Part shown: piece after piece, positions 1 through 64,000 of the stretch
Numbering within the stretch: the stretch's first letter is position 1
Layout of the letters: each line of letters opens with the position of its first letter
Assembly (NCBI GenBank): GCA_029379215.1
Contig: JAQYWO010000014.1
Location: 416-64,415 of the forward strand
Source: Rhizonema sp. PD37
Lineage (GTDB): Bacteria > Cyanobacteriota > Cyanobacteriia > Cyanobacteriales > Nostocaceae
Direction of reading: 5' to 3'
DNA length: 64,000 nt
The notes under the pieces: model-generated
What the model was told of the DNA's origin: nothing
What the model saw: the letters and a program-made list of their open reading frames with translations, nothing else
Databases searched by the model: none
Program-made: the position numbers and the translations under genes

Positions 1-1
1 G

Positions 2-427
2 CTAAAAGTCGGTATTCAATGGTCATCTTTTGAAAAATTTCGTGCAGAAGGGGCAAGATGTCTTGAACCTATCAAAAACGGTACAATCGGTATTTTGCAA
101 ACTAAGACAGGTCAGTACCGCATCATAGAAGAGCGTGACTTTCAACAGATGTTGGGATTAGCTCGTGATGTAGATCGTGTCCGTCAAGGACTACGTATAC
201 TAATTCAGACTATTCGTGTTGTAAAGAAGCACCGAGATACTGATAGTATTAACCTATTGATAGAAGCTGCTTCTACGTTAGGTACTCTTCCTGAACTTCC
301 AACTCGTGATACATTTGATGCTTTACTTCCTGAAAGTACTGATGTAGATACTGAAGATGAAGTAGATATTGATCCAGATATTATCGTGCGTCCTTTTGAT
401 GAAAAAATTGTTACTTTGAAAGATTAA
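2..427 (+). CDS. hypothetical protein, 5'-partial (frame is open from the window edge; the listed TTG at 95 is probably internal)
   Basis: No stop in this frame from nt 2 to TAA 425-427. Acidic C-terminal tail (DVDTEDEVDIDPD). The stop overlaps the ATG of the next ORF (TAATG). No family recognised with confidence. Confidence 0.45.
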   Translation, partial: LKVGIQWSSFEKFRAEGARCLEPIKNGTIGILQTKTGQYRIIEERDFQQMLGLARDVDRVRQGLRILIQTIRVVKKHRDTDSINLLIEAASTLGTLPELPTRDTFDALLPESTDVDTEDEVDIDPDIIVRPFDEKIVTLKD

Positions 428-1098
428 TGTCTGTTGATCCTATTACTACTTACTCTCCACCCAAAAATCTAGTGGAACTTGAAGCGCATTTACAAGACCT
501 CTCCCATTATGTATCAGCGCTTGAAATTATTCGGAACTTTGCCAAAAATCTTGGCAAAACAAACCATCGTCAGCAAGTTTTTAATGCAAAAAGGGCTATT
601 ATACGTCCACCTATTGAGTATAAAGACGTGCTTAATCTAAAGCTATTAACTGCTGACGATGATTCTTTTACTCTTTTGCAAGGCGATATTGTTAATACGG
701 ATGCAGCTTACTTTTTAGGTGAACGTATCACTAACACAAACTTTGTGATAGCTAGTTCCACTTGTGATATCGTTCCTGATCGTCGTCAATATGCGGCATT
801 ACTACGCATACAACCAATTATGAGGAGTAATCCAAATGTTAAGCAACTCATTGGGGAACTTTTAAAATTTGAATCTACGCAACGTATGTATCTACCACCA
901 CTTTCAAACGATTCGTCCGATGTAATTGGAAACGCTTTACTATTTGATGGAATTATACAAATACGATTGGAGGATTTATTATTAGCTACACGACTTGCTA
1001 GTTTAAGTTTAGTAGGATGGCGTATCTTTGGATCACTGGTTCGTACAATCATGGTTCGTGCAGGGACAGATGAGGTAAAGATAAGAACTGCTATCTAG
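427..1098 (+). CDS. hypothetical protein (223 aa), translationally coupled to the upstream ORF
   Basis: Long ORF with a 1-nt stop/start overlap with the preceding ORF. No recognisable motif. Confidence 0.55.
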   Translation: MSVDPITTYSPPKNLVELEAHLQDLSHYVSALEIIRNFAKNLGKTNHRQQVFNAKRAIIRPPIEYKDVLNLKLLTADDDSFTLLQGDIVNTDAAYFLGERITNTNFVIASSTCDIVPDRRQYAALLRIQPIMRSNPNVKQLIGELLKFESTQRMYLPPLSNDSSDVIGNALLFDGIIQIRLEDLLLATRLASLSLVGWRIFGSLVRTIMVRAGTDEVKIRTAI

Positions 1099-1133
1099 AT
1101 AATCACATTTCCATTGTACACAATCTGCATTCT

Positions 1134-1298
1134 TTACCCTAAAAAACTAAGTTGTAGAACGGCATTCTGTTTATCTTCAGGTGTGACACCTAAATACTTC
1201 TGTAGTTCATTAAGAGAAGCATGACCACTGATCGCTTGAATGTGGCTTTTAATGAAAAATTGGTAGGCGTAGTCGCGGAGATTAGTGGGGATTGTCAT
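1134..1298 (-). pseudogene. tyrosine recombinase (phage-integrase family) C-terminal stump
   Basis: My translation of a 54-codon ORF below the track cutoff: MTIPTNLRDYAYQFFIKSHIQAISGHASLNELQKYLGVTPEDKQNAV... This fits the LRH...GH.s..tt..Y end of integrases (second His in SGHASL, Tyr in QKYLGV). The N-terminal ~250 aa are absent. Confidence 0.45.
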
Positions 1299-1322
1299 AG
1301 TTCATCAAAGATGCTGTTTGCT

Positions 1323-4259
1323 CTACCGAACTTTGAATTGCCCGACACTTTCCTGCAATAATTGAGCCACTTGGCGCAATTGCTCAAACGACTCGGTGAC
1401 GTGATTTGCTTCTGCGGAAGTTTGATTGGCGATCAAGGCAATATTGTGCATAGTTTGGGTGACGATCTCGGAGGTTTGGGATTGAGAAATCGTTGCTTGA
1501 GAGATCGTAGTCACTAGTTGACTAATTTCAGAACTGACTGCTGTGATTTTATTCAAGCTTCGGCGAGTGACATCTATTAAATTCGTTCCCGTCACAACCT
1601 GCTCTGTTCCTGATTCTATCGCTGCAACTATCTCCCTGGTTTGTGCTTGAATGTTGAACACCAAGTGTCTGATTTCTTCTGTCGCTTCTGCGGATTGTCG
1701 TGCTAGGATGCGCACTTCATCGGCAATGATTGAAAAACCTCTTCCTTGCGATCCTACTCGCGATGCCTCCACCGAAGCATTGATTGCCAGAGTGTTGGTT
1801 CGAGTAGCAAAAGCATCAATTAAGTCAACGGCTTTAGAAATTTTTTGTGAAGACTCTCCAAGATATTTCACCTTCTTAGCTGTATCCGCAACAGTTAACC
1901 GGATTGCATGCATTCCATCCACTGTTTGGTTCATGACAGCATCTCCTTCTGCCACAGTTCGATCTGCTTCTTTCACTGCTTCTTCGGCGCGTACAGCATT
2001 GGCAGCAACTTCTCTTGCCTTGTTCGCCATTGCTGTCACCAGTGTTAAGGCAGTGCTGATTTCCTCTGCTTGCACTAATGCCTCTGTTGATAAAGATTGC
2101 ACTGAAATATCATTTGTGCTGGTTATCACAACAACTTGCGCGGTTGCTTTCTGCACCTGAAGCACAATTTTCCATAAGCTAGCTACAGTAGTATTGTAGA
2201 CATCCGCGAGCGTGCCAATTTCATCATCCGTCACCTTCGCCCAGATCGTCAAATCTCCTTGATTGATGGGGTCTACTTCTGCAAGCAGTTGTAATGCCCG
2301 TTTTTGCAGTCTTTCTTTAAGTTGACGCTGCTCTTCTGCTAGACGGAGCGTTCTCTCTAGCAATTCTACTCGATTGATCAAAAGCCCAAGCTCATGACCT
2401 AAGCGCTTGAGGAAATCGATCTCAGACTTGTGCCAATCGCGGGGACTAGAGCAGCTGTGAGCGATCAACAACCCGAAAAGTTCACCGCCACCAAGAATAG
2501 GAACGATCAAACTTGCTTTGACTTGTAATTGTTCAAGCAACTTGAGATGTTCGAGATGAAACCCTGCCAGGAAAATGTCATCTTCGACTAAAACTCGACC
2601 TTGTTGGTAGGCGTCACGAACTACTTGAGGAATGCAGGAATCATTGACATTAAGTTCAAGGGTACTTGGCAAGCCTGCCGCAACCGATTCTGAGATAACG
2701 CCTCCACTCGATTCTGCATTAAAGCGATAAATCACAAGCCGATCAAGTTGCAGGAGATTCCGGGTTCCCTCAAGAGTCCAATCAAAAATATCTTGAAGAT
2801 CCTGTGTCCGTATTGCCCCAGCCCCTTTTGCTGTCGTCAGCAACCGCTCTTGTTCTGCTTCAAACGCTTGTGCCTCTAAAAATTCCTGCAACTGTTCTGC
2901 CATCTGGTTGATGTTGCTTCCCAATGAAGCAATTTCATCTCTTCCCTGAAAGGATAGGCGAGTTCCCAACGCTCCTTGACCAATTTTTTCAACCGCTCTT
3001 ACCGCAGCTACAATTGGGCGAGTTGCTCGGTTCGCAAGAACTGCGGCGATCGCAGCTACCAATAAAGTGGTGATACTAGTTCCAACTGAGAGGATGAGCA
3101 GGTATTGTCGTTGCGTAGCGAAAGCAATGTCTGTATCGATAGAAACAATCGCCCGCCAATCAAGATAAGGCAACCCTCGAAGCGGCACAGGAGGACTGTA
3201 AATGAGCAGTTGCTCGGTCTTAGTTATTGAATTGTAGAAGATAGCAGTGCTGATTTCATGAACTGCCATAAGATGCTTAAAGAAAGGATAAATCTCTTCA
3301 GCAACAATTTTTTTGTATTCCTTTGGGCTATCCGTTGCTTCTGTATTTGAAGGCTCAAATGTGATCTCTCTTGTAGCTTCAGTAGAGCCTTTCGGACCCA
3401 GAAAAACTTCGTTATCAGCATTCATCAGGTAATACTGTGTCCCTTGAGTCCCATAATTTCGGAGTACCTCATCCAGAAATGCTATTGGAACACGCGCACG
3501 GATGAAACCAATAGGTCGATCTGTTTCTTTATCTTTGATAACGGAAGCGGAATAAAAACAAAAAACCTTTGAGCTTTCTGAAAGCTCTGGCTGGCTGATA
3601 CTCGTCGTTTCGTCATTGTTTAAAGCGGCTTGAATATAATTTTGGTCGAGCTGGTTGCCAAGTGCGGCTCCTGTAGTTTGAGCGACTACATTCCCCTGTA
3701 AATCAAAAATCGCAATGCTATCATAGATGCCATAGATATTCATTAAGCGCGTCAGAACTGCCACCTTATCTCGCTCTGTCGTGTGCGATCGCAACTCACG
3801 TTTGGTAAACACATCTAGGCTCGCCATAACCTGGATATTACTCAAGCATTGACGCATAAACAGGTTCGCTGTCTGTTGTAAGTCAACTACCCTCGCTTTG
3901 CCAAAAGCTTCCACTTGCTTGGTAATCGAGCGATTGGCAAAGTAATAGCCAGTTATCCCAATTGCCAACACTGGAATTGTACTCATCACAACTGCAACAG
4001 AGGTGACTTTTGCTCTCACATTAACGCCTTTCCACCAGCGAACTATCTTACCTTTAAGAGGCGTCTGTAAGTTGTCAGTTATCGGCTTGGTTCCGTCTAA
4101 CAGGAGCCGATGAGAAGTGAGACGAGATTGTAGAGGCTTTCTCAAATGAGGCGCTACAGCATCTACACAAGTTGCATGCATTGAATCAGTACTCTGCTCT
4201 TGAGCAGATTTGGAGGGTTGGTGTTCACTAGAATGAGACTTGAATGGCTTTTGAACCAT
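1323..4259 (-). CDS. methyl-accepting chemotaxis protein: TM, periplasmic sensor, TM, HAMP, cyanobacteriochrome-type GAF, MCP signalling domain
   Basis: C-terminal MCP signature (TNTLAINASVEASRVG..GRGFSIIADEVRILA). GAF block LDRLVIYRF...GGVISESV...QVKASLIVPI. Two hydrophobic segments. Start moved to MVQKPF (ATG 4259-4257); the upstream extension to 4451 looks non-coding. Confidence 0.9.
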   Translation of the reverse strand: MVQKPFKSHSSEHQPSKSAQEQSTDSMHATCVDAVAPHLRKPLQSRLTSHRLLLDGTKPITDNLQTPLKGKIVRWWKGVNVRAKVTSVAVVMSTIPVLAIGITGYYFANRSITKQVEAFGKARVVDLQQTANLFMRQCLSNIQVMASLDVFTKRELRSHTTERDKVAVLTRLMNIYGIYDSIAIFDLQGNVVAQTTGAALGNQLDQNYIQAALNNDETTSISQPELSESSKVFCFYSASVIKDKETDRPIGFIRARVPIAFLDEVLRNYGTQGTQYYLMNADNEVFLGPKGSTEATREITFEPSNTEATDSPKEYKKIVAEEIYPFFKHLMAVHEISTAIFYNSITKTEQLLIYSPPVPLRGLPYLDWRAIVSIDTDIAFATQRQYLLILSVGTSITTLLVAAIAAVLANRATRPIVAAVRAVEKIGQGALGTRLSFQGRDEIASLGSNINQMAEQLQEFLEAQAFEAEQERLLTTAKGAGAIRTQDLQDIFDWTLEGTRNLLQLDRLVIYRFNAESSGGVISESVAAGLPSTLELNVNDSCIPQVVRDAYQQGRVLVEDDIFLAGFHLEHLKLLEQLQVKASLIVPILGGGELFGLLIAHSCSSPRDWHKSEIDFLKRLGHELGLLINRVELLERTLRLAEEQRQLKERLQKRALQLLAEVDPINQGDLTIWAKVTDDEIGTLADVYNTTVASLWKIVLQVQKATAQVVVITSTNDISVQSLSTEALVQAEEISTALTLVTAMANKAREVAANAVRAEEAVKEADRTVAEGDAVMNQTVDGMHAIRLTVADTAKKVKYLGESSQKISKAVDLIDAFATRTNTLAINASVEASRVGSQGRGFSIIADEVRILARQSAEATEEIRHLVFNIQAQTREIVAAIESGTEQVVTGTNLIDVTRRSLNKITAVSSEISQLVTTISQATISQSQTSEIVTQTMHNIALIANQTSAEANHVTESFEQLRQVAQLLQESVGQFKVR

Positions 4260-4697
4260 AAAAATATATATGTATACCTGGTTACTTATTACCGGCGCAT
4301 GGCAGGCAAAATGGCAGAAACGTCCAAAATTGCTAATATCACATCGTTCGATTTTCGCCAATACCCGCAAAATTTGTGTTAATTGAGGATAAAGCGTCAA
4401 GTTTGAAGGGCTTTGAATGGCTTGCCACTCAAAGCCCTTGAATATCTTCAACTCGATTGACGACGAGCCCTAACGCCTGACTTTTCTACTGAGTCTGTAT
4501 GGATGGGCGATCTGCCACTTGCAACATGATCGTCTCATACACCGGAGGACTAGTATCCTGCTGGTATTCATTTAGTAGCTACAGCTTAGCAAGATACATT
4601 CACCTAAAACTCTCGGTAGATGTGGAAGCCCCGTAACTTTAGTTCGGGGATGAAACATGACACGTGCGATTTTAATCGCCGTGTACAAATCTGAGCA

Positions 4698-6026
4698 TCA
4701 AAAACCATAAGAGTAACCGTCTCTTTGATGAATAGATGAACAATATTTGTAACTAATTCCCGCCACTCTACCTTTTGGAGTAGAAATATCAAAACTACCA
4801 GTTGCACGGCACAAAACTCTACCAACATAAGTACCACCCTTTTTCCCTTTGGTGACAACAGCCTTGATGATGTCGCCAGTCTGGAAGCCAAAATGGATTT
4901 GTTGATGAGTGCGATAACGCTGTGGAAAACCATACTTATTAGTAGCGCACATTTGACGTTTCCCGTGCCCATTCGCTGTAATTAGCAGTGGTTTTATGCC
5001 TTTGATCATGAGAGTAGGAGTAGATTTACCTACACAAGCCGCATCAATCCAATGAGTTTTTTCCAGGTTTTGGGTAGTCCGATGAAACTTGGTTAACCCC
5101 GACGACCCTGTTTCTACAGGTAATCCAGTTGCCTTAAGCATTTCTAAGAGCTTAAATCTGGTTGCATTAACAGCCGCAGTATCAGCCAACGGTTTCTGAG
5201 CTTGCTGAGAAATCTTCTTCAACCTTTGTGGGTCTTTTTTTAGAAAATCTCTAATATCCATAGTCCCTTTTTTGATGTTGCAGTTCTCACAACTTAAAGT
5301 CAGATTAGCCAGCCGATTAGAACCTCCTTTCGCTCTTGGATGAATGTGTTCAATTTGCAAGGGAATCTCTTTCAGTCCGCAGTAAGCACATTGTCTCCCC
5401 CATTTCTCCAACAAATACTCGCGAGTTTCGTATCCTGCAAGAGTTCCCTGTTGGTATTCTTTTCCCTGGATTTTAGGGTTCTGCATTAATTGGGTGTCAA
5501 ACCTGACTAATTCTTGAGATATGGCAGTAATAGGGGCAAACTTGCACAACCTCTTAACCCACGTTTCAATATTATGAACACGACTCATCAAGCTTGGTGC
5601 TAACCACCCATCTCTACGTTGTTGAGGACATGGTTGCTTATTTCCCTTCCTAAACCATTCGTGTTTTGGCGGCTGTCGGTAACGGGTTTTGCGATTTCTT
5701 CGAGTTCGACGTAGTTGACGCCGTGATGTTAGAGAATCTCTGATAGCAAAACCGCGATGTTGCAGTTCTGCCGCCCATACAACTTCTCCACTGGCATCAT
5801 TAACAACAGCAATACCAGTTGTTCTTGAACCTGGGTCAATCTTAATTCTTAATGGTTCTACAACAGCATCTGGTTTTGACTCGACGAGGATAATTGTGAA
5901 CGGAAATTTGCGAAAGATTACGGCTTTTTTGTTTCTCAACAGTTGCCGCGCTTGGGCTGGATGAATTGGATTTTGGGGTCTTTTTTTGGTGTCGATTACT
6001 AGTGCTTTGCTCATAAGAGCCTCCAT
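4698..6026 (-). CDS. iscB: IscB RNA-guided endonuclease (PLMP-like N-terminus, split RuvC, RRXRR bridge helix, HNH, C-terminal beta-barrel)
   Basis: NPIHPAQARQLL..FPFTIIL (PLMP-like). IKIDPGSRTTGIAVV (RuvC-I). RRQLRRTRRNRKTRYR (Arg-rich helix). CAYCG...IEHIHPRAKGGSNRLANLTLSCENCNIKK (HNH). HWIDAACVG (RuvC-III). About 440 aa. All catalytic positions appear intact. The start may be the MSKALV Met at 6014. Confidence 0.85.
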   Translation of the reverse strand: MEALMSKALVIDTKKRPQNPIHPAQARQLLRNKKAVIFRKFPFTIILVESKPDAVVEPLRIKIDPGSRTTGIAVVNDASGEVVWAAELQHRGFAIRDSLTSRRQLRRTRRNRKTRYRQPPKHEWFRKGNKQPCPQQRRDGWLAPSLMSRVHNIETWVKRLCKFAPITAISQELVRFDTQLMQNPKIQGKEYQQGTLAGYETREYLLEKWGRQCAYCGLKEIPLQIEHIHPRAKGGSNRLANLTLSCENCNIKKGTMDIRDFLKKDPQRLKKISQQAQKPLADTAAVNATRFKLLEMLKATGLPVETGSSGLTKFHRTTQNLEKTHWIDAACVGKSTPTLMIKGIKPLLITANGHGKRQMCATNKYGFPQRYRTHQQIHFGFQTGDIIKAVVTKGKKGGTYVGRVLCRATGSFDISTPKGRVAGISYKYCSSIHQRDGYSYGF

Positions 6027-6370
6027 TACTGGGTAAAGTTTGCCTCGCTAATGTTATTGGTCGGTACTTTCCAAGCAGCACGGATTTAACTCTCTAATCT
6101 TTTTAACTACTCGGTTCTAGGGTTCATGGACTGGCACGCATCCAGAAGTAGGAATTTTAACACTTGCCAATAACGTAGTACTCGGGGTACTTAAGCTGGT
6201 CAACTATGCTTAAAGTCGTAAACATGAGCGCGAGGCTAGATGCTCCGTGTCTTTAGACCGGAGTCGTTGACACGATTAGACTAGAGTCTCCAACCATCCC
6301 TGATAAAGATAAATATTAAGATGCTTCTTTCAGATCTTGAGCGCTATAAAGATCTGTAGGCTCTAAGATG
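6027..6370 (-). ncRNA. candidate omega-RNA of IscB (scaffold immediately 5' of the iscB ORF; 5' end/guide position unknown)
   Basis: About 300 nt of non-coding, GC-balanced sequence sits directly upstream of iscB on the same strand. No credible ORF. In OMEGA systems the omega-RNA is encoded here. Assigned by position only. Confidence 0.4.
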
Positions 6371-6725
6371 CACTTTGTATAGGTTTAAACAGCAGTAGGA
6401 TTTATGATCGTGCATCAGATGTCTTTTGACAATAGAAATGTATCATACTTAACTAAATCTTTAGTTATACTTTACATAAAAAGAAAATAAATTAACTAAT
6501 TCACTCGGATTTCTGACCAGTTGAGGCAGAAACACAAATCAAACACTGTCAAAACATAGAATTTACCCGTCTCTTTTCAGCAATAGGGTTAGACGGAGGA
6601 GGTTTTAGCTTCAGCAAGCATGAATTTGCGTGTTGATCGGGAGCGTTAGGCAGATGGAAATCAACAATTCTGAATGCGATCGCTAAATTCATCAAGCAAA
6701 TAAGCACCTATTTTTTTGTAGACTA

Positions 6726-6768
6726 AAACCCCGGTCAGTATTTCCGTACTAACCGGGGTTTTGTTTTC
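6726..6768. terminator. intrinsic terminator-like hairpin, possibly bidirectional
   Basis: AAACCCCGGT (6726-6735) pairs with ACCGGGGTTT (6752-6761). It is followed by TTTTGTTTT on the + strand and TTTTAG on the - strand. Confidence 0.55.
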
Positions 6769-6832
6769 TAACAGTATTCTTTGTTGCCTTGGAAAACAAC
6801 ATTTCAGAATGTCAGCTGAATTTACAAAGAAA

Positions 6833-7090
6833 GGCAGAAAGCAGAAGGTTTGAAGTACTAATAAAAACTTTAGTTCTGGAGCCAGTGCGTTGCGCGGGTT
6901 CCCCGCGTTGAAGCATCTGGCGTGGTATAAAGCCCAGTAAAAAAAAAGAATTGTATCGAGACGCGTAGCGCGAGATACAAAGCGTCCAAGCTATGATCCC
7001 ACGTTTTTAAACGTGGGATCATAGCTGCCCTCTGCCTTCTCCTTCGGAGACGCTGCGCGAACGTACTTCTGCCTTCTGAATGCGATCGCA
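6833..7090. repeat. cluster of small dispersed palindromic repeats
   Basis: Perfect 17-bp-stem palindrome GCTATGATCCCACGTTT/AAACGTGGGATCATAGC (about 6990-7026). The unit cagtgcgttgcgcgggttccccgcgttgaagca (about 6883-6915) recurs inverted at about 58160-58192. The 73-aa ORF here is not credible. Confidence 0.6.
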
Positions 7091-7195
7091 CGGTACTTAA
7101 TTTATTGACGGAAATTTAAGTAATCAGAAACGAGAGTGATTACAAATACAAGTGGAATTGTTAGAGGTTTCGTTTTGGAGGCAGCGATCCGCGCA

Positions 7196-8722
7196 TCAAA
7201 TGTCTCCACTTGCAATCATCTGTATCATTTGCGGTACTCCAGGATCGAAGCCTGCAATATCGTAGGATAAAGGGTCTTTTGGATCTACCAGTGTGATTTG
7301 GTAAGGTGCAAGGGTGACATAAACTGCCTTGACTTCTGGATTCACCTTTTTGCGATACTCCGCCAGCGCTTGAGTTGGATGCTTGTAACCTGCCCAGCTT
7401 TCAGAGTCAGTCCAGCAGCAAACGACATCTGCTTTGAACTTGTTCTTAATCATCCAGTCATAAGTCACAGACGCATCTGTGCCGCCGAAGTTTTGATTGC
7501 TGGCTTTGCGAACCGCTGAATTAAAACTATCTTTGGCTGTGATTCCCAAGTCGCGGAATTCAGTACTAAACCCGCGAATCATGTAATTCTTCTCTGCTTT
7601 TGCTGTCACCAATGCCATTGTTGTGGCAATTTCACAACAGCTTAGTCCCATATCCGCAACTAAGGTACCCATAGAACCAGAAACATCTACGGCGTGCATA
7701 AAGACTTTGCCTGTAGGTTGGACGACATCAAAAGATAATTCAACCGCCTTTTCTAAGATGTCTACAATTCGGTTAACTGGATTCCAAGTTTTTTTACTGC
7801 GTCCTAAACTTCCACCTGATTGATAAGTCTTAAGGGCTTTTAAGACATTAATAGGGTGGATACGACCTTTACGCAGATGTTCTTTGTTATTAAGAACTGC
7901 TTCTACCCGCAGTAAATTGTCGCTTTCATCAGTTCGCAAAACACCCAGTTCAGTCAGCGAACCTAAGTTCCTGAGCAATGCACCAATTGGCATTTCTTGG
8001 AACAGCAACTGCCAAGCAGATTTGTCCATCTTGCCTATAGGTGCTGCCATTTCGTGAGTTAGGCGTCCTTGGGCAATGGCTTCTTGTGTCCGATCTGGAT
8101 TGCGTTTCAGCCACTCATACCACCAAATCTGTACCAAGGCCGTAGAAGGGATTTCTGATGGTAAGACAACCCATCCTTTAACAACCCATTCAAACAATTG
8201 TTGGTGTTCTACGGTTGGTGGTTTGATATGGAACAAACGCAAGGCGTCGCGACTGGAAAAGTTATGGCGTTGCTGGTACTTCAGCAACTGGTAAGCCAAA
8301 CCCTTAACGTCTTCTCGTAAAAACCAGTTTTTCCCTGCTTCGCGTACAACTTTACCAAATCCGCGCATGGACTTGGTGTAGCTCAACCACTCGTAAAAAT
8401 GGCTACCCGTGCGAATGACTTTGGGGAAGATTTCCGCAAATGCCTTTTTGGCTTCTGGTGCTTCACCCATCGACAGCAAGACTAACGCCAGGATCGGCGC
8501 ACTGTTATTAATGGCACGTCCATCGCTAGCATACAGGATTTCATCGGCTACAAGTTGGGGATTTTCGGCGATCGCCTGTCTGACAACCATGACAAAATCC
8601 TCAGTTAACTCCTGCTTTCCTGCATAGTAAGTGCTTTGTGCCGTGCCAATCAGCAAACAGCGTCGCAGCATTTGCCTTCTCCCAGCATCAAACATCCAAC
8701 CGCCAGAACGTCCCTGGATCAT
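7196..8722 (-). CDS. rsr: Ro60-related protein Rsr (TROVE domain + vWA domain)
   Basis: 508 aa. TROVE-like N-terminal part. C-terminal vWA with MIDAS motif (HAVDVSGSM...GGTD). tRNA-like RNAs lie directly upstream, as at other bacterial rsr loci. Confidence 0.85.
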   Translation of the reverse strand: MIQGRSGGWMFDAGRRQMLRRCLLIGTAQSTYYAGKQELTEDFVMVVRQAIAENPQLVADEILYASDGRAINNSAPILALVLLSMGEAPEAKKAFAEIFPKVIRTGSHFYEWLSYTKSMRGFGKVVREAGKNWFLREDVKGLAYQLLKYQQRHNFSSRDALRLFHIKPPTVEHQQLFEWVVKGWVVLPSEIPSTALVQIWWYEWLKRNPDRTQEAIAQGRLTHEMAAPIGKMDKSAWQLLFQEMPIGALLRNLGSLTELGVLRTDESDNLLRVEAVLNNKEHLRKGRIHPINVLKALKTYQSGGSLGRSKKTWNPVNRIVDILEKAVELSFDVVQPTGKVFMHAVDVSGSMGTLVADMGLSCCEIATTMALVTAKAEKNYMIRGFSTEFRDLGITAKDSFNSAVRKASNQNFGGTDASVTYDWMIKNKFKADVVCCWTDSESWAGYKHPTQALAEYRKKVNPEVKAVYVTLAPYQITLVDPKDPLSYDIAGFDPGVPQMIQMIASGDI

Positions 8723-8834
8723 TTCTGCTTCCCGTCCAGGAATTGGCTGAGTCTGTGGAGTCTCTGTCTTTTTTTGTGTAAATAACTTGTAGTTTATTGT
8801 ATTATCTCCCAGCCTTTACAGGCAAAAATCGAAG

Positions 8835-8959
8835 GTGGCGGAGCAGGACTCGAACCTGCGACATCCGGCTTGGAAGGCGATAACCCTAATTCTTCGGCCT
8901 TTACAGGCAAGGGATGAACAAGGATGTTTTCGGCGTTCTATCCACTGAACTATCCGCCA
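8835..8959 (-). ncRNA. tRNA-like RNA 1 (candidate Y RNA, YrlA-like)
   Basis: On the minus strand: acceptor TGGCGGA/TCCGCCA (7 bp perfect), D arm GTTC-AGTGGATA-GAAC, T arm GCAGG-TTCGAGT-CCTGC. About 70 nt occupy the anticodon-arm position, including GCCU-GUAA-AGGC. No encoded CCA. Confidence 0.55.
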
Positions 8960-9104
8960 CATAATTAAAGCGCGGAGTAGGGGCAGGTGAAGAGCGATTA
9001 ATCTTGGATATGATAAGCTATTTGATTAAATCTGCCCGTACAGGAGGCGCGGAGTGGAAATAAAATTCCTCACTCTTAACCTTTCACTCATCACTGAAAT
9101 TGGT

Positions 9105-9205
9105 GTAGTGGGGCGGGGTTTGAACCCGCGACCTCTCGTTCCAGCGATAACCCTCATTCTTCGGCCTTCTCAGGCAAGGGGTGAAAAAGGAAGAGTGTCC
9201 CACCA
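9105..9205 (-). ncRNA. tRNA-like RNA 2 (candidate Y RNA; no D arm)
   Basis: Acceptor-like TGGTGGG/CCCACTA (one G-U). T arm GCGGG-TTCAAAC-CCCGC. Shares the module CCCUUGCCUG-(GNRA)-AGGCCGAAGAAU.AGGGUUAUCGC with RNA 1. The D arm is replaced by the stem CTCTTCC/GGAA(C)GAG. Confidence 0.5.
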
Positions 9206-9311
9206 CATAATTTAGATTAATGTATTATTGGATACTCTATTACAGGAATTTTTCGTAATTTAGATAGTATTTTTGCATTTAAAAAAATCTCAGTAAAAAC
9301 GCTCATTTGGT

Positions 9312-9429
9312 ATAGCGGGGCAGGAATTGAACCTGCATCTCCGGCGAATCAAGGGGGGAGATCGTTAAAAGCGATAATCGGCCCTTCCTTTGCAAAATTA
9401 GCGCTCTAGCAATTGAGCTACCTGCCACA
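9312..9429 (-). ncRNA. tRNA-like RNA 3 (candidate Y RNA)
   Basis: D arm GCTC-AATTGCTA-GAGC. T arm GCAGG-TTCAATT-CCTGC. Imperfect acceptor (TGGCAGG/CCCGCTA). About 60-nt insert containing GCGATAAUCGGCC. The same 5' flank TTATGTGG occurs in all three units. Confidence 0.45.
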
Positions 9430-9783
9430 TAACAATTCAAAGTTCAAAGTTCGCTCGGCGAATCTACTACAAGTGAACTTGGTTTTGTAATATTAATGTA
9501 GTATACGGATTGCTCAATGTCAAGTGGTTGCAAAAATAAAATTAGCTGTGAGACAGATCGTTAAAATAGTCAGAATTTTTCCCACTGCGCCACTTGCCGG
9601 ACTCGGGGGGGATTTCCGCAAGGCAGTGGCGACCTTATTCACTACTATAGACACGCTTTGAGACAGACCCAGACTAAAATACTTTTGTCAGTTTGCCGGA
9701 AAAATTTTCGGCAAGAAAACAAATGATACAAACAAGTGTGCAAATTTTTGCCAAGATAATATTATTATTTTCCAACAAACCAC

Positions 9784-10524
9784 TTGGCAATTACCGCCAT
9801 GAGTGACAAACCAATAGAAAGTTACGGCAAAGGTTATCTCGTTCTACTTTTGCCAATCTCATTTTTGATTATTTTCCTAGTTGCTACCTGGCGAATGTGG
9901 CTAGCGTTCATCCTGCTGGTCCTAGCATTCAATATTTGGCAGCGTTATCAATGGCAACAGTGGAGTCTGCAAGTTAATCCGATTTTCCATAAATTGATTC
10001 AGGAAAACCAAGGCAGAATTACGTCTATGGACTTAGCACTTAAAGGCAATTTTTCTGGGGAAAAGGCAAAGCGCTTCCTAGATAGTAAAGCCAAGGAATT
10101 TGGTGCTAACGCCGTAGACTCGGAAGACCAAAGTAATGTGTATTACTTTATTACATCTAGTACATTGGGCAGTATACTTGACATTAGTGAGCCGCCCAAA
10201 GAGCTAATTTCTCAAACAGTTGCCAAAAAGACCTTACCATTTCTAGCACCACCGCCCCCTAAGCAGCAGCAAGAACTAGAAACTCAATTACCACCACCCA
10301 CTCAGGAGGAAGTCAAACGACCTTTAGAAAAACAGTTAATGTTTGGATCTCTGATTCAATCTGAACTGGCTAAGCGACTCAATGTTTATTCCAGTACTGT
10401 CTATAAACGGCGAGACGATCCGGAGTTTCCCGAATGGAGTCGCAACCGCGATCCGGATGGCATTGCCTGGAAATACTCACGAGAAATTAAGGAGTTTTTC
10501 CCTTTAGAAGAAAGCAAAAGTTAG
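9784..10524 (+). CDS. hypothetical membrane protein with a C-terminal HTH-like segment
   Basis: Two N-terminal hydrophobic helices. Pro/Gln-rich linker. C-terminal [25 protein letters not shown] resembles an excisionase/MerR-type HTH. Confidence 0.5.
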
Positions 10525-11666
10525 TGAATACTACTTTTTACTTTTAAACCCACAGCTTCGGAGATGGAGTTTAATCCGTTTTGTTTTAGCTTGGAAAGCA
10601 AACCTGCAAGAATTCGGCGTACCATTAGTGGACCTTCATAAATCCAGCCTGTATAAACCTGGACCAGACTTGCACCAGCAGTTATTTTTTCCCAGGCGTC
10701 TTCATCTGTAAAAATGCCACCAACGCCGATGATTGGCAATTGCCCTTGGGTTTGCTGCCAAATAAACCGAATAACCTCAGTGGAACGATCACTTAAGGGC
10801 GCACCACTTATACCACCTGCTTCTTCCCAGACAGATTTGCCAGTTTGGGAAATTATCTGAGTTTTCAGTCCATCACGGCGAATAGTGGTATTCGTGGCAA
10901 TAATTCCAGCCAATCGGTAGGTTTTGGCAAGGGAAATAATATCCGCGATCGCTTCCCATTCCAAATCCGGTGCTATCTTGACAAAAAGAGGTTTGTATGC
11001 AACGTTTTCCTGCTGCAACACATCCAAGATAGTACCTAGCATGGCAGCATCTTGGAGCGATCGCAATCCTGGGGTATTAGGGGAAGATACATTAACCACA
11101 AAATAGTCTCCGCAATCTTTCAGTAAGCGAAAACTATCGAGATAATCTTTTGCGGCTTCTTCTAAAGGTGTCACCTTAGATTTACCTAAATTTATACCTA
11201 TAGGTATCGACAAGCTGGACTCTTGCCTGATTTGTGCTAATCTTGTCGCCATGATCTGGGCACCACAATTGTTAAACCCCATACGATTCAGAGCAGCTTT
11301 GTCCAAAGGCAAGCGAAACAAGCGGGGAGGCGGATTTCCCGGCTGTGGATGAAAAGTCACAGTTCCCAATTCTGCAAAGCCAAAACCAAGACTTGACCAA
11401 ATGGGCGCGGCAACACCATCCTTATCAAAACCTGCTGCCAAACCCATAGGGTTAGGGAAGCGAAGTCCAAACAGATTTTGTTCCAGACGTGGATTACTGA
11501 GGCACAAGGATTGCTGTAGGCTTCTGTCAATCCAACTTACAGGAGGGCGATGGGAAGTTTTTCCCAATCGACTTAAATTGTTGATTGTCTGCTGGTGTAG
11601 CCACTCGGGATCTGTTTTTACCAGCGAGAACAAAAAGGGACGAACTAAAACTTGATAGATATCCAA
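10521..11666 (-). CDS. pyrD: dihydroorotate dehydrogenase (quinone), class 2
   Basis: 381 aa. Motifs [40 protein letters not shown] are typical of PyrD. Confidence 0.9.
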
Positions 11667-12045
11667 TTTAGCGACAATATTCCTTCTACGTTTGTGATGT
11701 ATTTATCAGGAATTACCAACTTTATTATAGGTAGAAGCTGTACTCAGATCTGATAATTGGTTGGTGAAGTCACATCATAACCAGTGCGATCGGTTTCGGA
11801 CAAAAGAGAGTGAAAATATAGGCTCAACTTAGATAAAAAACAAACGGTCACCTACATATAGGTGTGATTGTTATCGATACAGTTTTCCTGCTATAAGCTC
11901 TGAATGCTCCATAATTTTACTATCTGGTGAAATGGGGACAAACTCCATATTAAATTCCCTAAAAGAGTCATGCTTTTGTAACTTAGTGGTTATAATAGTT
12001 GTCCTACTCTCACTTTCTCGTTCCTCAAATCTCCACGGTATAAAT

Positions 12046-12210
12046 ATGGGACGTGCTCGTTCTAAATCTGACTTGCCTACAAAAATCTGTCCGGTATGTC
12101 AACGTCCCTTCACCTGGCGCAAGAAATGGGAAGATTGTTGGGATGATGTGAAATATTGCTCAGAACGTTGCCGACGGCGTCGTTCTGAAGCTAAAAATGA
12201 GACAAATTGA
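12046..12210 (+). CDS. DUF2256-type small zinc-binding protein
   Basis: [32 protein letters not shown]. Start moved to ATG 12046 (MGRARSK); the upstream part of the 92-aa ORF looks non-coding. Confidence 0.7.
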
Positions 12211-12239
12211 ATAACCCCTAAAAAACATGCAAGGAAGAA

Positions 12240-13205
12240 ATGGATTTAAAGATTAAACCCAAATTAATTATTCATGGGGGAAGTGGTAATTCCCTCAAAA
12301 GTAAAGGGGGAGCGACTGTGGTGCGTCGCTCACTTTATCCAGTGGTGGAGGAAGTCTACTCTTTACTACTATCAGGTGTGAGTGCCGCATTGGCAGTCGT
12401 GCGGGGTTGTCAAATGTTAGAAGACGATCCGCGCTTTAATGCCGGTACTGGTTCGGTGCTGCAATCAGATGGTCAAATCCGCATGAGTGCCTCTCTTATG
12501 GATGGCACGTCCCAAAGTTTTAGCGGTGTCATTAATGTTTCGCGTGTAAAAAATCCTATCGACTTAGTAAACTTTTTACAAACCTCTCCAGACCGAGTCC
12601 TATCAGATTTTGGTGCGGCAGAACTCGCAAGAGAATTACAAACTCCCACTTATAACGGTTTAACTGATTTGCGGTTGCAAGAGTGGATACAGGAACGTCA
12701 GGATAATTTTAAGAGAGTAATGGCGAATGTGGTTGCAGAACAGGAAATGCTAGAAACCAACAATGCTCGACGCGGTACGATTGGCGTGGTAGCTTTAGAC
12801 ACGAATGGTAAACTCGCTGTGGGCACTTCCACAGGAGGTAAGGGGTTTGAACGGATTGGGCGCGTCAGTGATTCTGCTATGCCAGCCGGAAATTATGCTA
12901 CTCCTCATGCTGCTGTTAGTTGTACTGGTATTGGAGAAGACATTATAGATGAGTGCTTTGCGGCACGTGTTGTCGTACGTGTCACGGATGGTATGTCCCT
13001 CCTCGAGGCTATGCAACGCTCATTTGCAGAAGCAGACGAACACAAGCGGGATTTCGGCGCGATCGCTCTTGATGCAACTGGGGCGATCTCATGGGGAAAA
13101 ACTTGTGAAATTCTCCTTGCCGCATACCACGACGGCGAAAAGATTGGCGACACGTTGGAAATTCCTGTTGGTACAGAAGTCGGCTCAATCAGCACTCAGG
13201 ACTGA
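12240..13205 (+). CDS. isoaspartyl peptidase / plant-type L-asparaginase (Ntn hydrolase)
   Basis: Autoprocessing/nucleophile motif GTIGVVALD, plus FNAGTGS and GTSTGG blocks. Confidence 0.85.
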
Positions 13206-14565
13206 CTTGGCTCTCAGGACTTTTCTTGCGCCAACCTGGTTTCACGACTTGACGGGCACGGGCAATCACTAGACAATCATCTGAGACATTTTCTGTAACA
13301 GTAGAACCAGCTGCTACGTAAACATCATTTCCCAGAGTAAGCGGTGCAACTAGAACGCTATTAGAGCCAGTTTTAGTGCGATCACCGATGATTGTACGGT
13401 GTTTCTTCACACCGTCATAGTTGGCTGTAATCGTACCTGCGCCGATATTTACGTAATTTCCCGTAGTCGTATCACCTAAATAGGACAAATGAGCAACGTT
13501 GCTGCGATCGCCCAACTGAGTATTTTTTAATTCCACAAAATTACCCACACGACAACCGACACCCACTTCTACATGAGAGCGTAAATTGGCATAGGGACCA
13601 ATCCTAGTTCCTGCTTGCACATTGCTATCTGTTATGACAGAATACAGTACCGTAACATTTTCACCCAATTGGCTATTTTCAATCAAACTTCCCGGTCCAA
13701 TGTGACACCCAGTGTCAATAACTGTATGACCCCGCAGGTGAGTTTGGGGTTCGATAATAACATCCGGTTGTAATTGAACGGTATCGTCAATCGTGATGGA
13801 GGCGGGATCGATCAGAGTGACACCTGCCGCCATCCATTTTTCTTTGATTCGCTTTTGTAAAATCTCGTATGCTGTTGCGAGTTGCAGGCGATCATTGATT
13901 CCGATAATTTCCTGAGCATCCTCTAAATCGACAGCCATTACCGATTCCATTTGACTTACGGCATCAGTCAGATAATACTCTTTCTGAGCATTATCTGCTT
14001 GCAAGTGCGGCAGAATTTTCTCTAGCTCCTGCCAACGAAAGCAGTAAATTCCCGCATTAATCCGACAATTTTGTTTTTGTTCGGGAGTGCAATCTTTGTC
14101 TTCAACAATTTGTTGCACAATATTTTCACCGTTACAAAAGACACGCCCGTAGCCTTTAGGATTTGTCACATGTGCGGTTAGAATCGTAGCGGCTCTTTGG
14201 TGTTCTTGATGAGTTTGTAACAGTTGCCTCAAGCTTTCCGTGCGTAATAACGGTACATCCCCAGATAACACCAGTAAATCCCCAGTATAGCCTTCTAGGT
14301 GGGGAAGTAATTGTTGAATGGCATGACCTGTACCTAGTTGCACAGTCTGTTCAACAAATTCAAGGTTTAGTCTTGACTGCATAGCTGCTTTCACTTCCAC
14401 AGCCTGATACCCGACAATCACCATCTGTCTTGAAGGCGAAAGCGGTTTGACACTCTCTACAACTCGTTCAATTAGCGAGCGCCCACCCAAAGAATGTAAA
14501 ACCTTGGGTATATGTGATTTCATCCGTGTCCCACGTCCTGCCGCTAGAATTGCTACAACCACCAT
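13189..14565 (-). CDS. glmU: bifunctional UDP-N-acetylglucosamine pyrophosphorylase / glucosamine-1-phosphate N-acetyltransferase
   Basis: N-terminal [19 protein letters not shown]-terminal left-handed beta-helix hexapeptide repeats. 458 aa. The 3' end overlaps the convergent peptidase gene by 17 nt. Confidence 0.92.
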
Positions 14566-14698
14566 ATTTAGCTATTAGCTATTACGCGCTTTAAGTATAG
14601 GCTCATTAATGATACCAGTTAAGAGGATAATCGGTAATGGGGAGACAGGACTTACGAGTCAGAAGTTATTATTCTCTCCTGCTCGTGGGCTCTTGTTA

Positions 14699-15934
14699 TT
14701 AGAGTTTTCGCCACTCATTGCTAGAATTAACAAAGTCTGTAAACTGTTGCATGAGCTTAGGATTGCGCCAGCCATTAAGTGTTTCTTCTGCCATAATGGA
14801 AAGTGCTTTTTCATTTGTAAAAGCTTTTTTGTAAGGTCGTTCGCTTGTCAGAGCGTCGAAAATGTCAACCATTTGAAACACTTGCGCCAAGTAGGGAATA
14901 TTATCGCCTATCAGTCCATCAGGGTAGCCTGAGCCGTCCCAACGTTCGTGATGATGGCGGATGATGGGAATGACTCCCCGCATACTACGCAGTGGTTGGC
15001 AAATTTTTTCTCCAATAACAACGTGCTGTTTCATGATGTCCCACTCTTCGTTTGTCAGTTTGCCGCACTTGAGCAGTACCGCATCGGGAATACCTACTTT
15101 ACCGATGTCATGAAGATAACCACCCCACATCAAATCTCGAATTTGGGTACGAGATAAATTGAGGTGTTCGCCAAAAGCTTTGCCAAATGTTACTAAGCGT
15201 TCACAATGATCGCCAGTATTAGGATCGCGACTTTCAATCGCCTGAGCAATAGAGAATAGAACTTTTTCGGCATGATCTAAATCTTCATTTAAGCGCTTTT
15301 GTCGCACCAAGGACTTAACGCGCGCCGCCAATTCAACACGATCAAAGGGTTTAGAGATAAAATCATCTGCCCCGACTTCAATTCCCTGGATACGCGATCG
15401 CCTATCATTAAGAGCCGTAATAAAAATGACTGGGATAAGTCTTGTCTGCTCGTCTTGCTTAAGCAACTGGCATACCTCAAACCCATCCATTCCCGGCATC
15501 ATGACATCCAGCAAAATGAGATCTGGGTGTTTCTGAGTAACTAGTTCCACTGCAGCATAACCGCTCTCTGCCTCAATGATTTCGTAGCCTTCCACTGCTA
15601 ACAGAGCAACAGCCGTCATGCGACTGGCAGCATGATCGTCAACTACTAAAACTTTTGGTGCCTCTGAATCAAAGCCATCCACTGTCGAATTTTCGGCTTG
15701 TGGTGTTTTTACCACTAATGAATTGCAATTGTCATTGATACTCTTACTCTTTAAAGACGAAGATTCGTCCTGCTCTATTGTTAAATCTTGTTGCGATAAA
15801 CCTATAGCGGAATCTTCTAGATTCGGCAATCTTAAACTCTGATTGATCTCAAGATTTTGAACTATATTTGCTGGGCTAGAACCACTAGCAACTTGTTTAA
15901 TCGATTGAGTATATTTGGATTTCCACTGCACCAC
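14699..15934 (-). CDS. response regulator with receiver + HD-GYP phosphodiesterase domain
   Basis: Receiver block VLVVDD...LILLDVMMPGMDG...KP. HD-GYP block GYLHDIGK...HHERWDGSGYPDGL. Confidence 0.88.
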   Translation of the reverse strand: MVQWKSKYTQSIKQVASGSSPANIVQNLEINQSLRLPNLEDSAIGLSQQDLTIEQDESSSLKSKSINDNCNSLVVKTPQAENSTVDGFDSEAPKVLVVDDHAASRMTAVALLAVEGYEIIEAESGYAAVELVTQKHPDLILLDVMMPGMDGFEVCQLLKQDEQTRLIPVIFITALNDRRSRIQGIEVGADDFISKPFDRVELAARVKSLVRQKRLNEDLDHAEKVLFSIAQAIESRDPNTGDHCERLVTFGKAFGEHLNLSRTQIRDLMWGGYLHDIGKVGIPDAVLLKCGKLTNEEWDIMKQHVVIGEKICQPLRSMRGVIPIIRHHHERWDGSGYPDGLIGDNIPYLAQVFQMVDIFDALTSERPYKKAFTNEKALSIMAEETLNGWRNPKLMQQFTDFVNSSNEWRKL

Positions 15935-16518
15935 AAGGGTACTCCAATTTTAATAAGTTTGTTGACTGTGTTTTGTTTCAAAAGAATTCTTCGTTGATAT
16001 TCTTTTATTCAGAATTTACTTTATCTTGATATTTTGTACCATCATTCATAGTAAAAATTCTTTAATCATGTTGAAAACTTAATCAATGCCATTAACGATT
16101 AATTTCATTTGCTCCTATTACAGTATGAACAACTCTGATAAATCTTAAATCAGGTTTTTTACGTAATTTTTTTAACATAATAAGGATGTCTTGACACTTG
16201 ACAGTGTAATTTTAGATTAAAGTTCCGATTATAAGCTATATAAATACACTTCTTCCCATCCGATTCCTATTGATTATCAAACTACTCTCAGCCTAACTTA
16301 TCAGTGACAGACTACCTATACTTTTGTGATTCACATCACATAAGTTATTAACTCATGATTTCTTAAATAAAGCAATCTTATTGTAAAAAATATTACATTA
16401 ATTAATTCAGATAAAGAATTTAGTCAAAGTTGACAACCATCTGGTTGCTCAAGAAGCAGTAGGCACATAAAGAGGGTCAAAGAACAATAATTCAAGAGGA
16501 CTAAAAAAGCATTCTGCT

Positions 16519-17409
16519 TCAATTTTTAGATAGACAACGTTTTCGCCAACGAGAGGTAGGCTCTAACGAACAGACTTGCTGCTCTTGTCGTCGCCGTTCG
16601 AGTATGACATCAGCAGGATCGTTCAATCCTGGATCGCGATAGGGAACAGCAGCACGAGTTAGCAAATGTTCTTTTTCCGTTTCTGAGAGACTAAAGGTTG
16701 TACACTCATTTTCTTCTCCTCTTGTTATATGGGCTGCAACTGTACCAGGTGTTCGTCTTCCTACAGGTGGTGTAGAACCTATTTGTAACCCAGCTGCTAA
16801 AAGTGCTGTGCGTACAGCAGCAGCACAGGAATAAGTCGCGAGGAAACCATACTCGTGTAAACACAGAGAAAGTTGCTGAATGAATTCAACAGTCCATAAG
16901 GGAGGACACTGAGGTGGTGAGAAAGGATCGAGAAAAATTGCGTGAGCTTGGAAACTAGAGTGACGTAGTAATTGAATTGAATTTCTAGCATCGCCAATGA
17001 ATAGTTTCGCCTTCAGTCTATCTGTTTGGACTTCGCGATCAAAAGCTAGCTGTGTCAAAATTTGAATAGATTCGCAACTCCATTCGTCGAATAAGTTATG
17101 AGCGATCGCTGCTTGTGGTACAGCTGCATTCAGTTCTAAACCAATAACTTCGACATAACAGTTGGGATTAACTGTCCAAATTGTCTGCAACGCAGCAGCA
17201 GTGTTGTATCCTAGTCCATAACAAACATCTAACAACCGCAACAGTGGTCTGTTGGCTTGCTGTGCTAGTTGAGTTGGAAGCACAAACTTGAGAAAACTCT
17301 CTTGCCGTGCCCCATAATGGCTGTGAAATGACTCACCAAACTCTTTGGAAAAAAAGGTAAAGGAGCCATCTGCTGTTGCTTGCGGTACAAAAGTCTCTGA
17401 GTCCAACAT
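16519..17409 (-). CDS. MnmC/MnmD-like SAM-dependent tRNA methyltransferase (DUF752 type)
   Basis: SFHSHYGA..ES..F... and LLDVCYGLGYNTAAAL ... FLDPFSP motifs are typical of the methyltransferase half of MnmC. Confidence 0.7.
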   Translation of the reverse strand: MLDSETFVPQATADGSFTFFSKEFGESFHSHYGARQESFLKFVLPTQLAQQANRPLLRLLDVCYGLGYNTAAALQTIWTVNPNCYVEVIGLELNAAVPQAAIAHNLFDEWSCESIQILTQLAFDREVQTDRLKAKLFIGDARNSIQLLRHSSFQAHAIFLDPFSPPQCPPLWTVEFIQQLSLCLHEYGFLATYSCAAAVRTALLAAGLQIGSTPPVGRRTPGTVAAHITRGEENECTTFSLSETEKEHLLTRAAVPYRDPGLNDPADVILERRRQEQQVCSLEPTSRWRKRCLSKN

Positions 17410-17489
17410 TGTGTCAATAAAATAAAAGATAATGTGTAATGAAAATCATAAGTGCTAGAAGAATTTGATAATTTCTAATCCATATTTTT

Positions 17490-18314
17490 TTGACTTTTAT
17501 GACTAATACTTCTTTGATTGTTTCTGCAGAATGGCTATTTGAACATCTTAACGCTCCGCAAGTCGTTATAGTGGATTGTCGCTTTTCTCTTGGCGAACCA
17601 CAATTGGGACAACAGCAGTACCAAGCGAGTCATATCAATGGAGCTTATTATCTAGACTTAAACCAGGATCTTTCGAGTCCTGTGGAAGAACACGGAGGCA
17701 GACATCCTTTACCCAACCCGACTAAATTGGCCCAAATATTATCAACAATTGGGGTAAATTCTCAAACAATCGTTGTCGCTTACGATGATTCCCGTTTCGC
17801 CTTTGCCTCTCGTCTGTGGTGGCTATTACGCTATCTTGGACACAAGCAAGTAGTAGTTTTAAATGGAGGCTTCGCTGGATGGCAAAAAGCTGGGTATCCT
17901 GTCACGGATGTTATTCCCGAACCGAGAATCGCTTCCTTCACTCCCCAAGTACAAACACAGATGGTTGTCGATAGAGAGACAGTGAAAACTCGCAAAGATA
18001 GTCCAAAGGTCGTTTTAGTGGATTCACGAGAGAGCGATCGTTACTTAGGATTGAGGGAGCCAATTGATAAAATTGCCGGTCATATTCCCAGTGCATTGAA
18101 CTATCCTTGGCTTGAAGTTACAGATACTACAGGCTACCTACTTCCCATTCAAGAGCAACGTCGCCGTTGGGAGCAGCTTGAACTTGCAGAAGAAATTTTT
18201 GTTTATTGTGGTTCTGGTGTGACTGCTTGTGTAAACTTATTATCTTTAGAACTGGCTGGAATTCAGACGGGTAAACTTTATGCTGGTAGTTGGAGTGATT
18301 GGATTAGTTATTAA
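17490..18314 (+). CDS. thiosulfate/3-mercaptopyruvate sulfurtransferase (tandem rhodanese)
   Basis: Two rhodanese repeats. Active-site loop YCGSGVTAC. C-terminal YAGSWSDW. Confidence 0.85.
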   Translation: MTFMTNTSLIVSAEWLFEHLNAPQVVIVDCRFSLGEPQLGQQQYQASHINGAYYLDLNQDLSSPVEEHGGRHPLPNPTKLAQILSTIGVNSQTIVVAYDDSRFAFASRLWWLLRYLGHKQVVVLNGGFAGWQKAGYPVTDVIPEPRIASFTPQVQTQMVVDRETVKTRKDSPKVVLVDSRESDRYLGLREPIDKIAGHIPSALNYPWLEVTDTTGYLLPIQEQRRRWEQLELAEEIFVYCGSGVTACVNLLSLELAGIQTGKLYAGSWSDWISY

Positions 18315-18458
18315 TTCGTTGTTGGTTGTTTACTACTAAATACTGACTTCCGATAAAAATAAATCGCGACTCTGTCGAACGAGAACGAGAGTTGCAGTTG
18401 CGCTCGTTGGTTTAAGGTTTCACACATACGTTTTTGAGATTTACGGATGGTAGTTGCC

Positions 18459-19796
18459 TCAAAACCTTCCCAATTGCAAAACGTAATTAAGCGTGAAAAA
18501 CCAGCCATCAAAATTAATATTACGATCAGTAGAATTACCTAAACTGACACCACCTTGCAAACTTACGTTACTATAGTCAGAAATTCCGTAAGTCAAGTGA
18601 CCAAAGATCTGATGATATTGATCTTCTCTTCGGCGTTGGGTGAAGTTTGATAAGCCAAACTGGTAGTCAAGACCTACTTGCAGTGGTTTTTGCAATTCGT
18701 AGTTCAAAGAAAGCCATAAGGTATTAATGACCCGATTGCGGCTGTCTATACCACTAGGGGGGTCAGTAAAACTCAGACGCAATTCATAGAAGCTATTCAA
18801 CGATAACTTGGAAGTGAATGGATCTTTTCGTCCTAAAGAGAGGCGGAAAGAATTCTCATTTAAAAAGCGATCGCCAGAGTGGTAATTATTAGAGTTACTA
18901 CGTTGGTAGAACAACTGTTGATTCGTCCAGCCGATATCTCCATACATTCGTGATGTTAACTGCTGATAAATATCAAGGTTAAATCTGAGTTGATTGTAAT
19001 CATATTGTGATTGATTATTGTAATAAACCTGGTTGGCATCAATCGAGCCAATCAAATAAGTCTTGGAATTTAAGGGTAATGGTGCAGAGGCTAAGGTCAA
19101 ACCAGCAAGAATTAAGCCGTCTTCTCTTGAAGGAACTGAAGAAAAAATGTTATTTGTCCGAAAGTAGCCAACACGACCTAGTAAGTAACCAATAGGTTTC
19201 GCTTTAGATTTAGCTATGGGTGGTTTGGCTGGAGGCACTGGTATTTGGTTGAGTGGGAGAGGTTCTAAAACAAAGTCGCCCAGTTCACTATTGCTATTTG
19301 ACTCTGAGGAAGGTTGTTTTTTCTCTTGGAGTAACTTTTGCAACCTTTCTAATCTTTGTGTATAATTTAGGTTAAGTGGATTTAAGCGTTGCTCGACTTC
19401 TGTTGGAGAAGGTTTGGGAAAATCATTGATTGGTCCTTCTAGTGGTGGTGGATCGTTACGCTGTGGATTGCTATTTTGTGCTTGATTGGTTTGGTTGGGA
19501 GGAGGTAGTATTTGCGAGTATAAACTAGGCTGTAATGAGGTTGCGTATAAAATTATTTCCGTATCTTTAGTTATAGAAAGTATATTCTGCTTTTTTTGTG
19601 GTCCAAGCTTTTGGAATGACTGATCAGTTATGTGCGCGATTACCGGATATGTTATTATTGGAACGAATTCATCTTTACGACTCCATCGGTTTGGATTTTG
19701 AGCCCACGCTGCATCTACCCTAGTGCAACATAAGTTGTTACTACTAAAGGCTAACAAAATCCAGCACCATATATTTTTCCAACCATTAGGTTGCAT
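18459..19796 (-). CDS. hypothetical secreted/outer-membrane protein (Pro-rich linker + predicted beta-barrel)
   Basis: Signal-like MQPNGWKNIWCWILLAFSS. Alternating-pattern C-terminal part ending in aromatic ...LQLGRF. Start moved to the second Met. Confidence 0.5.
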   Translation of the reverse strand: MQPNGWKNIWCWILLAFSSNNLCCTRVDAAWAQNPNRWSRKDEFVPIITYPVIAHITDQSFQKLGPQKKQNILSITKDTEIILYATSLQPSLYSQILPPPNQTNQAQNSNPQRNDPPPLEGPINDFPKPSPTEVEQRLNPLNLNYTQRLERLQKLLQEKKQPSSESNSNSELGDFVLEPLPLNQIPVPPAKPPIAKSKAKPIGYLLGRVGYFRTNNIFSSVPSREDGLILAGLTLASAPLPLNSKTYLIGSIDANQVYYNNQSQYDYNQLRFNLDIYQQLTSRMYGDIGWTNQQLFYQRSNSNNYHSGDRFLNENSFRLSLGRKDPFTSKLSLNSFYELRLSFTDPPSGIDSRNRVINTLWLSLNYELQKPLQVGLDYQFGLSNFTQRRREDQYHQIFGHLTYGISDYSNVSLQGGVSLGNSTDRNINFDGWFFTLNYVLQLGRF

Positions 19797-20285
19797 TTTC
19801 GACCTCTTTTGGCAAAAGTAGACCAATCAGCTGTATGTTCAGTTCCAGTAGGAATCTTCAATTTCTCTGCGGATTTAACCACATTAAGGAGTATTTGTGC
19901 TTAATGAAATTGAATTATAAAATTCCTATTATGTCATAAAACAACGGCAAAAATAATAATGCAAATTTAGAAAAAGTAAGGGTAGTAATATTTTGGATAT
20001 ATCTATAAAGTTTGGGGGAGATTATATGAGGAAGAGTCAGAATGACTGCCTCCTTTAAGTTAGAGGTGTTCAGAAGAAAAAAAATCCTTTATTTTCGTAA
20101 TTAACATTGTAGGTATTGAACTACTATTAATCAGTCACCCTGAATCATACTCAATGGTTTACTTTTTTTAACTCATAAATTGTTATATGAATAAATTTCA
20201 AAAAAAAATAATTATGTCAAACTTTTAACGTCAAAACTAGTCTTCAAACAATGTGGTTTAGTGAAATTAACTGAGGAGTGAAACT

Positions 20286-21419
20286 ATGTTTCGCAAATTG
20301 CCAATAATCGCGGTTGCTTTATGGGGAGTTTTGCTAATTCCGCCACCAAATCGCGCAAGTGCCACGACTGCTTTAACAAAAGCTGAAGTACAAGATCTTA
20401 GAAATGTAGTGCAACTCATGCCTCATAATCAGCCGAGGCGTCAGGCACACAAACGTGATGCCATGATACCAGGAGATGGGTTGGCGACTGGTCGCGCTTC
20501 CCTGGCAGACTTGCGCTTCAACGATAGATCTTTGGCTCGGGTGGGACAAGAAACGATATTTCGATTTTTACCAAAGACTCGAAACTTTAGCCTGTCAAGT
20601 GGAACTGTGCTGCTGCTCATTCCACCAGGAAATGGTCGAACCCGTGTGAATACGCCGAGTGCCTCTGCTGCAATTCGCGGTTCAGCATTATTTGTGCGTT
20701 ATGACGAAAAAACAGACACGACAGTTGTTGGTGCGCTGACAAATAGTGGCATTCAAGTTTTCAATAAAGATGCTTCTCAAAGTCAAATGCTAGCAGCAGG
20801 ACAATTAATGGTGATTGTTCAAGGGAGATTTCAAAGGTTCTACAATTTTGATTTGAGAACTTTTTACAATACAAGCGATTTAGTTGAGGGACTTTATCTC
20901 AATCAGTCGGGGGTAACTCATCCAGATCCTGCGCTTGCAAAGGTTCAAGCTGAAACCCTCGCCGCATTGAAAGTACAGTCACCACTCACTAGTCAGCACG
21001 TTATTAAAAACCTGGATTTTTCTGGGCAGACTTCCAATACCTCAAATTTGCCTGACAACAGTATTACTAGAGACAAGCCTCCAGTCACAAATCTGCAGAA
21101 CATAGGAGAAATTTTATTAAATAGGGACAACAATCGCAAGCCAGTGGGTGATGGTCGCACTACTATACAAACACCACCAGCGACTACTATACAAACACTA
21201 CCAGCGACTACTATACAAACACCACCAGCGACTACTATACAAACACCACCAGCGACTACTATACAAACACCGCCAGCGACTACTATACAAACACCGCCAG
21301 CGACTACTATACAAACGCCGCCAGCGACTACTATACAAACACCGCCAGCGACTACTATACAAACGCCTCCACCACCCACAGTCAATCCACCCCATTCCGA
21401 TCCAAGACGAAGTACCTGA
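20286..21419 (+). CDS. FecR-domain protein with a C-terminal TTIQTPPA octapeptide array
   Basis: Signal peptide. FecR-like core (..SLARVGQETIFRF...GTVLLL...TPSASAAIRGSALFV). Then about 9 tandem 8-aa repeats. Confidence 0.75.
   Translation: MFRKLPIIAVALWGVLLIPPPNRASATTALTKAEVQDLRNVVQLMPHNQPRRQAHKRDAMIPGDGLATGRASLADLRFNDRSLARVGQETIFRFLPKTRNFSLSSGTVLLLIPPGNGRTRVNTPSASAAIRGSALFVRYDEKTDTTVVGALTNSGIQVFNKDASQSQMLAAGQLMVIVQGRFQRFYNFDLRTFYNTSDLVEGLYLNQSGVTHPDPALAKVQAETLAALKVQSPLTSQHVIKNLDFSGQTSNTSNLPDNSITRDKPPVTNLQNIGEILLNRDNNRKPVGDGRTTIQTPPATTIQTLPATTIQTPPATTIQTPPATTIQTPPATTIQTPPATTIQTPPATTIQTPPATTIQTPPPPTVNPPHSDPRRST
21159..21374 (+). repeat. 24-bp tandem repeat, about 9 units (actactatacaaacaccaccagcg), in frame within the FecR-domain gene
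   Basis: Direct reading of the sequence. The units differ only by single substitutions (c/t, a/g). Confidence 0.95.
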
Positions 21420-21442
21420 TTGAAAGTAATACACAGTAAAGT

Positions 21443-21482
21443 GTAGAGACTTGACATGTCAGGTCTCTACATTTATTTTTTA
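21443..21482 (+). terminator. intrinsic terminator of the FecR-domain gene
   Basis: GTAGAGACTTGACA/TGTCAGGTCTCTAC stem followed by ATTTATTTTTT. Confidence 0.75.
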
Positions 21483-21993
21483 GTTGTGTATTTACTCCAA
21501 ATGGGAAATGCTATGGTTAGAAGCAAAATACTCCCAAACCGCTGTAAGATTACCGATACAATTTCTTCTCCCCCTCACAAGGGTAAGTTTTTTACATGTA
21601 GGTAAGACGCTCGTTGACCTAGGGGGAAAGTAGACCAGTCAGAAGATGAAAAACTACGTATATATACTCCTTTATCATCTATTTTGAGTTAAAACAACTA
21701 CAAGATATACTTTCCTTCCTTCTCCTCCAAGTCTTGCCAACACCCAATTGTAAAAAACCTACACCTGTGAGCCCCTCTCCCTCTCTGTTGATCCTAACTG
21801 TTCCAGGAAAAAATGCTGAAAGCCGCTTGGCTTTAGTCAGGGCATGAAAGCTAGTGGCACCTTTTAAGGTGCCAGTGTTATATCTTTGAATTCAGGTAGA
21901 GTGTCTATCAATTCCTCTACAACTTGGATTATAGTTTTATCTTTCACTGACGCAGAAATTATCAGGCTTTCAACGAGTGTTTCGTTAAGAACT

Positions 21994-24390
21994 TTATAAA
22001 CGTGGCGGTAAGATGGATGTGGAAGATGGCCATTGTGAAGTTTCTTCAGATACTTCCACCCAAGGTGTCGTCGGAGTATCAGAATCATATTCCACAGATA
22101 AAGTATTGATTAACAACCCGTTATTTGACAATGATTTTGTGTCTTGATAATTTATTAATTCGTTAAGCTCCTCAAGTGCTAAGGATGCAGATTGATATCG
22201 CTGCTGAAAGTCCTCCAACACCATCTTACTGAGAATTTTAGCAAGCGCGTCGCTTACGTCTGCCTTATCAACCCATTTTAACTCTCCACTTGCATCTCTT
22301 TCAATTTCATGGGGAGCTATGCCAGTTAAAGCTTTAATAGCAATCATGCCAACTGCATAGATGTCACTACTGTATTGCGGACGCCCATAATATTGCTCGC
22401 TTGGAGCATAACCTCTAGTCCCAATACCAATGGTGAAAGCTGTTTGCTCTGGATTATTAAGCAGTTGTGTGGTGACTTCCTTAACAGCACCAAAGTCAAT
22501 CAGTACCAGTTTGCTATCTGAGTCTCGCCGGATGATATTGTTGGGTTTAATATCTCGGTGAATCACGCCGTTATGATGCACAAAAGTTAATGTTTGTAAT
22601 AAGTCCTTTAAAATCTCGATAACTTTTGCCTGTTGCAGGCGTTTACCCGTTGGCAGTTCCTGACTCAAAGCATGACCAACTATATATTCTTGAACTAAAT
22701 AAAATTCTTCTTCCTCTTCAAAGTAAGCAAAAAGTTGAGGTATTTGGTTATTTGTTCCCAACTTGTACAGTGTTTTAGCTTCTGAGTTAAATAAACGTCT
22801 GGCGATCACCAACTGTTCTGATTTAGTATTGGCAGGTTTTAGCTGTTTAACAACACATAAAGGATTGTCGGGAAGTTTCATATCTTCAGCAACGTAAGTT
22901 TCACTGAATCCACCCGAACCGAGAACTCTCACAATTTTGTAGCGTCCTTCTAGGATTTTTCCTGATAACGCCATTTCCCTTTGCTGGAGGAGATCTCTAA
23001 GATCATCCTGTTGGCTGAGAATCTCTTGGACAACTTGGTGAGATGCATATTTCTGAAAAATCTTCACCAATTGGCTTTTTCTTAATATTTCTCTGACGAC
23101 TTCAGTTCCCAAATAGCAAAGTCCGATCACTGTAATCGCGACTACTGGCACAGCCGTGGGAAAAATTAACTGACCATAGAGAAATAACGCATAACTTATT
23201 CCTCCCCAAGAAATTGCCAGAGCCACGCTTAAGAAAAATCTTGTTATTCCTGGCTTTTTTCTAGCAATTATGACACTACATCCACCTACTAAACCGAAGA
23301 CAAATAAACCGCACCCTATTGGATTTTCAATCGCTTGGGAGATTGCCTGACCTTCCATTAAAGTTGCGATCGCGTTGGCATGAATTTCCACACCTGACAT
23401 TTCCTGAGAAGACAGCCAGCTTGTGGAAGCAGGTACTGGAAAATAATCTTTTTGCAACTTATCTGTTGCGCCTATAATGACGACTTTATTTTTGAAAACT
23501 TTTCCCTGCTGCAAATAAGTGTTCCAATTCTCTGGTTCTAGTACGTCCATGAAGGAAATCATTTTAAACGTACCTGTCGGTCCGTAAAAATAAATCCGAT
23601 TACCCTTGGGTGGGAGATAATTGACTTTAGCTGCCTTAAGAGTCGCTTCATCAAAGGAAGGTATATCTACGACTAAGGCATCATCTGTATCCGCTAACGA
23701 TTTGATATATTCATTGCCTAGTTTTTGAATTTTGCCATCTACCTCTAAAGGGAAATTTACTAAACCGACCGACACTGGGTTTGTCCAAAATAAAGGCTGC
23801 GGTTCGTTTAGTTTGTTAATCTGCCCTTGGTAAATCTCCGAGTCATTGTAGCTGGCAGCTAAGGTCACTTTGCCTGCAAACACCCGCAATGCCCGTTGCA
23901 ATCGGCGATCATCTGTCTCTCCATAACGACTAGGTGTGTCAAATACTACATCCAGGGCAACAGAACGCGCTCCGGCTTTCATCAACTTATCGATAACCTT
24001 AGCATATGCCTCACGTTTGAAGGGAAAAGCTTTCAAGGGCTCTAAATTGGCATACTTTTGTGGATCTGTTCGGTAGTACTCCTGTGGAATGGATATAGAC
24101 TTTTCGTCAATTGCCAAAATCACAATATCTTCTGGAGGAACGACTGCTCCTCGCAGGAGATAAAATACGGTTTGTGCCTGACTTTCCATCACTTTAGGTA
24201 AGTCCGAACTAGAAGTTGCGAGTAGGGAAGCTACCACTACCGAAGTACTGGCAAGCAGATGACCTAGGCGTGCCATCAGCTTTGAGTGGCGTAGCGATAC
24301 CGTCGCAGTTGTTTTTGTTTGTTTACTCGTTGGTCGATTAGTCGCTGAGATATGTTTTTTGGTTAAGCTGGATATAGTTTCTTTTGGCAT
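21994..24390 (-). CDS. CHASE2 sensor domain + TM segments + Ser/Thr protein kinase
   Basis: N-terminal extracytoplasmic CHASE2-like region with three following TM helices. Kinase motifs GSGGFSETYVA, VVKQL, HRDIKPNN, DFG, GTRGYAPSE. Confidence 0.88.
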   Translation of the reverse strand: MPKETISSLTKKHISATNRPTSKQTKTTATVSLRHSKLMARLGHLLASTSVVVASLLATSSSDLPKVMESQAQTVFYLLRGAVVPPEDIVILAIDEKSISIPQEYYRTDPQKYANLEPLKAFPFKREAYAKVIDKLMKAGARSVALDVVFDTPSRYGETDDRRLQRALRVFAGKVTLAASYNDSEIYQGQINKLNEPQPLFWTNPVSVGLVNFPLEVDGKIQKLGNEYIKSLADTDDALVVDIPSFDEATLKAAKVNYLPPKGNRIYFYGPTGTFKMISFMDVLEPENWNTYLQQGKVFKNKVVIIGATDKLQKDYFPVPASTSWLSSQEMSGVEIHANAIATLMEGQAISQAIENPIGCGLFVFGLVGGCSVIIARKKPGITRFFLSVALAISWGGISYALFLYGQLIFPTAVPVVAITVIGLCYLGTEVVREILRKSQLVKIFQKYASHQVVQEILSQQDDLRDLLQQREMALSGKILEGRYKIVRVLGSGGFSETYVAEDMKLPDNPLCVVKQLKPANTKSEQLVIARRLFNSEAKTLYKLGTNNQIPQLFAYFEEEEEFYLVQEYIVGHALSQELPTGKRLQQAKVIEILKDLLQTLTFVHHNGVIHRDIKPNNIIRRDSDSKLVLIDFGAVKEVTTQLLNNPEQTAFTIGIGTRGYAPSEQYYGRPQYSSDIYAVGMIAIKALTGIAPHEIERDASGELKWVDKADVSDALAKILSKMVLEDFQQRYQSASLALEELNELINYQDTKSLSNNGLLINTLSVEYDSDTPTTPWVEVSEETSQWPSSTSILPPRL

Positions 24391-25092
24391 ATCATATTGC
24401 CGAATGATTTACGTATGATCCCTTGTTTTTTTATACGCTCTTAACTTTAGAGTAAGACGAAGAGATGAAAATCTTATATTTTTGTAACTTATCTTTTGTT
24501 TCTCACCAAAATAGACATGAGTTCTAAGTCCTAAATCTTGAGTATGTTATTTTCTACTTCGTGTATTCTAATGTCATGCACTCCTTTTTCAATAAACGAC
24601 AAGTGTTTTCCTTTGTCACTGTTTTCACAGACACATACAACGTTGCGGCTTGATTTTGCCGAAAACGAAAATGTTCTGCGACTCTACTCTACTCTATAAG
24701 ACGAGGTTTGCTGTCCATCCCTTGAAGCTGAGCGATCAATGCGATCGCCTGTGTCCTCCGTTTAATCATAAAAGCCGTATATGAGCATTAAGTCACAACC
24801 TATTCATAGCTTATTACATACCTCTTTAGGAGTAAACTTGATTGGTATACCGCGATGAATCATGTTACTTAGTCTATTTTATTGGTAGATTTTGATCGTG
24901 GGAGCATCTAATAGCGCCGACGGTGAAAAAGGTTCAGCATCTGAGAGACAGTCACTTTTATGCTTTAAGAGAGGTTAGATAACAACTATATATGACAATA
25001 TGTTTATAGATATTATCGAATTTAACATTTTATAATTGCTATAATCTATTGTTCCATCTAAATTCTTTATATATTATTAGGTGTAACTTTCT

Positions 25093-25614
25093 ATGGGTTC
25101 TCCAATGAATCGTCTGTCTATTTTTGTAGACGGAAACAATATGTTCTATGCTCAACAAAAAAATGGCTGGTTTTTTGACCCAAGGCGCGTCTTAGAATAC
25201 TTTAGAAACGAACAGTCGGAAACAGCCTTAATCAATGCATTTTGGTATACAGGTCTAAAAGACCCTCAAGATCAACGAGGTTTCAGAGATGCTCTCATTA
25301 GCTTAGGATATACCGTCAGAACTAAAATTCTTAAAGAATACTATGATGATGCCTCGGGCCGTTATTCACAAAAAGCTAACTTAGATATTGAAATTGTTGT
25401 AGATATGTTTAATACAGTAGATCAGTATGACAGAGTCGTATTATTTAGTGGAGATGGAGATTTTGAAAGAGCTATTGAATTATTAAGAGGAAAAAGTACT
25501 TATATTACGGTAGTATCAACTGAAGGAATGATAGCCAGAGAATTGCGTAATGCCACGGATAGATATATAGATTTAAACGATATAAGGGAGCGAATAGAAA
25601 AAGTAGAAGGTTAG
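25093..25614 (+). CDS. NYN-domain (LabA/DUF88-like) protein
   Basis: IFVDGNNMFY ... LFSGDGDFERAIELLR pattern typical of LabA-like NYN nucleases. Confidence 0.8.
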   Translation: MGSPMNRLSIFVDGNNMFYAQQKNGWFFDPRRVLEYFRNEQSETALINAFWYTGLKDPQDQRGFRDALISLGYTVRTKILKEYYDDASGRYSQKANLDIEIVVDMFNTVDQYDRVVLFSGDGDFERAIELLRGKSTYITVVSTEGMIARELRNATDRYIDLNDIRERIEKVEG

Positions 25615-25817
25615 TAAAATAAGCAATTATTTTTTACATAACGTAAAAGTAAAAAAATAAAGTTTAAGGTATTTAAAGCAGAAGCATTCATCAATCAGCT
25701 ATAAATGGAATTATAAAAATATTCAGATATTGGATTAGCACTATCATACATGCTGATAGCTGACAGTTAACGGCTGAATGCTTACTTTTAAACCACGAGG
25801 AAAAACTATACAAGGAG

Positions 25818-27419
25818 TTGGAAATGAATACTTGGCCAGAAAAAATCATTATTTTTGACACCACACTTCGAGATGGCGAACAAAGTCCCGGAGCAACCTT
25901 AAATATAGATGAAAAGCTAACAATTGCTAAGCAGCTGGCACGTTTGGGCGTAGATGTGATAGAGGCGGGTTTCGCCTTTACCAGTGCTGGAGATTTTGAG
26001 GCCGTTAGCAAAATTGCCCAGACAGTAGGGACAGAAAATGGACCGATCATTTGCTCTTTGGCAAGAGCAAGGCAAGATGATATTAAAGCAGCAGCAGCAG
26101 CAATCAAACCAGCAGCTAAAGGGAGAATTCATACTTTTATCGCCACAAGTAATATTCACCTCGAGTACAAATTAAAGAAAACAAAAGCAGAAGTTCTGGC
26201 GATCGCCAGAGAAATGGTGGCCTATGCCAAAACTTTCACTACGGATATAGAATTTTCTCCAGAAGATGCCGGACGTAGCGATCCAGAATTTCTTTACGAA
26301 GTATTAGAGGCAGTGATCGCTGAAGGCGCGACAACAGTTAACATTCCAGACACAGTTGGTTATACAACACCAAGTGAATTTGGCGCAATAATTAAAGGTA
26401 TTAAAGAAAATGTTCCTAATATTGATAAAGCAATTATTTCCGTTCACGGACACGATGACTTAGGTTTAGCAGTTGCTAATTTCCTAGAAGCCGTGAAAAA
26501 TGGCGCAAGACAGTTAGAATGCACGATCAATGGGATTGGCGAACGGGCAGGAAATGCAGCGTTAGAAGAATTGGTAATGGCTTTGCACGTCCGACGACAG
26601 TATTTTAACCCATTTTTAGGACGTCCGGTTGATTCGGAAGCACCCCTGACAAATATTGACACCAGACAAATTTATAAAACCTCGCGCCAAGTTTCCAATT
26701 TGACAGGAATGCTGGTACAGCCAAATAAAGCAATTGTTGGGGCAAATGCTTTTGCTCATGAGTCTGGTATTCATCAAGATGGTGTGCTGAAAAATAAGCT
26801 CACCTATGAAATTATGGATGCCCAATTAATTGGATTGACAGAAAATCTCATTGTTTTGGGTAAACATTCGGGCAGAAATGCCTTCCGTACTCGCTTGAAA
26901 GAATTGGGATTTGAACTGTCAGAAACAGAGTTGAATAAAGCATTTGTCAGGTTTAAAGAGGTTGCAGACAAAAAGAAAGAAATTTCTGATTGGGATTTGG
27001 AAGCAATTGTCAACGATGAAATCCAACAAGCCCCCGATTTGTTCCGTTTGGAGTTGGTGCAAGTTTCCTGCGGCGATCAAGCCCGTCCCACAGCGACAGT
27101 TACCCTGCGGACTCCAGAAGGTGAAGAATTAACTGATGCGGCGATCGGCACAGGGCCGGTGGATGCTGTTTACAAAGCCATCAACCGCGTGGTAGATATG
27201 CCGAATCAGTTGATTGAGTTTTCTGTACAATCGGTAACAGGAGGCATTGATGCTATTGGAGAAGTCACCATTAGATTACAGCATCAAGGGCGAGTGTATT
27301 CAGGTCACGCAGCAAACACTGATATTATCGTGGCATCCGCTCAGGCATACGTAAATGCAATGAATAGATTGTGTTCTGCATTACAAAGTAAAAAAGAAAA
27401 ACAGCAAGTGAGCCTATAG
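25818..27419 (+). CDS. leuA: 2-isopropylmalate synthase
   Basis: [36 protein letters not shown] and the C-terminal LeuA dimerisation/regulatory domain. Confidence 0.93.
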
Positions 27420-27471
27420 TAAGTCTAATGCACTACATATAGAGTCACTGTATGAAAAAGCCGAAAAAATT

Positions 27472-28051
27472 ATGATGAGCGCTCTAGCCCTCGATCTTAA
27501 CCCATTGGGACCGCTGACACACGAAGCTTTCTATCAACTCTGTGCAGCTAACCCAGACATGAAATTTGAGCGGACTGTAGAAGGAGAACTAATTATCGTG
27601 TCACCGACAGGAGGAGAAACTGGCGAACGCAATTCGGAAATTAACTATCAATTAAGGCGTTGGACTAAACAGAACAAACAAGGAAAATGCTTTGATTCAT
27701 CAACCTGTTTTCAATTATCTAACGGTGCTGAACGCTCTCCTGATTCTTCATGGGTGCAGCTTGAGCGTTGGGAATCACTTTCGGTTGAGTAGCGTCGGAC
27801 TTTTCCGCCTTTAGCTCCTGACTTTGTTGTGGAATTACGTTCACTCCCGTGATCGCTTGAAGAAGTTACAAGATAAGATGCAGGAATATATCGATAATGG
27901 TGTTCGCTTGGGGTGGTTGATAGATCCGCAAAATAAGCGGGTCGAGATTTATCGTCCAAGTCTTGCTGTTCAGGTGCTAGACTTTCCCCAGAGTCTTTCT
28001 GGTGAGGATGTATTGCCTGGTTTTGTTCTAGATTTAAGTGAGATTTTCTGA
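27472..28051 (+). pseudogene. Uma2-family (DUF820) endonuclease gene disrupted by an in-frame TAG and a frameshift
   Basis: ORF 27472-27792 ends ...LERWESLSVE*. The same frame continues RRTFPPLAPDFVVELRS. The family-typical KLQDKMQEYIDNGVRLGWLIDP follows in another frame (27824-28051). Confidence 0.8.
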
Positions 28052-28152
28052 CTAGCATTTCCCTCACTATGTAACACACGATTGACCGCTCGCTGACAAA
28101 CCGTCTAAACTAATTATCATTCTTATAATTGGTGATTTTATTCCTTAGAAGT

Positions 28153-28354
28153 CGGCGTTACTGATTTAAAGTATGAATTAGCCTCACGCAAAGGCAAGCT
28201 AGTGCGTTGGCTCAGCACGGCGCTGAATGAGTGTTTCCGACTGTCACGGCGACTGGCTTTCATACTCTGCCGACAGTCACGCAACTGGCATCGCAAAGAA
28301 TCGTTGTTTAGTCATCTCAAAGAATGTAAATTCATACTCTGATTCAGCAACGCC
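28153..28354. mobile_element. MITE, copy 1 (about 202 bp, 25-bp TIRs, 8-bp target duplication with 1 mismatch)
   Basis: Left end ggcgttactgatttaaagtatgaat. Right end attcatactctgattcagcaacgcc. Flanks tAgaagtc / tGgaagtc. Confidence 0.75.
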
Positions 28355-28581
28355 TGGAAGTCCCTATCCTTGGAGTGATGGGATAGTTAAATTAATAATG
28401 TTGTGAATGCATACATCCCCAGTTTGGCAAAAGTTATAGCAATTCTAAATCATTTGTGAAAAAACAAAGTACATTTGTAAATCCTTCTTTCCTGTTCCCT
28501 GTTCCCTAGCTTAGCGAGAAATTTCACGACTCCTCAACGGATCGCTATATACGATATAACCGAAATACAATAGTGAAAGAC

Positions 28582-28662
28582 ACAATTCTCCGTAACCGCT
28601 ACAGAATCATATAGTTTTTAGGGAGTGGTTCGTTTGGCGACACCTACATAGCATTACTACAG
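28582..28662 (+). pseudogene. Ser/Thr kinase N-terminal fragment (subdomain I) with an in-frame stop
   Basis: My translation: TILRNRYRII*FLGSGSFGDTYIALLQ, which matches the LGxGxFGxxY glycine loop. Nothing kinase-like follows. Confidence 0.4.
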
Positions 28663-28828
28663 AGTCCAAAGCTTTTTATGGATATTTAGGAGGGGAGAAA
28701 ATGGTTACCATAGGCAACCGTTTTCTCCCATTCCAAAAATGATTATCATTATAGTCTAAGCATTGATTCTTGGTTTTTGTTGATTAATTTATTCTTTGGA
28801 AGTCCCTTAGAGGAGTGAAGTTGCTCGT

Positions 28829-30982
28829 TCAAACAACTTGATAAACAAAGCTGAGACTTGCCCAATTATTCACATCCAACGTATAGAAGTCAATAGTGTT
28901 ACTATTGTCGCCCTTAGTGCTGGCATTGTGCAAGTCTTGGAGAACGGCTTGTACAACTTCTAAAGGATTTATGAGTGGCTGAATGCGATGTTGTTCGGCT
29001 GAAGGATGCTTAGCAGTTTCCAAAGCTGCGAGGGTTTGAGTAAAAGGAGCGGTGCTAAATATGAGTTGGGTTTCACTTAAAGAAGCTGGTGCTTGCACCA
29101 CCCATTCAAAACCAGAAGTGGTTTGTGGTATCGTGCGGCTTTCTCCAGGAGCAATCATGACATCAAATAAAAGTGATTTGGCTTCTGGATTTTCGGGAAG
29201 AGGATTTTTTTGCCAAGGACACAGCCCGATTGCAGTTCTACTACTATTTAATCCCAATAGCATTGCATATACAGGACGATCGCTCGTGTTTTGCACCCGG
29301 TACTGTATCCGACTACCAATTGGAACGGTGAGAATACTTTCTGTAGAAGGCAGCGTTTTCCTCTCCCTCTGTTGATTGCGTGAAGTTTCTCGTTGCATGA
29401 GTGTTCGAGGCACGAGATTGTTCAGATCTTCTAGACTTGCCTTGATTCCCAAGCAAGAAGAACCTTCATTCTCTGTTAATCGCCATAACTTTGCCGCCAA
29501 TAATGTTTGTAGTTTCGGCGATAATCGCTGCACTGCCACTTTCACTGCTTCTCCCGATTCGCCATCTGTATTGGGAATCAGCTCGCTCGAAAGAGTAAAT
29601 AAACCATAGCGACGACTGGAAGATACCAGTGTTGATGTTTTGTCTTTATTGTTTGCTTCTGGCAACTTACCAAACACGTAATCAGCTGCTTGTTCCCCTG
29701 CTACTACCGATGATGCATAGGCGACTGTGGCAAATGCACTTGTGGCATCTACCCGCTCAATTCTTTCCAATTTGGTGTCGAGGGCAACTGTTAAACTAAT
29801 ATTCCGGGCAAAGACTCGCACTGCTTCAGTAACGAGTTGTCCGACTTTTGGGGAATTCGCGCTATTACCATAAACTAGGGCTTTTGCTGTTAATCCAGTA
29901 CGCGATCGCAGCACCATTGGTGCTGTTGTTCTTTCTTGACTAAGGAGAGTGAATTGGGAATTAACACCGTAATCTTCCAGTACTTGTAAAGGTATTCCTC
30001 CTAACCACAGTTGTACTGTTTTGCCATCCTCTTCTACTGCTGTCACTACTCCTTGTGCTCCAATGGTGGAGTCTGGAAGAAAAATATCGTTTAGGAGGGC
30101 ATGACTAAGTTCATTTTTCTTGCCAAGCGATAATCCTGGCTGCTGTTGAGCGCCCAGTTGCTGTAGAGAACTGGCTGCATGAGAGAGGCTAACTTGAATT
30201 GTTGTCGCTGGGATGGTTTCCCACAAGTACTGCGTTAAGGCGTAAGTAAATAAACCAGCACTAAAACCAGAAAACTGGATTTCTGTTGCCAATTGCTGAG
30301 ATTTAGAGCTAGCTGCCAGCAGCACAACCGGATTTACCCCATCTTTCGGCTGGAGTTGTTTTTGAAATTCAAGTTCCCCTGCTGCTAGAATAGCTTCTGC
30401 TGGCGTTCGACGTGTACGACTTCGCAATCCTGTGGGCTGGATATTTGTTGGAGCGTCGTAACTGGTATCCAGTACTGCTGTGATGCGGTTTGTCGCCAGA
30501 CTTCGCAACATCTGATCCAGTGTTTCTTCTAATAAGTAGTTGACAATATTGTTTTTGTATGCATCAAATGGAACTAAAGCATTTATCATCTCTGGTAATG
30601 TTTCCAATTTGACACGACTTCCATAGCCGCTAAAGTGGAAGACTACCACATCATCAGAGCCAGCAACCTTGACAAGATGCTCCAAAAAAGCCGTCTCAAT
30701 CGATTCCCTAGTCGCTTGTTCGTTAGTCAAGCAAAGAATATCAGACGATTTGAAACCAAAGCGGTGAATTAAAAGTTCCCTTTGCAGTTCCACATCCATC
30801 AGACAACCAGTGAGGACTGGTTGCGGATATTGATTGACACCTACCAACAACGCTAACTTACGCAATTCAGATTGTGCCAAAGCTTGGTAATAGTGACTTC
30901 CTAAAGTCAACCATTCAGCTTCAGTCATACCCAATATTGCGAGTATGGAGCTTAACCTTTGTAAAAATGTCCTTCGCTTCAT
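28829..30982 (-). CDS. pseudo-orthocaspase (peptidase C14 fold, catalytic dyad replaced) with a Tat-type signal
   Basis: MKRRTFLQRL... twin-Arg leader. p20-like block VVFHFSGYGS (Tyr at the His position) and VLDTSYDA (Ser at the Cys position). Long C-terminal extension. Confidence 0.75.
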   Translation of the reverse strand: MKRRTFLQRLSSILAILGMTEAEWLTLGSHYYQALAQSELRKLALLVGVNQYPQPVLTGCLMDVELQRELLIHRFGFKSSDILCLTNEQATRESIETAFLEHLVKVAGSDDVVVFHFSGYGSRVKLETLPEMINALVPFDAYKNNIVNYLLEETLDQMLRSLATNRITAVLDTSYDAPTNIQPTGLRSRTRRTPAEAILAAGELEFQKQLQPKDGVNPVVLLAASSKSQQLATEIQFSGFSAGLFTYALTQYLWETIPATTIQVSLSHAASSLQQLGAQQQPGLSLGKKNELSHALLNDIFLPDSTIGAQGVVTAVEEDGKTVQLWLGGIPLQVLEDYGVNSQFTLLSQERTTAPMVLRSRTGLTAKALVYGNSANSPKVGQLVTEAVRVFARNISLTVALDTKLERIERVDATSAFATVAYASSVVAGEQAADYVFGKLPEANNKDKTSTLVSSSRRYGLFTLSSELIPNTDGESGEAVKVAVQRLSPKLQTLLAAKLWRLTENEGSSCLGIKASLEDLNNLVPRTLMQRETSRNQQRERKTLPSTESILTVPIGSRIQYRVQNTSDRPVYAMLLGLNSSRTAIGLCPWQKNPLPENPEAKSLLFDVMIAPGESRTIPQTTSGFEWVVQAPASLSETQLIFSTAPFTQTLAALETAKHPSAEQHRIQPLINPLEVVQAVLQDLHNASTKGDNSNTIDFYTLDVNNWASLSFVYQVV

Positions 30983-31224
30983 AAATTAGCTACCCGCCCA
31001 GTCCATCAGCTATCAGCTTAAATGTCTTGGGTCTGTAGTGTAAAGCAAGATTTTATACTATTTGTACTGAACTTTTTTTATGCGTATAGTAGCACTTGCA
31101 TTGCCCGTGCTAAATTTGCCACCTCGGTACACAAAACGACAAGTGAATGCATTCCTCAATTATATGCTGGGACTTGTTTTGCTTAGTCGCCATACGCAGA
31201 GTACGCATACACAAAAAGGGGCGT

Positions 31225-32511
31225 TTAAATTTCATAGCCGACTGGCACTTGCATTGCCCGTGCTAACTCTGCTGCCACCTCCGGACGGGAAAATTCAGGT
31301 GGGGGTACCTGACCATTACGAAGCATTTCCCGCACTTTTGTTCCCGACAGGTGAATGCGCTCCTCTGGGATGCTGGGACTCGTTTTACTCGTTGCCATTT
31401 GCTGAGTCCGCAGACAGTAAAAGGCGTGTTCAAACATCATTGGCACAATGCCCAATTCTTCTGGCTGAAACTCATTAAATATATACTGAGCATCGTAAGT
31501 GCCATAGTAGCTACCGACCCCAGCATGATCTCTTCCCACAATAAAGTGAGTACAGCCGTAGTTTTTGCGAATGAGGGCATGGAAGATAGCTTCTCTCGGA
31601 CCAGCATAACGCATTGCTGACGGATTAATTGCTAAAATCACTCGGTCATTAGGGTAGTATTTTTCCATTAAGATTTCATAGCAGCGCATTCGGACATCGG
31701 CAGGAATATCATCGTCTTTCGTTGCGCCTACTAACGGATGTAAGAATAAACCATCCACAATTTCCATCGCGCACTTTTGAATATATTCATGAGCGCGGTG
31801 AATTGGGTTACGAGTTTGGAAGCCGACAATAGTTTTCCAGCCTTTTGCCTTAAAAAATTGCCGAGACTCAAAGGGATCGATTTGATATTTGGGAAACTGA
31901 GGATGGGGATCGCGTTGCAACAACCACACATCACCCGCAAGATAAATCGATCCCTGTTTATAAACGACCTGTACACCTGGATGCTTGGGATCGTTTGTAC
32001 AGTAAACATTAATGGCTTCTTGGGTCTTATCATAGCAGTACTTTTGAGTGAGTTGTAAAACCCCAATGAACTGACCGACTGGATTATCCAAGCGGATTAA
32101 ACTGCCTTCTGTCAAGGAATTTGCGACTTCCTCTGTTACTGGAAGTGTAATTGGAATTGACCATACAAGATTATTAACCAACCGCATTTCTGTCACAACG
32201 CGATTGTAGTCCTCTTGGTTCATAAAACCAGTAAGTGGACTAAAACCACCAATCGCAATCATTTCTAAATCAGAAACTGCCCGTTCATTAAGTTGCACTC
32301 GCGGCAAAAAGTCGGCTTTCGAGAGAAATTCTTGTCTTTGTTCTGGTGTAGCGATTCGATTAACTAACTGCCCACCGTGGGGTGTAATGCCATCTAGATG
32401 GTAACTCAAGGTAGTTCCTTCTTTACATTTACTGCATTTTCTTCTCTGTATATAATTTACCAAACCATCGGTACTGATAGAGCAAAGATTATAGTCACTT
32501 AATTGAGACAA
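31225..32511 (-). CDS. sat: sulfate adenylyltransferase (ATP sulfurylase)
   Basis: [28 protein letters not shown] motifs. The true start is probably internal (about 32400), as the first ~35 aa are atypical. Confidence 0.9.
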
Positions 32512-32595
32512 ATACTTCTAAAGCAACCAATGTCCTTGATTAGGTTGCTTGCATAAAGATTATTTTGTCTCAGGCAAAGACGCAAAAGAATTTTT

Positions 32596-32830
32596 GGCGT
32601 TGCTGAATCAGAGTATAAATTGACATTTTTCGATGTGACTTCATAACAATCCTGCGCGCGGCAGTTGCTACCCTTCGGGAAGCCGCTCTCCGGGCGTCTA
32701 CAAGCCGGGAAACCAAGAGCGCCAGCCGCCGTGAGTTCGGGCTAAGCCGTCATTCGCGTTACTAGAGCTAACGAACTGCCTTGCCTTGCCGAATGCATGA
32801 GGCGATTTCATACTTACTATCAGCAACGCC
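32596..32830. mobile_element. MITE, copy 2 (about 235 bp, same TIR family as 28153-28354, perfect 8-bp TSD GAATTTTT)
   Basis: Left end ggcgttgctgaatcagagtataaat. Right end atttcatacttactatcagcaacgcc. gaattttt occurs on both flanks. The ORF 32698-32883 lies inside it. Confidence 0.8.
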
Positions 32831-32927
32831 GAATTTTTACTTTCAAGAACACTTGTGTAAAATAAGTAATGCAACTTCTTCAAGGAATCCCTAAACGGTT
32901 GATAGGATGCTTGGCGCGGACGAGACT

Positions 32928-34322
32928 CTAAGAGCGTTCATACTCTTTAAGGCGTGGAAGCAATCCGAAGAGTGTTAAAACACAGATGAAGACAACGACA
33001 ATTGGGGTAGTTATTTCAAAACCGTTGACTTCTATGAATCCCTGTGCTATAGCTTTGTCGAAAGCTTTTTGGTTGAGGTTGAAGGTGTTTTGATTGGCTT
33101 GTTTGAATTCACTGAACGCCCAGTCAGACTGACCTAGATTATAACCTGTGGACAGAGCGATCGCCTCCTGATGTCTGCCACTTTGTTGTAGCTGGCGGAT
33201 TTGTTTGTCGATCATTAAATAGCGTGCGTAAGTAGACAGACTTTGCACCGCCGCTTCTCGCTCGCCTGGAAAGGTAATATTGTTGAGTTCAAGAGCCATG
33301 TAACCTGTCAATCCTTCTACTTTCAAGCCTTGTGCTGATGCAGCTGCAACTGTCTCAAAAGTCTGAGCGGCAGGAATGTTCACTATCTTAGCTGCTTTGT
33401 CTAAAAAAGCTTGCTGGTATTTGGTCGCATCTGCTGCATCAAGCAAATAGCGATTTTGATCGGCATTGATACCGTAGCCTAAAGCGCGGGCTTGCCGTAT
33501 TGCATGTAGCGACGTAAAGGCATCCTCTTTTGCCACTTTTAACTGGTACGAGGCCCAGAAAAAGGCATTAATTGTGTAGCCGAGAAAAATAATTGCGATC
33601 GCCGTCGCAGCCAAGAGCATCGGATTCAAAATTCGGCGCATCCGATGGTTGAGAAAGAGTTGCAGTCCTACCAGTACGCTAAGGAGCAGTAAACTGGATA
33701 TAATGACGAAAAACAAAGCTTGTGCGGTAGCGAACCGCTGCTGATTATAGGTGTGCTCAAGTTCAGTCGAGTTGACTGCATCTAATTTATCAGCTGCTGG
33801 CAGAAGCGTATTGTCCATGATTGCTGCCGCTTGTCTATAAGCCACCAACATTCCATTCGCATCACCACGTTCATTGAAGTCCCGCGCTTGTTGAATCTTC
33901 GCTATATATTCGCCTTGTGCAAGTTGCATCTTTTGGATGGGTTGAAGTTCTTCGCTGTAGGTAATGTTTTTGGCAGCAGCAATGATCCGTTCGGCAAATA
34001 CCTCGCGGCGTTCCTCATAATCCTGGATGGCTCTCGGATTTTGTCCTGGCTTGACAAGTAATTCGTTAACAGCGTTGGCATCCATACCTGCTAAACTATC
34101 CTTGAGCCGCTGAGCGAGAATAATGCTTGGTACTGAATCTTCACCAACTGTTTTAATCGCGTAGCGTTGCTTTTGCACTCCTGAAATAGTCGCGATCAAC
34201 AGCAGCACACTAGCACCCCAAGTCACGCACATTCCTGTCCGTAATACTCTAGGAGTTGTCAGTCTTTGTTTGTTCGGTAGTTCCGAGCGTTTTGCTTGAG
34301 GAGATGTTTTTGTAGTTGTCAT
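32928..34322 (-). CDS. hypothetical membrane protein with four predicted TM segments and two helical extracytoplasmic regions
   Basis: Hydrophobic segments (GASVLLLIATISG; FFVIISSLLLLSVLVGL; MLLAATAIAIIFLGY; PIVVVFICVLTLFGLL). Start taken at MTTTKTSP, directly after the FHA gene stop. Last gene of the kinase/phosphatase module. Confidence 0.6.
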   Translation of the reverse strand: MTTTKTSPQAKRSELPNKQRLTTPRVLRTGMCVTWGASVLLLIATISGVQKQRYAIKTVGEDSVPSIILAQRLKDSLAGMDANAVNELLVKPGQNPRAIQDYEERREVFAERIIAAAKNITYSEELQPIQKMQLAQGEYIAKIQQARDFNERGDANGMLVAYRQAAAIMDNTLLPAADKLDAVNSTELEHTYNQQRFATAQALFFVIISSLLLLSVLVGLQLFLNHRMRRILNPMLLAATAIAIIFLGYTINAFFWASYQLKVAKEDAFTSLHAIRQARALGYGINADQNRYLLDAADATKYQQAFLDKAAKIVNIPAAQTFETVAAASAQGLKVEGLTGYMALELNNITFPGEREAAVQSLSTYARYLMIDKQIRQLQQSGRHQEAIALSTGYNLGQSDWAFSEFKQANQNTFNLNQKAFDKAIAQGFIEVNGFEITTPIVVVFICVLTLFGLLPRLKEYERS

Positions 34323-34324
34323 AA

Positions 34325-35110
34325 TTAACAGAGGCTCCTTGTTACCTTGATCCGTGTCCAATGTCCAAGGGTAAACTCATCACCGTCTTTAATTGGTACA
34401 TCAACCATTGGACTCAGTTCAACTCCATTTAATTTAGTGCCGTTAGTAGAACCAATGTCGCGGAGAACAAAACTTCCGTTTGGAAGCCGATTTAGTAGGG
34501 CATGACGCTGAGAAACAGCGCTGTCGAAATTAAGAGCAACTTCTGGGTAAACACCTTTTAGTTGACTGCTACGACCGATGAGATTGCTTTCTTGATCTAA
34601 CTTAAAGATAATAGGTTGTTGAAGAAGTGGTTCTGGACTTTCTGGACGACGCAAGGATGGATCAATGGTGACGATGAGTTCCAAAGACACAGACGCAGAG
34701 AGGGGGAGATGTGGTACTCCAGCAATTTCTTGATTCCTTATATCTTTGTTTCCCTGCGTCTTTGCGTCCTCTTTTACAAGTGGCGATATTGGTATTTCGC
34801 CATGTGCGCTCGTACCGAAGTTGTAGCCACAAATTTCGCAGAAGTCACCGTTAAAAATGTTGTGTGGTGCTGTACAATCAGGACAAATCACAATGGTTTG
34901 TGAAAATACCTCGAATAAGTCAGCACCTTGTTCTGCTTCGCTGACTTGAAGTAACTGGTTTCGGGTTTCTACAGGCGTATTCCTAGTTAATCCGATTTCT
35001 GGAACACCCTGAATTTTAGTACCACATTCCGAACAATAGTCTGGTTCGGTTGAGGCGTGACTTTTAGGACATTGATAGATGGACATTTCTAATTGAGTTT
35101 CTTTAAACAT
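34325..35110 (-). CDS. FHA-domain protein with two N-terminal zinc ribbons
   Basis: CPKSH..YCSECG and CPDCT...FCEICG. C-terminal FHA (IGRS...VSQRHALL...LRDIGSTNGTKLNG). Start moved to MFKETQ. Confidence 0.8.
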   Translation of the reverse strand: MFKETQLEMSIYQCPKSHASTEPDYCSECGTKIQGVPEIGLTRNTPVETRNQLLQVSEAEQGADLFEVFSQTIVICPDCTAPHNIFNGDFCEICGYNFGTSAHGEIPISPLVKEDAKTQGNKDIRNQEIAGVPHLPLSASVSLELIVTIDPSLRRPESPEPLLQQPIIFKLDQESNLIGRSSQLKGVYPEVALNFDSAVSQRHALLNRLPNGSFVLRDIGSTNGTKLNGVELSPMVDVPIKDGDEFTLGHWTRIKVTRSLC

Positions 35111-35337
35111 GGGGGTGTAAACCAACGTGGAGACTGGAGACACACTCCTCACTGGATGAATCTTCCAATCTTAAGCAGCCAACGTCAAAAAAATCGTGGC
35201 TATGATTAGAGCTTCACTACGGCTCGACTGATTTCGGTGATTTTACTAAAACCAAGTTACGTTCAAGTAGAGTTGGATTGTCGAACTGTATTCTTAAGTA
35301 TTTAGACTGCTTTTTTTATTTATTAAAGTAACTAATA

Positions 35338-36624
35338 TTACTTATTGTCTGAGTTAGGAATACGAGTTGTCTTTGTTGAACGCGTCTCTAATGCCATCGC
35401 GTCAACTTTTGCAACATCTCGCTTTATTCGCACTGTACCACTTGCCGCATCTTCGATTTCAACCACTTTCCGCAATAACTTAGCGGTGGCTTCGTTGCCA
35501 GATTCGTGAGCAAGTTGAACTGCCTTTCCCAGTTTGGCAGTGGCAACTTCGATATAACCGCGATCGCGTGCCTCCAACCCTTCCTGAATCGACTGAGCGA
35601 GTTCCGCTTGTCCGGTATAATGAGCTACTGTTCTCTCTATTTTTGTTGATTTGGCATCGTCGTCAGTCCAAATAGCTAAAATGCGAGCTTCAGCGACTTT
35701 TGTTTCCACACCGTTTATTGTATAAATTAAACTCGCTCTACCCGCCAACATCTCATCGCCGATATTACCGGGCTGTACTTGAATGCAGAAGTGGTAGTCG
35801 CGAGACTCGTTTTTACCCCAAGCACCAGTCGGATAGTCGTAAACTTGGGTTTTGACAACTTTGGCGCGGTTGCTTATATCTACAAGATCGGGACTAACCT
35901 GCTTGCAATACAGTACTTGGGCACTTTGTGGAGTCCACAGGCGCAACGCTACATCGCTGACATTTTTGCTCATGGCTTTCTCTAAAATGGCTCGAAAGTC
36001 AGCTTCAATCATTGTCGCATTGGAAATAATGTCGGTAGTTCCCAGTAATTTTGCGGATATTATTTGTAGTTGTTTCACCTGCCAATCAGTTCCCACACCC
36101 CGGCAGTCACACTGGAAAACTCCTTCACATCCTTGTAGAACGTCGTTGAGTTGCTTTTCATCAGAGTCATCATTTTCTCCATCTGTCAACAACAATGCCT
36201 GACGCAACGCATTCGGCATTGTCTGGAACTGTTTTAGGGCTTCAAATAACCACTTAGAAATCACAGTGCCACCAGTAGCTGAAATTTTTCTGATGGCGGC
36301 GATCGCTTGCTCTTTGTTTACAGGAGTCGCTTTTGACACTGGATAAATAAGTTGGGCAAGACTAGCTCCAGTAACGATGAAGAAAGATGTGTCCTCAGGC
36401 AGCAAATTCACGATTTTAACCATCGCATCCCTCGCTGCATGAATTTTTCCACCCCCCATCGAACCAGAGGTATCGCATATTATCCCAAACATTTTGTTAC
36501 CCATAGAAGTGGCATTCACTCCTTCGCCACCAATAGCCGTAACTGTCATAATGGCATGGACTTCTTTTATCCCCTGTGATAAATATTGATTTTGAAAAAC
36601 TTCCGCTTTGAATTGGGTTGTCAT
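35338..36624 (-). CDS. vWA-domain protein (TerY-like)
   Basis: MIDAS motif ICDTSGSMGG ... LLTDGEND. Helical C-terminal extension. Confidence 0.8.
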   Translation of the reverse strand: MTTQFKAEVFQNQYLSQGIKEVHAIMTVTAIGGEGVNATSMGNKMFGIICDTSGSMGGGKIHAARDAMVKIVNLLPEDTSFFIVTGASLAQLIYPVSKATPVNKEQAIAAIRKISATGGTVISKWLFEALKQFQTMPNALRQALLLTDGENDDSDEKQLNDVLQGCEGVFQCDCRGVGTDWQVKQLQIISAKLLGTTDIISNATMIEADFRAILEKAMSKNVSDVALRLWTPQSAQVLYCKQVSPDLVDISNRAKVVKTQVYDYPTGAWGKNESRDYHFCIQVQPGNIGDEMLAGRASLIYTINGVETKVAEARILAIWTDDDAKSTKIERTVAHYTGQAELAQSIQEGLEARDRGYIEVATAKLGKAVQLAHESGNEATAKLLRKVVEIEDAASGTVRIKRDVAKVDAMALETRSTKTTRIPNSDNK

Positions 36625-36662
36625 AAGATTTTCTTTATATATTCACGCGAAGGAGATTGGCC

Positions 36663-37604
36663 TTATTTTATAGATAAGACAGCGACAGTAATATTGTCGT
36701 GACCACCAGAGTGTAGAGCAAATTCCACTAACCTCCGTGCTATTGTAGCCGTATCTGCATCTGACTTGACAAGAGTTTCAATTTGTGTAGTACCATCAGT
36801 GTAATTCCACAATCCATCGGTACATAGCAGTAGATAGCCAGAACCAGGAATATTAAAATTGACTATAGACGGTTCCACGTTGCTCGCATCCACTCCCAAC
36901 CAACGGGTAATTGCATGAGCCTGAGGTGATTTTATAGCTTCGGCTTCGTTCATTTCACCTGAGGAAACAGCTTCTTGCACCCAAGAATCATCGCGAGTTA
37001 ATTGCCGTGAACCATTTGGAGAAATCCAGTAGGCGCGGCTATCTCCCAGCCAAGCAATGGTAGCAGTACGCTCAACAACTAGAGCTGCAACAATTGTGGT
37101 TGATGGTGGATCTGCGCCTGCAATTCTCGTATATGGGATAGCACATACTGAGTTCATCGCCTCAGTAATTGCTGCATTCATTGTATCAGGAAAAACAATA
37201 TTTTGTAACTCTACCGCAGCAGCTAGCATTCTACATGTGCTTTCAGCAGCTGCTTTCGCGGCTAATTCAGGTGATTCTGAACTCGATACACCATCGCAAA
37301 CAACGAGAATGTAAGCATTTCTATGATCAACTCGGGCACAAGCAACATAGTCTTCGTTACGGTGGTGCCTGAAGCCGCGATCGCTTATACCAGCAAGGTT
37401 GTGAAAAGGTATAATTTCTAACCTATCATTCTCTCTATTTTCCCGACGAAAGCCACAGTGAGAACAAAAGCCATCAGCATTGATGAGTTGCGTTGGGGCA
37501 CCACACTTTTCACATCCAATTGATTTTGTGATTAGAGGTGTGCCGCATTCTTCACAGAAGCGATCGTCAACTTGTACGGTAGTACCACATTTTAAACATT
37601 GCAT
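36663..37604 (-). CDS. PP2C-family Ser/Thr phosphatase with two N-terminal zinc ribbons
   Basis: CLKCG...FCEECG and CEKCG...FCSHCG. PP2C blocks RHHRNEDY, VCDGVSS, LCTDGLWN, GGHDNITV. Confidence 0.88.
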   Translation of the reverse strand: MQCLKCGTTVQVDDRFCEECGTPLITKSIGCEKCGAPTQLINADGFCSHCGFRRENRENDRLEIIPFHNLAGISDRGFRHHRNEDYVACARVDHRNAYILVVCDGVSSSESPELAAKAAAESTCRMLAAAVELQNIVFPDTMNAAITEAMNSVCAIPYTRIAGADPPSTTIVAALVVERTATIAWLGDSRAYWISPNGSRQLTRDDSWVQEAVSSGEMNEAEAIKSPQAHAITRWLGVDASNVEPSIVNFNIPGSGYLLLCTDGLWNYTDGTTQIETLVKSDADTATIARRLVEFALHSGGHDNITVAVLSIK

Positions 37605-37911
37605 GGTGGTGTAAAGCGATAATCAATTGTCAGAAAAGGCTTTAACTTTGTACTCCAAATCTAAGTAACTATTTTCCAAATTTAGCTAACAATTCTTCAC
37701 ATAATAAAGGGTGTAAGGGAAACGTAAGCGTGCTTTTGAGAAGGCGAGTTTCCTACCATAGGCTGCTAGTGCTACGAACGTAGCGTCACCCGTTAGCGAT
37801 AGCGTCAGCGTTAGCGACGGAGGAGCGTCGGAACGAGCGTCAGGGCAAAAATGAATATTTTGCTATCCTATAATTAATATAGATTCTTTTAAAAAATTAC
37901 TAAATTCCAGC

Positions 37912-38526
37912 ATGCCATACAGTGCTTTTACTTTCAACAAAGTTAAAAAAGACTTTAATCTCACAGTTATTGAAAATCAAGATTTGTTCTCAGATGTGCA
38001 GGCAGTTGCTTCTACGGAATACCTCACGATGATTCTCAAAGAACATTTACCTTTAGTAACCGCAATTAATACAGAAAAGGCACGCTCAGAACTCATTCTT
38101 ATGCCAGTTGTTATCGAAGTCAGACGGTATTTTAATTACCAAATTAGTGTTTTTTCAGGTTCAGAGTTTAATGTGGATGCTTCCAAGGGTTTAGAGGGAC
38201 GTTGTGATTTCATTTTGAGTCGCTCGCCAGAACAATATGATATTACTAGTCCTGTTATGACCATCGTGGAAGCCAAGAATGAAAGTATTAAATCTGGCTT
38301 GGGGCAGTGCATTGCAACTATGATTGCTGCTCAGTTATTTAACCAACGACAGGAAATATTTCCAGAATATATTTATGGTACTGTGACAACTGGAACTGAC
38401 TGGAAATTCCTAAAACTCTGCGGTCGCACTATCTTCATTGATAAAAATGATTATTTCATTAAGGAAGTAGAAAAAATTTTAGGAATCTTGGCGACAACAT
38501 TAACACTAACGCCTGAGATTTTATAA
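37912..38526 (+). CDS. hypothetical protein with a PD-(D/E)xK-like motif
   Basis: GRCDFIL ... IVEAKNE spacing fits a restriction-endonuclease-fold core. No further assignment. Confidence 0.45.
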   Translation: MPYSAFTFNKVKKDFNLTVIENQDLFSDVQAVASTEYLTMILKEHLPLVTAINTEKARSELILMPVVIEVRRYFNYQISVFSGSEFNVDASKGLEGRCDFILSRSPEQYDITSPVMTIVEAKNESIKSGLGQCIATMIAAQLFNQRQEIFPEYIYGTVTTGTDWKFLKLCGRTIFIDKNDYFIKEVEKILGILATTLTLTPEIL

Positions 38527-38587
38527 CAAACCCAACACAAAGCATGCTAGGCGTTCTAGGATATTAACAAAATAGCACTTAATTATC

Positions 38588-39172
38588 ATGATTGCTAACG
38601 CCAACCTACCGCCCATGTCTCCCCAGGAATATCTGGAATGGGAAGAACACCAACCGATTAAATACGAATACGTTAATGGCGAAGTATTTGCCATGACGGG
38701 GGGAACTCTCGCTCACAACTCCATTGCCCTCAATTTAGCATCTGCTCTCAAAAATCATCTCCGAGGTAAAGGCTGTAAAGTATTCATGGCAGATGCCAAA
38801 CTTGGCGTATCAGAACAAGGTCCCTATAACTATCCTGATGTAATGGTGACTTGCGACCAACGCGACCAAACCGCCCGCAAAACAGTACAATATCCTTGTC
38901 TAATTGCCGAAGTTCTTTCCCCTAGTACTGAAGCTTACGACCGTGGTAGCAAATTTGTCCACTACCGCCGCCTCAAAACCTTGAAAGAATACGTCCTCAT
39001 TGATGCGGAAAAACTCAGTGTCGAATGCTACAGAATCAACGAGCGCGGTAAATGGGAACTAACTCACTACTTGACTGAGGAAATAAATCCAGAAGCAACA
39101 GAAACAGAAGTTCATCTGACTAGTGTAGATTTTCGCTTTCCAATATCTTTACTCTACGAAGATGTAGTATAA
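38588..39172 (+). CDS. Uma2-family (DUF820) endonuclease
   Basis: YEYVNGEVFAM..H..I...L; PDVMVTCD; AEVLSPSTEAYDRGSKF..Y..L..L.EYVLID. Confidence 0.85.
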   Translation: MIANANLPPMSPQEYLEWEEHQPIKYEYVNGEVFAMTGGTLAHNSIALNLASALKNHLRGKGCKVFMADAKLGVSEQGPYNYPDVMVTCDQRDQTARKTVQYPCLIAEVLSPSTEAYDRGSKFVHYRRLKTLKEYVLIDAEKLSVECYRINERGKWELTHYLTEEINPEATETEVHLTSVDFRFPISLLYEDVV

Positions 39173-39196
39173 TAATATTTTTTCGGAGAATAGCTG

Positions 39197-39898
39197 TTGA
39201 GCAACCTATATCAAGGTAAAGACCCCCGCAACATTGGGACTTATAGTGCAATGGATGCGGTACACTATTTGCGTGTACCGTACTCGACGGTACGTTCTTG
39301 GGTCTTTGGCGCTCGATATAAAACGAAAGCAGGTTCAAAACGCTTCGAGCCAGTTATCAAAATTCCAAAGTCTGATAAGCGATTATTATCTTTTACTAAT
39401 TTGATTGAGCTGCACGTCCTGAATGCGATTCGTCGGTATCATCAAATATCTTTGGAAAAAGTAAGACTTGGCGTTGCATATCTTCAAGACTCTTATGGGA
39501 TGGATCATCCACTTGCTTATAAAAAGCTTTATACAGATGGGATGGATTTATTCATTGAGCATTTAGGGTGTTTAGTGAATGCTTCACAGCATGGACAGTT
39601 AGCGATACCAGAAATTATTAAAGTTTATCTGAAGCGAATTGATTGGGATGAGGCAGATTTGCCAGCAAAGCTTTATCCATTCACTCGAACAAGAGAAACT
39701 GAATTGCCAAAGTTGATTGTGATAGATCCGTTAGTATCTTTTGGGCAACCTGTTTTAGAGGGAACAGGAGTGCCAACAAGTATTTTGGCTCAAAGGTATG
39801 CTGCAGGAGACTCAATTCATGACTTAGCAGAAGATTATGATTGCGATCGCCTCAAAGTAGAAGAAGCTATCCGGTATGAACTAGCATTGGCAGCATGA
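39197..39898 (+). CDS. DUF433-type antitoxin-like protein with an N-terminal HTH
   Basis: C-terminal FGQPVLEGTGVPTSILAQRYAAGDSIHDLAEDYDCDRLKVEEAIRYE (DUF433 pattern). 4-nt overlap with the next ORF. Confidence 0.7.
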   Translation: MSNLYQGKDPRNIGTYSAMDAVHYLRVPYSTVRSWVFGARYKTKAGSKRFEPVIKIPKSDKRLLSFTNLIELHVLNAIRRYHQISLEKVRLGVAYLQDSYGMDHPLAYKKLYTDGMDLFIEHLGCLVNASQHGQLAIPEIIKVYLKRIDWDEADLPAKLYPFTRTRETELPKLIVIDPLVSFGQPVLEGTGVPTSILAQRYAAGDSIHDLAEDYDCDRLKVEEAIRYELALAA

Positions 39899-40290
39899 GT
39901 GAAGAGATTGAAATTAGGTTTTTTATTGACCGCTCTTTAGGAAAAACTCATGTTGTAAATGCTCTTAGGAATATAGGAGAATTAGTAGAAATTCACGACG
40001 ACCATTTTAATCAAGCAACGGCTGATACGGATTGGTTGCCAATAGTAGCGTTAAAGGGTTGGGTGATTCTGACTGCTGATAAAAAAATTGCTCATCGTCG
40101 TTTAGAACTTATGGCTGTTCAAGAGTCAGGTGCGCGTATGTTTGTGTTGGTGTCGGGAAACTTGTCTGGAATCGAGATGGCAGAAATATTTGTTCAAGCA
40201 GTACCCGCAATGAAGCGCTTCATTGCAAACACTCCAGCACCTTTTATGGCTAAGGTACACAAGAATGCTAGTGTGAAGGCATGGAAGTAA
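39895..40290 (+). CDS. DUF5615-type (PIN/Mut7-C-like) toxin-like protein
   Basis: IRFFIDRSLG...L...G ... VILTADKKI pattern. Coupled to the DUF433 gene. Confidence 0.65.
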   Translation: MSEEIEIRFFIDRSLGKTHVVNALRNIGELVEIHDDHFNQATADTDWLPIVALKGWVILTADKKIAHRRLELMAVQESGARMFVLVSGNLSGIEMAEIFVQAVPAMKRFIANTPAPFMAKVHKNASVKAWK

Positions 40291-40337
40291 GAAGCCATGA
40301 CTCCCCTATCCTTACTCTAAGAAGATGTTCAATTTGC

Positions 40338-40484
40338 TACTTCAGACGATAATATTTCACCGTGTTACTCAGGTTTTGTGATTTTATTCTCTGTCTCTCA
40401 GGGTTGATAGATAATCTGACCTCTACCCATGCGATCGCTCTTAAATCACGAGAAGCCGATAGCGAAATAATATACTGACTCATT
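40338..40484 (-). pseudogene. ParE-family toxin remnant (48 codons)
   Basis: My translation: MSQYIISLSASRDLRAIAW... (ParE N-terminal pattern y.ls..A..DL..I), then unrelated sequence and an early stop. ATGA overlap with the parD remnant. Confidence 0.5.
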
Positions 40485-40650
40485 TCTGAGACTTTTTAAC
40501 CTGCTGTAAATCTACCAAAAGTTGATTCACGAAAGTTTCACCATCAATTCCTTCGCCACGCTCAAGTGATACTATCCCTTCATCAATCTTGGCGCGAGTT
40601 TCGTCAACCCATACTTGACTCTTTTCTGTTTCCAACGCCACTTTTCTAAG
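40481..40650 (-). pseudogene. ParD-family antitoxin remnant (C-terminal half only)
   Basis: My translation: ...ALETEKSQVWVDETRAKIDEGIVSLERGEGIDGETFVNQLLVDLQQVKKSQK*. An upstream in-frame TAG removes the RHH N-terminus. The truncation point abuts the 19-bp repeat at 40665. Confidence 0.55.
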
Positions 40651-40664
40651 CTATGACTGAGTAT

Positions 40665-40683
40665 AACGTGCAAATCGTTTCCA
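40665..40683 (+). repeat. 19-bp direct repeat, copy 1 (AACGTGCAAATCGTTTCCA)
   Basis: Identical to 44190-44208. The flanks are unrelated. Confidence 0.9.
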
Positions 40684-40719
40684 GCTCACAGAAATTGATT
40701 TCTAAATAGGAGCAAGAGC

Positions 40720-41109
40720 ATGAGTAACTTTTACGAACTGATTCAGAAGATGAAGAAAAGAGCTTCCATGTATCTGGGTAAACCCGCAATCACTAACCTC
40801 CGTTCCTGTTTAGCTGGTTACATTCTTGCTCGTCTTGAACTAGGAATTTCTCAGACTGAACAAGAAAAGAACTTTACGGAATTCCAAGGATGGATTCAGA
40901 AAAAATTTAACATCACCTCCAGCCAATCCTGGGATAAAGTCATTCTCTTCTATTCAGAAGATGAACGCACGGAGCTAGAGCGTTTCTTTGAGTTATTTGA
41001 AGAGTTTGTAAGCCCTGATAACAAAACTAAGCTTAAATCACAAGATTCTCTATTAGAATCTTCGTCCGACTTTTTGCTGGGTAAACTCTTAAGTTCAACG
41101 AACTCTTAA
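40720..41109 (+). CDS. hypothetical protein (129 aa)
   Basis: GGAG 8 nt upstream of the ATG. No recognisable motif. Confidence 0.5.
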   Translation: MSNFYELIQKMKKRASMYLGKPAITNLRSCLAGYILARLELGISQTEQEKNFTEFQGWIQKKFNITSSQSWDKVILFYSEDERTELERFFELFEEFVSPDNKTKLKSQDSLLESSSDFLLGKLLSSTNS

Positions 41110-41170
41110 GAACTGCTCTGATAATTTTATTCAAAGCGCAAGTCTATTCTACAATTCACATTTATGACTT

Positions 41171-42325
41171 CTAGTTCAATCCAGAACTGTACTGTTTATT
41201 GAGTTTAATTCCAGGGGCATAACTGACTGCCTCAATACGTTTGAGCTTTTTGTGCAACTGCTTATATCGTGCTGTTGCTCCTTGTTTTGCGTAGAGAGTC
41301 GCGGCCTCCCGATCATCTTTAATTGCTCCTTGTTTGTCTCTTAACTCGCAGCGAGCAATAGCGCGAATCATGTAGGCATCAGCCAAGTTAGGAGCGAGCT
41401 CAATAACGTGTGTATAATCTTCGATTGCTGCCTTATAATCTTTTAGAAAATAGTGGGCATCAGCAAGTCCTTTGTATGCATCAGTATAGTTTCGATCAAT
41501 TTTAATAGCTTGAGTGTAGTCTTTAACTGCTTTTAGATATTCGCTATTTACACTTTTTTTCTTTCCCTGATTAAAGAAGCTTTTTGCTTGATTTTTTTGA
41601 GAGTTCCTTTTTTCAATTTTTTGCTCTCCCTGATTAAAGGTGCTTTCTGCTTTGTGTTTTTGAGCAAAGTTATTAAATCCTAAAACTCCAGCAACAACTA
41701 AAACACTAGCCGCAATAAGAACTGAGCGAGTGGATATGTTTGGAGAGCGAATAATTTTCTGAAAGAATTGGTTATAAATGAAACTGTTAATAGGTGTAAA
41801 AATTGCAGCTTGTTTTGCTATAGTAAACTGTGTCTGCTTTTGCTCTTGTTCCAATTTCTCAATTTCTTCTCTAATGCCTTGAGCAATATCTACAAATGCT
41901 AGATTGTGGGTTATCCAAACTCTTCTGTTATCTACAGGTTCGCCATTGCTAGGCAAAGGTTTTAAGTCTCTAAACGGTGTAGCCTCCCAGTTATCAATTT
42001 GGCGGAGTTTAACAGGGATAACAAGGGATTTTTCACGATCGTGCAGTTTCATAGCCTGCTCTCCAATCTTCCAGCCATCAACCGAATTCATAAAATCTTT
42101 ACTAACTAGCAGAACAATTACGCGAGATGTCTTCAGGTGTCGGTAATTTTCCTGCTTCCAGTTACTTCCCGCAACCGTTTGACATTTATACCAGTTGATC
42201 CTCAATCCATTATTTCGTTTCAAATTGAAGAGTTGTGCGTCTAAATTTGCACGCATGTTTTCGTCTTTTTGGGAGTAGAAAAAGGAAATAGTAATAACTC
42301 TGCTAAATATCGGAAAGACAGACAT
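41171..42325 (-). CDS. TIR domain - TM helix - TPR repeat protein
   Basis: N-terminal TIR_2-like block (ISFFYSQKDE...VIVLLVSKDFMNSVDGWKIGEQA...VIPV). Hydrophobic SVLIAASVLVVAGVLGF. C-terminal TPR units (YTQAIKIDRNYTDAYKGLADAHYFLKDYKAAIEDYTHVIEL...). Confidence 0.75.
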   Translation of the reverse strand: MSVFPIFSRVITISFFYSQKDENMRANLDAQLFNLKRNNGLRINWYKCQTVAGSNWKQENYRHLKTSRVIVLLVSKDFMNSVDGWKIGEQAMKLHDREKSLVIPVKLRQIDNWEATPFRDLKPLPSNGEPVDNRRVWITHNLAFVDIAQGIREEIEKLEQEQKQTQFTIAKQAAIFTPINSFIYNQFFQKIIRSPNISTRSVLIAASVLVVAGVLGFNNFAQKHKAESTFNQGEQKIEKRNSQKNQAKSFFNQGKKKSVNSEYLKAVKDYTQAIKIDRNYTDAYKGLADAHYFLKDYKAAIEDYTHVIELAPNLADAYMIRAIARCELRDKQGAIKDDREAATLYAKQGATARYKQLHKKLKRIEAVSYAPGIKLNKQYSSGLN

Positions 42326-42400
42326 AAATTACAACTTAGTTCTGTTATATGAATGAAATGCTTTTAAACAGCTCAATGTTCACAACTTTTTAATCTGCAC

Positions 42401-43612
42401 TTAAGGTAATTCGCCACATAGTTTTCCTATTTCTTCGGCAAATTCTTCAGCAATGGTAACAAATGCTTCATTCTGACTTTTCCAATATCTACTAGTTACA
42501 AACTTACCATTCTTAGGTAAAGGCTGGAGATCGCCAAGCTCGAACTTACCAGGCTTAACGGTTTGCCAACCTGCAACTGAACTTAGAAGTACAGGAATCA
42601 CGAGAGTCCCTTCTTCTTCTCGTCTTTCCATTGCTCGCTTAGCCTCATAGTCAAGGTGGTAATCCGAAGAAAGAAAATGCCGACTAATAAGTAAGAGAAT
42701 TATAGAAGCTGAGTTCAAATGCTGAGTAATCTCTACCTTCTTATGTTTCCCTGGTGCAATTTTACTTTCATCCCAAATTTTTATATTACCTTGCGACTCC
42801 AAAAAGCTAAAAGATATTTGTAGATCCTTTCGGAGTTTTTCATCTTTTGGACAGTAAGATAAGAAAACTTCCATATTCTCTATATTTGCTTGTTTCGATT
42901 TGTGAAATGTTAGTAAATCTTGTTGGAGCTTGTAATTTACTAGAGTGGAAGTTTCCGGCTTAGTAGATTTTGGGGTTTGAGGTTCAACGCCAACAGCAGA
43001 AAATAGAGCAGTTGTGTTTAAACCTTCATTGTGCAACTGGCTTTTTGTGAACAGTTTAGGAGTCAAATACTCTGGAATACGTGAGACGCGGATAAGTTGA
43101 CGACCTAATTCGTAGGCAGATTCAACAGAATTTCTATCCCCTAAAGCATCGTAAAAACCAACGGCAAATTCAATTGCCGCCTGATCACCTATTTCTTTGC
43201 TCATGCCGATGACGTAATCAATATGTTGCGCGATCGCCTGAGCTTGAATCTCCGAATGACAAGCATTGAGTAATACACATTTAACATACTCCGCAAAATA
43301 CTTAAACAATCCAGCTAGCGCCTCTGCATCTACTAACTTTTCTTGCCCTGTTTCATCCTCAAATACTAAGCCTTTTTCCTGAGCGCCATGTCCTGAAAAA
43401 TGGACAATCTGTGGCTGGAAGTACATGATTTCTCGATGAATATCTCTATAGCGCACTGCTACTGCCAATTCAATTTGAAATTGGTCGCGTCCTTTTGATT
43501 GTCTTAATCCATTCTTTATTTCGCGTAACTCTTCGTCTATACGCAGTCTGCTTGTACCTTTCGGATTGGCTGCCAAAATTAAGATTTTGTTGACTGAGGT
43601 TCCACTATTCAT
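42401..43612 (-). CDS. caspase-like (minimal CHAT) protease domain fused to a TIR domain
   Basis: N-terminal ILILAANP...IVHFSGHG...CVLLNACHS (His/Cys dyad in caspase/CHAT spacing). C-terminal TIR_2-like VFLSYCPKDE...IILLLISRHFLSSDYHLDYEAKRA...VIPVLL. Confidence 0.75.
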   Translation of the reverse strand: MNSGTSVNKILILAANPKGTSRLRIDEELREIKNGLRQSKGRDQFQIELAVAVRYRDIHREIMYFQPQIVHFSGHGAQEKGLVFEDETGQEKLVDAEALAGLFKYFAEYVKCVLLNACHSEIQAQAIAQHIDYVIGMSKEIGDQAAIEFAVGFYDALGDRNSVESAYELGRQLIRVSRIPEYLTPKLFTKSQLHNEGLNTTALFSAVGVEPQTPKSTKPETSTLVNYKLQQDLLTFHKSKQANIENMEVFLSYCPKDEKLRKDLQISFSFLESQGNIKIWDESKIAPGKHKKVEITQHLNSASIILLLISRHFLSSDYHLDYEAKRAMERREEEGTLVIPVLLSSVAGWQTVKPGKFELGDLQPLPKNGKFVTSRYWKSQNEAFVTIAEEFAEEIGKLCGELP

Positions 43613-43809
43613 TTAAGGATTTTATGTAGATACTATTTAGCACTGCAATTTTCAGTTGAATTTTCTTGAGCCGATCTGACAAGGTATATACCTTGTCACT
43701 CAGAGCCACTCAGAAATCTAAATCCTGGATATTACATATAATTACATAGAGCTTGCCGCAAATTCCAGATGAATAGCGACTCAAAAACTCTTTACATTAC
43801 AACTCATCC

Positions 43810-44184
43810 TTAAACCTGCCTCAGCATCCACAGCATGGGGTCGAGAATCCGTAATCCTTCAAAAGAGGAAGCTGTTTCACTGTTATTACCTATGCCAATA
43901 GCACAACATAAGAAAAATCGCACTCTAGAAAAATGACTGCGGAGGTTACGAACAAAGTTACCAGCACCGTAATCGATCAGGAACTCTTCTACCACCTTGT
44001 CCATCGCATCTTCCACCTTACGAATTTTGGCTTGAGGATGATCCAGCATGTACTGACGTGCCGCTGGTTCTCCGATTTTTTGCTCCATATCAAACGCATC
44101 AGATTTAGTAACGACGACAGCTAAAGGCGCACGAACTCGTTGATTGCGCTTGAGATTGAGCTTAGTCTCAAAGAGCATCAACAT
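43810..44184 (-). pseudogene. P-loop GTPase-like gene, C-terminal fragment (N-terminal part decayed)
   Basis: VVVTKSD resembles the NKxD specificity motif. No Walker A in the ORF. Upstream (44209-44400) only frame-broken pieces can be read (..ISSGKCRKK.., ..TFHYVDAL*). Confidence 0.4.
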
Positions 44185-44189
44185 AGTGG

Positions 44190-44208
44190 AACGTGCAAAT
44201 CGTTTCCA
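44190..44208 (+). repeat. 19-bp direct repeat, copy 2 (AACGTGCAAATCGTTTCCA)
   Basis: Identical to 40665-40683. Lies at the frame break of the GTPase remnant. Confidence 0.9.
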
Positions 44209-44695
44209 TCGTATCGCTTGTTGCTTTGACTACAGGTGAGAGCGCATTTGCTACATTCAATTCTTTACACTTAAGAAGGCGTAACGGCAGTCGGCAGCTA
44301 TGCTGCTATGTATCCCCATAAATAAATATATTCGATTTAATAAGGACGTAGCATTTCTTGCGGCACTTTCCGCTCGAAATACATATTTTTTTCTTTTTCA
44401 TACTTAAAAGTAGGGGCTTGTACCCACAATTATGATAACTTTGAGCATCCCTTTATACCTTTTTTCTTTTACCTCCTTCAGCATAGCTGCAATCATGCCT
44501 CTGCCTTTCCTCGGTCATCTAGTATACCGATTTTTTCTAAGTAAATAATCCTTGCCTTAAGTAACTTGCAGATGATAGCTAACAAGGTTGGCTTCTTAAC
44601 CAGGAATAGCTGAAGATTTTGGATTAGCGATCGCAAACAAAATAAATGATGCACTACAGTCTCATGTAAAATTGGATTAAGTAAATAAATCCTAT

Positions 44696-45451
44696 ATGCT
44701 CTATATGGATACCCTAAAGCAAGCGGCAAAAAGATTATTAGGTCAGTCTTTAGTGAATAAATGGCGATTATGGAAAGTCAAAAAAACATATAAGGAGCTA
44801 GTGGGAAAATCGTCAGAAGAAATATTTACTTCGTTTTACGAAAAGAATCATTGGCGCGATGAACAATCAAAATCCGGTCCTGGTTCATCAGACTTTGAAA
44901 CTAAACATATTCGCACGATTTTGCCTAACCTAATACAAGAGCTTAATATTAACGTCCTCTTGGATGTACCTTGTGGCGATTTCAATTGGATGAAATTTAT
45001 TGAATTGGGAAATTGTGACTACATTGGTGGAGATATTGTCAAAGAACTAATCACAATTAATCAAAATAAATATGCAAGCCATAAGCGGAAATTTTTATCT
45101 TGTGATATTAGAAAAGATGAGCTTCCATCTGCTGATTTGATTCTCTGTAGAGACTGCTTTTTCCACTTATCATTTGAGGACATATTTGCAGCAATAGAGA
45201 ATTTTCAAGCTACTAAATCGATATATTTGCTAACTACCACTCATCCTGATACTAGAGAAAATCTTCCTATCGTAACAGGCGGTTATCGTTCTCTTAACAT
45301 GTGCCTAGAACCCTTTAACTTTCCAACCCCATTAAAACTTATTTATGAAAGACGTGATGCAGGTTTTGCAGATACTGATAAGTGCATAGGTCTTTGGAAA
45401 CTGAGTGATCTGCTCAATAAAAAGGGAAGATATTTATCGACAAATGTTTAA
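44696..45451 (+). CDS. class I SAM-dependent methyltransferase
   Basis: Motif I-like LLDVPCGDFNWM. Motif post-I GGDIV. LILCRDCFFHL. Confidence 0.65.
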   Translation: MLYMDTLKQAAKRLLGQSLVNKWRLWKVKKTYKELVGKSSEEIFTSFYEKNHWRDEQSKSGPGSSDFETKHIRTILPNLIQELNINVLLDVPCGDFNWMKFIELGNCDYIGGDIVKELITINQNKYASHKRKFLSCDIRKDELPSADLILCRDCFFHLSFEDIFAAIENFQATKSIYLLTTTHPDTRENLPIVTGGYRSLNMCLEPFNFPTPLKLIYERRDAGFADTDKCIGLWKLSDLLNKKGRYLSTNV

Positions 45452-45596
45452 CCCGGATTTGTTCTTACAAGCCTACGGTAAGATATATCGCACAACACGA
45501 GTGCAATGACACGCCCGCGCAGCAGACGAAACTGTAGATGGAATGTCAAGAGCAAAAATTGATGCCATGATTAACGATCTTCGTTATGAAAGGTAT
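45450..45596 (+). pseudogene. reverse transcriptase (group II intron / retron-type) N-terminal fragment
   Basis: My translation: NPDLFLQAYGKIYRTTRVQ*HARAADETVDGMSRAKIDAMINDLRYERY. It matches the RT N-terminal pattern ..AY.kIy.nkGa.TpG...eTvDGMs.ekI..li..Lr.erY. One in-frame stop, and similarity ends after RYERY. Confidence 0.5.
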
Positions 45597-45686
45597 CTAG
45601 GCTTCTTCTTGACGAGCATATTTCATCCACTGTTGCTGTACAGTTACAAGCAATCAACTGCACTGATTTATACTGTAGTGGGTAGT

Positions 45687-47861
45687 TCACAACCAAGTTC
45701 TCGGACGCACGCGGTTGGCTTCATCAACCAGGTGGATCTTTTCATCTCCAGTTGAGAGGTGTGCCATATCCCGCAGGGCTTTTTCCAACCCTTTTCTAAG
45801 ATACAATTCCTCCAAAGGTTGTCCTAGAATTGAAATCGCGGAAGTAGAGGAGAGTGCTTGAGAAGTGACAAGATGTAAGGCTGTCTCCAAAACCTGTTTC
45901 GTTAATTGATGGCGATCCATACCTTTGAGAGTCAGCGCTTCAATTGCTGTGGAAGCTTCTTTGAGTTCTTGTGCACCAGGTGCGGAACTGGAACGATCAA
46001 TAAGTGTCCGAGCAATTTCCACACGCGATCGCGTATACAAATTGGAAGTTTGCGGTACGCGTTCCAATGCTGCCACTGCATTGTTTCTATCTCCTGTGGC
46101 GCATAAGCAACGAGCTAAACCGAAAGTAGCTGAGGTATAACTGGGATCGGTACGAGACACCAAGTCGTACATCTGAATTGCTAGTGGCAAATGATCTGCT
46201 GCTTCTGCTGCTAAAGCAAGTGCTAGTTTAGGTGTTAGTTCTCCAGGTAAATCAAAGTAAACTTGGTCAAAAGCTGCTTGAGCCTCTTGAGCTTTACCGT
46301 GTGCCATCAAACTTCGTCCCCGATACCACAGCACTCGCCAATCCCAAGGGTCTTTTTGCTCCACTTGTGCCAAAAGCTGTTCCGCCTCATCATAAATACC
46401 AACTTCAATCAAGCTGTTTGCCAAACGCAGCAATGCTTCCTTAGAATCTGGAAAGTGCAGGACAACTTGTCTCAAACTGGTTACTCGCTTCACAGAATCG
46501 GCAATGGCACTCGCATTGAGTATCGCGTTAAAACCTGGTTCTGTGGTATCCAACATCGGCATCGGCAACTGGTGATAATCGGCTTTGATGGCACTCAAAT
46601 CACCACTATTGATCAGTGCCAGCATATCTCCACCAAAAAGGTTACTGGTAGCTGGACGTGGAGTCTTGGTTTCCCTAGCAACAATCTCCCGCAGCACTCC
46701 AAGTAACTGATCTGCCATTTCATCAGCAGACTGGAAGCGCTCGTCAGGATTTTCTGCTGTGGATTTTAGTAAAAAACGATACAAGGACTCTTGCTCGGCA
46801 AACAGTGGTTCTTCTTGAGGACTGGGCAGCTTGTGTAAATGTTCTTTAGTAAAGCTGCTGATGTTAGTGAGCAAAACAGCAAGAGTCCTGCCAATGGTGA
46901 ATAAATCTGAGACTACCGTTGGTCCTTCACTCGCTTCAGGAGCGCTGTAGCCGACTGTACCATAAATGTCCCCGTGCAGATCGTCTATGCGTCGCACGCC
47001 GCCCAAGTCGATTAATTTTACATCGTTGTCTTCAAGCATCACGTTATCCGGCTTGAAGTCACAATATACCAAACCTAAGGAATGCAAGTAAGCAAAAGCA
47101 CTTAAAATCCGGTGAATGTAAGCGATCGCCTCCGTGACTGGCAATGGACCTCGCTGTTTGCGAATGTCCCTCAACGTTTTGCCACCCACATACTCCATAA
47201 CGATGAAGCCTTCGCTACCGTAGTTAACAAAGTTATAAATGCCGACAATATTGGCATGTTTCACCGCAGCTAAAAATTGACGTTCTGCCACTGCCACTGC
47301 TGCACTTGCCGCATCTTCAGTATTTAGCAGACCTTTGAGTACGACGTAACGAGACAGCGTTTTATCAAAGCCCAAGTAAATCCAGCCCAGTCCACCAAAG
47401 GCGATCGCACCTTTAACTTCATATTGTCCAGCCACTAAATCTCCTGGAAAGAGAGACGGTATAAAGGAATACTTGTGCCCACATTTGGGACAAAAGCCTT
47501 TCTCACGAACGAGAGGATTGTTGCAATTTGCACAGAAGCGTTTGTTGTCGGGAACCTTCGCCTCCACCATGATTGCCTTTTCTGGTTCTGTGGAAGGAAG
47601 TTCGGGCACAGAGACAAGTCCGGCCCCAAGTTGCTTGCGGGTGCTTCTCTTCGAGGTGTTGTTTGTACGACGCGAACCTTTAGAACGATTGGTTAGTGGA
47701 GATGATCCCGTACCTGTAGTAATGTTTGTGCTTTGCTTCGTTTCCATTCGCATGGAAACATCAACCAATGACGAATTGAAGTCAGCAAGTCCGCACACAT
47801 TACAATAGCCATCTTCAATGATGCCAGTACACTTATTATGCTTACAGCGATCGCCTTCCAT
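45687..47861 (-). CDS. Ser/Thr protein kinase with two N-terminal zinc ribbons and C-terminal TPR-like repeats
   Basis: CKHNKC...YCNVCG and CANCN...FCPKCG. Kinase blocks GGLGWIYLG, VVLKG, YCDFKPDNVM, DLGG, GTVGYSAPE. Helical repeats in the C-terminal half. Confidence 0.85.
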   Translation of the reverse strand: MEGDRCKHNKCTGIIEDGYCNVCGLADFNSSLVDVSMRMETKQSTNITTGTGSSPLTNRSKGSRRTNNTSKRSTRKQLGAGLVSVPELPSTEPEKAIMVEAKVPDNKRFCANCNNPLVREKGFCPKCGHKYSFIPSLFPGDLVAGQYEVKGAIAFGGLGWIYLGFDKTLSRYVVLKGLLNTEDAASAAVAVAERQFLAAVKHANIVGIYNFVNYGSEGFIVMEYVGGKTLRDIRKQRGPLPVTEAIAYIHRILSAFAYLHSLGLVYCDFKPDNVMLEDNDVKLIDLGGVRRIDDLHGDIYGTVGYSAPEASEGPTVVSDLFTIGRTLAVLLTNISSFTKEHLHKLPSPQEEPLFAEQESLYRFLLKSTAENPDERFQSADEMADQLLGVLREIVARETKTPRPATSNLFGGDMLALINSGDLSAIKADYHQLPMPMLDTTEPGFNAILNASAIADSVKRVTSLRQVVLHFPDSKEALLRLANSLIEVGIYDEAEQLLAQVEQKDPWDWRVLWYRGRSLMAHGKAQEAQAAFDQVYFDLPGELTPKLALALAAEAADHLPLAIQMYDLVSRTDPSYTSATFGLARCLCATGDRNNAVAALERVPQTSNLYTRSRVEIARTLIDRSSSAPGAQELKEASTAIEALTLKGMDRHQLTKQVLETALHLVTSQALSSTSAISILGQPLEELYLRKGLEKALRDMAHLSTGDEKIHLVDEANRVRPRTWL

Positions 47862-47880
47862 AAGATTTAGGAGTCAGGAG

Positions 47881-48098
47881 GTGTGTCGTGGGTTTAATGT
47901 ACATTTCTTATGTACAGAAGAAATGTACATAAGATTTGAACAGAGGCGAGCAGATTATCAAACCCGCCTGTATACAAGTTATAAATAATACTGTTTTAGC
48001 ATTCATCATTTCTAATTCATAACTCCACGCCTTTACAGACGGGTTTCACAAGACTTGAAATTGACTCACAACTTATCTGAATTAAACCCACGACACAT
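47881..48098. repeat. palindromic MITE-like element (17-bp terminal inverted repeats, nested inner inverted repeats)
   Basis: gtgtgtcgtgggtttaat (47881-98) versus attaaacccacgacaca (48081-97). Inner 13-bp perfect hairpin 47897-47909/47918-47930. aaacccgcctgta/tacagacgggttt is nested. The right arm overlaps the last codons and stop of the 405-aa gene. Confidence 0.7.
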
Positions 48099-49299
48099 TG
48101 TTCAAGCGTTTTTCGTATTGAGACACCAGATTAGCAGCTTTGTCTAAAGGAGTTGGTCGGGTGTACAAAAGCTGCTGAGCTTGATAAGCTAAATCAGCTA
48201 AAGTCGCATCTTCAACCATTCCCCGTGCCAGCGCCTTGGCTTTAAGAGCGTCGAGTCGTCCGCGCAACTCGGCTCTAATTTCTAATGGTGCTTTGTTTGC
48301 TGCATAGGCTTTTTCAGTTGCTGTAATATATTCCTTCACCTTGAGTGTCCAGTTTTCCAGACCAACTTGCACGGGATTTATCAAGCCTTCAGCAAACTTG
48401 GTTTCCAGTCTACTCAGCCAAGACGAAAGTGCAACGATATGCTCACTTGCCAAAGGAGGTTGCAGCATTGAATGGTCAACTACCTTTAAACTACTCTCTT
48501 CAAAGGCAGCTATTGCTAGGCGATGTAGTTCTACCAACTTTGATTGTAGTTGGTGTGCGCTTTGCCAATTTTCTTGCCATAGTTGCTGCTGTTTAGCAAC
48601 CTGCTCTAAAGATATTTTCACCCGCCCTATGAGGGGTTGAATTTCACGAGTGAAATCTACACTTACTCCCAACGGATCGCTCTCAATCCTCTGACGCCAG
48701 AAAGTCATCTTTTGACTGGCGTCGGCAAGTTCTGTTAAGGAATCGACACCCAGCGAATCAGCCCATTTTTGCAACGTCTGAATCTCGGTTTGTGCGTTAT
48801 CCAGCATGGGTTCCAAGTGCAACCAAGCTTCATCAACAGCCAAAACGGCTTCCTTGGCGATATTAAAGGCGAGAGTCATTAGCACGAGTAACTCTTGAGG
48901 AGCGATCGCATCTGTAATCTCTGCCGCACTCAAAAGTCCTCTTTCTGCTAAGGAAATTTGTGTGGCAGCGAACTGAATGGATCGTTTTGTGAGAATTCGT
49001 TCAATTTCTTGCAGTTTCTGTGGCGATACCAAAAACCGTGGTATGGATAAGCGCAGTTGAGTTGCCTTATCGACTGTCTGCACAAGTAAGTCGAAATACC
49101 CGAACAAATCGTTCATTGCCTCTAATGCTGGACGCAATCGCGCTTGAGTAACTCCCACAATTTTTGCATTGGGGAATCCAGATATACCAGTAAGCCGTTG
49201 GTAAGTTGGAAGTCCATGCAAGTCTATCAGGTTCTGACCCGCAAGATCGATTCTCTTTTTCCAATCGGCTAACAATTGGTCAATTTCTTCAAGAGTCAT
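48082..49299 (-). CDS. hypothetical all-helical protein (405 aa), first gene of the kinase/phosphatase module
   Basis: Long ORF, same strand, directly upstream of the kinase. Heptad-like Leu/Gln/Glu-rich sequence. No enzymatic motif. Confidence 0.6.
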   Translation of the reverse strand: MTLEEIDQLLADWKKRIDLAGQNLIDLHGLPTYQRLTGISGFPNAKIVGVTQARLRPALEAMNDLFGYFDLLVQTVDKATQLRLSIPRFLVSPQKLQEIERILTKRSIQFAATQISLAERGLLSAAEITDAIAPQELLVLMTLAFNIAKEAVLAVDEAWLHLEPMLDNAQTEIQTLQKWADSLGVDSLTELADASQKMTFWRQRIESDPLGVSVDFTREIQPLIGRVKISLEQVAKQQQLWQENWQSAHQLQSKLVELHRLAIAAFEESSLKVVDHSMLQPPLASEHIVALSSWLSRLETKFAEGLINPVQVGLENWTLKVKEYITATEKAYAANKAPLEIRAELRGRLDALKAKALARGMVEDATLADLAYQAQQLLYTRPTPLDKAANLVSQYEKRLNNVSWV

Positions 49300-49372
49300 G
49301 AGTTAGTTGTTAGATGTTGGGTATTGGGTGTTGGTTGTCAAAAATTACTAATAACCACTTCCTATCTTTACA

Positions 49373-49440
49373 ATGACTCAATAATGCCGCCACCCAAAAC
49401 TCTTTCCTCATCGTACCAGACTGCCGCTAGACCTAGTTCA
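49373..49440 (-). pseudogene. mnmA 3'-end remnant, copy A (divergent)
   Basis: 31 nt (atgactcaataatgccgccacccaaaactct) are identical to 55501-55531. Encodes ..[19 protein letters not shown], compared with mnmA ..[18 protein letters not shown]. Confidence 0.75.
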
Positions 49441-49511
49441 TGCGACAACGTACGTTTCGCCGTCCCTGCTTCTTGTTGTCATTGTATGTACAATGAGCAT
49501 ATAATCTGGGG

Positions 49512-49781
49512 ATGAAAATTATCCGGTGGGATCTCAAGAAGAATGAAAAGCTTCGGTCTGAACGAGGGGTGTCTTTTGAAGCGGTTCTTGCGGCGTTGGA
49601 AACAGGAAACCTTCTTGATGATTACATTCACCCGAATCAAGGCAAGTATCCAAATCAACGTTTACTGGTCGTCCAGATCGAAGGGTATGCGTATCTTATC
49701 CCGTACGTTGAAACCGAGTCAGAACTTTTCTTGAAGACTATTATTCCATCTCGCAAGGCAACCAAGCAGTACCTACTTTAG
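49512..49781 (+). CDS. BrnT-like toxin (DUF497-type)
   Basis: IIRWDLKKNEKLRSERGVSFE... and C-terminal LKTIIPSRKATKQY fit the BrnT pattern. A cognate antitoxin gene follows after 2 nt. Confidence 0.65.
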   Translation: MKIIRWDLKKNEKLRSERGVSFEAVLAALETGNLLDDYIHPNQGKYPNQRLLVVQIEGYAYLIPYVETESELFLKTIIPSRKATKQYLL

Positions 49782-49783
49782 AG

Positions 49784-50065
49784 GTGATGAGCATGAGTAA
49801 ACTCGATGATGAAGAGAAGGAAATACTTGAGTCCTTTGATTCGGGGGAATGGGAATCAGTGGGCGATCCAAACCGTCTTGCCCAGCTTCAAAGCTATGCC
49901 AACGGCACTATTGCCAAAGATAAGCGAATTACGTTACGGCTTTCGTCGATGGATTTCGATGCAATTCAAGCAAAAGCAATCGTTGAGGGAATTCCATATC
50001 AGACCTTTATCTCAGGCATTTTGCACAAGTACATAACCGGAAGACTCATCGAACGACGAGAGTAA
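49784..50065 (+). CDS. BrnA-like antitoxin (CopG/RHH-type C-terminus)
   Basis: EEKEILESFDSGEW.S ... KRITLRLSSMDFDAIQAKAIVEGIPYQTFISGILHKYITG. Confidence 0.7.
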   Translation: MMSMSKLDDEEKEILESFDSGEWESVGDPNRLAQLQSYANGTIAKDKRITLRLSSMDFDAIQAKAIVEGIPYQTFISGILHKYITGRLIERRE

Positions 50066-50233
50066 AGAGTCAAATCCCGATTCGACAGGACACGTGTATG
50101 AAGCTTGATTATATCCTTTGTGAAAATCACAAAACAATTCGCTTCATCACAATACGTTCTTAATTTTTAATTCCGTGTACTCCTTCACAAGAAGCAAGCT
50201 ACGCGCAGCTTGTCCCAAGGGGACTCAGGGGTA

Positions 50234-50423
50234 CTAACTCAATTGCTCAATGATGCCGCTACCTAAGACTCTGTCCCCATCGTACCAGACTGCGGCTTGT
50301 CCGGGAGTGATGCTGAACTGAGGTTCGTCAAACACGATACGGACGCGAGAGTTTTCTAAGAGGAACACCGTAACTGGTGCGGGATTTGAACGATAGCGGA
50401 TTTGCGCTTCGGCACGGATGGGG
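50234..50423 (-). pseudogene. mnmA 3'-end remnant, copy B
   Basis: 50268-50423 is identical, by my base-by-base reading, to 55527-55682 (156 nt). The tail differs (..[11 protein letters not shown]). The listed 76-aa ORF is this fragment plus junk N-terminal codons. Confidence 0.9.
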
Positions 50424-50635
50424 AAGAAGTGGTTTATTCGACACACTACCTTTGATTTCAACACTCTACAGATGTAGGGTGTTTATTCAAAAATAAAATA
50501 GGATTTCTATATTAGACGCAAGTAATGGGAGAAGTCAAGTTTTTTAAGGTTTTTAAAAGTAATATATAAGACCTGGTATACAGATTCAGCAGGGCAGTAT
50601 CAGTTCATCTGACGAGTTGAATGAAAATACTTAAA

Positions 50636-53600
50636 TCAAATATAACCCTTTGATGAAACAACTCGATTTTCTGCATCAAGCATGAAATCATAAGTGTTTA
50701 AAAAATCAGACTGCCACTTTTCAGGCTTTTGGCAAATTGCTAGTGAAAATCCTGCTAAATCAAACCATTGAATATCATCCCCAATTTCTACTGGTACTAC
50801 TCTCCAATTTTTACTTGGAGCCTTACTGAAATCTCTAAGCAGATTGACGTCAATTCGATTAGGAGGTTTAGGAGTTGGTAAATGTCGTTCAACACTAGAA
50901 AATGATTGATCTACCCAATTTCTGATATTGACTGCATTAAGATATTCATTTTGTTCCGGTTCTCTTTCGCTAATGTAGTAATAGTAAGTCTGCGCTAATT
51001 CTTCAGCTTGTTTACGAGTTGTTACATCTTCTACTTTAGCAAGCAAGTATGCGGCTACTGGATCTAAAGTTCCCCATACAATAAGTTCTTTCATCCAGAA
51101 AACAATCCAAGGTAGCCCAGTTTGTGACCAGTTTTCAAGGGATGATTCAACTAACTCACCACCAAAAGCTTCATCTATAGCTAGTGCAATAACACTTCCT
51201 AAGCCCCAGTTGAATCTATATCCAAAATTTTGACTAATATATGAATGCCAATTTGAAATTTGAGTCGGTTTCGGTTTTTTAATTGCTTTAGTAGGGTCAA
51301 GCCACCAGCGTAATATTTCATTCCAAGTAACCTTTCCTGATGGGTCGATTAGTTTAAACTTCGATAAACTGGTTAAAATACTAACTATATTTTGAATATA
51401 ATTAAAGCGTTCTTCTACTGTCCAAATAGCATAATCTCCACCCACTGCTAATTGTTCTTTAAGTCGAGAATAGAGAGTTAAAAGCTGATTTCCATCACGT
51501 GGTGGTAAACTAGTGCGATACAAGCGCCGACGCTGTGACAAATCTTTATAAATTTCTGTTTTCAGTGCCCTACCTCGCCTGATAAATAAATTTTCTAATC
51601 TTTCTTGTTCGCGGCTAGCGTAATGAGCAAAGCTTCGTTGCCAAATTTTTTGCAGTTGCTCCTCCAATTCATTAGGGCTTAAATCATTAGCTGCTAGCTG
51701 TTCAATTTCAACAATTGCAGACAGTAAAATGCTATCCAGCGAATCTAAAGTTTCAATAGCTGATAATTCTGTATCAGAGAGATTATTGCCAGAGTCAAGC
51801 GGTGCAGTTTTTTCCAGCCATGTAAAAAATTTTTCTTGTCTATTAGAACTGGAAATTAGCTGCCATTGTTCTTCCAAACGTAGCAGTAATTCTGCTATAG
51901 GACTTAGAGGATTTGCATTTGGGTTAATTGCTTGTGTTTGAGCCTCTAATTCTTCTATCAAAGATAAGTATCTTTTACGTGCTTCTTTGTCACTCCAATC
52001 TGTCGATGCATTACTAAGTAATACTAAACTACGTCCTTCTGTGCCAAATCCAGGTCTTCCAGAACGACCAACTAAATTACCAAATTCACGAATATTTAGT
52101 TCTCCCGTACCACGTCTTAAACTTGGAATTAATACTGTTTCAAAAGGAAGATTAACCCCTTCGGAAAGAGTTGACGTTGCTAAAACTAAATGTACAATTT
52201 TTTCATCTATGACATCGATAAGTAATCGAGCCATCAAACCTGGCATTTTTCCATGATGTACTATGATTCCTTTCTCTAACAGCTTATACTCGCGAGATTT
52301 AATACCAAAATAATCTTCACATGAACGTAAACACTTTTGCCAAATCTCAAGTTTTTCTGGCTCTACAGGTTCTTTAAAAAATGAAGGTATTTCTATTTGC
52401 GACCAAATTGTCAAAAAATTCAGAAAGTCTTCAGCATAACCGCCAGGGTGCTGTGTGACTGAAATAAGAACGGCACGTCTTTGTCCTTTTTCATCTGGTG
52501 CAGCTAAGTGCATAGCTGCCCAGAAAAGATAAGGGCGTAACCTCTTTTCAACTCCTTCTTTTTTACCTTTTGGCACAGGAGGATATGTCGGAAAAGGATT
52601 TGGAATAAAAGGTGTGTCAGCTTGACCACCTTCTTGAAATTCTAATCTTCTACCATCAAGTAAGTCATAGCGTATTTCAAATCCTTTTCCTGGCAGGCAT
52701 TCAAGACGACCTATTAATTGACGCGTACTTCTGTAATTTGTCTTTGCTGGGCTAGCGTTAGTTAAATTTTCTATCCAGCTTGCTAAAGCACCTTCTGTTT
52801 CTGATGCAACAGCGGATAGTGCAATAATTCGGCTATTATTTTGTTCTATATAAGTAAACAGTCTTGCACTTAATGACTCTAAGCGTAAGGATCTATTCTC
52901 AGCTTTTTGCAAAGAATCTTTATTACCATCAAATTGAACTGCATGGGCTTCATCAAGTACAATAAGCGATACTCTACGGATAAATAGAGACCCTAAAAAT
53001 TTCATCAAAGCTTCTGCTTTTTCATAAGTGCAAATTAAAACTGTTGGCTGTTCTGATGTCAGCCATACATCTGTTGGACCCCAGTCAGTACCTCCATATA
53101 AACCTGTAACTATGACATTGTTATTAGTAGAGCGCTTTAAAACACGAGACAAATTTGATTCAACTTCTGTAGCAAGCGCTCTGCTTGGCACTAAGTAAAT
53201 TACTAAAGGAGCCGAGTTGCTTAATTCGTTATAATTTGTTGTTTCAAAGAACAAACTTTGCAGAATAGCAATTTCAGCTATTGTGGTTTTTCCTGAACCT
53301 GTAGGGGTACAAAGAGCAAATGATTCTGCTGTTGATAGTCGTTCAATTCCACAAATTTGAGAACGCCATGCTAAAGTTTTACACTTTTGATAACTTTGAC
53401 GTAAATAACGCTCCAAGAAAGTTTTACCACTTTGGGTAATCATCTGAGAAAGTGCTTCTAAATGATATCGTAGAGAAGTTTCTATATATACATAAGCAAC
53501 TTCAGCACATAACTTACCTAAAAGCCAAGAATAAGTGTCATGTCCATGAAGAAGCACCTTAGCAATAGCAGAAAGCTTTTCAATAGCTTTTTCTAATCTT

Positions 53601-55228
53601 GGTTCATTTCCCCAGCGCATTTTTGCACATAAAATTCCTAAAGAACTAGCAGTTTCTTTAACAATCAACTTGTTAAATCTGTCAGCAGTTGTATCAGTCT
53701 CATCCCAAAGAAGACTTGTTTCTGTTTGGAAATTTGATGATGTTGCAGTTGCCCAATATTCTGTCAGCTGTTGCAATAAACTGGGAAAATCAGCTTTTAG
53801 CAAAGAACGTAGAATTTCTGACTCTATTCCCTCACTTATATCTTCATTGAGTAAACCTGCAGCCATAGCAGGATAACCAGCAAGTTCATACACAGCTGCT
53901 GCAAGTAAACGAATTGGTAAAATATCCGGGTTTAGTTGGGGATGAGATAGCCATTCAAATAACTCACCAGCCCGTAGCATTCCATTACGCCAGTTAATAT
54001 CTCCAGTTTCTCGCTGGATAAATGCAGCCTCAATAAGGCGCATAGCATCATTTAATCTTTCACCTGCTTCATCTTCTCGCCACCCAGTTAATCCCTTTCC
54101 TCCTGCGCGAAGTCTGGTATGTTGGCTATAAAGTTTTGCAATTGCTGGTGTTAGTCTGCTACCTGCCAGACTCTTTTGTAGTTCTTTCGCTAAAGCAATG
54201 ACTTCGTTACTTGGTTGAGTCATCTCATTTTGCAGAACTTCACCCTCTACTATGACATCAGAGTTTGCTTTTGTAACCTCTGAATCATCTGGTTGTTGAA
54301 CTTTATGAGTATAAATATTTACTGTATGTGTTACAGTTACTGGCTGACTATAGACACTTGTAACCAGATTCTCAACTTCATGAAGGTGAATTTCAACTGC
54401 TTCGAGTCTTCTTTCTGCTGTATATTGTTCGTGTGGTTTTTCGAGAGGTATCCAGGTGGAATTTCTGATAGGATGTTCACCACAAATATAACTAATTAAA
54501 TCGCAGCGTTCATAATTTCTATCAACTTTTTTTTCTAGCCATAAAACTCTTAGAGAATCAACCCATTCAGATGAAAAAGGATCATCGTAATCACCCAAAA
54601 TCTCAATTATTTGTGGGATATCAACAGGCTTTATATGTGGTTCACTTGCCTTTTTATGTGCTTCAGCTATCATTTTGGTGTAATGATTAGTTGTGCATTT
54701 AGCTTCACAAACTAGAGAAGCAATAATTACTCCTTCGCTGTTACGTAGAAAAGCAAGACAATCATCGCCTGTACGTCCAGGTCGCTTTTTTGCAATCTCT
54801 TCAGTTTGATTTAGAAATTCTAAATGCTGAAACTCAACTAGATGAAATCGAAAAAGAAAAGCAGGAATTTCCCAATCATCCCGCCCAAAAGGAGCAAAAT
54901 TTTCAGCAATGATTCCTGAAAATATCTCTCCAAAATAACCCTGAAGGGATATAATATTAAGACGCTCAGGATAGCCATAGCTTGGATCGTTGTCTGAAAA
55001 ATCCCCAAATGGAGTGAGAGAATTTCCTGCTAATTTATGAAGACGATATCGAGCATCTTTATGGGCTTTTTGAACAATTAATATTAATTCATTGATAATT
55101 ATATTTCGTTGGCTTTTATCTTCTCTGAGCAGACGATGTGTGTACCGCTTATCTTCAGATTCACTAACTGAGTTAGATAACCACTTTGATATTCCGTTAA
55201 ACCTAGTGATTTTTTGTCTTTCTTCCAT
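50636..55228 (-). CDS. HamA/DUF1837-like PD-(D/E)xK domain fused to a DEAH-box SF2 helicase (single-polypeptide Hachiman-like candidate), 1530 aa
   Basis: N-terminal LQGYFGEIFSG..., GRTGDDCLAF..., LVCEAKC (nuclease-fold D...ExK). Helicase motif I CTPTGSGKT, II LIVLDEAHAV, V ATSTLSEGVNLP, VI GRSGRPG. Large helical linker and about 430-aa C-terminal region. The gene is visibly more AT-rich than its neighbours. Confidence 0.6.
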   Translation of the reverse strand: MEERQKITRFNGISKWLSNSVSESEDKRYTHRLLREDKSQRNIIINELILIVQKAHKDARYRLHKLAGNSLTPFGDFSDNDPSYGYPERLNIISLQGYFGEIFSGIIAENFAPFGRDDWEIPAFLFRFHLVEFQHLEFLNQTEEIAKKRPGRTGDDCLAFLRNSEGVIIASLVCEAKCTTNHYTKMIAEAHKKASEPHIKPVDIPQIIEILGDYDDPFSSEWVDSLRVLWLEKKVDRNYERCDLISYICGEHPIRNSTWIPLEKPHEQYTAERRLEAVEIHLHEVENLVTSVYSQPVTVTHTVNIYTHKVQQPDDSEVTKANSDVIVEGEVLQNEMTQPSNEVIALAKELQKSLAGSRLTPAIAKLYSQHTRLRAGGKGLTGWREDEAGERLNDAMRLIEAAFIQRETGDINWRNGMLRAGELFEWLSHPQLNPDILPIRLLAAAVYELAGYPAMAAGLLNEDISEGIESEILRSLLKADFPSLLQQLTEYWATATSSNFQTETSLLWDETDTTADRFNKLIVKETASSLGILCAKMRWGNEPRLEKAIEKLSAIAKVLLHGHDTYSWLLGKLCAEVAYVYIETSLRYHLEALSQMITQSGKTFLERYLRQSYQKCKTLAWRSQICGIERLSTAESFALCTPTGSGKTTIAEIAILQSLFFETTNYNELSNSAPLVIYLVPSRALATEVESNLSRVLKRSTNNNVIVTGLYGGTDWGPTDVWLTSEQPTVLICTYEKAEALMKFLGSLFIRRVSLIVLDEAHAVQFDGNKDSLQKAENRSLRLESLSARLFTYIEQNNSRIIALSAVASETEGALASWIENLTNASPAKTNYRSTRQLIGRLECLPGKGFEIRYDLLDGRRLEFQEGGQADTPFIPNPFPTYPPVPKGKKEGVEKRLRPYLFWAAMHLAAPDEKGQRRAVLISVTQHPGGYAEDFLNFLTIWSQIEIPSFFKEPVEPEKLEIWQKCLRSCEDYFGIKSREYKLLEKGIIVHHGKMPGLMARLLIDVIDEKIVHLVLATSTLSEGVNLPFETVLIPSLRRGTGELNIREFGNLVGRSGRPGFGTEGRSLVLLSNASTDWSDKEARKRYLSLIEELEAQTQAINPNANPLSPIAELLLRLEEQWQLISSSNRQEKFFTWLEKTAPLDSGNNLSDTELSAIETLDSLDSILLSAIVEIEQLAANDLSPNELEEQLQKIWQRSFAHYASREQERLENLFIRRGRALKTEIYKDLSQRRRLYRTSLPPRDGNQLLTLYSRLKEQLAVGGDYAIWTVEERFNYIQNIVSILTSLSKFKLIDPSGKVTWNEILRWWLDPTKAIKKPKPTQISNWHSYISQNFGYRFNWGLGSVIALAIDEAFGGELVESSLENWSQTGLPWIVFWMKELIVWGTLDPVAAYLLAKVEDVTTRKQAEELAQTYYYYISEREPEQNEYLNAVNIRNWVDQSFSSVERHLPTPKPPNRIDVNLLRDFSKAPSKNWRVVPVEIGDDIQWFDLAGFSLAICQKPEKWQSDFLNTYDFMLDAENRVVSSKGYI

Positions 55229-55375
55229 TCTCTATAGCTTGCCATCTGAGGCGTTGCTAAAAAATATTTCTGGTTCATGCAATTATGTGCTAAAAAAGAC
55301 TAATAATGTTATAGCAATTATACTGAAAAAACTTTTGTAAATTGTGAGATTAAGAAGTTTTATGTAGAAAATAGT

Positions 55376-55411
55376 CAACCGCCTTTAATATATGTACATT
55401 AAAGGCGGTTG
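55376..55411 (-). terminator. hairpin downstream of mnmA (candidate terminator)
   Basis: CAACCGCCTTTAAT/ATTAAAGGCGGTTG, a 14-bp perfect stem. On the minus strand it is followed by ACTATTTTC, a weak T tract. Confidence 0.5.
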
Positions 55412-55498
55412 CGTGACAATGAAGTTCTATCAGTAGCGAGTGTAGTTGATCAGCAAAAGCAAAACTCTGGTCATTGGTTATTAAGTTTGGACAAATTA

Positions 55499-56566
55499 TT
55501 ATGACTCAATAATGCCGCCACCCAAAACTCTGTCCCCATCGTACCAGACTGCGGCTTGTCCGGGAGTGATGCTGAACTGAGGTTCGTCAAACACGATACG
55601 GACGCGAGAGTTTTCTAAGAGGAACACCGTAACTGGTGCGGGATTTGAACGATAGCGGATTTGCGCTTCGGCACGGATGGGGGTTGATGGTTCGGCAATT
55701 GACACCCAGTTGACTTGTGCTACAGAACATTCTGGCTGTGTTGCCAGAGTGCGATCGCCAACAATAACTCGGTTATTCACTGCATCTAAGCCGATGACAT
55801 ACAGTGGTTCTGCGGCAGCAATTCCTAACCCTTTGCGCTGTCCAATCGTGTAGTGATGGACACCATCATGTTTGCCGAGGATTTTCCCCCCAGTGTCAAC
55901 AATATCCCCTTGCTTGGGGGCAAGATATTTATCAAGAAACGCTTTCATAGAGCCGTTTGTTTCCACCAAACACAAGTCCTGACTTTCTGGCTTATCAGCA
56001 GTTTTTAATTCGTATTCGGCAGCGATTTTACGAGTCTCTGTTTTCTGTATTTCTCCTAGTGGAAATACAGATGCCGCTAATAAATCTTGGGAAAGGTCAT
56101 AGAGGAAGTACGACTGATCTTTATTGCGATCAAAAGCCCGATGCAACTGATAACGTCCAGTCGTTGGGTCATAAATGATCCGAGCATAGTGACCTGTGGC
56201 AATTTTGTCGCATCCCAGATGTTCTTGAGCATATTGCAACATTGGACCAAATTTCACAGTCTTGTTGCACTGAGAACAAGGCAAAGGCGTAATCCCAACA
56301 CTGTAACCAGCTACGAGATAATCCACAATATTGGTTTGAAATACTTCCCGAATATCAACAACATGATGGGGAATGCCAAGCTGTTCGCAGAGATAAGCCG
56401 CATCAATCATACCCTCAGAGCAGCACTGACCTTTCCCTTTCATTAACCAAAGGGTGAGACCAATAACTTCATAGCCCTGATTGTGTAATAGAGCAGCAGC
56501 AGTGGAACTGTCAACGCCACCAGAAAGACCAACTACGACTTTGTTCATACCGTGATTGCTTGGCAA
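55499..56566 (-). CDS. mnmA: tRNA 2-thiouridine(34) synthase
   Basis: PP-loop [11 protein letters not shown]. Cys motifs ..KGQCCSE.., PCSQCN. The C-terminal barrel ends ..[18 protein letters not shown]. Confidence 0.93.
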
Positions 56567-56886
56567 CTAACCTCTAAGCTAACACCATCTAAATTTTAGA
56601 TTTTTCTTTTTATTTACAACTCACGTACTGTACAAGTTGACAATATTGTGAGTCAATGGAATTACATAATTTTAATCTATTTGGGAATTTTCTCAAGAAA
56701 GGATTTATACCAGCCTCTTGAAAGAGTCTTTTTAGCAATCAGCAGTCAGCTAAGAACTGATAACCGCTCTCCAAATACAACTTGGTATTAGATCTAAATT
56801 ATTGTATATGCATGGAATCAGAGTTATGTCAATGCACAACTCCTATTATATATTAAGATACCAGCTTTTAGCTGATTACTTGTAAG

Positions 56887-57726
56887 ATGAATATTTTCTC
56901 TTCCAATCCCAGCTATTCTACCGTTAAATCGATAATTCCTCTGATATTAGGAGGATGTTTAGCTCTGATTTCCTACCCTACTCCAGTAAAAGGGCAAATC
57001 AACACAAAAGGTGTTTTGCTGGCTCAACGACCCTCTGTGTATCAAAATTTACCACCCGCCCCACCTATTCCAGGCACTGGTTTTAATGATGACTTATTAC
57101 CTGCATTGCCAACAAGTTCACCAGGTTATACCACTCCCCAAAGATTCATAGACTTCCAAGCAGCGCCTTCATATCAAAATAACCGAAATAGAGGCTACAC
57201 AGACGAACAAGCAGCACCATCATATCAAAATAACCGCAATGGGCGCTACTTGGTTTACGTAGATAGTAATAACTTCCAACGATTGCAACAAGTATATCAG
57301 ATTGAACCAGGAGCCTATATACGCAGGTTTCAAGGACGTTATATCATTCAAGCAGGAGTTTTTAACAGAGAATCCAACGCGAAGGAGCGTCTTAGGCAAC
57401 TTCGGTCTTATGGTATAAATGATGCACGGTTGGTCAACTTCTCTAACAGGCGAGAAATCAGCTACTCTCCTAGTCAAAAGGATTTTGTCCGGCATCAGTC
57501 TAAGTCTTACTATGTTGCCATTCCTGTTAAATCACAAGACTTACCCTTCATGGAAGATAAAATTAGGCGTAGTGTAGGATTTAATACAAGTGTAAGTACC
57601 AGAAATCATCCTCGAGGGTTGCACGTAGCAGTTGGACCCTTTAACCAGTACTTAGACGCAGAGGCATGGAACAATTATCTGCAAAAACAGGGATTCGCTA
57701 ATGCCAGGGTTTACTATGGAAGATAG
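56887..57726 (+). CDS. SPOR-domain-like secreted protein (two SPOR-like repeats; internal AAPSYQNNRN duplication)
   Basis: Signal/TM at the N-terminus. YLVYVDS...IIQAGVFNRESNAKERLRQLRSYG and YYVAIPV...HVAVGPFNQYLDAEAWNNYLQKQGF resemble SPOR repeats. Confidence 0.55.
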   Translation: MNIFSSNPSYSTVKSIIPLILGGCLALISYPTPVKGQINTKGVLLAQRPSVYQNLPPAPPIPGTGFNDDLLPALPTSSPGYTTPQRFIDFQAAPSYQNNRNRGYTDEQAAPSYQNNRNGRYLVYVDSNNFQRLQQVYQIEPGAYIRRFQGRYIIQAGVFNRESNAKERLRQLRSYGINDARLVNFSNRREISYSPSQKDFVRHQSKSYYVAIPVKSQDLPFMEDKIRRSVGFNTSVSTRNHPRGLHVAVGPFNQYLDAEAWNNYLQKQGFANARVYYGR

Positions 57727-57884
57727 AAATTCTGGATTAATTTCAAATCCAGAACTTATGGAATAGCAATAGTGTCAAGTCGCTTCTCGCGCACTCGTAG
57801 TTCGTAGTTCACTTAAAATTTAACAACATTTGATTCTCATACAAGAGCTTCCACACCCAGAGAAATTATCCTCCGCATGACAAT

Positions 57885-58568
57885 CTAATTAGCCAAATCA
57901 AAAACCTGTTGAGCAGTCAAGTTGAATTGGGGAAAAGCCGGAGAGATAATTTGAGTGCTAGCAGTGAATTTAGTAACTTGATATTCACCCTCTACTAGGA
58001 CACAAACAGAGATTGTCGGCATTTTGGGATTCCCGATAAATTTCTTGCCTCCTAAGGCAGCATAGTCAACAATCCAATATTCCTCTATTTCCATTTCTTC
58101 ATAATCACGAAGTTTATCGTAGTAATCATCACGCCAGTTACTACTAACCCTTACGGGTGAGTCAGTTGCTTCAACGCGGGGAACCCGCGCAACGCACTGA
58201 CTCACTACCTCAACTATTAATTTGACAGAAGTAGCATTTTGGATAATTGATTCACCTTCCCAACGAGTTTCTGACCCGATAGTTTCTTGATTTAGAACAA
58301 TGATATCCGGTTCGTAGCCAGATTCTCTACTAGGCTTAACAATTGATTCTCTGGGGATAGTCCAAATTCCTCCTTTGCCTATTTCTCTAATAGTTATAAG
58401 TAATTTCTCAATGAGACAACCTGTCAGATTTGAATGCTTCCCTCGCGGTTTAGACATCTCAACAATCACCCCATTATGTAATTCGTATCTGAAGAGTGAA
58501 TCTTCTGAATACCATGCGATAAATTCATCAAAGGTAAATATTTTTGGCTCAAATTGTGTTTGCGTCAT
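57885..58568 (-). CDS. Uma2-family (DUF820) endonuclease carrying an in-frame small-dispersed-repeat insertion
   Basis: Family blocks YELHNGVIVEMS, PDIIVL, IVEVVS and EEYWIVD. About 19 extra codons (QCVARVPRVEATDSPVRVS) coincide with a palindromic repeat also present at about 6883-6915. Confidence 0.8.
   Translation of the reverse strand: MTQTQFEPKIFTFDEFIAWYSEDSLFRYELHNGVIVEMSKPRGKHSNLTGCLIEKLLITIREIGKGGIWTIPRESIVKPSRESGYEPDIIVLNQETIGSETRWEGESIIQNATSVKLIVEVVSQCVARVPRVEATDSPVRVSSNWRDDYYDKLRDYEEMEIEEYWIVDYAALGGKKFIGNPKMPTISVCVLVEGEYQVTKFTASTQIISPAFPQFNLTAQQVFDLAN
58152..58205. repeat. small dispersed palindromic repeat inserted in the Uma2 coding sequence
   Basis: gtgagtcagt-gcgttgcgcgggttccccgcgttgaagc-aactgactcac (read on the minus strand). 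A 33-nt core is identical to the copy at about 6883-6915. The outer stem differs but stays complementary (GCCAG/CTGGC versus GTCAGT/ACTGAC). Confidence 0.8.
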
Positions 58569-58825
58569 AGTTCAACAAGGTTGCTGTTAAGAGAATGGTA
58601 GGTTGAGAAGCCAGTGCTGTTCTCAGGAGCGGAGACGCTCCTGAGAAGACGGGTTTCCCGACTTGAGCAAAGTGGCGTTAGAGCGCAACGCGAAACCCAA
58701 CAAACGCCTCTTGAACCAGGAATCACGGTTTCACAAGCATTTCAGGCCACATGAATATAATATGAATTTTGCACAGGTACTTAGTGACAAATAATTTAGT
58801 TAATGTACAATACTTGATTTATTAG

Positions 58826-58897
58826 TGGGTGACCTAGGAGTCGAACCTAGAACCAATGGATTAAGAGTCCACTGCTCAGCCATTGAGCTTCTCACCC
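58826..58897 (-). tRNA. tRNA-Lys (anticodon CUU), with non-canonical G7:G66 and A8
   Basis: Manual fold: GGGTGAG-AA-GCTC-AATGGCT-GAGC-A-GTGGA-CTCTTAA-TCCAT-TGGTT-CTAGG-TTCGACT-CCTAG-GTCACCC-A. No encoded CCA. Confidence 0.7.
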
Positions 58898-59505
58898 AAT
58901 GAAACATGATACTAAATTTATGACAAAGTTGCCACTATTTCTGCTTTTTTTTTGTTTGACTGCAAAAGGGGGGAGAAAGAAATTTCCATATTCCCAAGAA
59001 ACATATTTTATAACCCTTACATAGCAAGGCTTTCATGGAATGAATACAAATGTGTTTCTTTCATTTGTTGCTCGTGGCGTAAGCCGCTAGTCGTCAGATC
59101 ATGTCGTGTAACTGGAAAGAGCGAATGTGTTAAGGGTTGCCCATCAATCAGCAAAAGGTCATAACCTACACCAATAATGGCATGGTATTTATAAATTGCG
59201 TATTTTATGTATAAAATAAACAAATATAAAAACAGTATCCGCCCAACAACTATAGGATTCCTATTTGATTTTTGAACAACTAGGTGGTCTAGAAGCTTGA
59301 CTTACAAAGCTTTTCTCTTAAGTATACTAAGCAAGATTCAAGTACGATTCTTATAGATACACCACACTTCTGATGTCAAGATTTAATTGGGTTCATTTCT
59401 AAGCAGTATTTGGGCAAAAAGAAGAGATATAAACCCTGACTTTCCCACGAGGACCTTCCGTAAAGGGGTGGGAGCGTCAAAAAGCATGTCACACCGCCAG
59501 CTGGA

Positions 59506-59540
59506 GCTAATACCACGAGCTATCAGCTCGTGGTATTAGC
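59506..59540. repeat. perfect 16-bp-stem palindrome upstream of xisH
   Basis: GCTAATACCACGAGCT-atc-AGCTCGTGGTATTAGC. Followed by a second hairpin GATGCTT-caca-AGCATC. Flanking CCACGAGG/CCTCGTG could close a larger structure. Confidence 0.7.
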
Positions 59541-59617
59541 TCGTGGATGCTTCACAAGCATCAGCCCTCGTGTGTTAAAATTTATGACTAAGATATTTAG
59601 TTCTTTTAGTTCTACCT

Positions 59618-60034
59618 GTGTCTGCAAAAGATATTTTTCATGAATCAGTTAAAAAAGCTTTGCAAAAAGAACAATGGATAATTACGAGTGATCCATTAAA
59701 GTTTAAATTTGGGGAGGTCAACTTCCAAATTGATTTAGGAACAGAGAAATTCATTGCAGCAGAAAAAGAAAACAAAAAAATAGCAATTGAAATTAAAAGC
59801 TTTTTAAACGCCTCTGCAATTACAGATTTTTATTTAGCTTTGGGACAATTCCTTAGTTACCGTTTAGCATTAGCAGGATATGAACCCCTGCGAGTATTAT
59901 ACTTAGCAGTTCCATTGGATACATACAAAACATTTTTTCAACTTGAATTTACTAAAAATGCGATCAAACAGTATCAGGTGCTGTTAATTGTTTACGATCC
60001 AGAAAATGAGGTGATTGTACAGTGGATAAATTAG
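59618..60034 (+). CDS. xisH: XisH-family protein
   Basis: MSAKDIFH..VK.AL.KE.W.IT.DP...... pattern, 138 aa. Overlaps the downstream xisI-type gene. Confidence 0.85.
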   Translation: MSAKDIFHESVKKALQKEQWIITSDPLKFKFGEVNFQIDLGTEKFIAAEKENKKIAIEIKSFLNASAITDFYLALGQFLSYRLALAGYEPLRVLYLAVPLDTYKTFFQLEFTKNAIKQYQVLLIVYDPENEVIVQWIN

Positions 60035-60357
60035 CAAAATATCAAGAGTACGTTAAAATACTGTTGACGAACCATGCCAGTGATGATATTTCAGACAACG
60101 ATGTCGAAGTCCAACTCGTTTTAGACACGGAACGTAATCATTATCAATGGATGAATGTGGGTTGGCAAGGATTGAATCGTATTTATCGATGCGTGATGCA
60201 TTTTGATATTAAAGATGACAAAATATGGCTTCAACAGAATTTAACTGATAGCAATCCGGCAGAGGAATTAGTGATGATGGGAGTACCACCCTCTGATATT
60301 GTATTGGGTTTGCAAGCTCCTTACAAGCGCCAGTATACAGATTATGGCGTAGCGTAG
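60022..60357 (+). CDS. xisI: XisI-family protein
   Basis: MDKLAKYQEYVKILL...D..RNHY......W.G..R.Y.C..H.DI.D.KIW.Q.N.T pattern, 111 aa. Confidence 0.85.
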   Translation: MDKLAKYQEYVKILLTNHASDDISDNDVEVQLVLDTERNHYQWMNVGWQGLNRIYRCVMHFDIKDDKIWLQQNLTDSNPAEELVMMGVPPSDIVLGLQAPYKRQYTDYGVA

Positions 60358-60806
60358 GATGGTTACGTTCCGGAGGGTATCTAAGAACCAAGAAGGTATT
60401 TTGGTTGTTCCAGCCGCTATTTTTAAGTCAGAGCAATTAGATTTGCTTTGTTGTGCTAAAACATGAGAACAAGAGCGTTAAAGTATATACAGACTAAGCA
60501 AGAAAAATGGTTTGAATTATAAAAAGTTATATATTCTCGTATATTACGTCAACCAATTCCTCACTTTCTGTGATTTTATTGCACTATTAAGCCGTTAATT
60601 AGGGATTTATTCTTATAGGTTCAAGATCTGAGTCTACCTACTTATTCCCTGACATTAAGGCTCTTTCTTAAGACGGGCAGTTGCTACACTTAAAGCAAAA
60701 CATTGCCCTCATGAAAGAAAATTGTTCTACCACCGTCCGTGCGTCATTAGTCATTGGTCATTAATAAAAACAAATGACCAATGATATTCATAGAGTTTTG
60801 TAAAAT

Positions 60807-61970
60807 TTAATTGACAATACCCAAAATTTTGAATAAGGCTTGTCGATAAATCTTGAGACCTTCTGCGTTTAGATGATCGCCATCACTCGTCAAGTTGTCT
60901 TTGAGAACGTGATTCTCATATAAAGGTTGTACACCTTCAGATTCAACTGGAACCTTTTCGGTGGCAGCAACTTGATTCATGACAGCGTTGATTTCCTCAA
61001 CTTTTGCAAGTGGAGCCGATACAGTTGGATCTTGGCTTGCTGCGACTGTTGAGTAAAAAGCCGGAATGAGAAAAATCTCTTGAGCTCCCAATTTCTTAGT
61101 TAAGGCGATCGCTTCAACAAGCTTTTGGCTAAACTGTTCTTTACTCAATCCATACAAAGCGTCATTCCCACCAACGGCAATAATTGCTTTTTGGCATTTC
61201 ACATTGGCAGGAGCTAAAAGCTTCAGTTGTTCAACCAGTGAAATTGTACTAAGACCATTTAAAGCAAAGTTAAAAGTCCCATTCCCGAGGGTATTTCCCA
61301 GTTCAGCCGAAATCGAGTCTCCAAACAAGCAGCCTGAGTATTGTTTTCTAGTTGTTGCAAAGGTTTGATATTGTACTTGCTGCTGCCATAAGAGTGTAGA
61401 ACTAAGATTGTCCTGTGATTGTTTGTTTGGAGAACCAGTATACAAATTCGCGCGACTCAATATTTCTAAGGCTGCTGGCAGGTCAACGACTAGGTTATTG
61501 CTAGGATATGCTTCAAGAAAGCTAATGATTCCCAAACCTTCTTTTGACTTTGCTCCCAAAATAACAGCAGATCTCAGTGCTGGGACTCCAGCTTTGTCAC
61601 GACGTGCAAGTCCCTTAGAAGCTGCAAATAGAAGTTGTTTGGAAAGTCTTGTATCTAATAACTTATCCAAAGCCGCGATATCAAGAGGCATTTTTATTTG
61701 TAGTGCCTCTTGTAACATTTTTTGTTGTTTTGGATTTATGTAATGCAGAAAGGATTTGAGATCAGCAGAAGCTTTCCGTGTTTCCGCATATTTACGTAAA
61801 TCCGCCACAGGTAGTGATTGCTCGAACAATCCATATCTGACAATAATTTGTTCTGCTGCAGAACTAGGAGATGAATCCAGGACACTATCAATAGCTGAAA
61901 ATACGACACAACTAGATAGGCACAACAGTAGACGGGACAAATACTTAACGAAAGGTAATTGCAATGACAT
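60807..61970 (-). CDS. DUF1400-like N-terminal domain + SGNH/GDSL hydrolase domain protein
   Basis: Signal peptide. IIVRYGLFEQSLPVADLRKYAET... (DUF1400-type). LFGDSIS (GDS block), AVGGNDA, DGDHLN (catalytic D..H block). Confidence 0.65.
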   Translation of the reverse strand: MSLQLPFVKYLSRLLLCLSSCVVFSAIDSVLDSSPSSAAEQIIVRYGLFEQSLPVADLRKYAETRKASADLKSFLHYINPKQQKMLQEALQIKMPLDIAALDKLLDTRLSKQLLFAASKGLARRDKAGVPALRSAVILGAKSKEGLGIISFLEAYPSNNLVVDLPAALEILSRANLYTGSPNKQSQDNLSSTLLWQQQVQYQTFATTRKQYSGCLFGDSISAELGNTLGNGTFNFALNGLSTISLVEQLKLLAPANVKCQKAIIAVGGNDALYGLSKEQFSQKLVEAIALTKKLGAQEIFLIPAFYSTVAASQDPTVSAPLAKVEEINAVMNQVAATEKVPVESEGVQPLYENHVLKDNLTSDGDHLNAEGLKIYRQALFKILGIVN

Positions 61971-62471
61971 TGGCAGTGTTTATCTGAATCGTATATAAAT
62001 TTTACGTACTACACGTTGCAACCCTCACTCTTAAGCAAGCCAGAAACTAGATACAGCATATTTGTCAAATACTGACTTTGTCGCAGCATTGCCAGAACTC
62101 TTGAGTTGCAGATTTTTTGTGTCATATTTGATCATCTTACCAAGGTAAGCGTACAGGGAACCGTCGGGTGTTTCAAAAGCAATTTCCGAAGAATGCTGAT
62201 ATTTTTTTTTAACTTGGAGTCAATAATTATACCTACAAATTTGTCATCAAACCAATCTCAGCCGTAGCCGAAGATCAGTTCTCTTTCCAAAACTTGAATT
62301 GAGGGTGGTAGAAGTCCCCAGCTTCGGTAAACAGACGTGCAAGCTTTTCGGCTCGCCGTAAAGAAAGTGAGAATTGACTGTCTTCCTTTTCCCAACAACT
62401 CTTCGTACTGACTACAAACTCTTTGTAGTCAGTGCGTGTTACCACTACAGTGGAGAAAATTTTACTAATTT

Positions 62472-63221
62472 GTGGCTATGGCTTTTGCTTATTTCCACTT
62501 CTATGCAGAACTAAACGATTTTATCCCACCGCCTAAAAGACAGGTGAAAATAGATCATTGTTTTGCGGAGAGAACCTCGATTAAGGACATGATTGAGTCT
62601 TTGGGTGTTCCCCATCCAGAAGTCGATTGTATTGAAGTTAACGGGAAACCTGTAACTTTTTCTTACATTGTGCAGGATGGAGATACCATCAATGTTTTTC
62701 CAATTTCTGATAAGACGATGACGACGTCAACCATCTCTGTACGACCGAAACCACTTCGTGTCATCCGCTTCGTTTTAGATATTCATCTGGGTAAGCTAGT
62801 CACATCTTTACGTCTGTTGGGCTTTGATACGTTGTATCGTAACGACTACGAGGATGAAGAATTAGCCCGCATCTCCAGCACTCAAGAACGAATTCTGCTC
62901 ACTCGGGATAAGGGCTTATTGATGCGGAGTATAGTAACTTATGGATATTATGTGAGAAATACTGATCCACAGCATCAAATTGTAGAAGTGTTGCGACGCT
63001 TTGACTTATTCAAATCAGTTTCACCCTTTAAACGGTGTTTGCGCTGCAATGGATTATTAGAACCTGTAGCGAAGGAATTCATTCTTGACAAACTACCAGA
63101 AAATGTCCAATTGCATACAAATGAATTTCATCGTTGCCAAAACTGTGAGCAAATTTATTGGAAAGGCTCGCATTATGAACGATTGCAACAATTTATTGAC
63201 TTGGTAATGCGTAATGGGTAA
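62472..63221 (+). CDS. Mut7-C ubiquitin-like + Mut7-C RNase (PIN-like) domain protein with a C-terminal zinc ribbon
   Basis: FYAELNDF...; RFVLDIHLGKL...LR.LGFD...; ILLTRD..L; CLRCNG...CQNCEQIYW.GSH. Confidence 0.75.
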   Translation: MAMAFAYFHFYAELNDFIPPPKRQVKIDHCFAERTSIKDMIESLGVPHPEVDCIEVNGKPVTFSYIVQDGDTINVFPISDKTMTTSTISVRPKPLRVIRFVLDIHLGKLVTSLRLLGFDTLYRNDYEDEELARISSTQERILLTRDKGLLMRSIVTYGYYVRNTDPQHQIVEVLRRFDLFKSVSPFKRCLRCNGLLEPVAKEFILDKLPENVQLHTNEFHRCQNCEQIYWKGSHYERLQQFIDLVMRNG

Positions 63222-63257
63222 TAGAAGAGTGACAATTAGCCATTGGCATTCATAACT

Positions 63258-64000
63258 ATGACATTATTATTAGCACTCGATTTTGGCGGAACTAAGCAGG
63301 CGGCAGCGATCGCAAATGCAGGTTCTCGAGAATGGCTGGGTTATGAACGTGCATTGTCACCAAGAAATGCAAATGCTAATACTGACTTGGAAATTATGCG
63401 ATCGCTCATTCATTCGCTGTTGCAAGGAGTAAAACCTGCGGCGATCGGTGTCAGCTTTGGCGGACCAGTAGACGCAAAGACTGGAAAGGTACGACTATCC
63501 CATCATGTTCCCGGATGGGAAAATATTCCCTTACGCGATTTGTTAGCAGAAGAGTTTGGCGTTCCGACTCGTGTGGACAACGATGCTAATGTCGCTGCAT
63601 TGGGCGAACATCGCTTTGGAGCAGGTCAGGGATACGATAGCTTGTTTTACATTACTATCAGTACTGGTGTGGGGGGTGGTTGGATACTTAACGGTAAGCC
63701 TTGGCAGGGTGCGGAAGGGATGGCTGGTGAAATTGGGCATATGGTTGTAGATCCTTCAGGACCTCTGTGTTTGTGTGGGAAGCGGGGATGTGTGGAACGC
63801 TTGACATCAGGACCTTATATGGTGCAGGATGCGAGGGAGGTTTTAGAAAATGAGCCGCAGAGACTTCCTGTGAGCGGAACCTTCCAAGACAAAGAACACA
63901 AACAAAGAGGAGAAATACTCAGGGGCTTGGTAGAAGGTAATTTGGAGTTGATTACGGGGAAGGTGGTGAGTGAAGCGGCAGCGGCTGGGGATGATTTAGC
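63258..64000 (+). CDS. ROK-family sugar kinase, 3'-partial (runs off the window)
   Basis: My translation from ATG 63258: MTLLLALDFGGTK...VDNDANVAALGE...ITISTGVGGG...GEIGHM...C.CG..GC.E (ROK signature with Zn-Cys motif). Not in the ORF track because there is no stop within the window. Confidence 0.8.
   Translation, partial: MTLLLALDFGGTKQAAAIANAGSREWLGYERALSPRNANANTDLEIMRSLIHSLLQGVKPAAIGVSFGGPVDAKTGKVRLSHHVPGWENIPLRDLLAEEFGVPTRVDNDANVAALGEHRFGAGQGYDSLFYITISTGVGGGWILNGKPWQGAEGMAGEIGHMVVDPSGPLCLCGKRGCVERLTSGPYMVQDAREVLENEPQRLPVSGTFQDKEHKQRGEILRGLVEGNLELITGKVVSEAAAAGDDL

What the first reader, a model, noticed from the sequence alone, without database searches (positions are those of the whole stretch)
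50636..55228. 1530-aa single-gene fusion of a HamA/DUF1837-like nuclease domain with a DEAH SF2 helicase
The first about 250 aa carry the pattern I associate with DUF1837/HamA (GE..-rich helix, G.xGDD..., then CEAKC as the ExK of a PD-(D/E)xK core). Residues about 630-1100 carry complete SF2 helicase motifs (GSGKT, DEAH, SEGVNLP, GRSGRPG). Canonical Hachiman encodes these as two proteins (HamA, HamB). Here they are one polypeptide with a helical linker of about 370 aa and a C-terminal region of about 430 aa that I cannot assign. It is the sole cargo of an islet bounded by mnmA-end repeats. That makes it a plausible self-contained defence gene and a good candidate for an undescribed architecture.
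Basis: partly seen in the sequence, partly recalled or inferred. Interest (0 to 1): 0.7.

Follow-up and report, generated by a model that had tools for sequence, protein, structure and literature searches.

The report
Single-chain Hachiman (HamA–HamB fusion) defence gene
This 1530-residue cyanobacterial gene joins the nuclease (HamA) and the helicase (HamB) of the two-protein Hachiman anti-phage system into one polypeptide; it matters because the published model proposes that the helicase may activate the nuclease by releasing it.

Summary
The ORF at 50636-55228 (-) is real and uninterrupted, and it is a HamA-HamB fusion.

- **HamB part.** Residues 341-1530 align end to end (50% identity) with stand-alone ~1200-aa helicases. 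Their model matches E. coli HamB over its full length (Foldseek E 2e-35, TM 0.75).
- **HamA part.** Residues 13-295 are 49% identical to a 293-aa protein encoded 4 nt upstream of such a helicase. Their model significantly matches only HamA and AbpA in the PDB. Pfam's HamA model does not detect them.
- **Linker.** The true linker is about 40 disordered residues.
- **Active sites.** Nuclease residues E101, D156, E175 and K177 and helicase motifs I, II and VI are invariant in all 38 fused homologues.
- **Not an artefact.** A fused copy sits on the completely sequenced plasmid of Calothrix PCC 6303. Another fused protein recurs on 17 contigs. Linkers are 16-123 aa, all in frame. Fused and split states changed at least 9 times.
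- **Mobility.** The gene is the sole cargo of a low-GC islet flanked by 178-nt mnmA 3'-end repeats. Close copies sit at unrelated loci.
- **Literature.** One paper discarded such fusions as probable stop-codon misannotation.

Verdict: a new variant of a known system. Function is inferred, not tested.

The parts
50636..55228 (-). Single ORF of 1530 codons encoding HamA domain, linker and HamB, plus the stop codon
54344..55192 (-). HamA-like PD-(D/E)xK nuclease domain (aa 13-295)
   Evidence: It is 49% identical (E 5e-100) to the 293-aa protein encoded 4 nt upstream of the Priestia flexa helicase. The AF2 model has pLDDT 86. The only significant PDB fold matches are HamA 8vxy_A and 8vx9_A (E 2e-6 and 9e-6, TM 0.67 normalised to target) and AbpA 8zue_A. 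PADLOC HamA1 models hit 22 and 19 of 40 family members.
54920..54940 (-). GYFGEIF helix carrying invariant E101
54761..54778 (-). GRTGDD, carrying invariant D156 at the start of a beta strand
54695..54709 (-). CEAKC, the E175-x-K177 of the D...ExK motif, flanked by invariant C174 and C178
   Evidence: The PADLOC HamA1 model PDLC00159 aligns aa 154-213 to profile positions 116-177.
54224..54343 (-). True interdomain linker (aa 296-335), low confidence and probably disordered
   Evidence: pLDDT is 42-59 after aa 300. Linker length ranges from 16 to 123 aa among fused homologues, always in frame.
54221..54223 (-). Met336, which aligns with the start codon of stand-alone HamB homologues and is the likely relic of the hamB ATG
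   Evidence: Among aligned homologues, 49 of 52 unfused proteins have Met in this alignment column and 47 of 52 begin there. M is kept in only 23 of 38 fused proteins.
53336..54208 (-).
   Evidence: In E. coli HamAB this domain binds HamA (PMC12278908).
52004..53320 (-). RecA1 and RecA2 helicase core (aa ~637-1075). Motif I TGSGKT is at 53285-53302, motif II DEAH at 52943-52954 and motif VI GRSGRPG at 52049-52069.
50900..51997 (-). Helical region corresponding to HamB's degenerate winged helix and C-terminal alpha-helical domain (aa ~1078-1443)
50645..50857 (-). C-terminal beta-barrel (aa ~1458-1528), OB-like as in ECOR31 HamB
   Evidence: The domain description comes from PMC12278908 and PMC13064477.
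55505..55682 (.). Repeat copy 1: the last 178 nt of intact mnmA (mnmA itself is 55499-56566, minus strand)
50246..50423 (.). Repeat copy 2: a displaced mnmA 3' fragment, 98% identical to copy 1, marking the far boundary of the islet
55376..55411 (-). Terminator-like hairpin (16 pairs) downstream of mnmA and upstream of the fusion gene

Best explanation
The gene encodes a single-chain Hachiman system. It arose from an adjacent hamA-hamB pair whose genes are only 1-64 nt apart in the split relatives examined. The hamA stop codon was lost and the short spacer was read through into hamB. The old hamB start survives as Met336.

Shown here:
- aa 13-295 have the HamA fold. E101, D156, E175 and K177 are invariant, which gives a PD-(D/E)xK site.
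- aa 336-1530 form a complete HamB: N-terminal helical bundle, RecA1, RecA2, helical region and C-terminal barrel, with intact ATPase motifs.
- The two parts are joined by about 40 residues predicted to be disordered.
- The gene is horizontally mobile.

Inferred by analogy with E. coli HamAB (Tuck et al. 2024):
1. At rest, the HamA domain docks on the helical bundle of its own HamB moiety and is held inactive on intact dsDNA.
2. Phage-induced DNA damage, or DNA ends, let single-stranded DNA enter the helicase.
3. ATP-driven ratcheting of RecA2 moves the helical bundle and un-gates the nuclease.
4. The nuclease degrades DNA indiscriminately, and the infection aborts.

Because the nuclease is covalently tethered, activation must work by un-gating within one molecule, not by diffusion of free HamA. 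The active enzyme would be a tethered helicase-nuclease.
For: HamB identity:
- PADLOC HamB1 models reach 1e-63.
- The PDB sequence match to 8vx9_B extends well beyond the RecA core, unlike the other hits.
- Foldseek to HamB 8vxa_A, 8vxy_B and 8vx9_B gives E 2e-35 to 3.5e-34 and TM 0.73-0.77 over about 1280 columns. Hel308 and Pol theta reach about 0.4.

HamA identity:
- HamA and AbpA are the only significant PDB fold matches.
- PADLOC HamA1 models hit about half of the family, best E 1.7e-10.
- Two family members carry a precomputed PF08878 hit.

Fusion of a two-gene operon:
- P. flexa has a 293-aa gene followed by a 1195-aa gene. They align to aa 13-295 and aa 341-1530.
- Plasmids of Sphingomonas and Nitrobacter carry the split form.

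The fusion is real:
- The ORF is continuous in the raw DNA.
- A fused gene lies on the complete plasmid pCAL6303.01.
- The identical fused protein P0065 is found on 17 contigs, and the three loci shown come from three different samples.
- There are 38 full-length fused homologues at 35-97% identity, with in-frame linkers of 16-123 aa.

Active sites are kept: E101, D156, E175, K177, K647, T648, D759, E760 and H762 are invariant in all 38 fused proteins.

Mobility and defence context:
- The islet has low GC and is flanked by mnmA-end repeats.
- Copies 92-97% identical lie at unrelated loci.
- Neighbours in relatives include VapBC, a HEPN protein, AbiH and integrases.
- TIR, CHAT-TIR and Uma2 genes lie nearby in the window.

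The mechanism template comes from PMC12278908.
Against: - No experiment supports function; the anti-phage role and the DNase activity are inferred.
- Pfam PF08878 does not detect the N-domain.
- A profile of the N-domain family does not find HamA chains in the PDB by sequence. Sequence identity to E. coli HamA is only 11%.
- The motif here is D...CExKC, not the published D-GExK. I could not verify residue-by-residue equivalence with HamA E138/K140, because no coordinates or structural alignments were available.
- I did not model docking of the HamA domain on the helical bundle in cis.
- The published model proposes possible HamA release. If release is strictly required, a fused protein would need another solution, such as linker proteolysis or action in trans.
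Confidence: 0.8

Rival explanations
1. The fusion is an annotation or sequencing artefact, for example a missed stop codon or frameshift between two normal genes. This is what Tuck et al. 2025 assumed when they discarded HamA-HamB fusions.
For: [quoted passage not shown] Split relatives have gaps of only 1-4 nt, and in Sphingomonas the two genes are in frame. Some Nostoc entries look broken or truncated.
Against: - Translating the raw window shows no stop codon across the junction.
- A fused CDS of 4704 nt lies on a completely sequenced reference plasmid.
- An identical fused protein is found on 17 contigs, three of them confirmed from different samples.
- There are 38 distinct fused sequences with lineage-specific in-frame linkers of 16-123 aa.
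- The former hamB Met is replaced in 15 of 38 fused proteins.
Confidence: 0.03
2. It is a housekeeping Hel308/Lhr/Ski2-type repair helicase with an accessory N-terminal domain, not an immune gene.
For: NCBIfam gives partial hits to Hel308 and Lhr-type models. The RecA core resembles Brr2, Hel308 and Pol theta helicase.
Against: - All NCBIfam scores are far below their cut-offs (81 bits against 1200).
- Global fold similarity is TM 0.75 to HamB but about 0.4 to Hel308 and Pol theta.
- The gene is absent downstream of mnmA in 80 other Nostocales genomes.
- Near-identical copies lie at unrelated loci and on a mobilizable plasmid.
- The islet has low GC.
Confidence: 0.04
3. The locus still behaves as a two-protein system. 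Internal initiation at Met336, or cleavage of the linker, produces free HamB and/or free HamA, so activation by release is preserved.
For: Met336 aligns with the start of stand-alone HamB proteins and is retained in this protein. The linker is predicted to be disordered and so would be accessible to proteases.
Against: Met336 is replaced in 15 of 38 fused homologues, so internal initiation at this codon cannot be general. No protease gene lies in the islet. No promoter-like site precedes Met336 beyond what chance would give.
Confidence: 0.1
4. The HamA domain is a catalytically dead adaptor, as in AbpA and most other HamA fusions. The protein would then act as a sensor for some other effector.
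For: Tuck et al. [quoted passage not shown] Here G is replaced by C in the GExK motif.
Against: E101, D156, E175 and K177 are invariant in all 38 fused proteins and in the 48 aligned N-domain sequences, most of them stand-alone. No other effector gene lies in the islet.
Confidence: 0.05

Closest known systems
E. coli ECOR31 Hachiman HamAB (PDB 8VX9, 8VXA, 8VXY; Tuck et al. 2024, PMC12278908). Tian et al. 2025 call this type III-A; PADLOC calls it HamA1/HamB1.
   Same: - HamB has the same domain order, including the N-terminal helical bundle and the C-terminal OB-like barrel (TM 0.74-0.77).
- HamA has the same fold.
- It has a D...ExK nuclease motif and DExH helicase motifs.
- The gene order is hamA then hamB.
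   Different: - It is one polypeptide with a linker of about 40 aa, not a 1:1 heterodimer.
- Sequence identity is 11% for HamA and 17-19% for HamB.
- The HamA part escapes Pfam PF08878.
- The motif is CEAKC, not GExK.
- There are extra invariant Cys and His residues.
Split members of the same divergent clade, for example Priestia flexa JARTHC010000028.1 (293 aa plus 1195 aa), Sphingomonas sp. AAP5 plasmid p213 and Nitrobacter hamburgensis plasmid 2
   Same: They are collinear over the full length of both parts. P. flexa is 49-50% identical; the plasmid copies are about 30-39% identical.
   Different: They have two ORFs separated by 1-4 nt. The HamA-like gene is annotated 'hypothetical protein' or 'aminotransferase'.
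AbpAB of E. coli K-12 (PDB 8ZUE) and the protease-HamA (HamMAB) variants
   Same: They are also Hachiman derivatives in which HamA has been fused to something.
   Different: In those systems HamA is fused at its N-terminus to another effector (a Cap4 nuclease or a trypsin-like protease) and its own catalytic site is lost. Here HamA is fused at its C-terminus to HamB itself and keeps its catalytic residues.
Cas3 and other single-chain nuclease-helicase defence proteins, such as Hna, Upx and Mokosh type II
   Same: A nuclease is covalently coupled to an SF1 or SF2 motor in one polypeptide. This is an analogy in how the protein works.
   Different: The nuclease folds and helicase subfamilies are unrelated, so there is no homology beyond the RecA core. 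The best NCBIfam Cas3 hit has E 2.8e-4, far below its cut-off.

Membership tests
Hachiman (HamAB) | HamB: a Ski2-like SF2 helicase with intact motifs I, II and VI | tested here: met
   Pfam DEAD scores 5e-21. PADLOC HamB1 models score 1e-63. The motifs are located and invariant.
Hachiman (HamAB) | HamB-specific architecture: N-terminal helical bundle, RecA1 and RecA2, degenerate winged helix and C-terminal helical region, and a C-terminal barrel | tested here: met
   The AF2 model has pLDDT 87.7. Foldseek to 8vxa_A, 8vxy_B and 8vx9_B gives E 2e-35 to 3.5e-34 and TM 0.73-0.77 over the whole length.
Hachiman (HamAB) | HamA: a sequence match to DUF1837 / Pfam PF08878 | tested here: not met
   There is no Pfam hit for the protein or for its N-domain. 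Only 1 of 40 family members gives even a weak hit, at E 0.054. The PADLOC HamA1 hit for the window protein is weak (E 5e-4), but it is significant for 22 of 40 relatives.
Hachiman (HamAB) | HamA: the three-dimensional fold of HamA | tested here: met
   8vxy_A and 8vx9_A (E 2e-6 and 9e-6, probability 1.00, TM 0.67 normalised to target) and AbpA 8zue_A are the only significant matches in the PDB.
Hachiman (HamAB) | A conserved D-(G)ExK catalytic motif in HamA | tested here: inconclusive
   D156, E175 and K177 are invariant and sit on consecutive strands of the model. However, G is replaced by C, and I could not check structural equivalence to E138/K140 residue by residue.
Hachiman (HamAB) | Two adjacent genes whose products form a non-covalent 1:1 heterodimer | tested here: not met
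   There is a single ORF. This is the feature that makes it a variant. Split orthologues do meet this criterion.
Hachiman (HamAB) | Protection against phage that depends on both the nuclease and the helicase activities | not testable with these tools
   This needs phage-challenge assays.
Hel308 / Lhr-type housekeeping repair helicases | A score above the NCBIfam equivalog cut-off, and a conserved chromosomal locus | tested here: not met
   The best score is 81 bits against a cut-off of 1200. Loci differ between close relatives, and one copy is plasmid-borne.

The most novel reading that the evidence does not exclude
Natural single-chain Hachiman proteins are fully active immune enzymes. If so, dissociation of HamA from HamB is not required for activation. 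The system would work by un-gating within one molecule, as a tethered and possibly processive helicase-nuclease. This solution appears to have been reached repeatedly: I count at least 9 fusion or fission events. The clade-specific invariant Cys and His residues around the ExK (C157, C174, C178, H182, C249) might form a metal site that adds a regulatory layer absent from canonical HamA.
Probability: 0.35. Interest if true: 0.6.

Novelty: new variant of a known kind. Interest (0 to 1): 0.5.

Why it matters
1. **It bears on an open mechanistic question.** The current Hachiman model (Tuck et al. 2024) leaves open whether HamB activates HamA by releasing it or by a conformational change within the complex. 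A natural covalent HamA-HamB protein with intact active sites is a ready-made test. If it defends, release is dispensable.

2. **It corrects an assumption in the literature.** HamA-HamB fusions were discarded from a published phylogeny as probable misannotations. The evidence here shows that they are real and recurrent, and that they occur on mobile DNA, including a mobilizable plasmid and an insertion islet.

3. **It points to under-detection.** This whole HamA clade numbers about 360 clusters at 50% identity. Pfam largely misses it, and its members are annotated as 'hypothetical protein', 'aminotransferase' or plain 'DEAD/DEAH box helicase'. Tools that require two genes probably under-count these Hachiman systems.

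4. **It could be practical.** A self-contained single gene would be convenient for heterologous expression and structural work.

Tried and rejected
- **Pfam and NCBIfam** on the whole protein, the N-domain and the C-terminal 430 aa found no HamA/DUF1837 hit and nothing for the C-terminus. NCBIfam gave only sub-threshold helicase hits.
- **Sequence searches against the PDB.** A profile of the N-domain family (A1) against PDB sequences gave only spurious hits. A phmmer search with P0202, a family member carrying a precomputed PF08878 hit, gave only ubiquitin noise. Residue-level mapping onto HamA E138/K140 was therefore not possible.
- I rebuilt the alignment as A2.
- **mnmA as an integration hotspot.** I asked whether the mnmA 3' end is a general integration hotspot. 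None of 80 Nostocales mnmA loci has a duplicated 3' end or the same downstream genes, so I dropped the idea.
- **Taxonomy of other fused clades.** The cluster look-up returned no organism names.
- **Phage genomes.** tblastn found no match, so there is no evidence of phage carriage.
- **Promoters and terminators.** The scan gave counts at chance level. Only the hairpin after mnmA stands out.
- **Docking in cis.** I considered modelling the full-length protein to test whether the HamA domain docks in cis.

Full report
**1. The observation**

The window holds one uninterrupted ORF of 1530 codons on the minus strand, from the ATG at 55228 to the stop at 50636-50638. It is identical to an NCBI protein of Rhizonema sp. 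PD37 (Nostocales) that is named only 'DEAD/DEAH box helicase'.

| Motif | Residues |
|---|---|
| GYFGEIF | 97-103 |
| GRTGDD | 151-156 |
| CEAKC | 174-178 |
| TGSGKT | 643-648 |
| DEAH | 759-762 |
| SEGVNLP | 1022-1028 |
| GRSGRPG | 1054-1060 |

**2. The helicase part is a complete HamB**

- Pfam sees only the DEAD and ResIII domains.
- PADLOC HamB1 models hit strongly: the best scores 1.2e-63, and PDLC00174 (1.5e-62) spans aa 413-1348.
- NCBIfam Hel308 and Lhr models score far below their cut-offs, 81 bits against 1200.
- Homologues fall into two size classes. About 1500-aa proteins cover the whole query. About 1200-aa proteins cover only aa ~336-1530.
- The Priestia flexa 1195-aa helicase aligns residues 5-1195 with query residues 341-1530 at 50% identity.

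An AlphaFold2 model of aa 341-1530 (pLDDT 87.7, pTM 0.88) shows an N-terminal helical bundle, two RecA domains, a long helical region and a C-terminal beta-barrel. Foldseek places E. coli HamB first (8vxa_A, 8vxy_B, 8vx9_B), with E 2e-35 to 3.5e-34 and TM 0.73-0.77 over about 1280 columns. Pol theta helicase and Hel308 follow at TM about 0.4.

This matches the domain order that Tuck et al. 2024 describe for HamB. There, the N-terminal bundle is the HamA-binding platform. Tian et al. 2025 report that the OB-like barrel is restricted to the ECOR31-type subgroup.

**3. The N-terminal part is a divergent HamA**

By sequence:
- Pfam PF08878 does not detect it.
- A family profile does not reach the HamA chains of the PDB by sequence.
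- PADLOC HamA1 models give only weak hits for this protein: E 5.8e-4 over aa 13-62 and E 0.022 over aa 154-213.

Three other lines of evidence agree that it is HamA:

(i) In P. flexa, a 293-aa gene ends 4 nt before the helicase gene. Its product is 49% identical (E 5e-100) to query residues 13-295. Hundreds of stand-alone homologues of about 290 aa exist, and two of them carry precomputed PF08878 hits.

(ii) PADLOC HamA1 models hit 22 and 19 of 40 family members, best E 1.7e-10.

(iii) An AlphaFold2 model of aa 1-321 (pLDDT 86.4) has only three significant matches in the whole PDB. These are HamA 8vxy_A and 8vx9_A (E 2e-6 and 9e-6, TM 0.67 normalised to target, full-length alignment) and the HamA homologue AbpA 8zue_A.

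E101, D156, E175 and K177 are invariant in the family. In the model they sit on a helix and on two consecutive strands, the usual PD-(D/E)xK layout. I infer, but could not verify, that they correspond to the catalytic Asp, E138 and K140 of HamA.

The local motif is CEAKC, not the published GExK. C174, C178, H182, H129 and H56 are invariant, and C157 and C249 are nearly so. This is unexplained.

**4. The junction**

- Stand-alone HamA homologues end at about aa 295.
- Of the 52 aligned stand-alone HamB homologues, 47 start at the position of Met336 and 49 have Met in that column.
- The true linker is aa 296-335, which the model predicts with low confidence.
- In split relatives the two genes lie 1-4 nt apart, or 64 nt in the closest split relative. 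Loss of a stop codon is therefore enough to create the fusion.

**5. Is the fusion real?**

Tuck et al. [quoted passage not shown] For this clade that explanation fails:

- The raw DNA has no stop codon across the junction.
- A fused CDS lies on the complete, mobilizable plasmid pCAL6303.01 of Calothrix sp. PCC 6303, matching at 75.6% identity in a single tblastn piece.
- The identical fused protein P0065 is encoded on 17 contigs, and the three loci shown come from three different samples.
- There are 38 full-length fused homologues at 35-97% identity. Their linkers are lineage-specific, 16-123 aa long and always in frame.
- In 15 of these 38, the former hamB Met has been replaced.
- On neighbour-joining trees of the helicase part, fused and split forms interleave. 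Fitch parsimony needs 9-11 state changes in every one of 100 bootstrap replicates.

Fusion, or fission, is therefore recurrent.

Unlike the other HamA fusions described in the literature, which have lost the catalytic motif, all 38 fused proteins keep both the nuclease residues and the ATPase residues.

**6. Context**

*The islet.*
- The gene is the only cargo between two copies (98% identical) of the last 178 nt of mnmA, at 55505-55682 and 50246-50423.
- A third, degenerate copy lies at 49368-49433. It closes a second mini-islet that holds a BrnT/CopG-type toxin-antitoxin pair.
- The islet has GC 0.35-0.39, against 0.44-0.47 in the flanks.
- No integrase lies inside it.
- None of 80 other Nostocales mnmA loci shows such repeats.

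*Mobility.* Copies 92-97% identical in other Nostoc genomes, and a 75% identical copy in Calothrix, lie at unrelated loci. No homologue was found in phage genomes.

*Neighbours.* In the window, nearby genes encode TIR, CHAT-TIR, Ser/Thr kinase and Uma2 proteins. In relatives, neighbours include VapBC, a HEPN protein, AbiH and integrases. These are the sort of genes found in defence islands.

**7. Mechanism**

What is shown is the domain identities, the intact active sites, the covalent linkage and the mobility. The rest is inferred by analogy with E. coli HamAB:

1. The HamA domain is held inactive on the helical bundle of its own HamB moiety.
2. Single-stranded DNA from damaged DNA or DNA ends enters the helicase.
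3. ATP-driven ratcheting moves the bundle and un-gates the nuclease.
4. DNA is degraded indiscriminately, and the infection aborts.

The published model says that activation occurs 'potentially by releasing HamA'. A tethered HamA cannot diffuse away. Either un-gating in cis is sufficient, or the linker is cleaved, or HamB is also made from Met336. The last option cannot be general.

**8. Verdict**

The domain boundaries need correcting, and the claim of novelty needs tempering. This is a new variant (single-chain) of a known system, within a divergent HamA/HamB clade that Pfam largely misses. That clade has about 359 representative clusters at 50% identity, most of them stand-alone proteins of about 290 aa.

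Interest is moderate. The architecture is not surprising in itself. It does make the release-versus-un-gating question directly testable, and it contradicts a published assumption that such fusions are artefacts.

Noticed in passing
window 49368-49433, 50246-50423 and 55505-55682: The 3' end of mnmA is present three times. Each copy ends in different final codons (..IIES*, ..IIEQLS*, ..IIESL*). This suggests two successive insertions, without an integrase, at the same site. None of 80 other Nostocales mnmA loci shows this.
   Followed up: partly
window 49512-49781 (+) and 49784-50065 (+): A BrnT-like toxin and CopG-type antitoxin pair is the sole cargo of the second mini-islet, which lies between mnmA-end copies 2 and 3. 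The BrnT Pfam score is below the curated cut-off; the CopG_antitoxin score is just above it.
   Followed up: partly
window 41171-42325 (-), 42401-43612 (-) and 45687-47861 (-): These genes encode a TIR+TPR protein, a CHAT+TIR protein and a PknG-like Ser/Thr kinase with rubredoxin and TPR domains. They lie a few kb beyond the islets (past a 405-aa ORF with no family hit) and may form a defence-island neighbourhood. The 405-aa ORF at 48082-49299 has no family hit at all.
   Followed up: partly
window 57885-58568 (-) and 58825-58897 (-): A Uma2-family putative endonuclease (PADLOC candidate PDC-S03, E 2e-81) lies about 260 nt from a tRNA-Lys(CTT) gene. A Uma2 gene also sits directly upstream of the fused gene in an uncultured Nostoc (L006).
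   Followed up: no
window 54695-54778 (aa 151-182) and aa 249: The N-domain family has invariant C174, C178, H182, H129 and H56, and nearly invariant C157 and C249, around the ExK. Canonical HamA has GExK. These residues could form a metal-binding site. This is untested.
   Followed up: no
L088 3485-4936 (P0122); linkers of P0028 and P0041: In the closest split relative, HamA is 483 aa and carries a C-terminal DnaA_N-like (STICHEL-type, PF23007) domain. Fused proteins with long linkers (110-120 aa) show a sub-threshold trace of this domain within the linker.
   Followed up: partly
L093 4980-5933 (Sphingomonas sp. AAP5 plasmid p213): The HamA-like partner gene is annotated 'aminotransferase' in RefSeq on several alpha-proteobacterial plasmids. 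This is probably a propagated misannotation.
   Followed up: no
P0118, P0119, P0023, P0025, P0027 and P0039 (Nostoc spp.): Several Nostoc genomes carry truncated or split versions of the fused gene, for example 523 aa plus 1223 aa starting inside the HamA domain. These could be decaying alleles or secondary fissions.
   Followed up: no
window 57147-57248: A tandem 51-nt repeat (2 copies, 80% identical) lies inside the SPOR-domain protein gene at 56887-57726.
   Followed up: no
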